A stretch of 63,348 nucleotides of DNA, filler included, from Circinaria calcarea (Eukaryota), in assembly GCA_051942165.1 (NCBI GenBank). It is 9 parts of 9 records of this genome, joined end to end, with 100 filler letters (N's around TTAATTAATTAA, not from the genome) between each part and the next. Parts side by side here need not be neighbours in the genome. Positions count along the whole stretch, not along the records: positions 28,256 to 35,212 come from JAVECS010001450.1; 8 more parts are not named here. One strand, given 5' to 3'. The stretch's first letter is position 1. Each line of letters begins with the position of its first letter. Both the position numbers and the translations under genes were made by a program. The notes under the pieces are model-generated. The model was not told the origin of the DNA, made no database searches, and saw only the letters and a program-made list of their open reading frames with translations. Of this stretch, positions 1 through 63,348 are shown in pieces.

Positions 1-337
1 GGATCTTGCTGATGAAAAAGTTGCGCAAGTCCAAGGAAAACCTCTCAGCGCCCTCTAGCTTGGTGCGCTCTGGCCAAATGTCGTTGACTTTGGAACCATC
101 AAAGTCCGCCGCACCAGACAGAGGAAGAAAATCTGCACCGATGCTCTGGACCAGGTCACGGAAAACACTTCCAGTTAGAAAGGTAACTCTGTAGCCCCGG
201 CGAACCAAGTTTCCAGCAATAACATAGAGCTTCTCAAAATGTGCGTAAATAGGGGTCGACGTGAATAGCACGAGGGGTTTTTGGGGTCTTTGAGTGGAAG
301 TTGACATGAGAGGTGGAGAAGTGGCTGATAGCGCCAT
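1..337 (-). CDS. UDP-glycosyltransferase (GT1 family), N-terminal part; runs off the window start
   Basis: Not in the ORF track. Manual translation from ATG 337 gives MALSATSPPLMSTSTQRPQKPLVLFTSTPIYAHFEKLYVIAGNLVRRGYRVTFLTGSVFRDLVQSIGADFLPLSGAADFD..., open to position 1. This fits the GT1 N-terminal pattern (catalytic His, then L..RGY.VTF.TG). Confidence 0.8.
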   Translation of the reverse strand, partial: MALSATSPPLMSTSTQRPQKPLVLFTSTPIYAHFEKLYVIAGNLVRRGYRVTFLTGSVFRDLVQSIGADFLPLSGAADFDGSKVNDIWPERTKLEGAERFSLDLRNFFISKI

Positions 338-1261
338 ATCAGTTAACGGATGACCCGACACAGTGTTCTTAATCCATTATATGCAGTTAGAGACGCGAGG
401 TTGGAAGGCCCTATTTACTCAAGTATGAGTTCAACTTGGTATGCAGGCAGAAAAACGCACACTAAGCATCTTACAAAGGCTGATTCATACACATTCATCG
501 GACGATAGGATTTGAAACTCACTCAGCTGATTGCCTTATGGTATGGTAGAGACGTAGTGCTCACTACAATCCCGGCGCCTGCTGGAGATGTCATCCCGTT
601 CTTGAAGCTAGGTGAGAAGACTAGTATCGCCGGATGGGGGCGTGCAACGTGGCTACCGTCAGCACTACCTATATTTGTCATGTCAAGGCACTTGATAGCT
701 GATTCCCGCCGAAAGGACCTGGGCAATATCGGAGGATGGCGTCCAGGAAGGGATTTCCACGAACTCTTGTACCGAAACAGTATATTACGGCCGGTGCCCC
801 GGTATCGAGTAGCGGTGGATCTCTTTCGGAGCACAGTCAGCCGCTCGCTCGGGCTAGACTGCTGTCCGTTAGCGGCTGTTACGTAATCGGACACGTGGGA
901 GTATCTTGTAACGAACAAGGTGGGCACGGACACGCTCTGTATGGGAAATCGCGAAATTCGCCTCCATGCCACGCTACTTGTCAGAACTCCATGTTATCCA
1001 AACCCCCGGATCCCTCCCTGTAAGCCTCTGATGGCACACCCTCACAAGTAACTATGTGGCACGCTTGGACAACAATTTTAACTTAATTCCCTAGTCAGCT
1101 ACTGAGCCGCTATCGATGGTTTGCCTTGAGGTGTGATTAATCCGGCTGTCAACACAGACATGTAAGGGGCTGAAGGTCGAGAAGCAACATATATATACGG
1201 ATCTGATATGTGGGTTATCCTCAGCGCAGCGGTACTGTGCACCTTGGCCCAAAGACCCAAC

Positions 1262-3246
1262 ATGATGGAACCTAATGAGCGTCTAGAGATCTGCTTCACA
1301 TCCCACCCATTTTCTTTTTCTTCGGTGCTGGTCGTCGATGAGAACCCAGTGGCCCAGAGCACCTTCCACCAGACGCAATGCACCAAGGCATGGGTCGGAG
1401 CTCTCCAAGCCATCGCCCAAGTCACCAAAACGTCCCAGGAGCCAATTGGCTCACGCTACCAATCTCCCTCATCCACCCTCAGCGGAACCTTCCCGCGAGG
1501 CTTGAACAGCCTTCACGGGATAAATGACCAAGCATACTCGGCGGTCGAACCAAGAACCGCGAGAAAACGACCTGTCAAGTCCAACGAGTTTACCGGGAAT
1601 GGTCTCCAAGCTCGGCCTGCGATTGCATCTACTGCTAGCAGAGACTCGAGATCAACGGTCACGCCACAAACAGGCGATGATTGGGTACGTTCATATGTGT
1701 TGCTGAGCGGAAAGGGAAAATGATACCTATCGGACCTCTGCCGTCAATTGCAGAACAGACTGTGCTAAAAGAGCAGTTTTTAGACCTTCGCTACCCCTTC
1801 TCCATCCTCTTCGGCAGACACCTATGCTACTGCTACGGCTCATTCGCCAACCGCTACAGGGAGGCGCACTTCCAACGTGCGGCCCTCTACGCTCTCCCGT
1901 TCCACTACAATGAGCAATGTATTTAACAGCCCTGAAGAAGCATCGATTGCAGATACAAGACTTATTTCTTCCCCGCAGCCTGTCGATACACTAACGAAGC
2001 CGACCATGGCAACACCCAGCACTATTAATGAGCCTGCTAAGTACTTTACAAAGCGGATGAGGAAACTCGAGACGCTTATTGACTCTATCCGAGAGCATGT
2101 AAAGCCTTCTCGTGAAGAACACAATGAGAAGGTGATCAACATCTACAATAGCCGAATATGCGTCTCACACATCAAACCTGCCTCTATGGAACATCTCGGT
2201 CGGCTTCTTGGCGAACTTGGGAAACTCTCAAATGCGCTAGGAATCATCTACTCACTGTTAAGTTGGGAAGTCTACAGGCGGGAAGAAAACCGATTAGTCG
2301 CAGAGGAAAACTTATCGCCGAAGTGGGCAGCCAAACTAGTTAGTTCCCTACTTACTAATCACCTTCCTTGGCTGAGCGAAATGGAATCTAGATTAACGAT
2401 TATATGTCTGAGCAATCCAGCCGCCAAGGAAGAACCAAAGATTGGGCGAGTGATAGAAGAAGGGCAGCTGGAATGGTGTTTGATGCGATAGCAGGGATGA
2501 GCTCCGTAGCCAAGTCGTTTGCAATTCTACTCCTGGCGGGCAAGTCTTGTTGAACCTACGAAAGATGCCGGTATTAACTAAAGTGATAGACCTAACTACC
2601 TTGGACGGACTTGTCAAAATCTCCCATTTTCCTGCTTTAAGAAAGCGTTTCACAATAGCTTTTGGAGAGATTCACCAATCACAGCAGCAGAGGTGGGGGG
2701 TTCTCGTGGAGAAAGGCTTTCGGGTTTTTGATTTTGAAGAAGTTTTACGCACACGGGAGAGATCTAGGGACTCGTAAGTCCATGTATTTGCAGGCTTGCC
2801 GGCATGCCTCATTGGAGCTTACCATTATATGAAATAGGCAAGCCAGCTCGCCCATGTCCGATTTCGAGTTGCCAGAACTTACACACTCCAACGCTTTTTC
2901 AACTCCGCTACGGGAACCAATCGATATTCACGAACAGCATTCCACGAGATCTAACAATGAAGTTCTAGGGAAACGTCCAAGAACAACCGATTCCAGTAGT
3001 CTAAGCGTAACGACTACGCCGATAATAAGGACCGAGCGAGGTGTAGCCAGGGGTTGGCTGCGTGATGGCTCTGTTCCCTACGGAAACAACAGCATCAATC
3101 ATGGAAATCTAATAGATGGGATAGACGAGCCTCTCGATCCATACATCTTCGACGATCCCTTGAACAACTTTGCCTTTCCACAAAGCCAGGACTTCGACAT
3201 GCTGTTCCAGACCGAGTTTGACAACTCTCTCCTCGGACAAGCTTAA
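1262..3246 (+). CDS. Hypothetical protein, 5 exons (1262-1684, 1784-2338, 2392-2539, 2584-2773, 2838-3246), about 574 aa, no recognised domain
   Basis: Pieces of ORFs 1208, 1877, 2547 and 2854, plus exon 2392-2539, join in frame through introns GTACGT..TAG, GTTAGT..TAG, GCAAGT..AAG and GTAAGT..TAG. Spliced length is 1725 nt, a multiple of 3. Confidence 0.6.
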
Positions 3247-3254
3247 TGATGGAG

Positions 3255-3546
3255 CTAGGACGATTGGATCTGCCCATCCATTGCATTAGCTTTCATAAAA
3301 TTGATCACTGTGTCCGCGCAAGTCTGTTGGATCATCTCCCACAAGTCGGATGGGAGGCAAATCTTCAGCGCCTCCTGGCTGCTTCCGTCAATGCGGAGGC
3401 GATCGCCTAGAGCACGGAAGGTAGGGAAAGCGTCACGTTCAAAAATACGAAAGGGGATGTGGGAGTGTTTGAGGACCTGGGTAAAGGCTAAGCCGGTAAG
3501 GCCGGCGCCGATTAGGAGAACTGGCTGGGATGGGTGGTTGGGCCAT
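3255..3546 (-). pseudogene. Truncated FAD-dependent monooxygenase (N-terminal Rossmann fragment only)
   Basis: PVLLIGAGLTGLAFTQVLKHSHIPFRIFERD...GDRLRID (GxGxxG motif plus acidic end of beta2). The nearest ATG (3546) is out of frame and the frame stops at 3255 after about 95 aa. Confidence 0.7.
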
Positions 3547-4912
3547 CTAGCTGGGAGGCACTTTAGGGGATGGGATGTATTGAACTTGATAGTATAGAAG
3601 ATTACGTGACTGAATGCAAATGTCACCGAGGGGTTTTTGGAAGTTCGAGCACAAGCTTCAGGGGTGAATCGAGAAGGCAGAAGAAAATCAGAGATGCTAC
3701 TCCTGTAGAGCTATGGATGGGTAACGACAGGTCTTGAAGATATTCTAGCTATGATAGCGCAATGCAAGATTGCGGAGAAAGAAAACGCGCTGCAGGACGG
3801 CTGAGGTCCGAAATCTAGTATGCGTGGTCGTAGAGCGCAGGCATTGTTGGAGGTTGCAGGGCGGTTTGCCGGGACCGAAGCAACTCGATGAGTTAAGTCT
3901 GTATGAGGACAGATCTGGACATCAACGCAGAGTGACACAGTAATTGGAGTGAAAGTACCGTTTTAGCAAGAATCAAATGCTCATCAGCCTGAATGTATAT
4001 GGTGGAGCAGCTATTAATACTTTCTTCATAACATAAACTTAAACTGTGAACTGAAGGTGAAAGCCCGAGAACCCCAAACGCTATGGTATGGTAGGTCATC
4101 ATTGGACAAGCCCTTGCAGCTCTCGAGACGCCGATCACATGACTAACCCCAATGTATGAGTCCACAGCATTAACATTACTACGGTAATGCGCATGATAAC
4201 TCCATATGGTACTGGTTCACTTGAGCTACACTTCGCACATAACATGATAATAGCACTCGCCGTCCACGTTGGTGGGAATGCCTGCCTATCCGAATCAAGT
4301 GATGATAGTAGAGTGTGACAGGCAAAGGTATACGGTGGGAATGCTTGCTTATCCAAACGAGCTCGACAGGAGAACCGGAAATCAGATATTGCTCGTTGAT
4401 ATGGAGGGCCTTGCCTGCCTTACAACCTCTATTCCTTGATATTGGCTCAGTCTTCAATCGTGCATACCACAATCACCACATCTATGCCAATCATTCTCCT
4501 GTGGGAAACCTTTGACCCTGACTTGCATTACCTTGATTGAGACGCTGTTGATTGATGCCTTTCAAGTTTGTCCTTTGGTATTGACATGCATGAATAAAGA
4601 GCGGTTTTTCTATTGTTTTGTTATTCTGTTCTTCCACCATGGAGTCAAAGAATCTCTAAAGAGACAACCCCACCTAGCTACAAAGCTGACTATAGGTCAT
4701 TGTCCTCGGTTTCGACAAAGACTGTACTTTGGTTATAAAATAAAGCAAAGATGTAATTCAAGTAGATCTCTATCTGGACCTTACAACATCAATCACATCT
4801 TTTACTTCAACTAGCCAGCCATAAAGACACCAGCAACTCCAAACCCTCACCTCCATTCCCAAAAGCCAAATTAATCTACACCCTAAAATCAGGTAAGCTC
4901 AAAGAATACACA

Positions 4913-5443
4913 ATGGACATGCTTACACCAGCAGGACATGATGGCCAGTTCCAGCTTTTCTCCTTCCGCCCCTTTTTACCCACTCTCGCTGTTCACCTCA
5001 CGATCGGTCTCCCGAATCGCCCAGGCTCCTTCCAGTTTACGCTTCCCGTACACGAGAACGACGATGAGCCAGGAGAATTCATAGGTTGCGCCGTCATCGT
5101 CCGTCTCAACGGCGATGTGGTACACATCCGGGTCCGGGAACGATTCCGCGCTCACGCAATTCGCTTTCGGATCGAGACTTGCATGGTGGAGGATGAGGAG
5201 GAAGACGGGGAGGGAGAGTCTCCGACGGAAGTTTCGGAGCTGGTCCGCCACGACAACCCACCGACGATCCAACGGTCGGAGCTCACCATGCTTCCACAAG
5301 ACGATCTAAGGGATCAAGTCCTCCACAAGGACGGGGACGCGGAAAGCGTCTACGTCCTAGCGACCGAGCTCCCAGGCGGCACAACCCTTGCCGCCATGGA
5401 TCTTCCGTCCCGTTCGCTCCTTCAGGGGATGAACTTTTCGTAA
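4913..5443 (+). CDS. Hypothetical intronless 176-aa ORF
   Basis: ATG-initiated, GC-rich ORF set in AT-richer flanks; no recognisable motif. Confidence 0.35.
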   Translation: MDMLTPAGHDGQFQLFSFRPFLPTLAVHLTIGLPNRPGSFQFTLPVHENDDEPGEFIGCAVIVRLNGDVVHIRVRERFRAHAIRFRIETCMVEDEEEDGEGESPTEVSELVRHDNPPTIQRSELTMLPQDDLRDQVLHKDGDAESVYVLATELPGGTTLAAMDLPSRSLLQGMNFS

Positions 5444-6077
5444 ATCCTAGATTGGAAAGCGGTGAGTTTGCAGGAGGGAAAAGAGGTAAGTGTGACAAAA
5501 TTTGGCAGAAAATTCAGGTAGGTTTGATGGTAAGTAAATAGAACGGGTGGTAGACTCTGCTAGTTCTTAGATTGATGATAATAAATATAATTCCATTTCT
5601 TATTCGACCCGCGACTACTATTCCGCAGAGTGATCTAAAATCTATCTTTTGCCAGCCGCGGCATCACACAAGGGGCTTCATTTGCCGCTTCCCCATGAAC
5701 CATTACTGATTCTTTTAAAAAAAAAAGAAAAAAAGAGCCTCTCGTGACTTACCTACCTACCACTCTCACCATGCACAGAAAAAAGAAACATGCACCCAGC
5801 TAGCTATTCAAGCAAAATGAATCCCATGGCCATGATGCCGAGTAATGGAATCGCAAAAGCTGCTGACTCACCGTCCAGTGACCAGTCTCCCAACCCCGGA
5901 GGAAGAAGAAGAAGAAGAAAAGAGAAAAAAAATTTCAAGCAAGAGAGAGGCGAGACAAGACAACCTATGCTCCAAAGTCCCCTTTTTTCCTCTTTCCTCC
6001 TTCAGGCTTCAACCGGAGAATAAAGAACAAAGAACTTTTATTCTCAAACCCCCCCGGCTCTCCGAGTCGCGCCCGAT

Positions 6078-6148
6078 CCCAGACCCAGACCCAGACCCAG
6101 ACCCAGACCCACATGGGGGCCTGAAAGCGTTACCGTTACCGTTACCGT
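6078..6148. repeat. Microsatellites (CCAGAC)n and (CCGTTA)n within a low-complexity region (about 5700-6960)
   Basis: Visible tandem hexamers; (GGCCCATTT)n also occurs near 6525-6555. Confidence 0.8.
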
Positions 6149-6966
6149 AATATTGCTGTTTCCCCATCCAAATCGTAAGCTTTTAGCCCGTCCCCAGGAC
6201 TTCAACTCCACAAATATAAACTAGGCGCGCCCAATTAGGGGGCATCCCTCAGGACCTCCCCTTGTTCCCCCCCTTAGGTCTCCCTTCTATACATACCGAG
6301 TAACCTCAAAAAACAAACAAACAAACAAGCGGGGTTCGTATAATCTGGTAGGGGAGGATTTGGTACATTAATTGCATTCATTCATTAATTTCTACTTCTG
6401 GGCCGGGGGTCTTATCCAAGTCCTAGAAGGGGAAATTGGGGGGGAGGATGGAGGAGAATCCCCCTTCTCCCCCCCTTATACCCCTTCTGTTCTTTTTTTT
6501 TCTTTCTTTCTCTTTTGGGAGTCCCCATTTGGCCCATTTGGCCCATTTGGCCCCTTTTCCCCTTCCTTTCTTTTCTTTTTGGTGATTTTTTCCCAAGGAG
6601 ATTTTTGGAGTACGCTAGAGCATAGGGGAACGGGATAGGTAGCGTGGGTTTTTGGGTTCCGGGAGACCGATTTTGGTAGAAAAGGGGCCTTGTTTTCCCC
6701 CTGGGCGGGGGGCTTGGAAGGAGAGGACGCGGATTCGTCGTGTGCTGATCGTGACTCATAGTCATAATTCATAACATCTAATCTTACCAACAGAGTCCAA
6801 CCAGCCTTTGCTTCTGCTTCTGCTCCTGCTTCTACTTCTGCTTCTAGGGTATCAGTGAATCAAAAAGGACCGACCAAACCATTCGCTATGCAGGTTCTTG
6901 TGGACAAGAAAATAAAATAAAAGACACCAACCAACCATCACAACACTCCATCTCCTACTGCGACCT

Positions 6967-7066
6967 NNNNNNNNNNNNNNNNNNNNNNNNNNNNNNNNNN
7001 NNNNNNNNNNTTAATTAATTAANNNNNNNNNNNNNNNNNNNNNNNNNNNNNNNNNNNNNNNNNNNN
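6967..7066. other. Artificial contig spacer N44-TTAATTAATTAA-N44
   Basis: 100-nt N run with a core that gives stops in all six frames. Confidence 0.99.
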
Positions 7067-7144
7067 TGTCTATGGTTCTATGGAGAGAAAAACAACGCTT
7101 TTGTGTGTGTAATAACGCGCTAATGACACGCGAAGTGGAATCGG

Positions 7145-7330
7145 TGTAACGAACTCCCGGGTCTGAGACCTGCGAGGTCACGTGTGTGGTGCCAAGTTCG
7201 ACATATATATAATAATAAAATAATAATATGTAGCCAGAATAGCTATACGAATATTAAATATATGGCCCATAGGGCTACGCCGGGCCGACAGGCCTCCGTG
7301 TGTAGGGAAGCCCAGGGCTGATCCGTAACA
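7145..7330. mobile_element. Candidate LTR remnant (186 bp, TG...CA)
   Basis: Starts TGTAACGAA and ends TCCGTAACA (imperfect terminal inverted repeat typical of fungal gypsy LTRs) with an AT-rich core. The flanks ATCGG/ATTAT do not form a target-site duplication. Confidence 0.45.
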
Positions 7331-7369
7331 ATTATTATATCAACGCCGCATAGGTAAAACGAGGAGATC

Positions 7370-7826
7370 AACCGACTTGAGAAGGTGTATGATGCATCAC
7401 GTCTCTCTCCGAAACTCCCAATCTATGATACTACCCCTTTTTAATCTACCCAAAGTCTCAACTTCCTACCTCTCAATCTCTCTACTCCCTGGCCGCCTCA
7501 GCCTCTCTTCTGCGCTCAAGGTCATAATCCCACCTCTCCAGCCGCTAAACGCATGCACTGGAATTGAAAGGGTCTGCCTGCTACGACGGAATAAACAGCG
7601 CTTCTCCGCTTGAGTTAAAGGGTGGAGAGGGAGGGGGCCTGTTAGCTGCGAAATGTACCTTATTTTTCCTCGCCATTCGCTCCGGGCCTACTTGCACACT
7701 TTCCCCTCCGCTTTTACTCGACAATACGACGGCTGCTCTAGTTCTAAATTCCTTGCTAGAGCAGGAAAGGCTAGTGGCTGGTGGGAAACCAGTCTGGGGG
7801 TTTCGCGAGTTCTTGGGTTCCCTCAC
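7370..7826 (-). pseudogene. Stop-riddled ORF relic, possibly RIP-mutated and transposon-derived
   Basis: The frame of ORF 7581..7826 continues as protein-like sequence (..FIPS*QADPFNSSACV*RLERWDYDLERRREAEAARE*RD*..) with repeated TAG/TGA stops, as expected from C>T and G>A transitions. Confidence 0.35.
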
Positions 7827-9510
7827 ATCTCCGCCATCTCTGTTCTCTTCTGCTTTTACCTACGTCGTCATGGCTATGGGCTAGACCTCCCCTTCCAAGG
7901 GGTTTAAAGGGGTTAAAGAGGAGAAAAACGGAGACGGGAGAAAAGAGAAAAGAGAAAAAGAAAGACGGAAGGTGCGAATGCACGGCCATTTTCTTTAATT
8001 TTTAAAAATCTTTTCTTTGGGTTATTGGGTATGTATGGGAGGCTGGAAAGCCAATGGGTGGGTTAGTTGGGAGATTGGTGTGATTGGATGAGGTGGGGTG
8101 GATGAGGGAGGACCTGGAAAGAAGGGAGAGAGACGGATAAAGACGGATAGAAGAAAGGGCACGGTTTGGGATGATTGGGGGTGTATTAATGGAGAGAAAG
8201 GCGGTTTTAGAGGAAACCGAGGTCAGAGAGCAAGGAGAAGAGGTCGGGAAGGAAAAACAAGAATAGGCGAAATCGTGGGAGAAGATACAGTTTGACGCGT
8301 GGATTGTGATTGAGATTAGGAGGGTGGAATGGGCTGGGTTTGTGGGGAAATGAAAATGTCATCACACTACTAGTACAGACAAGACTGAAAGTGTTACAGA
8401 AGAGGTAAACTTTGGCAATCAGAGTATGATAATTTCTCGATTGCTTGATGCTTGCTCTAAATATTCTCGACGGCTTCTGTATCGGTGGTGTGTTATCTCT
8501 TTGTTCCTTACTGCGTACATTCTGGACTGGAATACCAAGGAATACCTCGGAAGGATATTGGAGACTAGAAGCAGCTGCTAGTAGACGTTCGTATAGACAA
8601 TGACACTATGCCGAGGCGATGCGAGCAGTGAGTTTTGTAGGTTGAATTGTAAAGTTGCTGGTAGTTGCCCGAGTCTGGTGTCTCGTTTGCTGACAGCTGC
8701 TTCCAATTCGATAGAGCTATAATCCACCTGAACCTTTCGGATCTCCGCCAAGCTTCGTTCCTTCTTTGGTGGTATTTCTGAGATGACTTCGACTATGGTT
8801 CGAGGTCTAACGTCCTGGTCGCTACCTCCGGATATATTTGCTTCTGACGATGAGAATTTAGGTGTTTTCAAAGGATAATCGTCCCTTTTGGTATCGCAAG
8901 TTTGGATTTCGCTGATTTTTCATTGGTGGATGCGGTGTTGCTTGGCATGGCTTCAAGATCTTTTCTATATATCATCACAACATTAATAAATCTTTCATCT
9001 CCGACTCTTAGATGATACCCTTGGATTGCAACATCCCCTTCATACTACTATGCCACCTTCCAGGAGATTCCCAGAAGTTGGTCGTTTGATCGAGGGTTGT
9101 TGTTCTTTTGTTCGGCGATTACGGTATTGGGAAGCAATACAGCAATTCAGCGAAAAGAAACCCCTCAAGATTTTGGTGAGACTCAAGACCAGATTTTTCC
9201 AGCAAGGCGCTCTTGCCAAGTCACATCCCAGTGTTCGCCATCTTCTGATATGGATCACCAGTCCCTGTTGTCTTAGACAGTCTGATTGATGCAATGCCAT
9301 ATCCATCGACCGTCCCTATCCTTTGCTTGTCCTTGTTCTTCTCCATAGAGCTCCACTTGAGACGTTGCATAGGGACGCAATCATTCTTGGAGATTGTTAT
9401 CTCCAATTGACGGTCGTCATATAGTCGCGGTAACTCTTCGGCTTTTTGATGAGTCAATCCAAGCCTCAAACCGCCAAGTACTCTCTAACGAGTAAAGATC
9501 AGTTGATCTA

Positions 9511-10414
9511 TTAACGCCATTTGACCCCAAACATCTTTAGGCTGGCTTTCTTGACATCTTTCACTTCGTCAGTGTTTATAAGATACAACCTTGGCTGACC
9601 TAAGCCCAAGCCATCAGCAATGTTTTCAGAGGCTTGAGGATCTTCATACCTTTGACGTCGAGTGCAAGGTATTTGTATTTGTACTCAGCAGAGTCTGCTG
9701 TCTTGGTCATGTGTACATTGACCACGCCAGAATTTAATGGTCCATCAGCCTGACACAAGGGTCAGCCCATTCACGAGCTAAGGTCGAAGAATGTTGAGAC
9801 GTACAATAAAGCGCATTAGGAGATGTTCTGTACCATCTCTGTCTTTGCGGGTGGTAGATCTGAGTTCTCAATTTAGCCTCGATCTGAATGCGTGACTAAT
9901 GATAACTTACGCAACGCGGACTCGTGCCCACTTGCCCCGATGTTGGTCACCGTATGCTTTTATCTGTTTTCCAGGGCCAAGGAGTGCTGTAGCTCGCGGA
10001 TCGGATCTAAGTAGATCAACAGCTCGACCGAAGTGATTTGTTGCGCTGTCTGAGGCAAACACCTCCGAATATAGGACGTACGCAACCCCACTCTGCTTTT
10101 GTCAGTCAAATTCTAACGGGCAGTGTAGGGAACTGTACCGTCAAAACCAGACCAGCTAGAATGATCCCAAAGTTGAACGTCTGCTGTGTTGTCCGCGCGA
10201 CCTTTTCCCCCAAACTCAGGGCACCCCATTGTACTCTGCCATCATCATTAACGACAGTCACTTGTTTCCTTTTAGTGGTCGGTAGCCCCCCAATGCTACT
10301 TTGTGTAGTGTAGCCACGGCTGTTTTTGAGTATCGAAGCGCTCCGTGATCGAAGTATGACAGTTGAGCAAGCGGACGCGGCAGGCTCAAGTAATCCTAAA
10401 GATCTGCACAACAT
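9511..10414 (-). CDS. TIM21: Mitochondrial import inner membrane translocase subunit Tim21 (multi-exon)
   Basis: VTVVNDDGRVQWGALSLGEKVARTTQQTFNFGIILAGLVLT (TM segment), then FGRAVDLLRSDPRATALLG..IKAYG, DGPLNSGVVNVHM..YKYLALDVKG and C-terminal KMFGVKWR* (stop 9511-9513). Confidence 0.9.
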
Positions 10415-10726
10415 CACTGCTCCATGTATGGAAATATTTGATAAGAGTGCTTAGAAGCTGTGAAGCTGTGGTGTCGACAAAGGTGGGGAATAAGGTTTAC
10501 CCTGTCAAATCAGAGATTCTCGGAATAGATGCTGACTAATGCAGACACCGGAATTCGGGGAATTATCAAAGGCCACCTTAAAGCTTACCTTTACTCAAGT
10601 GAGTGCAAGTATACTGTCAACAGTTTGGAGATTCAAGTTGAAAGAGGATTGTCACTCTATTAGACGTAACTATCCTAGAGAGCTACCACCCACCATATGC
10701 CCACAACTTCACCCTCATTAGCCAAC

Positions 10727-12500
10727 ATGAGCTCCGCTTCAAAAGCCCAGTCTCAGAAGATATTCGAAAAACTCAAGACTAAGCCGGCGAATAAGGTAAA
10801 TTGGGGCTTAATGTCGCTGACTGCACCTTGGCTAAGACTGTCAGATATGCTTCGATTGCGGTACTAAGAATCCAACGTGGTCGTCGGTACCCTTCGGAAT
10901 TTACCTATGCCTCGACTGCTCCGCGGTCCACCGGAATCTCGGCGTACACATCTCATTTGTGAGATCTACAAATCTTGATCGTATGTCAATAGTTTACTAG
11001 AACGATGTGGAGCTGATGCGGTGGATTCACAGAATGGCAATGGGACCAACTACGAATAATGAAGGTAGGGGGGAACGAGTCAGCAACGAAATACTTCCAG
11101 TCACATGGTGGCTCTGCGGCGCTAGCTAGCAAAGACGCCAAATCAAGGTTTACATCAAATACGGCAACAAAGTATAAAGATGAACTGAAGAGGCGAGCGG
11201 CAGCGGACGCGCGAGAGTAGGTCTTCGATAAGAGGGTAAAAAACATAAGCTGACAATGACAAGGTTCCCCAACGAGGTAGCGGTTGAAGATGTACTGTCA
11301 CCCACGACCCTCGATGGCTCTGCAACCCCGTCAGGAGAACCAGGAGATGATTTTTTCTCATCATGGGATAAGCCATCAATCAAGAAACCTAGTAATCCCC
11401 CATCTAGAACTCAAACTCCACCAGTGATCAGCCGAACTGCCTCGCCCTTTCTAAACCCCACTGCAAACGGCAATGGACGACCAAAAACGCCTCTGGTAGA
11501 AAATGAATCAGCCGAAGCTGCACCGACAACATCACGTACAATCTCATCATCTACTATTCGCAAGACCGCCACAACAGGTGCTCCCCGAAAAGCTAATGTA
11601 CTAGGTGCGAAGAAAACACAAAAGCTTGGTGCCAAGAAGGTCATTGGTGCCGATGCAATAGATTTTGAAGCTGCAGAGAAAAAGGCAAAGGAAGAGGCTG
11701 AGCGGATAGAAAAGCTGGGTTACGACCCTGACGCTGAAGACATTGTTGCGGAACCATCAATCAAATCGCCAACAGAAAAGATTAGGATTTCTGCGCCTAC
11801 ACCAATTAGCCCCCCCAAAGGCGGTTTCGGAGCACAAGGACACCAACGTACTCCCAGTGAAGTCGAAAGATTAGGTATGGGCGTGGGAAGGTTAGGTTTC
11901 GGCCAAGTCGGCGGCGGCGGAAAGGCTGCCGTAGCATCTGCGCCAAAGAAAATGGGCTTTGGTTCCATGGGTTCCTCTAAAGCTGCCCAAGAAGGTATAT
12001 CTCCCATCCCAACACTATCTTCATCCACCCTCTCTAGTAACACCTCTCTATAGACGACGACCAAAAATATGCCCGCTCAAAATTCGGCTCCCAAAAGGGC
12101 ATCTCATCTGACGAATTCTTCGGCCGCGCCAACTTCGATCCTGCTGCCGCGTCCGAAGCCAAGTCTCGTCTGCAAGGCTTCGAAGGTGCCACGTCCATTT
12201 CCAGCAACGCGTATTTTGGTCGTCCGGAGGATGAACAGCTGGGCGTGGATGAGTATGGCAATTATGGGGATTTGGAGGGTGCGGCGAGGGATTTTGTGCG
12301 CAAGTTTGGAGTTTCGGCGGGGGATGAAGTGGACAAGTTGACAGAGGTTCTGGGGGAGGGGGCGAGTAGATTGCAGGGTGAGTCTCTCTTCTCTTTCCTC
12401 TATTTTCTCTTGGCGCTGGTTTGGAGGGCTGGAAACTGGGGTTGGAAACTAGGGCTGACTTTTGGTGCCAGGTGCCATACGGAGTTATCTCAACAGCTAG
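10727..12500 (+). CDS. GLO3: ADP-ribosylation factor GTPase-activating protein, Glo3/ArfGAP2/3 type (multi-exon)
   Basis: ArfGAP zinc finger [54 protein letters not shown], and Glo3 motifs [11 protein letters not shown] and [11 protein letters not shown]; ends AIRSYLNS*. Confidence 0.93.
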
Positions 12501-13146
12501 GTTCGAAGATTCGTTTGCAGGAATTGTGCTGTATAATTCTAAGGTATTTTATGGCATTGCGGTTGAAACTTAAGGAGGGCTAGATAGGAGTGTCAACAAA
12601 CGGACGAGTATCATAGTGATGCATGGCTCCAGTGTCATGGTGGCGAGGAGGAGGATGATTCCGCTGGCTCCAGTACAATGTACCGTACGTAGCTTACATG
12701 TTCTGTGGCAACAAGGAAGAAACGACTGTTGCCGCGAATACCAATCTATTGTAGCTTGTGTTAAAACGAGTTAGCAAAAAAACTTTATCGAACAGGAGAC
12801 CCAAATGGTCAAACCTTACCAACGAAAAAATATCTTGTTAGATCGATCGTTGGGGCCAGTTAATAACAGAAACAATAATGCTAACGATAGCCACGGTGCC
12901 ATGATGCCATGATGTTGAATTTTGGAAAAAGCAGAATCCGAAATTGTATGTCTATATCCTCTATGGCCCAATCTAGAGTCGCTCTTGCCAGAACCCCCAT
13001 TCTTAATCTTCCAGATATCCACCTCGCTGTGCTTAAGTTTATACATACAGATGGCCCTTGTATCTACATTTCACTTCTTACACAAAAACTTTACTCACCT
13101 CCCTCCTCTAACCCCCAAATCTCTCCTCCCAAAGGAGGCTCTCCCC

Positions 13147-14031
13147 TCAAACCCTCCAAATCGCCTCCCCCATCCGCACCACTTCTCTCATCTCCCTCAC
13201 ATCATGCACCCTCACCACATCCGCCCCTCCTCTCACAGCGGCAGTCACACAAGCCGCCGTGCCCATGATCCTCTCCCTTGCCTCCCTGGCCCCCGTAATC
13301 TTCCCGATGAACCCCTTTCGGCTGGTGCCCACACACCAAGGAAATCCTTTCAGACCCTCCCAGTCGCGTAATTCGTCAAAGCGTCTCAGAAGTTCGAGGT
13401 TTTGGGCTTGGGTTTTTGCGAAGCCGATGCCTGGGTCGAGGATGATGCGCCAGCGAAAGATACCGGCTGCTTCTGCCGCGTGGACGCGGGCGAGGAGTTC
13501 GGTGGCGACGCCGTGGACGATACCGGAAGGGTAGGATGTTAGAGAGGTCATAGTATTGGGAGTGCCGCGCATGTGCATGAGGATGACGGTGCAGCCGAGC
13601 TTGGCGACTGTGGGGAGCATTTCCGGGTCCATGACGCCAGCGGAGACGTCGTTGATGATGTTCGCGCCTGCTTCGATAGCCGCTGCGGCGACGGAGGCAC
13701 GGTAGGTGTCGATTGAAAGAGCGAGGGAGTTGAATGCTTGGTTGGAGCGGATCGAGTTAATGGTAGGGAGGATGCGCGAAAGCTCTTCGGCTGGGGAGAC
13801 TTGAGGGGCATGGGGCCGGGTGGATTGGCCGCCTATGTCGAGGATGGTGGAGCCTGAGGAAAGGAAGGAGTTGAGGGTTGGAAGGAGTGTAGTTGGGTCG
13901 GGGTTGTGTACACCACCGTCGGAAAATGAGTCAGGAGTTAGGTTAAGGATGGCCATTAGGTGGGTTTTACGGGTGGCGGAGAGAGATGTGATGGGAGGGA
14001 GAAAAGGAGCTAGAGGTGTAAGGGGTAAAAG
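13147..14031 (-). CDS. FOL1: Dihydropteroate synthase domain, the C-terminal part of folic acid synthesis protein Fol1; 5' end truncated by the contig edge
   Basis: MAILNLTPDSFSDGG, DIGGQSTRP, SIDTY, INDVS, LDPGIGFAK, GTSRKGF, VRVHDV. The frame stays open to the contig edge. Confidence 0.92.
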   Translation of the reverse strand, partial: LLPLTPLAPFLPPITSLSATRKTHLMAILNLTPDSFSDGGVHNPDPTTLLPTLNSFLSSGSTILDIGGQSTRPHAPQVSPAEELSRILPTINSIRSNQAFNSLALSIDTYRASVAAAAIEAGANIINDVSAGVMDPEMLPTVAKLGCTVILMHMRGTPNTMTSLTSYPSGIVHGVATELLARVHAAEAAGIFRWRIILDPGIGFAKTQAQNLELLRRFDELRDWEGLKGFPWCVGTSRKGFIGKITGAREARERIMGTAACVTAAVRGGADVVRVHDVREMREVVRMGEAIWRV

Positions 14032-14131
14032 NNNNNNNNNNNNNNNNNNNNNNNNNNNNNNNNNNNNNNNNNNNNTTAATTAATTAANNNNNNNNNNNNN
14101 NNNNNNNNNNNNNNNNNNNNNNNNNNNNNNN
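14032..14131. other. Artificial contig spacer
   Basis: Same N44-TTAATTAATTAA-N44 linker. Confidence 0.99.
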
Positions 14132-14311
14132 AGGGAGGAGGAGGGAGATGGGGAGGACGAGGACGGGTACGGGGAGTGGGAATACGTGAAGGACGAGGAC
14201 TGGGACGGGGCGAAGGAAGGGAAGGACCAGAAGGGTGACGAGAAAGAGAGAGAGGAAAAGCAGGCGCAGGAAGAAAGCGACGATGAGTGGCCGACGGATT
14301 TTCTCGAGTGA
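14132..14311 (+). CDS. Acidic C-terminal end of an unidentified protein (partial)
   Basis: Open frame from the contig start: REEEGDGEDEDGYGEWEYVKDEDWDG...ESDDEWPTDFLE*. Confidence 0.45.
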   Translation, partial: REEEGDGEDEDGYGEWEYVKDEDWDGAKEGKDQKGDEKEREEKQAQEESDDEWPTDFLE

Positions 14312-14608
14312 ATCTTGATAAGTAAAAAAACGGCTGTTGCATCGAATGCACGAAGTCGGAAGCAATACCTGAACCGCTAAGTCGAATCCCACTGCACAAA
14401 AGGGTTACTTCAACATATATCCTTCCACATTAAGCGGTATAAAGCAATGCGATAAGCAGCGCGAGAGCAAAGGTATGAACGGCTTTAATTATTGGGTAAA
14501 GGTAGCATACATTTTGGAGTGCTATGCACACTAGACCTCCCCGGAACTTCCCCCCTACTAGCATAGCGTGCACGGTTCGTTCCACCAGAGCAACAGCTCA
14601 AGGGATAG

Positions 14609-14878
14609 TTATTTTTGACCGCGGCCACACATATCAACTTCTTGTTCTTCTCTCCCATGTTCTTCGTCTTCTTCGTCGTCCACCATCTCCACCTCTATAG
14701 TCACGAGCTTTTCTAACCCGCCGCCAATAGACTTTAATATCTCCTCAAGATCGACTGGCTTTTCCACTCTTCTCACGCCATTCGCCACGTGGTTCCAAAA
14801 ATAGTATCGTTCCTCGTTCTTAAAGAAATATATCAGATCGTTAGGGTGGTAAGCTAGTCCAGTTTCGGAATAAATGCG
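14609..14878 (-). pseudogene. Gene fragment lacking its N-terminus, of unknown family
   Basis: Open frame ..DLIYFFKNEERYYFWNHVANGVRRVEKPVDLEEILKSIGGGLEKL..* has an in-frame TGA upstream and no ATG before the protein-like segment; AT-rich sequence lies upstream. Confidence 0.3.
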
Positions 14879-16077
14879 TCAACACATCACGTGGAATAAC
14901 GTCCTTTGGATATATGAATATCCCATGAGCCATTTACGCTTTATGAATTTGCAAATCCGATTATTGCCAAGCCTTCTAGCGTCGTGATATTCCCCGCACT
15001 ATTGGCCTGATTATATCATCGGGAATATCACGATTATATGGGCAATCATGTCTGTTTACAAGGCCAGAACAGCGACATAACGTATACGTTTCAGTCAAAA
15101 CTTTCTATATACAAATTGTAGAGTAAGAGTCGTAGCAATTCATTAATCCAAAAACAATAAATTTTAGACGAAAATCCATCAAGTCATTCAGCGTAGAAAT
15201 TTTGGTGGTTTCGTATTACGACCGTGGATCGTGACTTGGCCGTCTCCCTACGAAACAGCCCATATTTAATACTGTGAAACGCGAACAATCCTAGAGAAAA
15301 GCCCAGGGTATTATCTTTATAGTAAGAAACAACGATTCTAACCTTGAAAACTCGAAAAACGTATGGGTATTGGCTATAAAAATCGAAAATTTTTCTGAAA
15401 GGTGATATTTTGCTCAATCACGGCTATATCCATATGATATACACCTGGAGAGTAGCGTGCCATTTAATACCCCTATATGGTAACGGAGTACACCGCATAC
15501 TTACCAGTCCCTTCCCCTTTCGCGCCCTGCCTTTTTCTCGGCCTCATCGTTACAATCCCTTATCTCTTCTACTACCTTTACCAATATCACCCGACAATCC
15601 TCACACATATTTGGTATTTTTGGTCATCCATTACCAAGCAACCTCCATCTTTGTAAGCGGAAATGCGACCACCAGCGTGTCAGTAGTTCCCGGAACGTAG
15701 TGACTGCCGGAGCCGAACCAGGGCTAAGCTAATATCTTACAGTTGTACCCGAAGGGGGTTATCTTGAAGGTTGGCCAAGGATGTCAAGATTGCGGGTCGG
15801 GTTTTGATTTTGGGAGAGAATATTTTAAGACAAGTGACTGATGGACACAAATCCAGGGTTCGGTCGAGTCGGTTGGCGGTAAAGTTATACAGCCGCCCTT
15901 AAATGGCCTGCCTGATAAAGATTTCAAAGCAACCGTTTATTCGGCCAACGACATTGATGAGAGGTATATAGTTCAGACATAGTCTCTCTGTTATCCTATG
16001 CATCCGAATACCAGATTCCCATCATATTTCCGGGCAACAGCAACTATTACCGATTATCCTCCCCCAATTAACCCATC

Positions 16078-17073
16078 ATGCCTTTCATAACCACTTTCCT
16101 CCACTCCCAACTCCTCGTCACCCTACCATACCCCACAAACTCCTTCGCCAACCAAACCATAATCGTCACCGGCGGCAACAGCGGTCTGGGCCTCGAAGCC
16201 GCCCGTCATTTTATACGCCTAGACGCCGCCAAAGTAATCCTCGCCGTACGCACTACCTCCAAAGGTGCCGCCGCCGCCGCCGACATTTCTGCATCTACAA
16301 ATACGCCCGCGTCCCGCATTGAGGTCTGGCCGCTGGACTTGGCGAGTCATGATTCGATCACGGCATTTGCGGCTAAGGTGCGGAGGATGGAGAGACTTGA
16401 CGCGGTGGTGATGAATGCCGGGATTCTGACGGGCAAGTATAAGTTGGTGGGCGGAGAGGAGAGCATGATTGCGATCAACGTCGTGAATACAACTCTGCTC
16501 GGATTGATGCTGCTGCCAAAGTTGAGGGAGAGCGCAAAGAGGATTGGAGCGAGGGGAAGGCTAGTCTTCATAGGGTCGGATTTGCAATTGGTGGCAAAGT
16601 TCACGGAGCAAAACGTGCCCGGGAAGAGCATTTTCGAGGCGTTGACGGACAAGGAAACGGCAAACATGGCGGATCGGTACAACACTTCGAAACTCCTCCT
16701 GCTTTACGCCGTGCGCAGCATCGCCGCTTTGAGCCCAGTTTCTCCAGAATCAAACGTCATCATCAACTATGTAACGCCCGGCGCGTGCAAGAGTGACATC
16801 TTCCGGGACGAAGCCAGTTGGATTTCGAGGGTTGCTATGGGGATTGCAGTCGCCCTCGTTGCTCGGACGACGGAGGCTGGGAGCCGGACGTATCTGGATG
16901 CTGCGAGACAGGATGTGAGTGAGGAAACTCACGGCAAGTTTCTGATGGACTGCAAGATCTGGCCGAATGGAGAGAATGTGGATAGTGCTCATGGCCAGGA
17001 GCTGCAGGGGATGTTCGTCAAGGAACTCTTTGCAAAGCTGGAAGGCATCCAACCGAGTGTTACGAATATCTGA
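16078..17073 (+). CDS. Short-chain dehydrogenase/reductase (retinol dehydrogenase-like), intronless
   Basis: TGGNSGLG cofactor motif, NAG, and catalytic YNTSK (YxxxK). Confidence 0.93.
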   Translation: MPFITTFLHSQLLVTLPYPTNSFANQTIIVTGGNSGLGLEAARHFIRLDAAKVILAVRTTSKGAAAAADISASTNTPASRIEVWPLDLASHDSITAFAAKVRRMERLDAVVMNAGILTGKYKLVGGEESMIAINVVNTTLLGLMLLPKLRESAKRIGARGRLVFIGSDLQLVAKFTEQNVPGKSIFEALTDKETANMADRYNTSKLLLLYAVRSIAALSPVSPESNVIINYVTPGACKSDIFRDEASWISRVAMGIAVALVARTTEAGSRTYLDAARQDVSEETHGKFLMDCKIWPNGENVDSAHGQELQGMFVKELFAKLEGIQPSVTNI

Positions 17074-18623
17074 ATTGGTTCCTGAACACTTGTGCCGGAA
17101 GTATTGGGTCAACTGTCTATGCATTAGTGTTCGATTGATCTCAATCATATAGAGAACTTATATATAATAATTGATTAACGGCATGGACTGGATCATAAGA
17201 CAACAGTCATGACTTTTTGTATGTACACTAGTGAAGCTCCCTTAACGTATGCTTGTGTAGAATATCCCAAATCTTTGGCGCGGCTCCTTTTGAAGGAATT
17301 GCACAACTGCGCGGGAACATCTCATAGATTAAATTTTATCGAAGTTCGATCATAACCGCTTCCCTACCACCGCACTGAGATCCTGTGAAAAATGTCACAG
17401 TTAATGTCTGGGAAGAATCGGAGTGAAAGCTCGCCCTGTATTTCGTGGCCTCTTTGGTTGCCTCCTAGGTGGCAGTAGTAGGTGGCAATAGAAGGTGTCT
17501 TTGCGCGCCGTCTTTAAGGTATTGGCATTCGTCGTCAGTACCAGCTGCCTCGTTTAGTCACTTGCAAGGCCTCCAATTGAACCGTCGCCGATATCTTCTT
17601 GAATTTGATCGAAGCCTTCTTAATGACGAATCCGTCTAACCCTGCATGCGCGTCTGGACTGAGCTTAGTATAAATGTCGTCCAGTAGCTTCTGACCACCA
17701 CCTTCCGCAAATGGCAAGGTAATTATCGCGTTCCTCTAGCCCAGGTTCGCCAATGACCACCGCGAATGAGTGCTGAAACCCCTTAATACGCGTCATTCAA
17801 GGTCAAGATATAATGGTAACCTTGTTCATAAATAGCAGGGCTGGTCATTTCAGAAAGGACAGAGTTGAGATGAGTCTCTGTAATGAACAAAGGCCGGACA
17901 ATAGGATGACACGGTTTTGGGAGAGTGACTGGAACGTGTATACAGGAAGAACATGTTGTATCAGTGATAAGTGCCATATATACTGAATATTGGAGGTTCG
18001 AACTAAATCTCATGGTAGCCAGAATCTAAATTGGTGTCACAGGCAAGTTAAGTGTCAGATAAGGGGAGTCTCCTAGACCAGGAATCTTACAGATTGACCA
18101 ACAAGCAATGAGAAAGACATGTAAGCATTGTCCAAACACTCGCCTGAGATATTCATCTACCATAAGGAATCGGACTCTGATTCAGGGTTTTCGAAATATT
18201 GCACTGAGTGACAGAGTAAGAGCCTAAGCACACTTGATTGTCAGAAGGTAAGATGGGCGATATAGGCAATGTGGAATATATTTAATTCAGTGATAGAGGA
18301 GCCTTTTTACCAAGCATTGGTTGATAAAGACCTCTCTTCTATGTTCGTGAGCGTACTCCCGACTGCTGGATGCTACGTACATAGAGGGCCACTAGACTAC
18401 TCGCGGACATTATCAATCTAAATTAAGCGACCACAACGCGTGACACGGAAAGATCACGTCGCTCCACAAGTTTTGATGTTCCAATGTTCCAATGTTAATG
18501 ATACTGCACATCGACCCTCTTACATTGTAAAGACCCTAGGCCCATTGTTTGATTACGTCTCTGGGCAGCAGTTCCTTCATAGCAATCTTAAAATAATGAT
18601 ATGAGCGCAGTCCTCATCTCTCA

Positions 18624-20764
18624 ATGGCCTCCCCAAACAGCCTCAAACGCACCTGTGAGGTCGCCCAATTAGATACTCCATCCCTCCAGCAGCGACCAGA
18701 CGAAGTATCACGTACCAGAGAAGTAGCTATCCAACCAGGATACATCTTGAATTCTCAGCCAGATGTCACCACAATCATTCCGACACCCGAAAGGAGTCGA
18801 ACTCCCTCGGCGGCCCCAAGCACTGGAGGTTCTCCGGCAAGAGATGGATCTATTCCCCCAGTAGCCTGCGCTGCCTCCGATTCAAGCAGTCAGCCTAAGA
18901 GACGGAAACTGACTTTCGCGGAAAAAGAAGTCCAGCGGCTAGAGAAACAGTTCAAAGAACAACAAAGAGCTGAGGAGAGAGCTCGGAAAGATGAAGAGAA
19001 ACGGATCAAGGAGGAGGAGCGGCGGGTCAAGGAAGAAGCATTGAAGGAAGAGAAGCGAAGAAGAGACGAAGAAAAGGAAGAGAAGAAGGCGGCTAGGGAG
19101 GTAGAGAAACAGGTACGGGATGAGGAAAGGAAAAAGAGGGAAGCTGAGAAGAAAGCCAAGGAGGACGAAAAGGCAAAAAAGGAGAAAGCGAGGAGTCTCT
19201 AATTACACTCAACTTCCTTGCTGACGGTGATATAGTCACAACTACGGTTGAACTCGTTCTTCACGAAACCTTCACTTCCTTTGGATGGATCCGGTGAATC
19301 ACCGCTCCGAGAGCGAGTCACTATAAGCCGTCGAGGTTCAATGGCTTCCTTGGATGGTCTTACTTCAGTGGCTAGCAGTCGATCAGCATCTATATCACCC
19401 GAGGAGATTTTGAAGTCCGAATATGAACGGAAATTTCCGCCGTTCTTCATTCAATCCCATACAAAATTGGCCCCTTTCAACCAGTTCCCTCGGGACGAAG
19501 AGGGCCTTAATCAATCTCGGAAGCACATTGATGAAGGCCTTCGAGGGGAATCTTCGGGATTGCTTGTGCAGTCGACTGGTGAAGTTGGGGGAACCAGAGT
19601 TAGCGAAATACTTTATTTATCTTCGCGAAAACTACGTAGGAGATATGGCCGTCTTATTTCAGTAAAAGATATTGTTGCACGAATACATGGGACGATGGGC
19701 AATCCCATTGACTTGACAAGCTCAAAGAATTCCTCTTCTTTGCAGAAGCCACTCGATCTGCTGAAATCAACTTCACTCAAATATCTTCGCTACGCCGAGG
19801 ATGTCAGGCCGCCATATGTTGGCACATATACCAAGGTACCTCAAGAGCAATCAGTGTCGAAGCTCTGCAGAAAGCCATTTACACGGGCTCTACCAGCAAC
19901 CAATTACGACTATGACTCGGAAGCGGAATGGGAAGAACCTGGAGAAGGGGAAGATTTAGATTCGGAAGGCGAGGAAGAGGTCGGTGAAGAAGAAGAGGTA
20001 GATGATATGGAAGGATTCTTAGATGACGATGATGCCGGTGATGGAACGAAAGGGACAAAAAGACGACATATGATGGGTGATGTGCTACCTGTCAGTACTG
20101 GTCTTTGCTGGGAGTGCTCCTCCGGGAGTCAAAAGTCATCTACAGTACAGTACGGACAGACATTGCTCGATCTGACGCCCTTCAGGATGGATGTACTTTT
20201 GGGTATTTATTCTTACCCCGGCTACCCTAAGAAATAGTTAGCTGATACTCGAGCAGTCCATCCACAAAGCTCAATCGACCCCTACTCAGCCAGCTATTGG
20301 CCCTCCCCCTCCAGCGTGCATACCTCAACCCAAGCATCCAACAAATCCACCTCAGCAGCAATGGCTCCTCCCCAACGTATCCCCCTCCACACCGTCAACG
20401 CCTCCAACAATCTCCTCCTCCCTCAACCCTCAACAGACACCTCCTCAAAACCTTCTCCTATCACCGGATCCTCCACCTCCAAAGCTAGAAAAGCAGCCAC
20501 AAAACCCCTTCCCTCGGAGCTTCTCGATGACTTTAAGCGAGCGGTTCAGGGCAGTGATCTTACAAAAGCGGGGCTGGTGGAGGTTTTGAAGAAACAGTAC
20601 GTATATATTCTAGATATCCTGGTGCTGCTGGACGGATGGGTTAACTAATATTTGTATGTTGCAGATTCCCCAAAGCAGCCAAAGACACCATCAAAGATAC
20701 CATCAACGAGATCGCCGAGCGTGTGGGGGCTAAGGAGGCGGATAAGCGCTGGAGACTCAAGTAA
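18624..20764 (+). CDS. RLF2: Chromatin assembly factor 1 subunit A (Cac1/Rlf2/p150), multi-exon
   Basis: K/E/R coiled coil, PIP-like box QLRLNSFF, EDVRPPYVGTY, YDYDSEAEWEE..EGEDL acidic domain, and a C-terminal winged helix (GSDLTKAGLVEVLKKQFPK..KRW). Confidence 0.93.
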
Positions 20765-21095
20765 GAGCACACAAACTGTCCTCTTGGACATCAATGTGGA
20801 TTTTACATGTTGTGGGAGTCTGCAACGGTGGCACAATAGGGTTAGGGGTAGGGGAAGAGCAAGAATGTGGCTTGTACGTACGGTGTGTATTTGGGAGTCC
20901 TTGGCGGGTTTAAATCTCAATCGGTCTCGATCCGGTTATTACTCCTGCTTGCTTCTTGCTTCTTTGCCATCTTCGCTTTTAGGCCCGGTCATCCTGGCCG
21001 CACTTGCTAAGGGTAGAGAGAATGGAAAAACTTTTACTTTTTCTTCTCTCCTCTCCTGAGCTAATCCACATAAGCCTCTTAAACTTCTTCCCCCC

Positions 21096-21195
21096 NNNNN
21101 NNNNNNNNNNNNNNNNNNNNNNNNNNNNNNNNNNNNNNNTTAATTAATTAANNNNNNNNNNNNNNNNNNNNNNNNNNNNNNNNNNNNNNNNNNNN
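21096..21195. other. Artificial contig spacer
   Basis: Same linker. Confidence 0.99.
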
Positions 21196-21233
21196 AAAGA
21201 AAGTACTCATGTCCAGACCAAGTCTTTGCGAGT

Positions 21234-24200
21234 ATGGGGGAGCTCTCGGAATTTCAGATCGGCCAGACGGTCGAGCTGCAAGATGGGAGAGCAGCGACAG
21301 TACGATATGTCGGTGAGACTCACTTTGCCCCTGGAGACTGGATTGGCGTGGAACTCGATGAGCCTTCCGGAAAAAACGATGGGGCTGTTCAAGGTCAACG
21401 ATACTTCGATTGTACACCTGCCCATGGCATGTTCATCCGGCCTGCAGTTGCCGCCATTCTCGACCAGCCCACACCAAAGCCGGCCACCAAGATGGGTGGG
21501 GGAATGAATGGAGCATTGAGGAAGCCGGGCCTACCGCCTACCACCGCTAGAACATCGAGAAGGCAGAGTGTTCGGGAACAAACTGGGGGAAAGAGGCAGA
21601 ACGTAAATGCTGGTAGCCCTACGCCAGGTGCGAGGGGTGCTCCTAATCTGAAAACCTTCCGTGTACTGGTATACTACGTCCCGTCTATAACGCTTGGTTG
21701 ACGTTTGAATCTAGTCTCCATATACCTCTCCTACCAAACAGGTCGTTTCGACCACTACATCCGGCAATGCTGCCCCTAAACTCCCAGCCCCTGGTCCAGT
21801 ATTAAAGTCTACGAATGCAATCCATAAGCCTCGGAGTAGCATCGCTGGCCGCCCATCCATGGGCCCACCGCCCCCGTCTGTAGTATCTCGATCGTCACGT
21901 CAGTCCATTGCAGGGACTTTGAACGATGCCTCGAATCCAACCACTCGACCCCCTGTGCCATCTTCTCGAAGCAACGGCAGCCGGTTGTCAACATTACAGA
22001 GTGGCACAAGGAGAACCGGGTCAACCAGTGGAAGCAGTCAGGCAAGTGGGCGGAGTGGTCAAGAGTCTCCGGCTGACGTCCCTGAATCCGAAGTGCTGTC
22101 TCCTCCTCTTAGCGACTTTCCGGACGGCCGAACAAAAGGGGCTCATAGCCCAGCACTCTCCCGTGCTTCTGCTACTAGCCGTAGTATCATCTCCCCAGAT
22201 GCTGCGCCATCTTACGAAAAAGCGTCGCCTGCTGTATCACAGCGTACTCCACCAGCAAGTTCTCCTTTGGTACGAGAAGTAGAGGATTTGAAGATAAAAC
22301 TACGGATGATGGAAAAGAGGCGCACGGAGGATCGGGAGAAGCTGAATGGGCTAGAGAAAATTCAAAATGAACGAGACAAATTCGAGGGTATCATTCAGAA
22401 ACTCCAGGCCAAGTATCAACCGCAACAACAGGAGATATTGGATTTGAAGAGGCAACTTCGAGAAGCGGAAGCGAAAGCGGAAGCTAGTGAGACAGCACAG
22501 GTTGAGGTTGATAGCGCCGTTGAGATGGCAACTTTAGATCGGGAAATGGCAGAAGAAACTGCAGAAGCCCTGCAAACTGAGCTCAGTGCGCTGCGGCAGG
22601 CGCATGAGGAACTGGGGTTAGAGGTGGAGATCCTGCGGGAAGAGAATGCAGAACTGGGAAAGGAGATGAGTTTAGAGGAGAGGACAAGTCAAGGATGGGT
22701 GCAGATGGAGAGGAGTAACGATCGATTGCGTGAAGCTCTAATGCGACTTCGAGACGCCACGCAAGAGCAAGAGGCTGGATTGAAACAGCAGATCAAGGAA
22801 TTGGAAAGAGAAGCTCATGAACTCGGAAACATTCGTGTACAGTACGAAACGACGAGAGAGAAACTTTCTCAGTCGAACGCGGCGATTGAGGACCTCCGGC
22901 AGCAACTAGATACCGCTCTAGGTGCCGAAGAGATGATTGAGGAGCTTGCAGAGAAGAATATGTCATTAACAGAGCAAATTGATGATCTAAAGGCTACGAT
23001 TGAGGATTTGGAAAGTTTGAAGGAGCTGAACGACGAACTTGAAATGAATCACATGGAAACAGAAAAGCAACTCCAGGAAGAGATTGATTACCAAGAGAGC
23101 CTACTTTCAGAGCAAACGAAGAAATTTGTGGCTCAGGATGAAACCATTGATGATCTTGAATACACAGTGTCTCGTTTCCGAGGGCTGGTCACGAGTTTAC
23201 AGAGCGATCTCGAGGATATGAGGGCATCCCAGCAAATCACAGAGGCTGAAGCTAACGACCTGTCCAGTCGCTCAAGGGCTATGATGGATCTCAACATGCG
23301 TTTGCAGACGTCGGCATCTAAAGCACAAGTCAAAGTAATTGATCTTGAATTGAAGAGACTGGAAGCTCAAGAATCGGCAGAGCATCTGTCGATTATACAG
23401 CATTTTCTACCGGAGACTTTTGACGGCGAGCGGAACTCGGTGCTTGCCCTGCTTCGGTTCAGAAGGATTGAATTTAAGTCGGAACTCATGCATTCCTTGT
23501 GCAAGGAGAAAGTTAGCGGGCCGCCAGCGCCAGGCCACGAGGATGAGGTCTTTGCCATATGCGATATACTGAACAAGCTGACCTGGGTCTCGAGCATGTG
23601 TGACCGGTTTGTTCATTTCATACGAAGGTGTGACTTGGAAGCCTTTGCTAAGCTGGAGGGCGCACTATACGAACTTGAGCCAGTTGAGCGAGCGCTCAAT
23701 GGGTGGATTGATGCTGTGAAGAAGGATGACTTAAAGCAGTGGCAATGTGCAATAGAGTTACAAAGGTACTTGGCTCCAGGGGACCTTCGATTGTATATAG
23801 CTAACGCATTTCTAGGTCAATTGCTTTAATGACACACCTAGCCGAGGTGCATATCAGCAATGGCTTAGAACAACATGCTGAAGATTTGCGTATGCGGGCC
23901 CTTCTCATGCAAAGCAATCTGGAAAACTCTGCTTTAGCTCTATCACACATAAAGTCCATTGGGCAAAGCAAATTACCTACTGCAGGCGATGCAGAGGACG
24001 AAGATAATCAGCAAGCGGATGGATTCTTTCGGAAGCTGGAGTCACTTCTCTCCCAAGTCCGTACTGCCAAGGTCATTCCTGGCAAAGCCATCCATAATCT
24101 TGAGGAACTCCAGTCAAGATCCCTAACCCTCAATCCATCAACGCTTCCTACTGTCGAGCAACTGCAAGCTTCCACCAGTGAGCTTACAAATGCTACTCGC

Positions 24201-25352
24201 GATGCAGGCATATCTTTGTTCGGTCTTATTACTCATGACGGACGCCCCTCAGCGTTCGATTTTAATGAATTAGAATCTGCAATATCCTTGGTGGATTCGT
24301 CAGCCTCTTCATCCTTGGTCTCTCAAATCCAAACGACAGCAACGCAGATGCAACAATTTCATACTCTCACAATGACCCTTTCCCAAACCATCGAGCTTCC
24401 GGATACACGAAATACTACTCCACCGTGGATCTTACTAGCCTCTAAGCTTCGAGATGCCACCAGTAAATCAGCCGCACATGAAGAAGAAGTCAAAAAGTTA
24501 GTGGCTGAAGTGTGGGAGAAGAACACAGCACTGGCCATGAGGGATAAGCTTGTGGAAGATATGAATGTAAACATTGAAATACTCGAGAAGCGTATCGGTG
24601 AGTCAGGCGGACGACGAGAACGAGTTCGGGAGTTGGAATCAACGGTCGAGTCTGCACGGTTAAAAGAGAGGGAATTGGCGAAGAAGCTATACCACCTTCA
24701 ACAAAACCTACAGGCTGCTGAAGCAGACCGAGAGAACCTTAGCAAGCAAGCGTCGGAATCCGAAGCGAATGCTCGATCCAGGGCCGCTGCAGGACAGCAC
24801 GAGGTCACTTCAGTCCAAGGTCAGGAGGAGATTGCCCGACTCCGATCAGAAATCTCCGTGCTGCAATCTACTATACGGTATCTTCGCCTCTCAACCCATC
24901 ATGCTTCCTTGCAGTCCTCTCACTCCTTCCTTTCCGCGCCTCTACTGCCATCATCACCTTTGTCGGAGAAAACACACCTGGCCCATGAGGCCCGAGATGT
25001 CCTCCGATCAATGCTTGCACTTGTCACGCGACCGGAGAGTCAAGTCGTGCAACTCAGGCTCCGTGAAAGAGAAGAGAGATTGAAATGGCGACCCGTTCGC
25101 GAATCTACAAGGTGGCAGATGGGCAGACAGAGGGAGGAATGGGAGGCGTGGCGGGAGTGGCGAGACGACGTTGGGCGGAGAGGGAAGGAACTGAGCCGGG
25201 AGGACGAAAGGAAGAGGAGAGTGGGACGGCATAGAGGAGAGACAGTGCCAATGGTGGGCTTCGGTATCCCGGGCCTGGAAGATGAAGAGAAGGGAGCGGG
25301 GGCGGAAGTGAAGATTGTGCAGCCGATGGAGGAGGGATTGGAGATTGCTTGA
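21234..25352 (+). CDS. nudM: Dynactin p150(Glued) subunit (ro-3/nudM/NIP100 family); introns 21663-21714 and 23766-23815
   Basis: CAP-Gly domain (GDWIGVELDEPSGKNDGAVQGQRYF), a basic/Ser-rich linker, and coiled coils with EMATLDREMAEE and ALGAEEMIEEL. Both introns keep the frame. Confidence 0.95.
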
Positions 25353-26882
25353 TCGTAGCGCTTGGAGTCCTCGTACATGCTTTAGATACCCAGCAATTGC
25401 ACCGCAGCCGCAGTCTGTATACCCAATGAGAACGCAAGCGATGCGCAGGGTGTCACGATGATGATGATGATGCCTGCAGTGTGCAGATGCGGTGAGCCTA
25501 TCGGTAAGAGTCCTGGTCGCGTATCACTCGATAAGAGATTGGGAGGAACCCAAGGACACGGACCTCCATTTCAATGTCCAAACCTCTTTCCTTCATATTC
25601 AATGTTGAGTCGAGTGTCAGTCGGTCAGTCCATCGCACAAGATTCACTGCCGCCGGTTTGCATCTCTTCTCGGCTCGATTTGGTCTTCCCGTAGTCCGAG
25701 GGGGCGGCGTGAGGGAGAAATGGCGTCGTCGGCCAGGGTCTTCTCAATGAGCAATGTCAGTGGTATATCTCCCTTTTCCTCCATCACCCGTCACATTTCA
25801 CGTCTCGAAGAGTTTCCATGAAGCGCATCGGCCCTGCAACGATCTATGACAAAGGCTCCCACATTCGGGATTTTCAATTTCCTTTTATATTCGTTGCATC
25901 GGTCCCGATTGCGAGAACAAAGTCGGCCATTTGAGAAAGAGGCAAATGGGAGCTTGGGTGTCCTTCAGAGTTGACGTGGGAGGAGGATTCCGTCGCGAGA
26001 AAGCGGGTCAGCCTTTGTGTATCTTGGATTTTGCTCGGGATGGTGGGGGAGTACTGTAGGGCCTCTATCCAACTTTGGGGGAGAAGGCAAAGGGATCTTG
26101 GTCGTGCTTCGAGGAGAAGAAAATCATGTTGCTACCCATCCTCCAGGTGCGGCCCGCTGTCACAGCAATTGAGGACGATACCCCCGGGGTCGGAGCTCCC
26201 TTGTCGCTTGCTGGACATTTTATTTAGGGATGTGCCCTCCGACCGGGGCTGCTTCGGCCATACGGTATCGCCCGTCGGCGACAAATGGTCGAGGCTGCGC
26301 CTAAGGACGGAACTCGCCAAGCGCATTCTTGAGGGACAATGGATCATCCCAACCAAAGGAAGCAGAAGGTCCCTGATACTCCGGACCACTTTTCTCGGGA
26401 ATCGATTGCGGGGTCGGGCCAGCACTATTCTGCCAGATCCGGCTATTCGCGTGGCCCCGGCGAAAAGAAACCGGGGAAGCCACCGAATGTTTGTTTGGAT
26501 TTCGTCAGCAGAGCCGTCGATCTTTTCTGAATAACTTCCATTCGACAACGTGCGACGTCGGAAGAGCCTCGGTCTGCCCTTTTCAAATGCCACCGTCAAG
26601 AGCAAGGCGCCTCTATATACGTACCCGAGTGCCCTTGGATGTGCCAGGTCCATAAGGACAAGAAAGGACCCAGGCACAGTGCCGTCGCACCTCACGTGTT
26701 CTCGTCAATGTACCTTGTGTTGAGCATTGCTACATAAAGACTTGTCTGCAGGACTCATTCTGCCTCACCGCTTTGCTTCGCATGCCAACGCTGCAGGGAG
26801 CCACCTTCATTTTCCACTACATATCCTTCGCCCTCAGCTCTTGCAAGATTACACGTGACCTAGAGACCAACCAGACACACCG

Positions 26883-28155
26883 ATGGCGCTATCTCGTACT
26901 ATCACTAACGAAAAGGGGGTTCAGGTCGAGGACACGCGCATTGCCGTGGTTATGGTTGGTCTGCCAGCTCGAGGGAAGAGTTTGATTGCGCAAAAAGGTA
27001 ACTCGTGCTCAGCATATGATCCTCAACCATGGCTGATCCATGCTCTCATCCAGTCGTTCGGTACCTTGGATGGCTCTCGATACCCGCCAAAACCTTCAAT
27101 GTCGGCTCCTACCGACGCCAAGATACCCCTCAACCGACGGCAGACTTCTTTGACACCAAAAATTCAGAAGGGGAGCGCCTTCGTCATGCTGCGGCTGAGG
27201 CTGCCGTGACGGACATGATCAAGTGGTTCGATGACGGGAAGGGGATAGTGGCTATCTTGGACGCGACGAATTCCACCAAAGCACGCCGTCGCTGGGTTCG
27301 TCAGCGCTGCCAAGCAGCGAATATCGAGACTTTGTATGTAGAGTCAAAGTGTGATGATGAAGCCTTGATCATGAGCAACATACTGGAGGTCAAAACAACC
27401 TCGCCGGACTACAAAGGACAGGATCCAGAGGTTGCCGCGCAAGATTTCCTTAATCGGATCCGCAACTATGAGAAGGTGTATCAAACAATCGACGAAGACG
27501 AGAAGGATCTGACCTACGCCAAGCTCATCAATGTTGGCAGGCAAGTCATCATCAACAACATAAAAGACTACCTCCAAAGTCGTGTGGTCTATTATCTCAT
27601 GAATCTGCACATTAAACCACGGTCCATATGGCTTTCACGTGTAAGTCATGTTACACCACCGTCTTGTGCCCCGGCTAATGTCCTTCCCCAGCACGGCGAA
27701 TCGGAGTATAATCTGCAGGGAAAAATCGGCGGGGATGCCAACATCTCACCACGTGGAGAACTTTACGCACGAGCGCTCCCCTCTCTCGTCGCCAAATCTG
27801 TCCCGCCTGATGTCGCCCTCACCATCTGGACCTCCACTCTGCGTCGTACCATCCAAACTGCCCGCTTCCTCGCCGCGTCCGACAAGAACTATACGAAGCT
27901 CGAATGGAAGGCCTTGGACGAACTCGACTCGGGCGTCTGCGACGGTCTCACATACCAAGAAATCGCCGAACGCTACCCCGAGGATTTCGCGGCCCGCGAC
28001 GAGGACAAGTACAACTACCGCTACCGGGGCGGCGAATCGTACCGCGATGTCGTCATCCGCTTGGAGCCCATCATCATGGAGCTGGAGAGGAGCGAGAATG
28101 TGATTATTGTCACGCATCAGGCGGTCCTGAGGTGCATCTACGCCTACTACATGAA
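26883..28155 (+). CDS. FBP26: 6-phosphofructo-2-kinase/fructose-2,6-bisphosphatase; 3' end truncated
   Basis: MVGLPARGKS Walker A, FNVGSYRR, DATNST, intron-split SR|HGES phosphatase motif, YRGGESYRD, HQAVLRC. Confidence 0.93.
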
Positions 28156-28255
28156 NNNNNNNNNNNNNNNNNNNNNNNNNNNNNNNNNNNNNNNNNNNNT
28201 TAATTAATTAANNNNNNNNNNNNNNNNNNNNNNNNNNNNNNNNNNNNNNNNNNNN
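28156..28255. other. Artificial contig spacer
   Basis: Same linker. Confidence 0.99.
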
Positions 28256-28277
28256 CTTAAATAACATCACCAAAATG

Positions 28278-28612
28278 TGATACATATAGCTTTACCATAT
28301 TTAGAGAGTAAATGCTTTTAGGAAAGTCCGGAGCCTTATTGGTTTATGCATATTTGTAATAACAATTTATATTATTACAAATATACAAGGGTAAAAACCT
28401 AGGTATTTAACAGAAAATAAAAATTATATTTCTTTCATTTTATTTTTTTGGTTTATTAACCAAAAAATAAAAAAATAAAATAATAAAGAAAAAAGATAAA
28501 GAGAAAGCTCTTTTCTCCTTACTTAGTATTATATAATGGCGAAATTTAAAGCCTAAACCAGGCCTTTATTTAGATTCATATCTATTAACAGAAACCGGCT
28601 TATATGTGTTCA
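28278..28612 (+). ncRNA. rnpB: Mitochondrial RNase P RNA
   Basis: CR-I GGAAAGTCCGG (28321-28331) and CR-V ACAGAAACCGGCTTA (28588-28602) can form P4 (AAG-U-CCGG with CCGGCUU). The ends pair as P1 (TGATACATATA / TATATGTGTTCA). A CR-II-like ACAGAAA lies near 28410, with AT-rich hairpins in between. Confidence 0.85.
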
Positions 28613-29153
28613 AAAAAAAATAATTACTTTTTTTATCCTCTTTTCAAATATGAATAAAGGATTAGATATTCCTTTTTTATTTTTTTATTAGGTGCCATAT
28701 CCCCTTTTTTAATATATGCACTCATATCATAGAACATGATGTTTAAAATATTTACTTCTAAACTTAATTAGAATCTTAAGTTAATACACTTAATCCTCTA
28801 TTGCTTCAATTATGAAATGAGTCTCTACATATCCATAAAAAAAGTAAATTTTATACGATTATCTCTTCATTATGTTCTAAAAAGAGACAAAAAAGTCTTT
28901 TGCTATCATTAGAAATAGCAAAGTTTTAAGATTACTAATTAGAAATATTTTTATTCTAACATTAATGTTATTATTAATAAGACTAAATTGGATAAAGGTG
29001 TTAAAGTCTGAAAGATTATTTAAAGGGTATTTGTTTAAAATAAAACATCCTAAAGGTTAATTTCTAAATTACATTAGTATTGGATTAGATTAATTCATTT
29101 TTTTTTTGGAAATAATAAAGAAAGAAAATTCTTTATAAAGTAAATATATAATT

Positions 29154-29240
29154 GAGTTTGATGATGGCTCTGAATGAACGCTGTCCAAGTGCTTGACACA
29201 TGCTAATCGTACGTCTAATTTTATTAATTTTAATTTAGTA
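29154..29240 (+). rRNA. rns: 5' fragment only (about 85 nt) of mitochondrial small-subunit rRNA
   Basis: GAGTTTGATGATGGCTCTGAATGAACGCTGTCCAAGTGCTTGACACATGCTAATCG matches the conserved SSU 5' end. The expected downstream GGTGAGTAA block and the rest of rns are absent. Confidence 0.85.
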
Positions 29241-29575
29241 ATATGGTATGTCTAAATGCAAATCTAAAATTTAGAGAGATCTACCGGTTTTTGGTTTTAA
29301 AATAGTTAAGCTGAACATTAGAGGTTACTTTTTAGAGAGACTGTGCTTTCTTCTCACCAAGGTGATACGGTTATTTACTGTTATTATCTCTGTATAAAGA
29401 CTGTGTTTAGTCGAAAAAAGGATATTTTATTATTTTTTTTCTTACTAATTAATTTTATACGCATTTGGATATTTTCTTATATATTCTAAACCAAAAGAGT
29501 TACATCAGCAATAGAGGGTTAGGGGTCTATTTAGAGATAATATTTCTATACACTAGACTACCAAATTTACTCTTG

Positions 29576-29589
29576 GCTACGAGAGGGAT
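29576..29589 (+). rRNA. rnl: 14-nt rnl exon piece immediately before the mL2449 intron
   Basis: GCTACGAGAGGGAT resembles the fungal mt LSU GCTACGCTAGGGAT (E. coli 2436-2449) and can pair with the intron guide sequence GTCCT (P1, with a U.G pair). Confidence 0.65.
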
Positions 29590-31615
29590 TAAATGTTAGT
29601 CCTCCATTGTTTATATTATTCTTCGGAGAAGAAGATAAACTATTGTAAACATTTGGGTAAATTTAAAGAAAAACTTCTTTTTTATCTAATAGGATAACAA
29701 GTATATTTGAAGCGAAATTTACTTGAGCATCTTTTTTATATCTTTAATTAAATATCTTAAAAGAAAAGAAGTAAGAACGTTCAACGACTAGAAGGTGAGT
29801 ATTGCTAGCAATAACCTTTTACTAATGCCCAACATCTTTAGAATCAAACTATCTAAAATATATTGGATATATCTTAAAGATTTAAAATTTAAAATATTAA
29901 GATATATCTGTAGAATAATTAATATTGTTAAATCAATATTAGTGAAAGAGACTAAACTAATAAATTAAAAGTTTAGCTAAGGACAAAATGCTATCTAATT
30001 TAATCTAATGGCTAGAGTCCATTTTGGAAAAAAAAAATTAACATGTTAAATATTTTCAATTTAAAACTAAAAAACAACAAACCAGCTATTGTAGAGCATA
30101 AAGGTAATGATCTAGGTCGAACTAGACACTATCCTCCCGCGATTAAAGAGTGATTTAATAGTATTTATGCTTTTAATAAGAATACATCTAAGTTACTACC
30201 AACCGCGGACAAAGTTATAATCAAGTTAATAAAAAATTATTTTAACTTATTTAGCCGTAAATTAGAAAGAAAAATAAAATCTCGTCGTATACGTCGTTGA
30301 ATGAGAAGATTATCCACCAACAGAATACTAGTAAGTAGAGCAGAATTAAAGCATACTAGTGATAAAGTAAATATTACTTTGTATATTTATAACAGACAAA
30401 AGAGATATTTCCTTAATAAAGAAAAAAGAATCGCGACACTAAGGTTATTAAATAAAATACAATTTTCAAGAAAAATGAAATTGCTAAAAATTAAAGCTTC
30501 GAATGTTATTTCCAAGGTTAGAAAAGAAAAAGATCTCTTGCTTAATACCAAAACACTTAGATGAGAAAATGACAACTTTAAAAATCATGAAATGAATTAT
30601 TATGCAAGCTTTTTGAAAAAATCTTTCGAAAAAGAGATGCTATTTATGTATCTTAAACAGATTATATCTTTTAATAAATTTAAATTTGAAAATACTTATC
30701 TATTACCACTTAAAAGCTTAATAGAGAAAGTATATAATAAAAAAGTAGAGTTTAATCTAGTAAATATAAAATATTTACATTTAAATAGTGATATCTTTTC
30801 TGGAATCTTAGCTATAAAACTAAGAAATAGAAAAAATAAACTCTTAAGAGTTTTAAAAGCTTCTATAAGAAAGGTTAAATTACCATCTTTAAATAAATTA
30901 GCTATCTTAGATGAAGTATATAATAGACAAAAAAAAGCACAAAATTTAAAGATTAAAGATTTAATATCTCATCCTTTATTTTTAAAAGCAAAAATACAAA
31001 ACAATGATGCTCTAGATCAAATATTGGTAAACTTTTTTAAATTAAATGTTCAAAATGAATTTAAGAGTGATTTAGAAAATACTGTTTTAAATTCTATTAA
31101 ACATATACCTGTAAGTGGTATAAGGATAGAAGCTTCAGGTAGATTGACTAGACGAATTACTGCTGCAAGATCTGTTTTCAAGGTTAAGTATCTAGGTAAT
31201 TTAAAAAACATGGATTCTTCTTATAAAGGATTTTCATCCGTTATGTTAAGAGGTCATGTTAGATCTAACCTACAACATACAAAGTTAAACAATAAAACCC
31301 GTATTGGAGCTTTTGGAATAAAAGGCTGAATAAGCAGTATTTAAGTAACCAAAAAATAACTTTAAACCTTTTTAATCTCTTTTAATTTTTATTTTTTCTT
31401 TGACTTAAAAAAAAAAAGTATAAAAAAACCAAAAAAGAATTTCGAGAAGATAAAAGTATTTATTAAGAAATAAACACGTATTAAAGTTAACTTATTATTT
31501 TTTTTCGCTTTGCAATTAATTTAGATAGTTAGTAAAAAAAGATGAAGAAATAGTCTGAACCACCTTGTGAAAGGTGGAAATAAAGGATAAAGAGCCTTTA
31601 TGATAACAAATTTTG
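29590..31615 (+). mobile_element. Group IA intron at LSU position 2449 (mL2449) hosting rps3
   Basis: IGS TGTTAGTCCT (P1, and P10 with the 3' exon AACA); P3 TTGGG 29653 / CCCAA 29828; P AATTTAAAGAAA; Q ATTTGAAGC; R GTTCAACGACTAG 29779; S AAGAAATAGTC 31545 (P7 GACTA/TAGTC); terminal G 31615 followed by AACAGGCTAAT. Confidence 0.88.
30043..31344 (+). CDS. rps3: Mitochondrial ribosomal protein S3 (S5/Var1 family), 433 aa, genetic code 4
   Basis: One open frame when TGA=Trp (four in-frame TGA at 30151, 30298, 30562, 31327): GRTRHYPPAIKEWFNSIY, AELKHTSDKVNITLYIYNR, SGIRIEASGRLTRR, RIGAFGIKGWISS. Confidence 0.95.
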
Positions 31616-32155
31616 AACAGGCTAATTGCGCCAGAGAGTTCAAATTGAGTGCGCAGTTTGGCACCTCGATGTCGGCTTAGCTTATCCACATGAATGCAGG
31701 AATCATGAAGGGTGGGACTGTTCGTCCATTAAAAAGCTACACGAGCTGGGTTAAATACGTCGTAAGACAGTATGGTTTCTATCTTCTAGAGGAAATTAGA
31801 GTAAAATAAGGATAGCTCCTTCGTACGAAAGGAGTTGGAGATGTTAACCTCTGGTTTACCTGTTGTTTGTGCGCCCAATATTAATGTCAAAAGTAATTTT
31901 TTGATAGACCGGATATTAACATGTTTGGCAGGGTTGTTACTTCCCACTAAAGTAAAGTTTACCACATGCACGGCAGGAAGGCTAAGTTAGCTAAAGATAA
32001 GTGCTGAATGCATATAGGTACGAAACTTACCTTAAGATACTCTTAAATATACGTAGTTTAACACTACGATTTTAGATTTAGATTATTATCTAGATCTTAT
32101 TAATAGGCTTTAGTTGAAAGATTTTTAATTTTTTTAGGCATAAAGTACTAATTTC
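31616..32155 (+). rRNA. rnl: Mitochondrial large-subunit rRNA, 3' exon (part of domain V and domain VI); 3' end approximate
   Basis: AACAGGCTAAT, GTTTGGCACCTCGATGTCGGCT, GAGCTGGGTTAAATACGTCGTAAGACAG, a sarcin-ricin-like GTACGAAAGGA, GATAAGTGCTGAATGCATATA. Confidence 0.93.
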
Positions 32156-32212
32156 TTATTCTACTAAATAATACACTTATCATTATATTATATTTTAAAC
32201 AATAAGTTGTAA

Positions 32213-32283
32213 GCCTGGTTAGCATAAAAGTAATGCAACCGTTTTGTAATCGGTCGAAGTAAGTGCAATACTTGCACTGGGCT
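32213..32283 (+). tRNA. trnT: tRNA-Thr(UGU)
   Basis: Acceptor GCCTGGT/ACTGGGC; anticodon arm ACCGT-TTTGTAA-TCGGT. Confidence 0.9.
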
Positions 32284-32320
32284 TTTTTGTTTTAAGATTC
32301 TTTTTTTCATATAATTATAA

Positions 32321-32392
32321 GGCCCAATGGTCAAATGGTTAAGACATAACTTTTTCACTGTTAGAGTAGGGATTCGATTTCCCTTTGGGCTA
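32321..32392 (+). tRNA. trnE: tRNA-Glu(UUC)
   Basis: Acceptor GGCCCAA/TTGGGCT; anticodon loop TTTTCAC; T arm with TTCGA. Confidence 0.9.
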
Positions 32393-32445
32393 ATCTCGCT
32401 TATTTTTTATAAATTTAGAATAAACCATCTACGAATCAAATCATA

Positions 32446-32516
32446 TGCGGATTGATGTAATAGTAACATAACTGGCTCATGTCCAGTAAATAGGGGTGCA
32501 ATTCCTCTGTCCGCAC
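32446..32516 (+). tRNA. trnM: tRNA-Met(CAU), probably initiator type
   Basis: Acceptor TGCGGAT/GTCCGCA region; anticodon arm ACTGG-CTCATGT-CCAGT. Confidence 0.88.
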
Positions 32517-32547
32517 TTGAAATAATTCTTTTTCTTCTTAAAAAAAA

Positions 32548-32620
32548 AAGGCTATAGCTTAATTGGTAAAGCAAGCTGCTCATGATAGCTTAGATGAGTG
32601 TTCAAATCATTTTGGCCTTA
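32548..32620 (+). tRNA. trnM: tRNA(CAU), second copy (elongator Met, or Ile if C34 is modified)
   Basis: Acceptor AAGGCTA/TGGCCTT; anticodon arm AGCTG-CTCATGA-TAGCT; T arm GTTCAA. Confidence 0.88.
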
Positions 32621-32741
32621 AGGTTAACATCGACTATGTTGAAGTTAATTAACACATATACAATTTATCTATAAATATAAAGAGATTATTAAAAGATAAA
32701 ATTTAGTGTGTAATAATTTAATAATCTAAACTGCGAGTGCA

Positions 32742-32823
32742 GTCCGAGTGCTGGAATTGGTAGACAGTGCAAATTTAAGCTTTGTTGATGAAAATCGTGA
32801 ACGTTCAAGTCGTTCTTCGGATA
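32742..32823 (+). tRNA. trnL: tRNA-Leu(UAA)
   Basis: Acceptor GTCCGAG/TTCGGAT; D loop GGAATTGGTAGAC; anticodon GCAAA-TTTAAGC-TTTGT; long variable arm. Confidence 0.9.
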
Positions 32824-32960
32824 AGACCCTAAAGGGTCCTCTTAATATTGTATTAAGAAAAATAAAAAGCAGATTAAAATAAAACTATTAACAAAAAAGA
32901 AAATAAAACTATGAATAAAAAAGAAATATTGGCGACTATTACTACCGCTCGCACCTTACC

Positions 32961-33845
32961 TACGGTTATGGTGATCTAGAAAAACAGCAAATATGTACAG
33001 AGAATAAGAATAAAACAGGTATTTACAAATGAACCCACGCTATTTCAGGTAAAAGCTATACTCTTTAAATTTATTTAGTGTGTCTAAAGTGAACCTTCTA
33101 TCGGACTGTCCTTAACTTTTTATTATAAAAAAAAAATATGAAACAAAACAACCCAAAACTATTTTATTATCTTTACGCATTTCATTCCTCTTCCAGACTT
33201 ACTTTTTCCAGCTACTTGGGTGCTACGTTGGGTGCTACGTTGGAGAGAGGTTCTTCTTTGGATTTATCCTAACCTCAATATCATTGAAAGATAGATTTAA
33301 AAATTCTTTCAGTATTTCTTATCTTGAAAGGGAATCCAAGACTAAATACAGCCTTATTTACAGAGCATTACTAAAATACGGTTACTCTAGTTTCAAAGTC
33401 GATATCTTGGAATATTGCGACCGGTCAATTGTTGTCCGGAGGGAGCAATACTACTTGGATAACTTGGAATTAGGATATAACATTTTAAAAGTTGCCAGAT
33501 CTTTAGCAAAATTTAACCCCAGGGCCACCTCTTTTTTTTATGAAAAGATGAGTGTTCTTCTTAGTTTTTTTTATACTTTTTTTTATAAAAAAAAAGTCCA
33601 AGAAAAAAACTAAGAAAAACTAGGACGTACCCGGGATAAAGCTCTTAAGCTAAAGCTATCGGCTAATACACAGGCGCACGCGATAATTGCATCAGAAATT
33701 AGCACAAGAGAAACAAAAGTGTTTACATCCATTAGAAAAACTGCTAAATTTATAGGTATACATTCTTCTTCTCTTGCTAAATGATTAAATAAAAATAATA
33801 TTTATATGGGTCACGGCTTAAAATATTATTGTGTAAAAGAATTAA
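32961..33845 (+). pseudogene. Free-standing GIY-YIG homing endonuclease pseudogene interrupted by insertions
   Basis: Code-4 fragments: ENKNKTGIYKWTHAISGKSY / [insert] / GSSLDLS / LIYRALLKYGYSSFKVDILEYC..REQYYLD..YNILKVA / [insert] / NUMOD1-like VFTSIRKTAKFIGI. Confidence 0.85.
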
Positions 33846-35169
33846 GATTTCTTGATAGAAATTGTGTGGGTTAAACTTTCACCTTGGATATATGAAAAGC
33901 ATGAAATAATTTTTTTTTTATTTTTAGTATTTAAATATAGGTAGAAATATGCATTTTACATTTTTTTTTATAAAAAACGCTGTTGCATATTTAGGATAAT
34001 TTTTTGTATGGAGTGACTACTGGCAATTAAGCCTTCATTTTCCTAAAAAAAAGGCTATAAACCTAATTAGTATAACAGAACACACCTATGCTATAAATTG
34101 GGGCTATACAAAGGCAACTCAGCCAATAGTGCTTGGCGGCCTACTAGGTTTATTTTATATAAAAAACTAAACTATAAGTAAAAGTAATCAGAACGGATAT
34201 TTTACTTCTATTTGAAAACTTGTCTGTTACAACAAGAGTAAAATAAACATCCTTATTAAAGTCTTTTAGTTACAGAAAAAATCTCCTCACCAAACCAATA
34301 TATGTAATGTCACCCCATGTTCACAATATGGATAATCAAAATCCAGGTAGCTTACTGCAGGTGCAGAAGCATTAGGTATAACAAACACAACAAATTAAAA
34401 CATGAATCTAAAATATTCTGTAAACGGATCCTTATTAGTTTAAAATTGAGATCAAGTCTTACTAATTTGCCTGCCTCAGTTTCTAACTTTCATAATTGCC
34501 CCCCCTCTGATCTATATTAGAGTAATAGGAGGTGTATCTACATCTTTATTTAATGATTCCGTCTATCTTTTTTGCTCTAACCTTATACTTTATTTCTTTT
34601 ATTTTAATCTAAACAAGAGTTAACTGTTTAGATTTAGCTTTTTTTTAGAAAGTTTAGAGGCTTTATTACTTTAGATTTACCTTTCTATAGTTTAGCTCTA
34701 GATTACTACTACTCGCCTTCATTTTTCATCACTATAGATTGGGTTTCCATCGCTACAGATTGGTTTTGTTTCAAATAGTAACGTAACGAATATGAAACCT
34801 GTTACTAACTTTAGCTTTACTACGACAAAGAGGATTTATTTTCATTTTATTACTCCTAAGAAAAGTGATGAGAATAATTCTAATTTGAAAGCTTTCGCAT
34901 TATATGCCTTATATGACCCCCTAATGAATTCAAAGGATATTTGCGTGCCTCAGGGCTAATCCTTTAAGAAAGGCTTGGATAGTATTCGCATCAATAAGGG
35001 ATGGATGGATTTTTTTTTTTTATAAATTTACGTTAATATATAAGTAAGGTTAAGACTCATCTAAAAATATAATAATTTAAATAAGGAATCGAGAGTCTCC
35101 CATATAAAACTATTTTTTTTTTTAATCTAGTTATATATTATATATATATTTGTATGTTTTTTAAAAATA

Positions 35170-35205
35170 ACTGTACTTAGCAGGTAAATACCTGCTAAGT
35201 ACAGT
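35170..35205. repeat. Perfect 17-bp inverted repeat (hairpin with 2-nt loop)
   Basis: ACTGTACTTAGCAGGTA-AA-TACCTGCTAAGTACAGT. Confidence 0.95.
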
Positions 35206-35212
35206 AAAGGGG

Positions 35213-35312
35213 NNNNNNNNNNNNNNNNNNNNNNNNNNNNNNNNNNNNNNNNNNNNTTAATTAATTAANNNNNNNNNNNNNNNNNNNNNNNNNNNNNNNN
35301 NNNNNNNNNNNN
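35213..35312. other. Artificial contig spacer
   Basis: Same linker. Confidence 0.99.
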
Positions 35313-37490
35313 AGGATTCTGGTGGTATTGCTCAGGCGATGGGACCGATGCAGCATACGTAACATTAACTGGTTGCTGAGACTGCTGCTGGGGAGGTCCA
35401 TTTAGGTCTTGGCTTTCATGGTAAAAGGACGTAGCTGTATCACCAGTTGGGGATGTAGGTAATCGATTTGACACATAATTTGAAGGCATAGGCATAGAAG
35501 ACTGCAACGATGGACCTTGATGACCATATATCTGCGCTTGAGGTTCTGGAAAATACTGTGCATCGGGTTGTTGGGTGGGCGACTGAGGGTAAGCCTGATA
35601 TTCTGGAGCTCGTGGTTGACTGTAATCATTTGGTTGTGGATTTTGAAAAGGTTTTCCTTGGGCTGGCCCGATAGGTGCTGCATTCAGTCTCGCGCTCCGA
35701 TCGTAGGTTTGGTAAGGTGAATGAGGCTGCACATACGACTCATGCTCGGATCGAGGATAGGAATATGGTCCCGCAGGTCCACTAGTATTACCAGTATAAA
35801 AGTTCTCGGCTGGTCCATGGGCACTAGCGATGTTGCTTTGAATGTTAGGGTACATATTTGATGATAACCGTGGAGGTTGTGACCCATAGTGGCCAAGATT
35901 ATGTTGGCTGTAAGTACTAGATAGTCGTTCTTCTAGCATACGGTCATAATAGCGGACGACTGTGGACAGTTTGGAATGAAGATCAAGTAAGGTATCTGAT
36001 AATTTGGTCAGCATATAAAATCTAATGCTGTGAAATGTAACTCACCATGTTTGCTCATAGTTTCTCCATAAGTTCTTGCTAGCTTTGGTCTTAGTGCACC
36101 TATACTATCATAGAGTTCTTGGATTTGTGGTTCTCTTAATATCGTCCCTGGCGGTTGATGCTGTAAACGGTCCACCAATGTCGAAAACAGATTTATATTT
36201 TCGGCTTCAACGGGCGTTAATTCGTAGTCATTCTTTGGGAGTACCAATTTAGAGTCCCTGGAGACAGAAGTCTTTGATGATTGCTCTTTTACTGTTTTTG
36301 TGTGTTTCTTCTTTTGCTCCTCCATATCTTGAATAGAGGCAGCAATGGCTGCCATAAGTTCAGTATCCTCCTCATCCTCATGAGACCGGGCAGCTCTTGA
36401 CCTTTCATTTACAGCAGTCGAGATCCGTTTCTGTGAATGACTTTCCGACTGTGGTATACCCCCGGCACCAGAGTGGCTTCTGACCTCTTCAAGACTCATC
36501 TCGAGGGCCTTCTTTAGATCATCGTCAAAGCCATCATCCACCCGTGCATCACGAGGCTGCATAGGATTTCGTGACTTAGTAATCGGGAAACCCCTGATAA
36601 GGGGTCTCTCCATCGAAATAGACCCGAGTTGAGATTTATCCATAATTTTGGCATAACAACCATCGTCAACCCGCACTGGCTGTATGATTCCCAGATGTGG
36701 CAGCGGTATGGATTTGCTGGAGCACTGCGCATCGAATACATTGCCGCAGTTCCTACAATGATGTTTTCGGTTGGTGAAACTGAACGAAGTCCTGCAACGC
36801 ATACAGACATCTGAGTCAATCCACTCAGGGGGCTGCCACGTGTATCAGCATATTTCATCTAACGTGAATGGGGTTCACTCACAGCACTGCTGTCCAGCAT
36901 ACTGCTCGATATCTCAACCCTTGGAGGAAACGAGAATCCTTCCCTCTGTAAGGCTCGGTATGTTTCTCCAACGTAGGACAGATCGCTTCGACCTCTTGAA
37001 GCGCTCTCCCAGGTTTGCACGAGCTCAAGAATCTTATTCTTTACATCGTTATTCACCGCCGCATCACCATACGCCTTCAATATTGATACCAGGTTATCCA
37101 GGAATTCCCTTGAGGCGATCTCGATCAAGAAGTGGGAGCCTCCGTTCTTTACGCAAGTGTCCGTAAGCTGCGGTGAAATGGATTAGCACATCGTGTCGAG
37201 CCCCTGTAGTATAGATTTATTCCGTACCTTCAGGGTAGCTAGCTGTATATTTGGATTCTTGTGCCCCAACCGTCGTTTCAACGATCTCATTGCTTCCCTC
37301 GGCTGAACGCTCTTTGACCGGATCAAATCGGATATTTCCAGATTCAAAGCTATGTCTTCTCTTGGGCCTGGTTAGTATCTCATGTACGTCCTTGGAACGA
37401 AGGGCCCATGCGGAGAACTTACAAGCTCGAAGCTGTAGCCCTCTCAATCTGCTCATCCAGGGCAGAACTTGAAGTAAACCAGCCGGCCAT
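35313..37490 (-). CDS. VPS27: ESCRT-0 subunit Vps27/Hrs (VHS-FYVE-UIMx2-GAT); 3' end truncated
   Basis: [22 protein letters not shown] ([26 protein letters not shown]), [20 protein letters not shown], UIMs [14 protein letters not shown] and [12 protein letters not shown], Pro/Gln-rich tail. Confidence 0.95.
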
Positions 37491-38022
37491 GGCGTCGTCC
37501 TGGTGGATTAGTTCCGTACGTCTTCTTAATCTTGTATCTCTTTAATCCTGTGGGGAATAGTGATGGATTCCAGAACCATTCATGTGCCGAAGTTCTTCTT
37601 GACCTTAAAGATTACCTACGGTCAGAAAAAGTACCTACGTAGTAAGTGTCAAGCCTACCGCCTACCGCCTGATGACCGGGCCTATGGTAGCTCCCGCAGC
37701 GCCACGGCTGCACTAGCCACGGATCAGCCACTGCTACAGAAGCAACAAGAGGAATTACAGATCGCCGAAAAAGAAACGGTCTAATCGTGATTTTCAACTA
37801 GACGCAATATACACGTGGGAGCGGATTACTTGTTTATATTAATGCCCCCCGCAGACAGTTCAGCATCTCCGATGATGAATGACGGAAGCGCCCCTACAGA
37901 AAATCGTCAACAAGTTACCTCGGACATCAGCGCCACACGGAATCCCCGACAACCTTCCTGCAAGTCCTCGCTGAGGGCAGCTTGCCGACCCAAAGGTATA
38001 TAAGATCTGTGAGGGAACAAGG

Positions 38023-41000
38023 ATGAGTGCTGGGTTCTCGTTCCAAGTCCCGACCAATGGGCTTAGTTTTCCCCGGGTCAATGGTTATACGCGTTCGAGT
38101 GCTTCAAGCCCTACGACTTCGAGCCCTACAGTTTCGAGCCGGCCGAGCTGGGGTGGAGGTTATGGCAAATCCAGAAATGTCAATAAAGACGACGCCCCTC
38201 TATCTCAATACCCGCACATCAAAGATCTTGAAGCAAAAGCTCGGGCAGACGTTGGGGTTGACATTAGCTCTACTGTAGGCCGAGCACGTTCCAAGGGCCC
38301 CACCGAGAGAATGATCATGCCATGCGGCTGCTAACCCTTTGGCTTTTGCTCTACAGATGAGTGCCCTGCTCGATCGTGCGGGACAATGTACGAAGAATGC
38401 GAAGGTCAACGTCGAGCTCAAGAGACCGGACAAGGCTTATATCGAATGGCTGATGAGCTCAGATATCATATTGCATATCATACCACTACACAGAGACTAC
38501 CTGGAACTGAACCGCCAGCGTGGAGATCTACTTCAAAAGTACAAACTTCAAACAAAGGTTCGCCCTTATACCTACTTAACCAGCATAACCCCTCTCCGCA
38601 GACTATTCATGGTATATGTGAATATATAGGCTGATTGCATTGTGTATAGCTAAATAACTCCCAGTATGGAATGTTCAGAGACATACGTGATCTCATAGTG
38701 GAAGATAACAGAAGTTCTGGCGTCAAGCCGTCACCTACAAGGAATTCCACCTTACCTTCAAACCATCTTCCCCAAAGCGTTCGGCAACCTAGTCCGCGTC
38801 CCCTGTCAATGCCTGATGCTTTAGATTTCCAGCAAGGTAATGGGTTTTCTGATGACAGAGACAGGCATGGATATCGCCGAGATCCAATGGCTTCGACTTC
38901 TACAACCAAGACATCGAGGCAGCCACCGTTAAAGCAGCCGAGACCGAATGAGACTCGTATTCTTCCAGATACGAACTCAGGACAAGCAGATGTACTTGCC
39001 GAACGGTTTGCGCTGCTTCGTGCCCCACAAACCAACAAGGACATAGCATCGCAGTCCGATTACGGTGGGATCACTGAAATACCTTCACCAGAACCAGAAT
39101 ACGACTCCGAGCCCGCCATCAATCCGTTTACATCACGCTTCCAAAACCAATTCTCGCCTGACCTTCAAAATAGCAGGCCTTCAGGGCCCCGTACTATGCC
39201 TGCATCATTATCGAATCCGCCCCCGCCTCCGCCGAAGATTCCCATTGATACAAGACCAACGGAATCATTTCCAAGGGTTCCTAGCCCTGCCTACAATCCA
39301 GCCAGGAATCTCCAGTCTCCAGCAAGTGTAACGCCTCCTCGTAATACTGCAAGGAGTTTAGCAATGAATGGGGTTAGAACCTCCTATCCAAGTACGACCG
39401 TACTAGCAAACTCCTCCAGTGATCATATTGACAATTCAAAAGAAGACGACACAGGGAGCTACTTCAAGGCAGTTAAGCCTATCTTCGCCGAGCTCCCAAA
39501 CGCGATAGCAATACACGTTGACGAACTATATGATCGTTTACAGACCTCACACGTACTTTTGATCGATGTACGAAGTCGTGAGGAATACGACCAGGGCCAT
39601 ATATTCGCAAAAAACATCTTGTGCATTGAACCGTTGATCCTTCTCCCAGGTGCTTCCGCCGATGATTTAGAGGAGAGGCTGGCTGTATCACCGGAAGCCG
39701 AACAACTACTTTTCGAACGAAGGAATGAGTTTGATCTGGTCGTATACTATGACCAAGGAACAACATCGAATCAATTCTTGGCCGGCCCACCCAGTTATGC
39801 AAGTTCACCTGCACTAAGAACCTTGCACGATACTCTGTACGAGTTCAACTATTACAAGGAGCTTCGACGGCGCCCGGCATTTTTATTAGGTGGTTTAGAC
39901 TCATGGATTGACAAAGTTGGACCCCAGGCTCTGCAAACTTCGAGAACATTAGCCTTGGTTGGTGCGACGCGTCCAAAGCGATCAGCGAGAGTCTCACGTC
40001 CAGCGCTTGGGCGAACGCCTACTGCTAATTTCAACTCAAGTCTGGAAGTTCGCAGGAGGCGATTACTTGGCCATAATCCCTTGGACGCAGAAGAAGAGCG
40101 GGCCTGGCTTGAAAAGGCAAGAAAGGAAGAGGTAGACTCGGCCGATTATCAACACACACAGAGCGATGGTGATACAGATTCGGTCACGTTCCATCCAGAC
40201 GAGCCTATCTCACCACTCGTTCATAGTTACCAGGACTTTTTGAGGAAATTCCCAGAGCCTCAAGCGATACAGCAGTCAATGGTAGGATCAGGTCCAGGTC
40301 CTCCTTCTCAACCTGCTCCGATTCTGCCACCTGTGCCCTCTCGTCCAGCGCCTGCAGTACCTCGTCCAAGCTATCGTGGTGTTTCAGAAGGAGAGTCGCA
40401 GCTCTCACCCGCGTCTCGACAGTCGTCTTCTGCGCGACCTCCGTTATATACATCAAAATCAATGACGAACTACCTCAAACTCCCTAGGACAGGCCTTATC
40501 AACTTTAGTGTTACATGTTACATGAATGCCACGATTCAATGCTTGCTTGCCACGATTCCACTGTCTCAATTCTTCCTCGACAACAGATGGCGCGATTTCA
40601 CACAGAAGAATTGGAAAGGATCTAACGGTGTCATGCCAGAAATATATGCAAACTTAATCCGCAGTCTATGGAAAAACGACGTTCAGGCGGTCCGTCCAAC
40701 CTCACTTCGCAACTTCTGCGCTCGCCTGAACCGTGAGTGGGGCATTGATAGGCAGCAAGATGCCAAGGAATTCTTCGACTTTCTGATTGATTGTCTGCAC
40801 GAAGATCTCAATGTCCACTGGGAACGAAGTCCGCTCCGACAACTGACTGCAGAGGAAGAACTGAATCGAGAGCAAATGCCTATGAACCGAGTGTCCAAAA
40901 CGGAATGGCAGCGTTATAGCCACCGGGAAAGCTCATTCATAGCAGATCATTTTGCTGGTCAGCACGCCAGTCTTTTGCGCTGCACAACATGCCGCAACAC

Positions 41001-41577
41001 TTCGACCACATACGAGGCGTTCTATTCGATCAGCATTGAGATCCCTCGCACGGGACAAGGTGATATCAGAGAATGCTTACGCAGCTACTGTCAGGAAGAA
41101 ATGCTAAGCGGCGATGAGGTGTGGAAATGTCCCCACTGCCGCTGCGAGCGTGAAGCTACAAAGCGTATTATTCTCACGCGGCTTCCCAAAGTTCTGGTCA
41201 TCCACTTTAAACGATTCTCGGCGTCCAAAACCGAAACGGCCAGGAAAATCCACACACCTATCGACTTTCCGCTTTACGGACTAAACATGGGACCTTATAT
41301 GGCACCTACACAAATGGAGCCGGCTAAGGATGGCACTATCGACCCGGCCACCACCCCTCCGTTTCAATACGACGCATACGCCGTTATGCGACATTTGGGC
41401 CAGACCGGTAACGGAGGTCATTACATTTCTCTCGTCCGGGACGCCGCCAGAGGCTGCTGGCGCAAGTTCGACGACGAGAGAGCCACTGACTTTGAACCAA
41501 GCAAGTTGCGGCCCGAGCAGCGGCTGCAGAACGAACAGGCGTATATTGTATTCTACGGGCGTTCTGCTGCACGATGA
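38023..41577 (+). CDS. DOA4: Ubiquitin-specific protease Doa4/Ubp4 (rhodanese plus USP domain), multi-exon; start codon uncertain
   Basis: Rhodanese LLIDVRSREEYDQGHI..LLGGLDSW, Cys box GLINFSVTCYMNATIQCL, QQDAKEF, zinc ribbon CTTC/CPHC, His box HLGQTGNGGHYISLV. Confidence 0.93.
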
Positions 41578-42253
41578 GACAGGATGATCGTTGGTTTATT
41601 AAATGACAGTCTGGGACAGGGGCATAGCACGGGTTTATTAGGGTTTAATACATTATAGTCAGGACCATTTAACCAACCATTCATCGGGTTGAGGTTTTTG
41701 AGCCAATCCAAAAAGTGCATGGGAGGGTTGCATTGTGGGAGTGAGTGCATGGGACTTACGGTTTGTTTAATCTCTTGAAGGTGGAGATTTTAGATTCAAT
41801 ATACATACCAGGAGACTATCTTATGTGAATGATAGTCGTAGGCGGGTATACAGCGGGGGAAGGAATCAATCAACCCTCCATTGTGAGGTGAGAGTGGATA
41901 TGGGAATACTTTTTTTTTCATCAAAACCATTTCACTTTCTGATAGTTTCTAAAACCCTTCATCCCTTTTTTCCCCATAATGTACCATATGCAAGTCCCAT
42001 ACCTCCACTCTTCTGCCTCTTTTTCTTTTTCCATTTTTCCTTTTTCCTTTCCCGGTTTCTGAAAACCCAAAACCCAAAAATCAAGCCTCACGCCCCTTTT
42101 TTTCAACAATTCACCAATCCCAATTCACTATAAAACTCCCCAATGTCCGAATCCTCCCTTTTGAAATTTTTTCAAAATAGAATAAGATAGATAGGATAGG
42201 ATAACCAACTTTTTTTTCGAATTTGGTCTGTTTTTTTCTGGGGAGGGGCGGGG

Positions 42254-42353
42254 NNNNNNNNNNNNNNNNNNNNNNNNNNNNNNNNNNNNNNNNNNNNTTA
42301 ATTAATTAANNNNNNNNNNNNNNNNNNNNNNNNNNNNNNNNNNNNNNNNNNNN
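42254..42353. other. Artificial contig spacer
   Basis: Same linker. Confidence 0.99.
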
Positions 42354-42632
42354 GGGGAGGGGGAGGGGAAGAGATCAAGTGTTTGATAGGTGATAGATTT
42401 TTATATATCTATGTGGAAATTTCTACATGTCCGGGCTTTCCGTCCGGGTGCTATCTGGATTGTTTCGCATTTCTCGAGATATAGACCGACTGCACTTTAT
42501 GCCCCCCCCTATGGAGAGATAGATCTTATGCAATGCAATGATTCATACCCTATATGTAATCTATATTCCAAGACAGGTAATCTAGGCAAAACTCAATCGT
42601 CCCTCTTTTCAAGAATCAAAAAAAGCCAGGCT

Positions 42633-44820
42633 TCACCTCAACCCCCTGGGATTCAAAATCCTGGCAAAATACCTCTCCACCTCGTCCACATCTTCCAGGG
42701 AGCCAATATACCCGACATGCTGATCCGGCCGGCAAACGATCAGGCAACCCTCCTTTCTATCAATGCTCCACTTGACATATGCATTGTCAAATCCGTGGTG
42801 ATGCGACACGTCATCGGCAAACACCTTCCAATAATCCCAGCCCAGCTGCTCGTCCCACGGATGGAAGATGTCGGGTAGATCGAGCAGTTCGACCTCGATC
42901 CGCGGGCTGGAATGAATCGTGAGGACCTCGATGACGAAGTCGATTGGTCGGTCCGAGGGAGTGTATCTGTAGAGGAACGATTCCGGCGCAGCGAGCTTGT
43001 TGCCCAGCCGCTTTATACGTTGCGATTGGGAAGGGTCTCTGAGATCGCCTGCGAAGACAAGAATGCGCCATCGGCCGTCACTTTTTAAGGCGTCGGCGAG
43101 CTGGATGAGTCTTGCTTCGGCTTGGTTGATAACTTTGTAGGATGGGAATCGCGCCCCCAGTTTGATGTTCAGCGCGAGGTCTTGCCTCGCAATTAGGTCG
43201 CTGTACCCGCTGGAGTTGCTAATAGGTGAAATCCCTGCGTTGGATTTGGCAACAAGTATGCTATCGCCATAGGTGACACCGACACCGGCGAGAAACCCAT
43301 GTAGCCGCTCCCGCATGGCTCCGAAATCAACGCCACCCTTTCCGTCTACATCGGCCGAGGTGATACCCTTCCCTAGGTTGCGGGAGTAAAAGCGCGAAAT
43401 CTCTCGATCAGCAGCCATAAGGTCGAGAGCGACTTGACGACGCTCGGCGTTGTAGGTACCAAGGATCGAGCGTTGTGCGCTTCCGTCGATGACGGCGCCT
43501 AGTTTCCAGCATAAGTTATATGTGTCTTGCATTGAGACGTTCATGCCTTGGCCCAGCTTAGGAGAGTGAGTATGGACAGCGTCCCCGGCAAGAAAGATCC
43601 TGGTTCCCGAAATTAACAAATTATTGATTCAAGGCCGCAAGCAGAAAGTCATACCTGTCCTCGACGCTGAACTTGGGCGCGATTCGCTGTCCAATCTAAC
43701 AGGATAAGAATTGGGGCTGCGACATTTAATAGGTAAAATCTTACTTGATACAATGACCACCAGTCACAGTACTTATAATCTAGTTTGTAAGGCGTCATTA
43801 TCCTTTGGGCAGCCTCAAGCATTGTTCGGGGTGTTATTTGGGTACGATCGTAGCTGCTGCCTTCATCGCTCAGCTGGATGTAGAGACGATTAAGTCTGTC
43901 TTCACGGGGTACATTGAGGATACTGCCACAAGTCGAGGAGTGAATGGCACATGCTTGACGTATATCGGCTGGAAGATTCGTCAACTTCGTTCCCTTGCCA
44001 ATACGTCAAAAACTTACGGAAATTGGTAAGGGGGATAATATCCATAACCCCCCATATGTGATCTGTTTGCTTGCCTTCTAGACGTAAACCGAGCTGCTGC
44101 CGCGTCCAACTGTGGGCACCATCACATCCAAGCACGTACTTTGCCTTGATAATCTCGACTTGTCCATTTTCCACATCCTCTTGTCCACTTATACCGTCGG
44201 CGGCTTCCTCGAGCCCATTCTGGGTGTGATATGTGGTGTCTTTCACACCATTCGTTTCTGACGCATCTGTGCCATGTCTCGAGTGCCTAACTTTTATAGT
44301 AATCGGGTAGGCATCTTGTTCGTCGATGCAAGAATGATCTAGCTCGAGCTTCTCCGGTACTACACTCCGCTCGACCTTGACTCTCGCGTTGATTTTGAGG
44401 AGATCGACAAAGGTCTGTTCAATTATACCCTGATTGATGCAAACTTGGGTGAACCTGCCAATGCCAACCTTTTGGGATATTACCCTTTGAGACCTTTGTA
44501 TATGCCCCTTGTCGTTAGAAGTCTGTTGGACACGTTAGAATCCAAAGCCCATATGCGTGGATCTCTTTACACACCCAAGTACAAATTTCTATATCATGGA
44601 AGCCTCTCTTCCAGACGTGATCCGCCACTCCAAAACTATCAAAGATCTCCAAAGTCCTGGACTGCAAGCCATCCGCTTGCCCCTTGGCAATTCGGGCGTG
44701 GTTCTTATCGATAATTCGTGTCGAAATCTCGTACTGGCTAGCCCAGGCAGCTGCCATCAAGCCGGCAGGCCCCGCACCAATAATGAGAAGGTCGGTGTAC
44801 GACATCGTTGCGGACGCCAT
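42633..44820 (-). CDS. Phenol 2-monooxygenase-like FAD monooxygenase (PheA/TfdB family), multi-exon
   Basis: IIGAGPAGL, GQADGLQSRTLEIF, LGCDGAHSWTR, FLAGDAVHTHSPKLGQGMNVSMQD, C-terminal dimerisation domain CRPDQHVG. Confidence 0.93.
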
Positions 44821-46004
44821 ATTCGATCGGATGTGAGTCTGAAGTTACCTCAATGGTGTTTCCTCTGGGTAGTTTTGACCAATGTGCCACTGGCCAAGTC
44901 GAAACACTGACACCAGAGACGTGTGCTTAACTTGGAGTACAGCGACATCGATGTACAACTTCATGAGCGCTCAGTCGAGCACCAAGTTCCAGGCCAATCG
45001 CACCGAGTCATGAGGATACATGCTCTTCAAGCACTTGAGTTTCGGCCGCGCTTTCCAAGCTCCGATTCGAAGATTCTTCTGTTCCAGTACAATCTCTTTC
45101 TGCCAGCGACTGCCGCAGACAGCTTGCTGCATCTCGAAGGCACAAGTACCCTCGGCCTTGGTGGGACACAACTGGCTCTGTCGTAGGCGGGGTTGCTGCA
45201 GGGAGGCAGACGAAAGAGGAAAGGGCAATGGCAAGCAGTCTTAAGGAGCTGCTACTTTCTTCCCGAAGCCATATTGCAGTCTACCATAGTAAGAGTCTCA
45301 AGGCTTCCTTAGTCGTATGCACCACTGCAATATATTTCCTAGACGCATCGAGAGCCCAGTAAATTGCAAATGGTGGTTAGCTCACATTACATGAATAGAA
45401 ATACCAATTAGTGGGGATTCACGGGGCTTAAATCCCCGCTAAATTACTTATGCTCTAGCCTCGCTTGAGGGCTTATGGTGGCTCCCTTTAAAGATCGGTG
45501 GCTTCCGGCCCTTTGATAGTCTCCAAGCTCACCATCTGCCAGCTACGGTAGTCTGATACCGCCAACCAGCAAGAATGTAAACGCTGCATCAATTCGATTC
45601 GTCGACGGGAGGAGTTCTTTCCTGTAGGCATGTTCGGAGCGAATTGCCGAAGGGTCGATCTCGCTGCATCTACTTTTTACGATTAGATCTGGCTACGCCG
45701 CTTTCATGGCTGATTCACCAAACTTCGCCATACGTGTATCGCCAGGATGTCAGCTTCGAAGGTGGTGGAGAAAGGCAGCGTTGCCTTTGACTGACTGGTT
45801 GATCGATTGATGGAACGAGTCAATGCACAGCATCCGTGACGCTACGATCGGTGTGGAAAATGGAAGACAATGGTTGCATTCCGTCATACCCGTATCTCTT
45901 ATTGTCCCAATCCAGCATGTCACGTGGATTCTCACTCCTCAAAGAGTGTACCTTTCTCGTCATCTCTTTAGTAGCACCCTCAGCGTTGGGAAAAAAGGGC
46001 AGTC

Positions 46005-47796
46005 ATGGCCAGCATTGAATCAAGTAAAGGAGCCGAGGGTCAGAACTCGGATCGCTCTGGTTCTTTAGGGCACGGCGACAAAGTTTCTATACCAGGCTTT
46101 CGGTTTTATGGAGCTACAGACATAAATTCTGGAGACTCGAATTCTACATTTCGTCCGGAAGCATCCGATATTCCGCCAGCCGACCACGGGATAGGTGCAT
46201 GGCTGTTTCTGTTTGGTGTCTTCTGGTTCGCATTGCACTTCATCTTCTAACCGGCAACACCAACAGCTAACTAAGACAATAGGATCGAGGGACTTGTTTG
46301 GGGTCAGTGGACTCTTTGTTGCAAACGCAGAATAGCGAATCTCAACTCTCTATCTTGTATCAAGCAGGCCGTTTGACTCTTTTTTAGGACTTCCCTACTC
46401 GTACGGTGTATTTGAAAAGTATTATGCCGAACATGAGCCATTCTCCTCTCAGCCCGGCATCGCAGCGATTGGGACCACAGGACTAGTAAGGATCCTACGT
46501 CCTTTCGATGCTGGAAAGTAATTAACAGACCAGCAGGGACTCGCATATTTTATTGCTCCAATTGTCGTTATGGGGTTACAAAGATGGCCCTCCCAGCGGC
46601 GGAATATATCGATCTTTGGCCTGGTTATGATCACCATGGGGCTCCTTGCTGCCTCTTTTACAGATCGTGTCAGTCATCTCATCATCACCCAAGGAGTGAT
46701 TTATGGGATAGGTGGCGCTCTGCTCTATAACCCATTCATCTTCTATCTGGATGAGTGGTTTATCGAACGTAAAGGCCTCGCCTATGGGGTTTTTTGGGCA
46801 GGCACGGGTACTTGCGGTGCGGTTATGCCATTGATCGTGGACTGGGGATTGGACCGATTTGGCGTTCGCACGACGTTGCGAGCTTGGGCTGTGTTTATAG
46901 TATGGGAGCCCTTTTCGTCAAATTGTGTAAGTCAAACGGAGAACTTGCTGGCTAATTGGCGATATCCTTGACTAGTTCTGCACATTAGCTCTCTTGATCT
47001 ATTTTGTCAGGCCACGATTACCCCTTCCAGCCAAAGGAATGACGGCCCCCTTGGAGCTTAGGTTTCTTCGCAGCCCTTTGTTCTGGATCTTCCAGCTGGG
47101 TAACATTGTTGAAGGCTTTGGATATTTCATGCCACAAGTATATCTACCAAGTAAGCGCCTCTGAACAAATAGAACATTCCATCGTCAGCTAGCTGATGCT
47201 CTTTTGCTACAGCGTACTCGGCATCACTAGGGTTCTCCCCATTGACGGCAACACTCAGTCTGTCTTTATTAAATATCGCTTCCACTATCGGCCTAGTGTT
47301 TATTGGCGCACTGATTGATCGTTATCATGTCACGACTGTATTAGTAGTTTCAGCCGTGGGGTCCGCGATATCGGTGTTTTTCATCTGGGGCCTGTTTGTC
47401 GCCGAACCAGCTGTTTACGTGTTCCCTCTCGTGTATGGCGTTTTCGCAGGGGGCTATTCTTCTACGTGGACGGGCTGCGCTACCGAGATACAGAAGCAAT
47501 ATCCAGGGTCGGAGGTAGCTGTGGTCATGGGAATCATGGCGGCAGGCAGGGGCCTGGGTTGTTTGCTAGGTGGGCCTGTTAGTGAGAAGCTGCTCAGCTT
47601 TGGAGTTTGGCGAGGCGCGTTCGCAGGTGCATACGGAACCAAATACGGAAGCCTAATCGTTTTCACGGGAGTCACGACGGTCTTCAGCGGACTTGGCGTG
47701 GCTGGAAGGTATAAGACGCGGAAAGAAAGCGAAATTGACATCGACAGTAGACCAGAGGAAACGGACCCATTGATCAGGCACCAACGAAGATCTTAG
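46005..47796 (+). CDS. MFS transporter, monocarboxylate porter (MCH-like) family, multi-exon
   Basis: PPADHGIGAWLFL, LIITQGVIYGIGGALLYNP..LDEWFIERKGLAYG, multiple TM segments. Confidence 0.9.
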
Positions 47797-48727
47797 AAGC
47801 GGGTAGGATCGAGGCCAGCTAGGCGCTCGAATGAAATCAGGGACTCCGTACCTATACTCGATATTCCCTCAGCCAGTTGCTCGAAAACAAATGGACCGTG
47901 CATGAGCGGGGTGGACCCTGCCCAGATTCGCCGTGCCGACCTTTGGGTGGCCGACCAGTACCAGGTTATGAGGTTTCACCGATTATCGTATGGAGTAACT
48001 TGTGGACGAAAAGAAGCGATCACGACATACAACAAAAGTGCCACGGAGCAGTGATAAGCTACCAGGGTTGTCAGCTTGATGAATTCTTGGCCACTCTTTC
48101 GTGAGCATTCTACTGCACGCTACGAAGGAAGTTCGTCTTTTAGTCTTCCACGATGGGCCATCGAAACATGGTGGGGATTCTCGCCTAATTCTGAAGAGGT
48201 GCGGACCTCCATTATCCTATCCATTCCTCAGCCAGCCCTCTTCCCCCCATTTTCGCCTGGCTTATAGCAACACCCCGGCGGGCGGGGGATGCAGCATCTA
48301 AACTGACTAATGTATGATGGGTGAGAGTAACAATGCCCCAAACCATGCACTCCCAGTGCCTGTGAGATGGATAGCTTCAGGTACGTGTTTTTGGTGGTTG
48401 GAATCGGATCGTCTCTTTTCATCCGGAGCTAAGCTTTTGATTTTGTATTGGGTGATCTTTCCTGCCTGAATGCTATGCAACTTTCCACACCTCATGTACC
48501 TCGGCTTAACAAGCTCCGTCCCATGTTTGTTTACCTTGCGATATGGATTGTTAGTGATACTCGACGGCTTTGCGGTTACTGCGAGTCCCATCGCTTTTAG
48601 GGAATTTTCCAACGATATATAATTCGGTCATGGTTGGTTCGAAGGAACTGAGTTATATTACTACACCCAAGATCTTCTACGTAAGATACAGTTCGTACAA
48701 GAAGAGCCATAAGCTTCAAGAATCAAA

Positions 48728-49289
48728 ATGACCAGAGGAGACACTCAGCACCTAATGGACGAAGATGGAGTCAGTCAACCGCCGGAGAACGGCGTCGAAT
48801 TTGGCATAAGTAGCAGCGGTACTAGCCATTGCAGCGATAGTACCAGCGACGACAGCATAAGCCTCAGCGACAGTGCTGACAGTCCCGGTAATGGCCTCGA
48901 GATCAAAAACGACAACGCCAGTGAAATTATCGATATAAGCGGAGGCCGCCGGGATTCTGCCAACTCCCTTGCAGACTCGATAAGAGGGTGTTTGAGGAAC
49001 AGGAAAGATAGCAGCCTTTGTCGGAGGAGCATCCCTCAATTGCTCCTCTGGGACGAGAATGGTCAAAAGCTTTTCGAAGAGATTACGCAGCTAGAGCAGT
49101 ATTACCTGACCCGCGACGAGATGAAAGCACTCGAGCAACAAAGTGGGAATATAGCTCGAAGGATCAAGCCAGGGTCTTTGGTGATTGATTTGGGAAGTGG
49201 GTAAGTGCTGTATGTCTTAGACCTTATTGTCTGCCCTGCACCAGCCCAGCCTGGATCCCTCGGACCTTCCCAATCCTTTGATTATTCCC
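48728..49289 (+). CDS. SAM-dependent N-methyltransferase of the EgtD/EasF family; exon 1 only (48728-49200), gene truncated by the contig edge
   Basis: IIDI..RSIPQLLLWDENGQKLFEEITQLEQYYLTRDE..LVIDLGSG followed by a GTAAGT donor at 49201. Confidence 0.85.
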
Positions 49290-49389
49290 NNNNNNNNNNN
49301 NNNNNNNNNNNNNNNNNNNNNNNNNNNNNNNNNTTAATTAATTAANNNNNNNNNNNNNNNNNNNNNNNNNNNNNNNNNNNNNNNNNNNN
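49290..49389. other. Artificial contig spacer
   Basis: Same linker. Confidence 0.99.
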
Positions 49390-49481
49390 GAAGACGGAGG
49401 CGGGGAAGACGGAGGGGGGGCTGCGATTGAGAGAGAGGCGAAGAGGACAATCGCAGTTCCGAACAGAGCAGAGGAGAGCAT
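49390..49481 (-). CDS. N-terminus of a secreted protein (signal peptide); truncated by the contig edge
   Basis: MLSSALFGTAIVLFASLSIAAPPPSSPPPS: hydrophobic core, likely cleavage site, Pro-rich start. Confidence 0.55.
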
Positions 49482-50318
49482 TTTGAGCTGTTGGGATAAT
49501 AGCTGAAAGCTTTCTTGAAGTTGTGAAAGGCGAGTAACGTTGAGGTTGCCGAAGGAACAGGAGCGACTAGGCATTTGATATAACTCGATGGCACCGCCAT
49601 GGCATGCCCATTGAAGAGTAGCGAGCTCGAGCGCGAACGATAGGGTTGCATTCTATCAAAGTGGTGGTAGCCCCAACTCCATGCTAGAGGGAGTTGGCAG
49701 AGGTGGATGGCCGTGTGGGAATCGACCCCAGTGCAGCAAGGACTATACCCGGGTTATCGCCTGGGGCTGCCTCCACGTTGATCATGCCAAATTGTTGCCA
49801 TCTCTTCTCCTTAAGATGAGGAAAGTTGCCAGACTCTGGTTGGAAGTCAGGTTTCTCTATCTGCATACTCTGGTCTTGACGATGCTTCATTTACTCGGCA
49901 AGGCGCACCAACCGGATGTAGGGTAAGAGCACCGAGTATCCTAAGATTGCCAAACCCCCATCTACATGCACATGCTCGCCCGTGCAAGTCTCACATAATT
50001 TAACATTAGGAAGTGGTGCTGTATCCTATTAGGTCCCGTAGCAGCCATTATTACTCTTAGAACCGCATTTCATCTCAGATATACCCCTGTATCGCTCACA
50101 AGCATTACCCTAAGCGGTATTTATTTTGCTTGAAGGTCGATTTAGATCATCTCCTGCCTTTGCTTCCGCTAATTCACATTAATAGTTGATGTTTACCCAG
50201 TCTCGCACATGTCACTTGGCTAAGAATTATCTTTTTTAAATCTTCCCCGACTTAATCGTCTTGTTCTCCAAGTTCATTGTTGTTACTAGCTTTACAACAA
50301 GGCCTGCTGCAATACAAC

Positions 50319-51377
50319 ATGAGGGCAGGAATCGCGCTACTCTTGGGCAGCACCCTTACCGTGGCCGTATCAACTCCTCTTCCCCACCAGTCAACTCCCA
50401 GCGATACTACTCGATGCATTGGCAGACCCGGCCGTTGGACCAATCTTGCTCCCATCGCTGGCGGTATACGACAAGAGCATAGTACCGTTACGCTGGGCGG
50501 CAAGATCTATATCATGGGAGGCATATTCTTGGAACAATCTGCCACAAACGAAACTATCACTCAAACCGTAGACAAAGTCGAAGTATACTCTATTTCCCAG
50601 GATAGCTGGGGCACAGTGGCGTCACTACCAATTGCGATGAATCATGCCAACGCTGCTGTGGTGAATGGTAAGATATACGTTCTTGGAGGCTTAGCTGGAG
50701 GCGAGATTTGGACAGCCTTCCCGGATTGTTATGTTTACGACCCGAAAACAGACCACTGGACAATACTGCCGCCGATGCCCAAGGGACAAGCGCGGGGCAG
50801 TTCTGCAGTAGGAGTGCGCGGCACGAAAATCTACCTTACGGCTGGCATGCGCTCCTTGGACGGCGCCCCAGGCGGTTTACATGACACTGTGGACACGGTC
50901 ACGTCGTATGATACTAAGAGTGGCGTGTGGAAGACGCTGCCAAGTCTTCCGGCTCCTCGCGATCACGCCGGAGCTGCCCTTGTCGGACATAGGATGTATG
51001 TACTTGGCGGACGAAACCACGGGCAGATTAACGTGCGTAACACGACCTACGTGCTCGACATCCGCTCGCCAGAAGCAGGATGGACACAGAAGGCTGACAT
51101 GCCGACCGCCCGCGGTGGTCTTTCTGCAGGCGTGGTCGGCAGTGTGGTGTACACTTTTGGAGGCGAAGGAAATCCCACTCCAGGATCCGACGGCGTATTT
51201 AATCAAACAGAAGGGTATGTCACGGTGACGGATACTTGGACAAAATTGGCGCCAATGGCGCTACCCAGGCATGGGACATCAGCAGCGTCTGTTGGCGGTG
51301 GGATATATATTCCTGGCGGATCAATCGAGGAGGGCGGAGATCCTGTGGACGCATTTGATGTTTTCAGGCCATGCTAG
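50319..51377 (+). CDS. Secreted kelch-repeat beta-propeller protein, intronless
   Basis: Signal peptide MRAGIALLLGSTLTVAVS and six kelch repeats (e.g. GKIYIMGG, GKIYVLGG, RMYVLGG, VYTFGG, IYIPGG with downstream Y..W). Confidence 0.92.
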   Translation: MRAGIALLLGSTLTVAVSTPLPHQSTPSDTTRCIGRPGRWTNLAPIAGGIRQEHSTVTLGGKIYIMGGIFLEQSATNETITQTVDKVEVYSISQDSWGTVASLPIAMNHANAAVVNGKIYVLGGLAGGEIWTAFPDCYVYDPKTDHWTILPPMPKGQARGSSAVGVRGTKIYLTAGMRSLDGAPGGLHDTVDTVTSYDTKSGVWKTLPSLPAPRDHAGAALVGHRMYVLGGRNHGQINVRNTTYVLDIRSPEAGWTQKADMPTARGGLSAGVVGSVVYTFGGEGNPTPGSDGVFNQTEGYVTVTDTWTKLAPMALPRHGTSAASVGGGIYIPGGSIEEGGDPVDAFDVFRPC

Positions 51378-52156
51378 GGTGGACAAAGAACAATAACTAA
51401 AGTAAACAATACTCTCCGATACATGTTGAATCGTGCTCCGATCGGAGCTGCTCGTATCTAGTATAGAAGATTTATATCTATTTCTGATTTATGGCATACT
51501 CTATCTAGTCTTTAGTCTCTAAACCAATGTTCGAAGGGGGAGTGTACATTGAACCGCCGAATCTATCTACTTGATTGCCGTAGTCCATGCCTAATTACAG
51601 GGCAATGTCCCGCTGGCCTTAAGTCGCTACCACAAGATTAGGGCCATTATTAGCCGAAAATTACGATAACCGAGCAAATTAGGCGGTTATTTTTACACGC
51701 TTTGCGGCTGCGGTAATTGCACCATTCCTGAATACTAAAGTTCGGACCCGCCTTGGATAATGCCGTAGAATACCTATCTCCCCCCCAAAAATATACATTA
51801 GGCCTGGTGATAGAGTGTCGAGTCCTATAGAATGCACGGTCTACGGATTTTGCTGTGATAACTTCAGTACTTGGTATAAAGTGAGAATTCTCCATCGAAT
51901 CATGTTGGTAGTCGCAGCGTTTTATGCTGGTGGCAGGCTTACCTGCAAGTGGTTTCCTCCATTTAAACCAATTAAGCTTCATTCACGTTTGTCTCAGACC
52001 GGAGTATATTTTATATGCCTCATTCTAACAATCTCCTCGAATTATTTTATACATCAGACTCCTATATCAAGCAATCGGTGACCGAGCTGAACACACACTG
52101 TGATTATCACAGGAATACTAGGAGCAAACAGCAGTTTCAGTCCGGCATATACTTCG

Positions 52157-54781
52157 ATGGCTACAACACTGCCTCCATATACTTGGAAAAACGGGTTCAC
52201 CCAGCCAGCAAATGTAGCAGTATGGGCTGACGACGCGCATCATTTAACCGATACCGGAGATGGTCCTCATTATACTACGCCTCCGGCCCAGGAACCCTTG
52301 ACTTCGTCCAGCCATAATTCTCTAGGATTGAATGTATTGAGAACATGGCCGACACTATACAATGGCACCGAGTCCCCGCATGGGGCTCCTCCCTGGTGGG
52401 ACCCACAGAAGGAAGTTGACGTCCTTATATGCGGTGGTAAGATCTCGTCCCTACTTTTCGTTCGTTTTGATTTACTGATATGGGCCGGATAGGTGGACCA
52501 TTTGGTCTGGAACTAGCCGTTAGCCTCGCCAGACAGGGAGTCAGCTTTCGCATTGTCGGTAAGCTCATCATAATGGCTATATTGCAAGAGCATCGGGGTT
52601 TCTGGAATGTACACGTAAACAACTAACAAACAACAGACAAAGCAGAGACCCCTCTGCTTTCTGGGAGAGCGGATGCAATTCAACCTCGCTCTTTGGAGCT
52701 CCTTCATTCCTGGGGCTTGGCTGAAGAGGTTCATGAAGAAGGGCCAATCTTAGATCACACCGCCATATTCAAAAATGGCATGAAACTCTTCTACAACAGA
52801 AGCTTTACCTGTGATTCAAGATACCGTGGAATACATGTCATCACACAAGGTCAGCTTGAGAGAATCTACATCCGAGACCTCTTACGACATAAAGCCGTTG
52901 TCGAGCGCCGTACAACTGTGGAAAAATTTGAAGTAAATCAGGACTCATTCAGGTCTTATCCCGTAGCAGCGACTTTAAAGAATCTCAATACCGGACGGAC
53001 CGAGCTCATCCATGCCAAATATCTGGTGGGCGGGGATGGAGCTGCTAGTGCTATTCGCGAGCAACTCAAGATACCCTTCGATGGAATCACAACAGACATA
53101 TATTGGGCGATCATGGACTGCGTTTTCAAGACCGATTACCCTTATATCACGACCTTTGGGTAAGCCAAGTACTCAAACTTGTTGAGTTCTTCTGAATTTA
53201 CTGGGACAGTGTAAACATTCATGACAATCATGGTGGCTGCATTATCGTTCCTCGTGAAGATGGTTATACGCGGTGAGTTTTCTTGGCCTGCCTTCCACGT
53301 AACGACGCCCTTGATCCTGATTCCTGACCTAAATGATAGCATCTACACACAAATCAGTGGGGAGAAGGCGAAACTCATTCAGAGTCAACGAGCACGAGCA
53401 AACGCTTCAGCAGTTGGGGAGACTCGGATTTATAATCATGGAATCACCCCGGATGAAGTTCTGGAAATGACTAATAAAATATTCGCCCCGTACACCGTCG
53501 AATTTGCCTCACCTTTGGGCTGGTTTGCGATGTGGAAGGGTGAGCGCAGCCTCCTGCAATCATTGTCCTATCGGATTCTCCACTCACAATAGTACAGTTA
53601 GCGAGCGAGTCGCCCGCTCGTTCTCTTCGCCCGATCTGAGAGTGCACATAGGTGGTGATGCCGCGTATGTGTTCCATCCTCGCCTGTATTTCTCGAGGCA
53701 AGCGGCTGATTCCATCTGTAGCCACGTACACAGTGTCCTGGGCGCTTTCGGCTTGAACTCGTCTCTCTACGATGCCGCAAACCTTGGCTGGAAGCTCGGT
53801 CTCAGCGTGAAGAATCTTGCACGACCATCGGCCCTCCTGGCAACTTACGACCAAGAACGCCGGCTGTTTGCCAATCGCGTCATTCGTTGCTCCGGTGCCT
53901 ATCTCCGCTTTATCTGCAACTCCAAAATGCCTTTGGCCGAGTTACGTGGCCTCGGAGAGGAGCTCGAAAAGCACGACGAGAATCTCCCTGAAATGAATGG
54001 AAGCATTGCAGGAGATCTGCAATTCCTCGGTGCTTTCTTCGGCCGTAACGGGAAATTTTTCCTGGGCGTAGAGTGTCCCATCGTGCCCTCTGCAATCTGT
54101 TTACCTTCACCGCAAACAGAGGGACAGATGCCGACCACAGTCTTGAATGGAGCCCGAGCGCCGAATCCTCGCGTCTGTTTCGATTCCGGTCGCACTTCAT
54201 ACCTCTATGATAAGATGGTCGGCTCGTCAAGGTTCCACATCTTGATTTTCGGCTCCGACTTGCGGGGGCCTGTGCGCGAGCGCGTGGCAGCCCTCTCCAC
54301 GCAGGCCCTGGGACCAGGAGGCTTCTTTTCCCGGTACGATGGCGCCGAGAGATTTAACATCGTGCTCATCGTCAAGGCTCTTCCCCATGAAACCGAGGGC
54401 CTGATGCAAGGCAATCTTAATGACAACAAGGACAACCTCGACTACCTCAGGGAGACAGCAACCGTTGTGTACGATGACAGACCTCCCGACATGGATGCGC
54501 ACTACTGGTATGGAATCAATCATGCCCGGGGTGCGGTGGTCGTGGTCCGGCCGGATCTCTGGGTCGGAACTAGCGCCTGGCCGGAACATACGAGCTCGTT
54601 GGATGATTACTTTGGAGGGTTTCTCGTCGAGCAGGGCGGGAAAACGGAAGGCTTGAATGGTCTGTCTACCAGGATGAGTTGTGAAACCGCCCATTTGGGA
54701 GATATATTGCTGCCGGAGCTCGCGGAGGCAGTGGTAGTTAACCACCATAAGGAACTTCGCTCGCCCATAAGCGTTCGATGA
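52157..54781 (+). CDS. FAD-dependent monooxygenase (phenol hydroxylase/PheA-TfdB-like) with an N-terminal extension, multi-exon
   Basis: VDVLICG|GGPFGL, GRADAIQPRSLELL, LVGGDGAASAIR, HIGGDAA|HVHSVLGAFGLNSSLYDAANLGWKL, VVRPDLWVG. Confidence 0.9.
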
Positions 54782-55402
54782 AGCGCGATCGGAAAGACTT
54801 TGTTAGAATACAAATGTTTGATCTGTAAAGAAATTACGTTTTCCGCATCGTGCTATATACACTGTTAGTCATTTCTATTCCTGACTTTGCCAAAAAAAAA
54901 AATATTGAAATAAATATATCGGCATCAAGTGAAATTTACTATATTAATAAAATAAATTGTCATTATTATATTCCATATTAATATATTAAGGCCTTCAATA
55001 ATGCAACCGTCACGGTTTCAAGTGGCAGCCTAAAGGGGGTGCGCCTTACAGACGCCCTACAACCCTACCCACGGGGTATAATACCTAAAAACGCGCATTG
55101 CGCTTTACAGCGTATAGGCGCGGGAGTATATCACCAGAATTGGGTTCAAATCCTAATAGCGCTTGCCTTTTGGTGGCCTGGTGGTACCTCTCTCTGCTGG
55201 TGTTATGTGTACGTGATGTATTGTATGTGTATTGAAATAAAATCCTCCGAAACCCCCTATATCTATGTATGCGTGCGCTAAAATCATATCAAAACCCATG
55301 CTTCCAATCTAGCTTCATTCGCTCTCATCGTATTTGCTAGCCACGAAATAACACTATTAGTCTAGCTACCGAAAGAAAGAAGCAAGATCGATATTGAATA
55401 GA

Positions 55403-56322
55403 TCATTCAGTGGCTTCGAATTTTCTACAGGCAACTTTAATCTGCTCGGAGGTCAATGCAATCTATAGAAGCAAGTTAGCCTCAAGTAAACAAACGTCAG
55501 TCGAGAATAGGAAGTCTGACATTTTGTTGAAGAAACGGCTCAAAGTGATTCCCGGCAATTGGTAATACCTCGATCGGGCCGCCAACCAGCGACTCCCAAC
55601 CTTGGATAGCTGAATCTCGAGCCTCATTACTACTGAGCCATTGATAACGCACTCCACAAACGGCTTCAGTGTCGAGTGTCTCCTGGCTTCGGAGGTAAAC
55701 CGTTGGGATCTTGGTGTCGTTAAACACGTCGAAATCTTGTGGGTTGTACGTCGCCAATAGGTCTGCGTTCTGCCTGAACTCTGTGACTAAATCGGCCAAT
55801 CCGGCTTTGATAAGTGAGGAAGATCTGTTGAGAGCGTGAGCTACAACCTTTTCTGGGAGCGGCTCATGATTCCGGGGGAAAGGGGAGTCAATCAGTATAA
55901 GCCCCTTGACTGCGAAGCCGGCTTTTGACAGATACTGCGCTGCCTGGAAGGCAACAACACCACCAAATGACCACCCTGTACTAGATAAGTGGTTAATCAA
56001 CAGTTGGCAGGTCAGACACTTACCACCAACAATCAGTTCATGAATCCCAGAGGCGGAGAGACAAGATGCATAGCGTGACGCCATTTGCTCCAGACTAGCC
56101 ATCTGCAAGGGCTTTCGTGGGAAATCAGGGTCAAAGAAACCTAGAACCTTGCGATCAGGTTTGCATAATTTTGCATACATACCAACCTGCCCACTGCCAT
56201 CATGAAACAGATATATAGGTAGGTTCGGACTTTCGGAAGCATGCAAGAGCAAAGGGTTTTTCTTTAGGGATCCAACGACGTTCTTGGAAACGCTTGTTTG
56301 TGTAACCTCGCCATTAGTAGTG
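55403..56322 (-). CDS. C-terminal thioesterase domain of a non-reducing polyketide synthase (OrsA/TerA type); 5' end truncated
   Basis: PIYLFHDGSG, G|GWSFGG nucleophile elbow, GLILIDSP..HEPLP, IAGNHFEPF, last exon IALTSEQIKVACRKFEATE*. The frame stays open to the contig edge. Confidence 0.85.
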
Positions 56323-56422
56323 NNNNNNNNNNNNNNNNNNNNNNNNNNNNNNNNNNNNNNNNNNNNTTAATTAATTAANNNNNNNNNNNNNNNNNNNNNN
56401 NNNNNNNNNNNNNNNNNNNNNN
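56323..56422. other. Artificial contig spacer
   Basis: Same linker. Confidence 0.99.
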
Positions 56423-56677
56423 CCGTCTACGCATGATGTTCGATCATGGATCACCACTCGAACTTCCCGCTTCTTCGCTCGTGATTCTGGACCTCGGCCG
56501 GCGGTGCAGACAGCAACCCAGCGTACAGATACACCCGGCATCAGCGTAAAAGATTGGTCCTCAGCTACGGTCCCGAGTACGACTTCACCATATGCGCCAC
56601 AAGGAGGCGGTAATGCAGGAAGCCGTTACGACGAGAAAGTCACGGAGCATGGTAGGGACATGAATGTTGGGGTTTAG
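56423..56677 (+). CDS. C-terminal end of an unidentified protein (partial)
   Basis: 84 open codons from the contig start (PSTHDVRSWITTRTSRFFARD...DMNVGV*). Confidence 0.45.
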   Translation, partial: PSTHDVRSWITTRTSRFFARDSGPRPAVQTATQRTDTPGISVKDWSSATVPSTTSPYAPQGGGNAGSRYDEKVTEHGRDMNVGV

Positions 56678-58431
56678 ACCCCGTCTTGGTTATCTAGCTT
56701 GGCTTGCTAATATATATCAATCCGCTTATCGTGGCGGCCGAGCTCTGATAACAAGGGTCTTACAGCTATCTTCTTGGGAGCTACACGAACATATTTTATT
56801 GTTGCACGGATGATTTGTTGGGCTGGGGTTTTTTGATTTTGGGTGCAGCATTCTTGTTTAATCTGTTGAAATGAAACGCACGAGTCGATGGTGGATATGT
56901 GGGAAGGTTACCATGTCAAGGTTATGCAGCGAGTGTCAGGAATTTGAGGTAGCATATCTATGCGATCATTTACCTGTCTGAAGGTGCCGATATCGATCTC
57001 GTGCTGTCTGGGAATGCTGCAGTCTTCATGAGGTATCATAGTTAGAGCAAACTAGCTTATGATAGTTTTCTCCTCATCTGAATAGTCTCTATGGTGCAAA
57101 GTACTCGAGGTTTTTCGAAACGAGAATGGCTTCTTTCTGATCATGATGTGGCTGTGGGTTCCAACGGATTGGCATCCAAAGCTCTCGTGATCTTAGACCC
57201 GTAGTTTCACCTTCCCAAGTCCGAAGGTACCTACCACTTACCTTCGTACATGAGAACCGGTGCTCCCGATACTCATTTCATATAGGTAGGTTTTTGGGGT
57301 TTGACCCTAGCGCTAAACCTCGTGTAGCGCGTGTCCTACCGGATATCAAGTTCCTTGCTCCTTCTGCAATCCGGCCAGGAGCTTACCGTAGTTCTCTTAC
57401 TTACAATATCGCACTTTTGCAAGCTGAGGCAAGCTACTTTGGCAATCGTTCATACGATCTTCTATCGCGGTACGGGGTAGAATGGATTGCGTACTATGCG
57501 ATCAAGGAATCATTCAACTCCTACGGGAGAAGTGACCAAAAGATTGTTCTGACTAGAATAGCGGGGAGGGGGATCTTTGTCTAATGCTCCGAGTTCCATT
57601 TGAGTTGTCGAGACTGGCGTCTTCTTAACAAACGAGATAGTTCCGTTGTAGTGATACTAAGTGGAGCTTGAAGGATTAATTACGAAATTAGAGATTGGCT
57701 CAGAGGCATTGAGGCAGTTCGGGAAGGGGGATAATGGCTGCTAGGTGAACGGTGGATGGTTTGGTTAAAGAGCATAGTCTTGGCTTGGGTTATAGTTGAT
57801 TTTCGTACCGGGGCTCCAGAGGGAGAGAGAATCAGGGTTGGAGGTCCTTGATGATCATCGTTCGTACCAACAAACATGCAGCTTGGCATTCCAAGCCCAG
57901 GTTGGTCTTGGGAAAGGGATAGAGACGGGGTTCTTATGCTTGAAGCGGGCTAGCGCGGGCTCAGATTTGTAGATATTTGTTCTGTACTTGTACTTTCCCA
58001 TGCTCCCTTTCTGCTTTCCTATGCTCCCTCAATGATAGGCTCTTTGTTAGCTACTACCTTAAGCTACTAGAGGGATAGATCATCAAAAGAAGACCAAAGC
58101 GATGTAAAGCATTGCAGGATGGCCGATATAGACGATATACCCCAAGGCATATTATAGGATTTATCACCCTAGCCTCAATTGGCTTCCTCGTAACCGGCTA
58201 TATCTAACCTGCAAAACCCTTTGTATTATCATCAGGCAGCCTAATAGATGGCCAATGCTGCAATCTGCCTAGTCAGCTAGACCAAGCCGCACTGCCACGC
58301 AGCCTTGCGCTACAGAATTAAGGCTTATAGTAGTGACACCCATGCCACTACTATTTCTCACTTCATAAGTGACGTTGGTAGCCCATGAGGCCGTTGACCA
58401 TACGTTGACCCCTCAAGAGGTCCACCTGGAG

Positions 58432-61400
58432 ATGACGCCAGCATTTGGCTTCTCCGTTGGCGACTTCATCAGTGCGATCGGTGAGCGGACATTACTTTGT
58501 GGAATTTATCTTGCTGCCGCTTACCTGTCTATAGATTTGATTAGAAAGATTAGCAAGGCACTGAAAGAAACGGGTGGTGCGTCTGCAGAATACCAGGACG
58601 CTGTTATAGAGCTCAAGGGTCTTAAACATACTCTTCAGCATCTGGAGATCCTGGAGTGTAGCGAGGACAATATCAGCCATGTGAACGCTATTCGGGGTAT
58701 GGCCCTTGCTTGCCAGTTGCCTCTCCGAGACTTTTTGAAGAAGCTTGAGAGATACGAATCATCGCTGGGACCTTGGACAGATCGAACAGCATTTCGTAGC
58801 GCCGGTCGTAAGGCGAGATGGGCGGTCTCGTTTGGACAGGAAGTAGAGAAGCTCAGGGCTCTGGTGGCAGCGAAGTTAATCAATATCAACTTACTGCTTG
58901 CTACACACTCCTCGTGAGTACAGTCATGATTTAATTCCTGCACGTAGCAGCCTGCTTATGCATACTCAATAGGCAAACCGTTTCGTCGATGGGCGCAAGA
59001 GCAAAACAGAATCATGGAGACTTGATATCGAAGATTGCCGAGCAGCGGGCTGCATTACATCAAGTTCATGGTATGGTAGAACATATCGAGCACCGAATGG
59101 AGGGTGTAGAGGCAACTTCCCAGGCAAAACTGGACGATATTTCATCCAAAAGCGATGCAACATACGCGTCAGTGATAAGTCTACGAAATCTAGCGGAGCA
59201 GGTCATGGCTTTCGTCGGCACTTTTCCACAGGAGATCCGCAATCTTCTTTATACCATTATGCAAGCCGACTGGCGTACGTATCAAGCTGTTTTGCAAATA
59301 CAGGAGCGTCTTGCACGCTCGCCCTCTTCTTTACACGGCTCGAATATTCAATTCACAAACGCATTAGGGGAATACAGGGTACCTACTTTTTGGATTTATT
59401 TCTCCCCCAATCGAGGCAGATTCATAAGTCGCGAAAAATTTTCCGGGAGCCAAGCCATTCTTTTGTTCATCAATTTCCATGGCGATATATCACAATACTC
59501 CAAAACTCTCTGGAAAAAAGGCAATACTGACCCCAAATTCTGCATAGGAATTGCCTTATGAGTACTTTTGTCATTGGGAAGTACGCGTGCTCTTGATCTG
59601 ACCATCAATCACTTTTTCAATCACTGACCTGTCCAACCAGCCTTTTGAGGGATTCCTTCGCGCCCAATTCAAGGACAAGCCTGGGGAAAACAAGATCTTG
59701 GACGGTCATTTTCATATTATCGACGTCAGAAACCAAAGGGCAGTCGTGAAGAAAGAGCATTGGAGCCGTTCCATCTCCCAAGGTGCAGTATTAACAATGT
59801 CGATGATTATGTCTCATCTCCAGGGAAAACCTGGACATTGTCCACGACCAGATTGTACGGGCGTTGGAATAACGAAATGTGAAACCTCAAGTCAGCTGAC
59901 CTGGTAGGAGTCCAATACCCGTTACATTCGTCAAAGCTGAATGGAAGTAGTAAGACATGCTATCTCAAATTCTCCTCCACCTCTAATGGATTGGAAGAGA
60001 TGTTCAGCCGCGTGATTGTCTCAGAAGAGGACGTTCCTCTCCACCAGGTTGAAGAGGACTTGCGACTCTATGGCAGCAGGCCAGAACCGCCGGACGCTGT
60101 TGACATTGATGAATCCACCCAGTTGGCCAATCTGCCCCCTAAGCGAAATGCATCAGAATTCGAGACCACAGTTGACCGTCCAGCCAAGGTGCGTAATAGG
60201 GGAGAAAGCAAGGCTTTCAATTATGCGGCCGTTACTGCCATGGATTGGAACAGTGGTGCTTCTCCCCTTGATGCATGGCTTAATCAGAGCGCCGTCCCAT
60301 CGACCGCAGCCGCGCTTCAACCTTCTGATCCGGACAATTCCGAAAAAGAGCTTGTTGCCCGAGAAGTAAAGGAGATCAAATTCTTTCGTAATGTGCATGT
60401 GGCAATGGCGCCGAGCCCGAAGGAGGATGAAGCAGCTGTGGACGATCTTGAAGGCTTAAACCTCGGCGCTCAAATCTACTACCGCAACATTCGGGATCGG
60501 TATCCCCTCTTACCCACGTATCTTGCTCGCCGTCTCGCTCAAGCCAATTCCAGGCGATTTGAAAGGCTGCGCTCTGAGCGGCTTAAACCGAAGCAGCAAG
60601 CCGTGGCCGTTGCTTATGATGATGCATTTGTGCAGCGTCGCTTAAGTGGCGATGGAGATATGTCTACCGCCTGTCATAATGTACTCTACCAACTGGGTCC
60701 ACAGGAAGATGGCCTTTATCACTGCCCCTTTGAATTTACGAAAGGATGTACACACAGAACTAAACTAAAGTGCAATTACGAGTGAGAGATGTGCAGATGC
60801 GCCTTGACCGTAAATAGCTAATCACGTTTGTTTAGCAAACACCTGAATTCCCATCTCCAGCCGTACCTTTGTACCTACGAGGACTGTGACAGATCTACTG
60901 TTGGAAACGGCTTTCCGCGCTGGTGGAATCTGCAAGATCATATGAAGAGAGTGCATGACTTTCCGTCTTCAGACTTCTGGACAGGTGGAAGTCGGAGACA
61001 TTCAGCCGCATCCAGTATGAACAGTTCTCTACATGGGCGTTCAACATTCGATCCAGAAGAACAGAATCCGACCTTCCTAGCTAATCACCGAAGAAACTCA
61101 TCGGCAAGTTTGGTTATGTCACCGGCCCTCCCTCCTCCCCCAGTAGAGCTGGGCAAGGTCTTGACTTTTGATTGTGACATATGTGGACAAAAAATTCAAG
61201 TAGAAAGGCGATTCGAATGGCAGTGGGTAGCGCCTTCAGACTTACTCTATACGCTAACTTAATCAACTAGGAACCATGTCTTAAACGACCTTCGCCCCTA
61301 TGTGTGTACCTTTCCAGACTGCGCTACAGCTGACCGTTCGTATGCCTCGCGATCAGCGTTCTTGAATCATATCCTGGTGCACGAGCTAGAAAGGGGATGT

Positions 61401-61682
61401 GAGATCAAGGCCCATAGATTGGAAAGCTATGCAAGTACAGTGAAACCAGAATACCAGTGGATCATTCAAAAAGATGATAATGCCTGTCTCTTTTGCAGAG
61501 AAATGCTATCATATGAAAGGAGGGACGAGCATGCTCGGCACGTCGGTCGCCACATGGAAGAGATCGCGTTCTCTGTTGTGACAAAGCCTTATGAAGACTG
61601 GGATTTTTATACCAATTCCTCTGGAAAGTCCAACAAGGACGAGGACCTTAACCTCACCTATAGGGACACCTCTTTTGTTTGA
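58432..61682 (+). CDS. Mosaic protein: fungal STAND/NLR-type N-terminal helical domain, ubiquitin-like domain and several C2H2 zinc fingers; multi-exon
   Basis: MTPAFGFSVGDFISAI|DLIRKISKALKETGGASAEYQ; FTNALGEYR|ELPYEYFCHWE|PFEGFLRAQFKDKPG; DGLYHCPF..KLKCNYE|KHLNSHLQPYLC..GNGFPRWWNLQDHMKRVH; CDIC..W|HVLNDLRPYVCTFPDC; CLFC..HVGRHMEEIA. Confidence 0.75.
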
Positions 61683-61980
61683 ACACGCCCCCTTTCCTTA
61701 TCCTCCTCCGGAACGAACATCGGGTCGCGGATTGCATATATGTAAATATATTAACCTCATTATTGGGAAGCCTTGTAACCGTTCTTTTCACAGGCAGGCA
61801 AATCTCGTCAGGCATGAAGAGGTTATCCACAACAATAAAAAACAAAACTACAGGTGCCACCTATGTGTAGAAGAGAAGACATTTGCTAGGAATGATGCTT
61901 TGACTAGGCATATGCGTGTTGCTCACCCCAACCACGACTGGCCAGAAAAAAACCGAAAACACAACGGAAAGGGGTTATGA
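61591..61980 (+). pseudogene. Rpn4-type C2H2 zinc-finger pair, in the +1 frame relative to the upstream gene
   Basis: HICKYINLIIGKPCNRSFHRQANLVRHEEVIHNNKKQNYRCHLCVEEKTFARNDALTRHMRVAHP resembles the Rpn4 DNA-binding domain and overlaps the end of ORF 61302..61682. Confidence 0.7.
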
Positions 61981-62439
61981 GAACGATATAAGGCGTACAC
62001 GTTTATTTGGAGAAAAGTACACAGTGCTCTTTGTAAAACTTCCCAGCCGTCAACAGAACCCCATTTGAGGGGCAAAACCAAGGATAGAATGCTATTATAA
62101 GAGATATCCGGCGTTTTCTTTAATTGTGCGTACAGAGGCTTTCGAACCGAGAAGAGTTCCTGAGACTCGTCATTTGTTTCCTTATGCTAATGTCTATATC
62201 CTCCCGTCTCCTCTCCTTCCAGCCCTTCCTCACGCTCACGCTCAACAAACCTCATCTCAGTGGTCCACAGTCCTCGGACTTTTTCGACAAATAGCTATTG
62301 TAAGCCTGTCGGGGTGGAAAGTCGGGAGCGGGAGTAGCGAGAGGTGGAATACCAGTGATTTGCAAGTAAAAACCACTGTTAGTGCAAAGACTAGGGACTC
62401 GATCTGGTCAATTACATCTCAAAGATCATCTGTCCCGTT

Positions 62440-62839
62440 CAGCGCCGCCAGTAATCCAAACAGTCCAGTCCAGAGGCTGGACTGTGACTGGCTTAGCAGT
62501 CTGAAGGGTGGACTGGGACTGGCAGTCTGGACTGCAGTCTGGACCGCTAGTTCAGTCCGGACTGCCAAGACTTAATTTACACGATATAGCGTCAGAAAAA
62601 GCCTAATCAAGACTAGCTTAAGACTAATATCAGTCCGGAGAATCAAAATTCCGAAAGCTACCTGTTATTTTCTTTACGATTAATTTCTTTTAAAATTAAT
62701 ACATGGACTGTAGTCCAGACTGATAGTCCAGTCCAGTCCAGCTACCCTGGACTATGACTGATAGTGCATAAACTGGCAGTCTGGACTGCAATCCGGACTG
62801 CCAGTTCAGTCCGGAACCGCTGGACTACTGGCGGCCCTG
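62440..62839. mobile_element. Non-autonomous hAT-superfamily MITE (400 bp)
   Basis: 19-bp TIRs CAGCGCCGCCAGTAATCCA / TGGACTACTGGCGGCCCTG (2 mismatches); perfect 8-bp target-site duplication GTCCCGTT (62432-62439 and 62840-62847); many subterminal CAGTCC/GGACTG motifs; no transposase. Confidence 0.92.
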
Positions 62840-63348
62840 GTCCCGTTTTGCAGGTGTGATGCCGTAGAGTACTTTACTTGAAAAGTATCTATGACTATGG
62901 TATGTAGTAATGTGAGGCACGAGCAATCCGATGGTTATACGCAGTGTATTCGAGAACTAATCGTTACAGGAGAAGAAGTGTACGAGTGAAAGGTTTTCAC
63001 TATTCGCCAAGACGCCAACTAAGCGAGTATCGCCACCCCTAACCGTAGAGCCTGACAGCAGGTAGCACTTGGGGCTTTTAGCAAAACTTATTATGTTAAT
63101 GTAATGTGAGCCTAGGCGCGGAATAACTTTGGCCCCAGCCAATACATTCCTGCATGGAAAGAAATCCCGGCTTAGCTTTACATAGCCCTGTTATACTTCC
63201 ATAACGGAGCTATATTATATTAATGGACCTTTTCTGACCAATATCAAAGCATGGATTATGGTAGGCCTGTTATCTGGTCCTTACCATATCAGGCTTAAAG
63301 TATCGGTGCCGGGCTCCCGTACATAATAAACCTCTTACAGAATTTTGC

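Follow-up and report, generated by a model that had tools for sequence, protein, structure and literature searches.

A mitochondrial rnl module without its 5' exon in Circinaria calcarea: most probably an extra copy produced by rearrangement, or a contig extended too far in assembly

The mitochondrial contig and its genes

The window, that is the whole stretch of 63,348 nt of Circinaria calcarea DNA analysed here (assembly GCA_051942165.1), is a chain of about nine separate contigs of roughly 6.9 kb each with eight identical artificial linkers between them. The linkers are regular spacers with stops in all six frames, and the pieces are ordered by size, their lengths falling steadily (6965, 6964, 6960, 6957, 6941, 6936 and 6933 nt), as is to be expected of a pseudomolecule. 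Separators between concatenated contigs have been described previously, with a different spacer that has the same 12-mer inside (bioRxiv 10.1101/2023.02.08.527609). The contig preceding the mitochondrial one breaks off within a 6PF2K/His_Phos_1 gene, the match to the profile stopping at position 158 of 194, and since the mitochondrial piece is one stand-alone contig between artificial linkers, its apparent nuclear flanks are meaningless. The possibility that it represents a circular subgenomic molecule was considered and rejected, no terminal direct repeat being present among the 20 largest repeat families listed. The features of the contig are collected in Table 1.

Table 1. Coordinates of the mitochondrial contig, its features and the adjoining linkers, counted along the window
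Feature	Position	Strand	Remarks
Artificial linker (N44 + TTAATTAATTAA + N44)	28156..28255	no strand	lies between the nuclear contig before it and the mitochondrial one
Stand-alone mitochondrial contig	28256..35212	+	6957 nt; GC 0.20-0.43 in 200-nt windows
Probable rnpB (mitochondrial RNase P RNA)	28271..28620	+	ends taken from a relative's RNA contig
Repeat unit in relatives	29028..29239	+	about 120 nt of rns upstream region and the first ~90 nt of rns
Segment B	29240..29575	+	336 nt, no recognisable homologue
Exon-like 14-mer GCTACGAGAGGGAT	29576..29589	+	12/14 identical to the invariant rnl sequence GCTACGCTAGGGAT
Complete mL2449-type group I intron	29590..31615	+	aligns collinearly with relatives over its entire length; terminal G
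rps3	30043..31344	+	open 433-aa frame, code 4, four TGA=Trp codons
rnl 3' exon	31616..32159	+	begins AACAGG; 3' half of peptidyl-transferase region and sarcin-ricin domain
tRNA cluster Thr, Glu, Met, Met, Leu	32213..32823	+	Rfam 4 and ARAGORN 4, five in all
Probable homing endonuclease gene of GIY-YIG type, remnant	32919..33874	+	broken by a 188-nt insert, 33058-33245
Artificial linker	35213..35312	no strand	leads to the next, unrelated contig

The intron is inserted between …GGGAT and AACAGG…, with the 5' splice site at 29589|29590, and the same boundaries are found in 15/15 of the site-reaching loci, by which we mean those of 80 related metagenome loci whose alignment reaches the 5' site, as well as in 53 loci whose alignment sets in with the opening bases of the 3' exon. 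The blastn alignment with one of the related loci, L013, may serve as an example, since it runs without interruption over 29576-32620. The search with Rfam Intron_gpI gave no match to the intron at E values up to 1; the collinearity of the alignments with their conserved cores, a compensatory pair of changes in the 5' part of the intron (29653 C>T with 29832 G>A) by which a base pair is kept, and the match of rps3 to Pfam VAR1 (58.7 bits, cut-off 33) mark the intron as one with an intact core and an rps3 of its own, as in the mL2449 family. Relatives of rps3 were furthermore sought in viral_contigs, where none were found. The 3' exon matches Rfam LSU_rRNA_bacteria with 201 bits, although the first 63 nt of this match (31553-31615) are in fact intron; the match covers model positions from 2049 on, and before the 3' exon only spurious matches occur. 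In an alignment of 27 sequences (the contig and 26 relatives), in which columns invariant in all others were counted, the contig has one unique change over the 3' exon and tRNA-Thr, where 308 columns do not vary among the 26 relatives and 307 do not vary in any sequence (relatives 0-16), and likewise one in the 3' part of the intron (relatives 0-5); intron and 3' exon are without decay. Each of the five tRNAs either has a score of 42-59 bits or is recognised by ARAGORN, tRNA-Thr (32213-32283) being found by Rfam only and its TGT anticodon read by eye. Alignments, Rfam, Pfam and ARAGORN are thus in agreement with the preliminary description of this DNA, which had listed an intact mL2449 intron, a 433-aa rps3, a normal 3' exon and T-E-M-M-L tRNAs.

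What precedes the intron is far from normal. The sequence GCTACGCTAGGGAT is invariant in 15/15 relatives and is preceded in all of these by conserved rnl exon, whereas in the contig unrelated DNA stands in its place; similarity to the contig begins exactly at 29576 in every one of the 15 loci, and the changes unique to the contig are those at 29582 and 29583. The rnl 5' exon that should precede an mL2449 intron is accordingly absent, leaving just 14 exon-like nt, the last five of which can pair with the intron guide sequence (P1 as read from the sequence). A module with so short a stretch of LSU-like sequence, two bases off the usual one, had been claimed from the outset and is indeed present, but position 29575, to which attention had been drawn as well, is the final base of segment B and not the splice site. 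Neither a full-length rns nor the usual rnl 5' exon gave a match when the 63-kb window was searched for them.

Downstream of the tRNAs lies a gene remnant which, judging in part from its reading frames, probably derives from a homing endonuclease. It is 81-82% identical at the nucleotide level to 13733-14286 of locus L021 and matches NUMOD1 with 19.1 bits, below the cut-off of 22.8, while a Pfam search with its two halves gave no GIY-YIG match. The insert that breaks it is missing in four relatives, the contigs of runs X1, X2, X4 and X6 skipping 186-188 nt at this point.

The rns stub and segment B in related fungi

The ends of the probable rnpB were taken from an RNA contig of a relative (run X6, depth 232), which joins 28620 back to 28271. 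CR-I/CR-V motifs in this region presumably point to rnpB, RNaseP_bact_a matches weakly at 28545-28618 (13.1 bits, E 0.15), and the region has a blastn match to 1456-1512 of L074, upstream of rns in a locus with the gene order rnpB, rns, ..., rnl; rnpB-type motifs upstream of rns also occur in L037, L062 and L063. On these sequence features the rnpB named in the preliminary description may be retained as a tentative assignment, not as a firm one.

The stub of rns, at about 29150-29239, matches rns 5' ends in 12 loci by blastn (84-97%), and in two of these, L074 and L013, the matched sequence is the start of an SSU rRNA by Rfam, so that the SSU 5' end, put at about 85 nt before, is confirmed with a length of some 90 nt. 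In four loci (L080, L041, L046 and L054) the matches start as early as 29112-29142, and the upstream region is thus partly conserved too. For the relatives we compared contigs from runs X1, X2, X4 and X6, the best public run sharing 0.24 of the sampled words. Among the contigs listed, loose ends behind 29239 run on as true rns in X1, X2 and X6, and before 29028 there are loose ends in X2 (two contigs) and an opposite-strand joint in X1; the relatives' 29028-29239 hence has two left flanks and two right flanks, the latter being true rns and B. Bridging contigs join the stub to B across 29239|29240 in X1 (record 1, 29165-29555), X4 (record 14, 29109-29425) and X6 (record 22, 29206-29409), and since these come from three independent studies, the join is an old and real feature of the lineage rather than an assembly scramble. 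The pairs of flanks and the bridging of stub and B together support the duplicated rns 5' end that had been suspected. The rns start and its upstream region exist in two copies in a set of fungi from soil, biocrusts and rock, with one copy heading unrelated DNA, and the surroundings of this duplicate are rearranged differently between relatives, which marks a recombination hot spot.

Segment B itself is as featureless as the roughly 335 nt of unrecognisable DNA first reported. The 80 related loci yielded AT-rich low-complexity matches only, Rfam gave no match, and a conserved 33-mer of B had 0 matches in viral_contigs. An origin as the 5' end of rnl was rejected, as B bears no similarity to the rnl starts of L074 and L013, and so was a decayed reading frame, the longest frame being ≤55 aa and nothing gene-like being visible by eye. 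In the listed pieces of the relatives B shows 19 changes and 2 gaps in 245 nt, 9 and 17 in 148 nt and one 128-nt insert, compared to 70 changes and 14 gaps in 1783 nt of intron and rps3, and B diverges between relatives about like a spacer. The depth of the B contig is close to that of the intron contig in X1 (10.6 vs 9.93) and X4 (5.26 vs 5.49), with 2.46 vs ~13 in X2, and equal depth in two of three DNA runs implies that both sides of the junction are mitochondrial and belong to one genome in the relatives. In X6 the depth of B is 7.77, but this is an RNA library that possibly contains DNA, and the value is not taken as a sign of transcription.

At the second join, between B and the exon-like 14-mer, the relatives depart from the contig. 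X1 record 1 continues after 29555 with 30 further letters that are unaligned to the contig, and X4 record 15, with an intron about 96% identical, matches from exactly 29576 and has 74 unaligned letters before it, from which we infer that both carry other sequence than the contig around 29556-29575. These 20 nt are covered by none of the listed X1, X2, X4 and X6 contigs, an absence that carries no weight. For the 28-nt filler (29556-29583) no second copy was found across the loci, nor for its 19-mer within the window. In the more distant relatives L001, L013 and L074 the rnl 5' exon runs directly into the intron. Exon-exon contigs at 31616 are seen in X1, X2 and X6, but their source may be other fungi whose rnl is intron-less (PMC5626475 describes such fungi), and they are no proof that the close relative splices in cis.

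Origin of the junction

The sequence comparisons establish how the contig is built, how relatives normally arrange these genes, that the stub-B join is old and that the module is undecayed. The headless rnl module is most probably an extra copy produced by rearrangement, or a contig extended too far in assembly, and not a functional split gene. As to the junction, we lean towards the explanation that recombination within mitochondrial DNA created it and that it is real without being functional, a normal rnl presumably existing elsewhere in the same organism, and indeed it joins segments that are not adjacent in the relatives' normal order, as rearranged or duplicated mitochondrial DNA would. 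Recombination, probably illegitimate, would have fused the segment made up of rnpB, the rns stub and B, which is also present in related fungi, to a point lying only some bases before the mL2449 5' splice site, deleting all intervening DNA including the 2.4-kb-plus rnl 5' exon. The resulting form, in which B meets the last 6-14 nt of that exon, would coexist with the normal rnl, either as a partial duplicate in the main genome or as a rearranged subgenomic or heteroplasmic molecule. If the duplicate is short, B may have been led during assembly into the one genuine copy of intron, rps3, 3' exon and tRNAs, in which case the contig overstates the extent of the copy. A transcript begun upstream of the stub could still splice and free the rps3-bearing intron, since the pseudo-exon retains the 5 nt that pair with the guide sequence, and a chimeric, non-ribosomal exon product would be expected from this. 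Two changes in 14 exon positions against one in ~308 in the 3' exon furthermore point to damage tied to the junction and not to slow drift. A counterpoint to the spare-copy reading is that the contig crosses the junction unbroken and continues for 5.6 kb, which in a de Bruijn assembly suggests that no rival path of equal coverage led in from a normal 5' exon.

A chimera of assembly or library, in which B was joined to rnl by a wrong choice of path or by a read or clone that was itself chimeric, and the junction is absent in the organism, seems a rather unlikely alternative. It would agree with the junction being found in one contig only, with the fragmentation of the assembly into contigs of about 7 kb, and with the departure of X1 record 1 and X4 record 15 from the contig on either side of 29556-29575. 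However, the 14-mer differs from the invariant exon at two adjacent positions, which a join of true sequences would not yield, and judging from the sequence a mere misjoin of two genuine loci cannot explain the junction, since 29582-29583 differ from 15/15 relatives and an assembler does not invent substitutions. A chimera would in addition need the B side to end by chance in a near-copy of the exon, and no N occurs inside any of the contigs, which leaves no sign of gap filling.

It is improbable that the contig is a nuclear insert (NUMT) in which two mitochondrial fragments were ligated end to end. End-joining typically leaves filler between ligated segments, and two non-adjacent mitochondrial segments are here joined with some 20-28 nt of unassignable sequence (29556-29583) in a contig that is placed among nuclear contigs in the record. 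The GC-rich surroundings nevertheless lend nothing to this alternative, being other contigs behind linkers, and no nuclear sequence adjoins the module; rps3 is open, the tRNAs are sound and there is one unique change at the 308 columns invariant in the relatives, although a very recent transfer would escape such a comparison. A fresh copy, sharing k-mers with the abundant organelle DNA, should on the other hand not assemble as a 7-kb contig of its own, and by depth the stub-B join is mitochondrial in the relatives.

Least probable of all is a truly split rnl, the trans-spliced alternative of the preliminary description, in which a ~545-nt 3' module expressed from the duplicated rns upstream region would be the sole copy, with the 5' 2.4 kb located elsewhere and either joined to it in trans by a bimolecular P1 or kept as a separate rRNA piece. 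Such a gene would account for the working order of intron, rps3, 3' exon and tRNAs, the compensatory change in an intron helix, the unbroken passage of the contig across the junction and the presence in the stub of rns upstream sequence partly conserved in other fungi, but it is disfavoured by the contiguous gene in 15/15 site-reaching relatives and by the whole intron, as well as by the facts that a close relative (X4 record 15) differs before 29576, that B evolves like a spacer and that the pseudo-exon, lying in cis, would be a competitor for the guide sequence. To our knowledge, group I trans-splicing with the whole ribozyme on the 3' piece is so far known only from engineered ribozymes. 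The finding would be important only if the split gene were true: no discontinuous rnl would have preceded it in Pezizomycotina, and natural group I trans-splicing would have gained a new mode; a mere spare copy or over-extended contig is routine, and chiefly a warning that mitochondrial contigs of draft fungal assemblies can carry non-canonical joins.

Comparison with known systems

The mL2449 introns of Pezizomycotina, an rnl intron family with rps3 that is treated in PMC5626475, share with the present intron the insertion site, the rps3 inside, the terminal G and the T-E-M-M-L tRNAs after rnl, but unlike these the contig lacks the 2.4-kb-plus 5' exon and has unrelated DNA and an rns stub instead. 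A green alga and a fern do have split rnl genes that are rejoined by group I trans-splicing (PMC3873408, PMC10027690), and these likewise have non-adjacent 5' and 3' rnl parts with a group I intron at the break. In the cases described, however, the breaks lie inside the intron, in L8 or near P9.1, pairing between the two intron pieces takes place in L8 or P9.0/P9.1, and the joined exons are documented by RT-PCR or RNA data, whereas the intron of the contig is whole and continuous over 29590-31615, the break falls within the exon at a depth of 6-14 nt and the window yielded no 5' partner.

The rns start and its upstream region, which occur twice in the relatives, one of the two copies standing before B instead of rns, are reminiscent of duplicated 5' leaders or promoter-bearing gene starts set before other mitochondrial sequences. 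Rearranged subgenomic mitochondrial DNAs are represented in filamentous fungi by the senescence, "stopper" and "ragged" derivatives, and the region of the rnl 3' end and the tRNAs recurs in fungal mitochondrial rearrangements. A partial gene duplicate is likewise on record in fungal mitochondrial DNA, PMC5626475 giving a 1332-nt partial nad2 in Stemphylium lycopersici. It is these partial duplicates and subgenomic molecules that the contig resembles, with its new junction of non-adjacent segments and with gene fragments beside intact genes.

Composition of the window and anatomy of the rnl 3' module

A composition profile in 200-nt windows reveals one AT-rich island (GC 0.20-0.43, against about 48% GC in the rest of the window), the edges of which read N44 + TTAATTAATTAA + N44 on either side, and a script run over the whole window found eight identical 100-nt linkers of this make-up, leaving pieces of 6965, 6964, 6960, 6957, 6941, 6936 and 6933 nt and two end pieces. 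The 12-mer TTAATTAATTAA has stops in all six reading frames; bioRxiv 10.1101/2023.02.08.527609 describes such separators. The window is a chain of separate contigs ordered by decreasing length, and any feature spanning a linker is a concatenation artefact. The mitochondrial sequence coincides with a single one of these contigs (28256-35212), and since its neighbours are separate contigs behind linkers, the nuclear surroundings are uninformative with regard to a nuclear insertion.

The preliminary description had placed an exon-like 14-mer, the mL2449 intron, rps3, the rnl 3' exon and tRNAs in this region, and all of them are found where it put them. The rps3 product scores 58.7 bits against Pfam VAR1 (cut-off 33), and the 3' exon is followed by five tRNAs (Thr, Glu, Met, Met and Leu; Thr called by Rfam only). 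Rfam gave no intron match for 29590-31615, and alignments served to assess the group I fold. The guide sequence GTCCT is read just inside the intron, and since the pseudo-exon retains the five bases pairing with it, a transcript of the rns stub (the first ~90 nt of rns) and the following segment B could possibly cis-splice, releasing the rps3-bearing intron.

Features of the window and contigs of relatives bridging the stub-B join
Feature	Position	Remark
Artificial linkers (8)	6967-7066, 14032-14131, 21096-21195, 28156-28255, 35213-35312, 42254-42353, 49290-49389, 56323-56422	
6-phosphofructo-2-kinase / fructose-2,6-bisphosphatase-type (histidine-phosphatase) gene, nuclear	27005-28155	truncated by end of preceding contig
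Exon-like 14-mer GCTACGAGAGGGAT	29576-29589	
mL2449 intron	29590-31615	last base G
rps3	30043-31344	433 aa, open under code 4, four TGA codons
rnl 3' exon	31616 to about 32159	201 bits against bacterial LSU model
Degenerate homing-endonuclease-like gene	32919-33874	downstream of tRNA-Leu
X1 record 1	29165-29409, then 29408-29555 after 128-nt insert	spans stub-B join
X4 record 14	29109-29425	spans stub-B join
X6 record 22	29206-29409	spans stub-B join

Gene order and conservation in related loci

Scanning metagenome contigs with the rps3 protein yielded 80 loci, the best with 65% and 58% protein identity. In 15 of the 80, blastn similarity to our contig starts exactly at 29576, and all 15 read …GGTCTTGGATT(T/A)TTGAAAAA GCTACGCTAGGGAT directly before the intron; Rfam identifies this upstream sequence as rnl in loci L001 (1-825), L013 (958-2797) and L074 (6788-9629). 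The order in L074 is rnpB-like sequence, rns (1646-3277), tRNAs, rnl and rps3. Of 12 loci with an rns start, L037, L062 and L063 carry rnpB-type motifs upstream of it in the same orientation, and L080 carries a single such motif. The ~90 nt upstream of B are 84-97% identical (blastn) to the beginning of rns in 12 related loci, and since rnpB motifs precede rns in relatives, the stub occupies the place where rns normally starts. The rnpB gene previously claimed upstream of the stub is best called probable, being weakly supported by an RNaseP_bact_a hit (13.1 bits, E 0.15) and by a blastn match to the region directly upstream of rns in L074; motifs that we take to be those of rnpB point the same way. 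B itself (29240-29575, 336 nt) matched nothing searched. Judged from these alignments, the usual order seems to be kept in the contig except that B takes the place of the stretch from rns ~90 to rnl ~2436.

Decay was gauged by counting, for each sequence, the positions at which it alone departs from an otherwise uniform alignment column. The 3' exon with tRNA-Thr (27 sequences, 307 fully invariant columns) has one change here, at 31840 (relatives 0-16), and the 190 nt at the intron's 3' end with 40 nt of exon (10 sequences) likewise one, in a poorly aligned column (relatives 0-5). In the 285 nt that start at 29576 (10 sequences) there are ten, two of them inside the 14-mer (relatives 0-11); 29653 C>T and 29832 G>A, both among the ten, together turn CTGGG/CCCAG into TTGGG/CCCAA and keep a helix. 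The intron, rps3, 3' exon and tRNAs thus resemble functional mitochondrial genes or a copy of them made very recently. The two adjacent changes within 14 exon positions stand out from a rate of about 1 in 308 in the 3' exon and seem to belong to the junction as such.

Closer relatives in public sequencing runs

The best public run contained 0.24 of the contig's sampled words. Contigs, not reads, of four runs from four studies were compared at a likeness of at least 88%: X1 (biocrust), X2 and X4 (soil) and X6 (biocrust RNA); among their fungi are some with ~95-96% identity in intron and rps3 (X1 record 2: 1783 nt with 70 changes and 14 gaps). The stub-B join (29239|29240) is bridged in three of the studies (X1, X4 and X6). 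Other X1, X2 and X6 contigs match the stub to 29239 and then continue into rns-typical sequence, some X2 contigs match only rightwards of 29028, and one X1 contig is joined at 29028 to inverted sequence resembling 33203, which suggests a small element or a recombination hot spot common to the rns-start repeat and the insert at 33058-33245. Segment 29028-29239 hence occurs in two left and two right contexts among the relatives' contigs listed, indicating from sequence comparison that the rns start and ~120 nt of upstream region are duplicated in the lineage.

The depth of B equals that of the intron in X1 (10.6 and 9.93) and X4 (5.26 and 5.49), and is 2.46 against about 13 in X2; B is therefore mitochondrial, and two of the three DNA runs show one copy of it per intron. 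At the second join the relatives depart from our contig: X1 record 1 carries 30 further letters past 29555 that are unmatched to it, and in X4 record 15 the match sets in at exactly 29576, behind 74 unmatched letters; these letters may be normal exon. Contigs in X1, X2 and X6 have the normal exon end directly adjoining 31616, but their source may be other fungi whose rnl has no intron, as described for some Pezizomycotina in PMC5626475, and they are therefore no proof of cis-splicing in the close relative.

Elsewhere on the contig, X4 has loose ends at 29070-29151, just upstream of the stub, among those listed (X2 similar), suggesting a local tandem duplication of ~80 nt in some relatives. An X6 contig of depth 232 links 28620 back to 28271 with one extra A, which would be consistent with a ~350-nt circular or permuted RNA at the probable rnpB, or with the relative having a tandem copy. 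The endonuclease-like gene has NUMOD1 at 19.1 bits, under cut-off, and 81-82% nucleotide identity to 13733-14286 of locus L021; Pfam searches with pieces of 32919-33874 did not confirm a GIY-YIG domain. Its frame is split by a 188-nt insert with a tandem 12-mer (33058-33245), missing at the same place in X1, X2, X4 and X6 (skip of 186-188 nt). The ~1.2 kb at the 3' end (34000-35170) are partly collinear in close relatives, with no match in the 80 loci and no gene-like frame. A perfect hairpin of 14 bp (arms 35171-35184 and 35191-35204) lies at the end of the contig, and assemblies often break at palindromes of this kind.

Explanations of the junction

Since the 14-mer departs from the invariant exon, the junction cannot, on the sequences compared, be explained by two genuine loci having been wrongly joined, and reads with GCTACGAGAGGGAT would have to exist. 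We cautiously favour a real copy, short, full-length or a deletion molecule, with a normal rnl elsewhere. If only a short fragment (pseudo-exon and intron start) lay behind B, an assembler could run B on into the only genuine intron and so yield this contig; alternatively, were the whole 5.6 kb duplicated, or the form a deletion molecule, the contig would be literal. Either way a normal rnl would be expected elsewhere. A pure chimera is rather improbable, as the B side would have to terminate, by coincidence, in sequence almost identical to the exon. A nuclear insertion (NUMT) is very doubtful, since there is no nuclear flank and no decay is seen, and a copy so fresh should not assemble separately from the organelle DNA. 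Least credible of all is a truly split rnl, for although the modules appear to be in working order and the contig crosses the junction without a break, the gene is contiguous in all relatives (15 of the 15 loci reaching the 5' site), B evolves as spacer does, and the architecture lacks the trait by which natural trans-spliced group I introns are defined. In those described in PMC3873408 and PMC10027690 the break lies within the intron, whereas the intron of the contig under study is unbroken.
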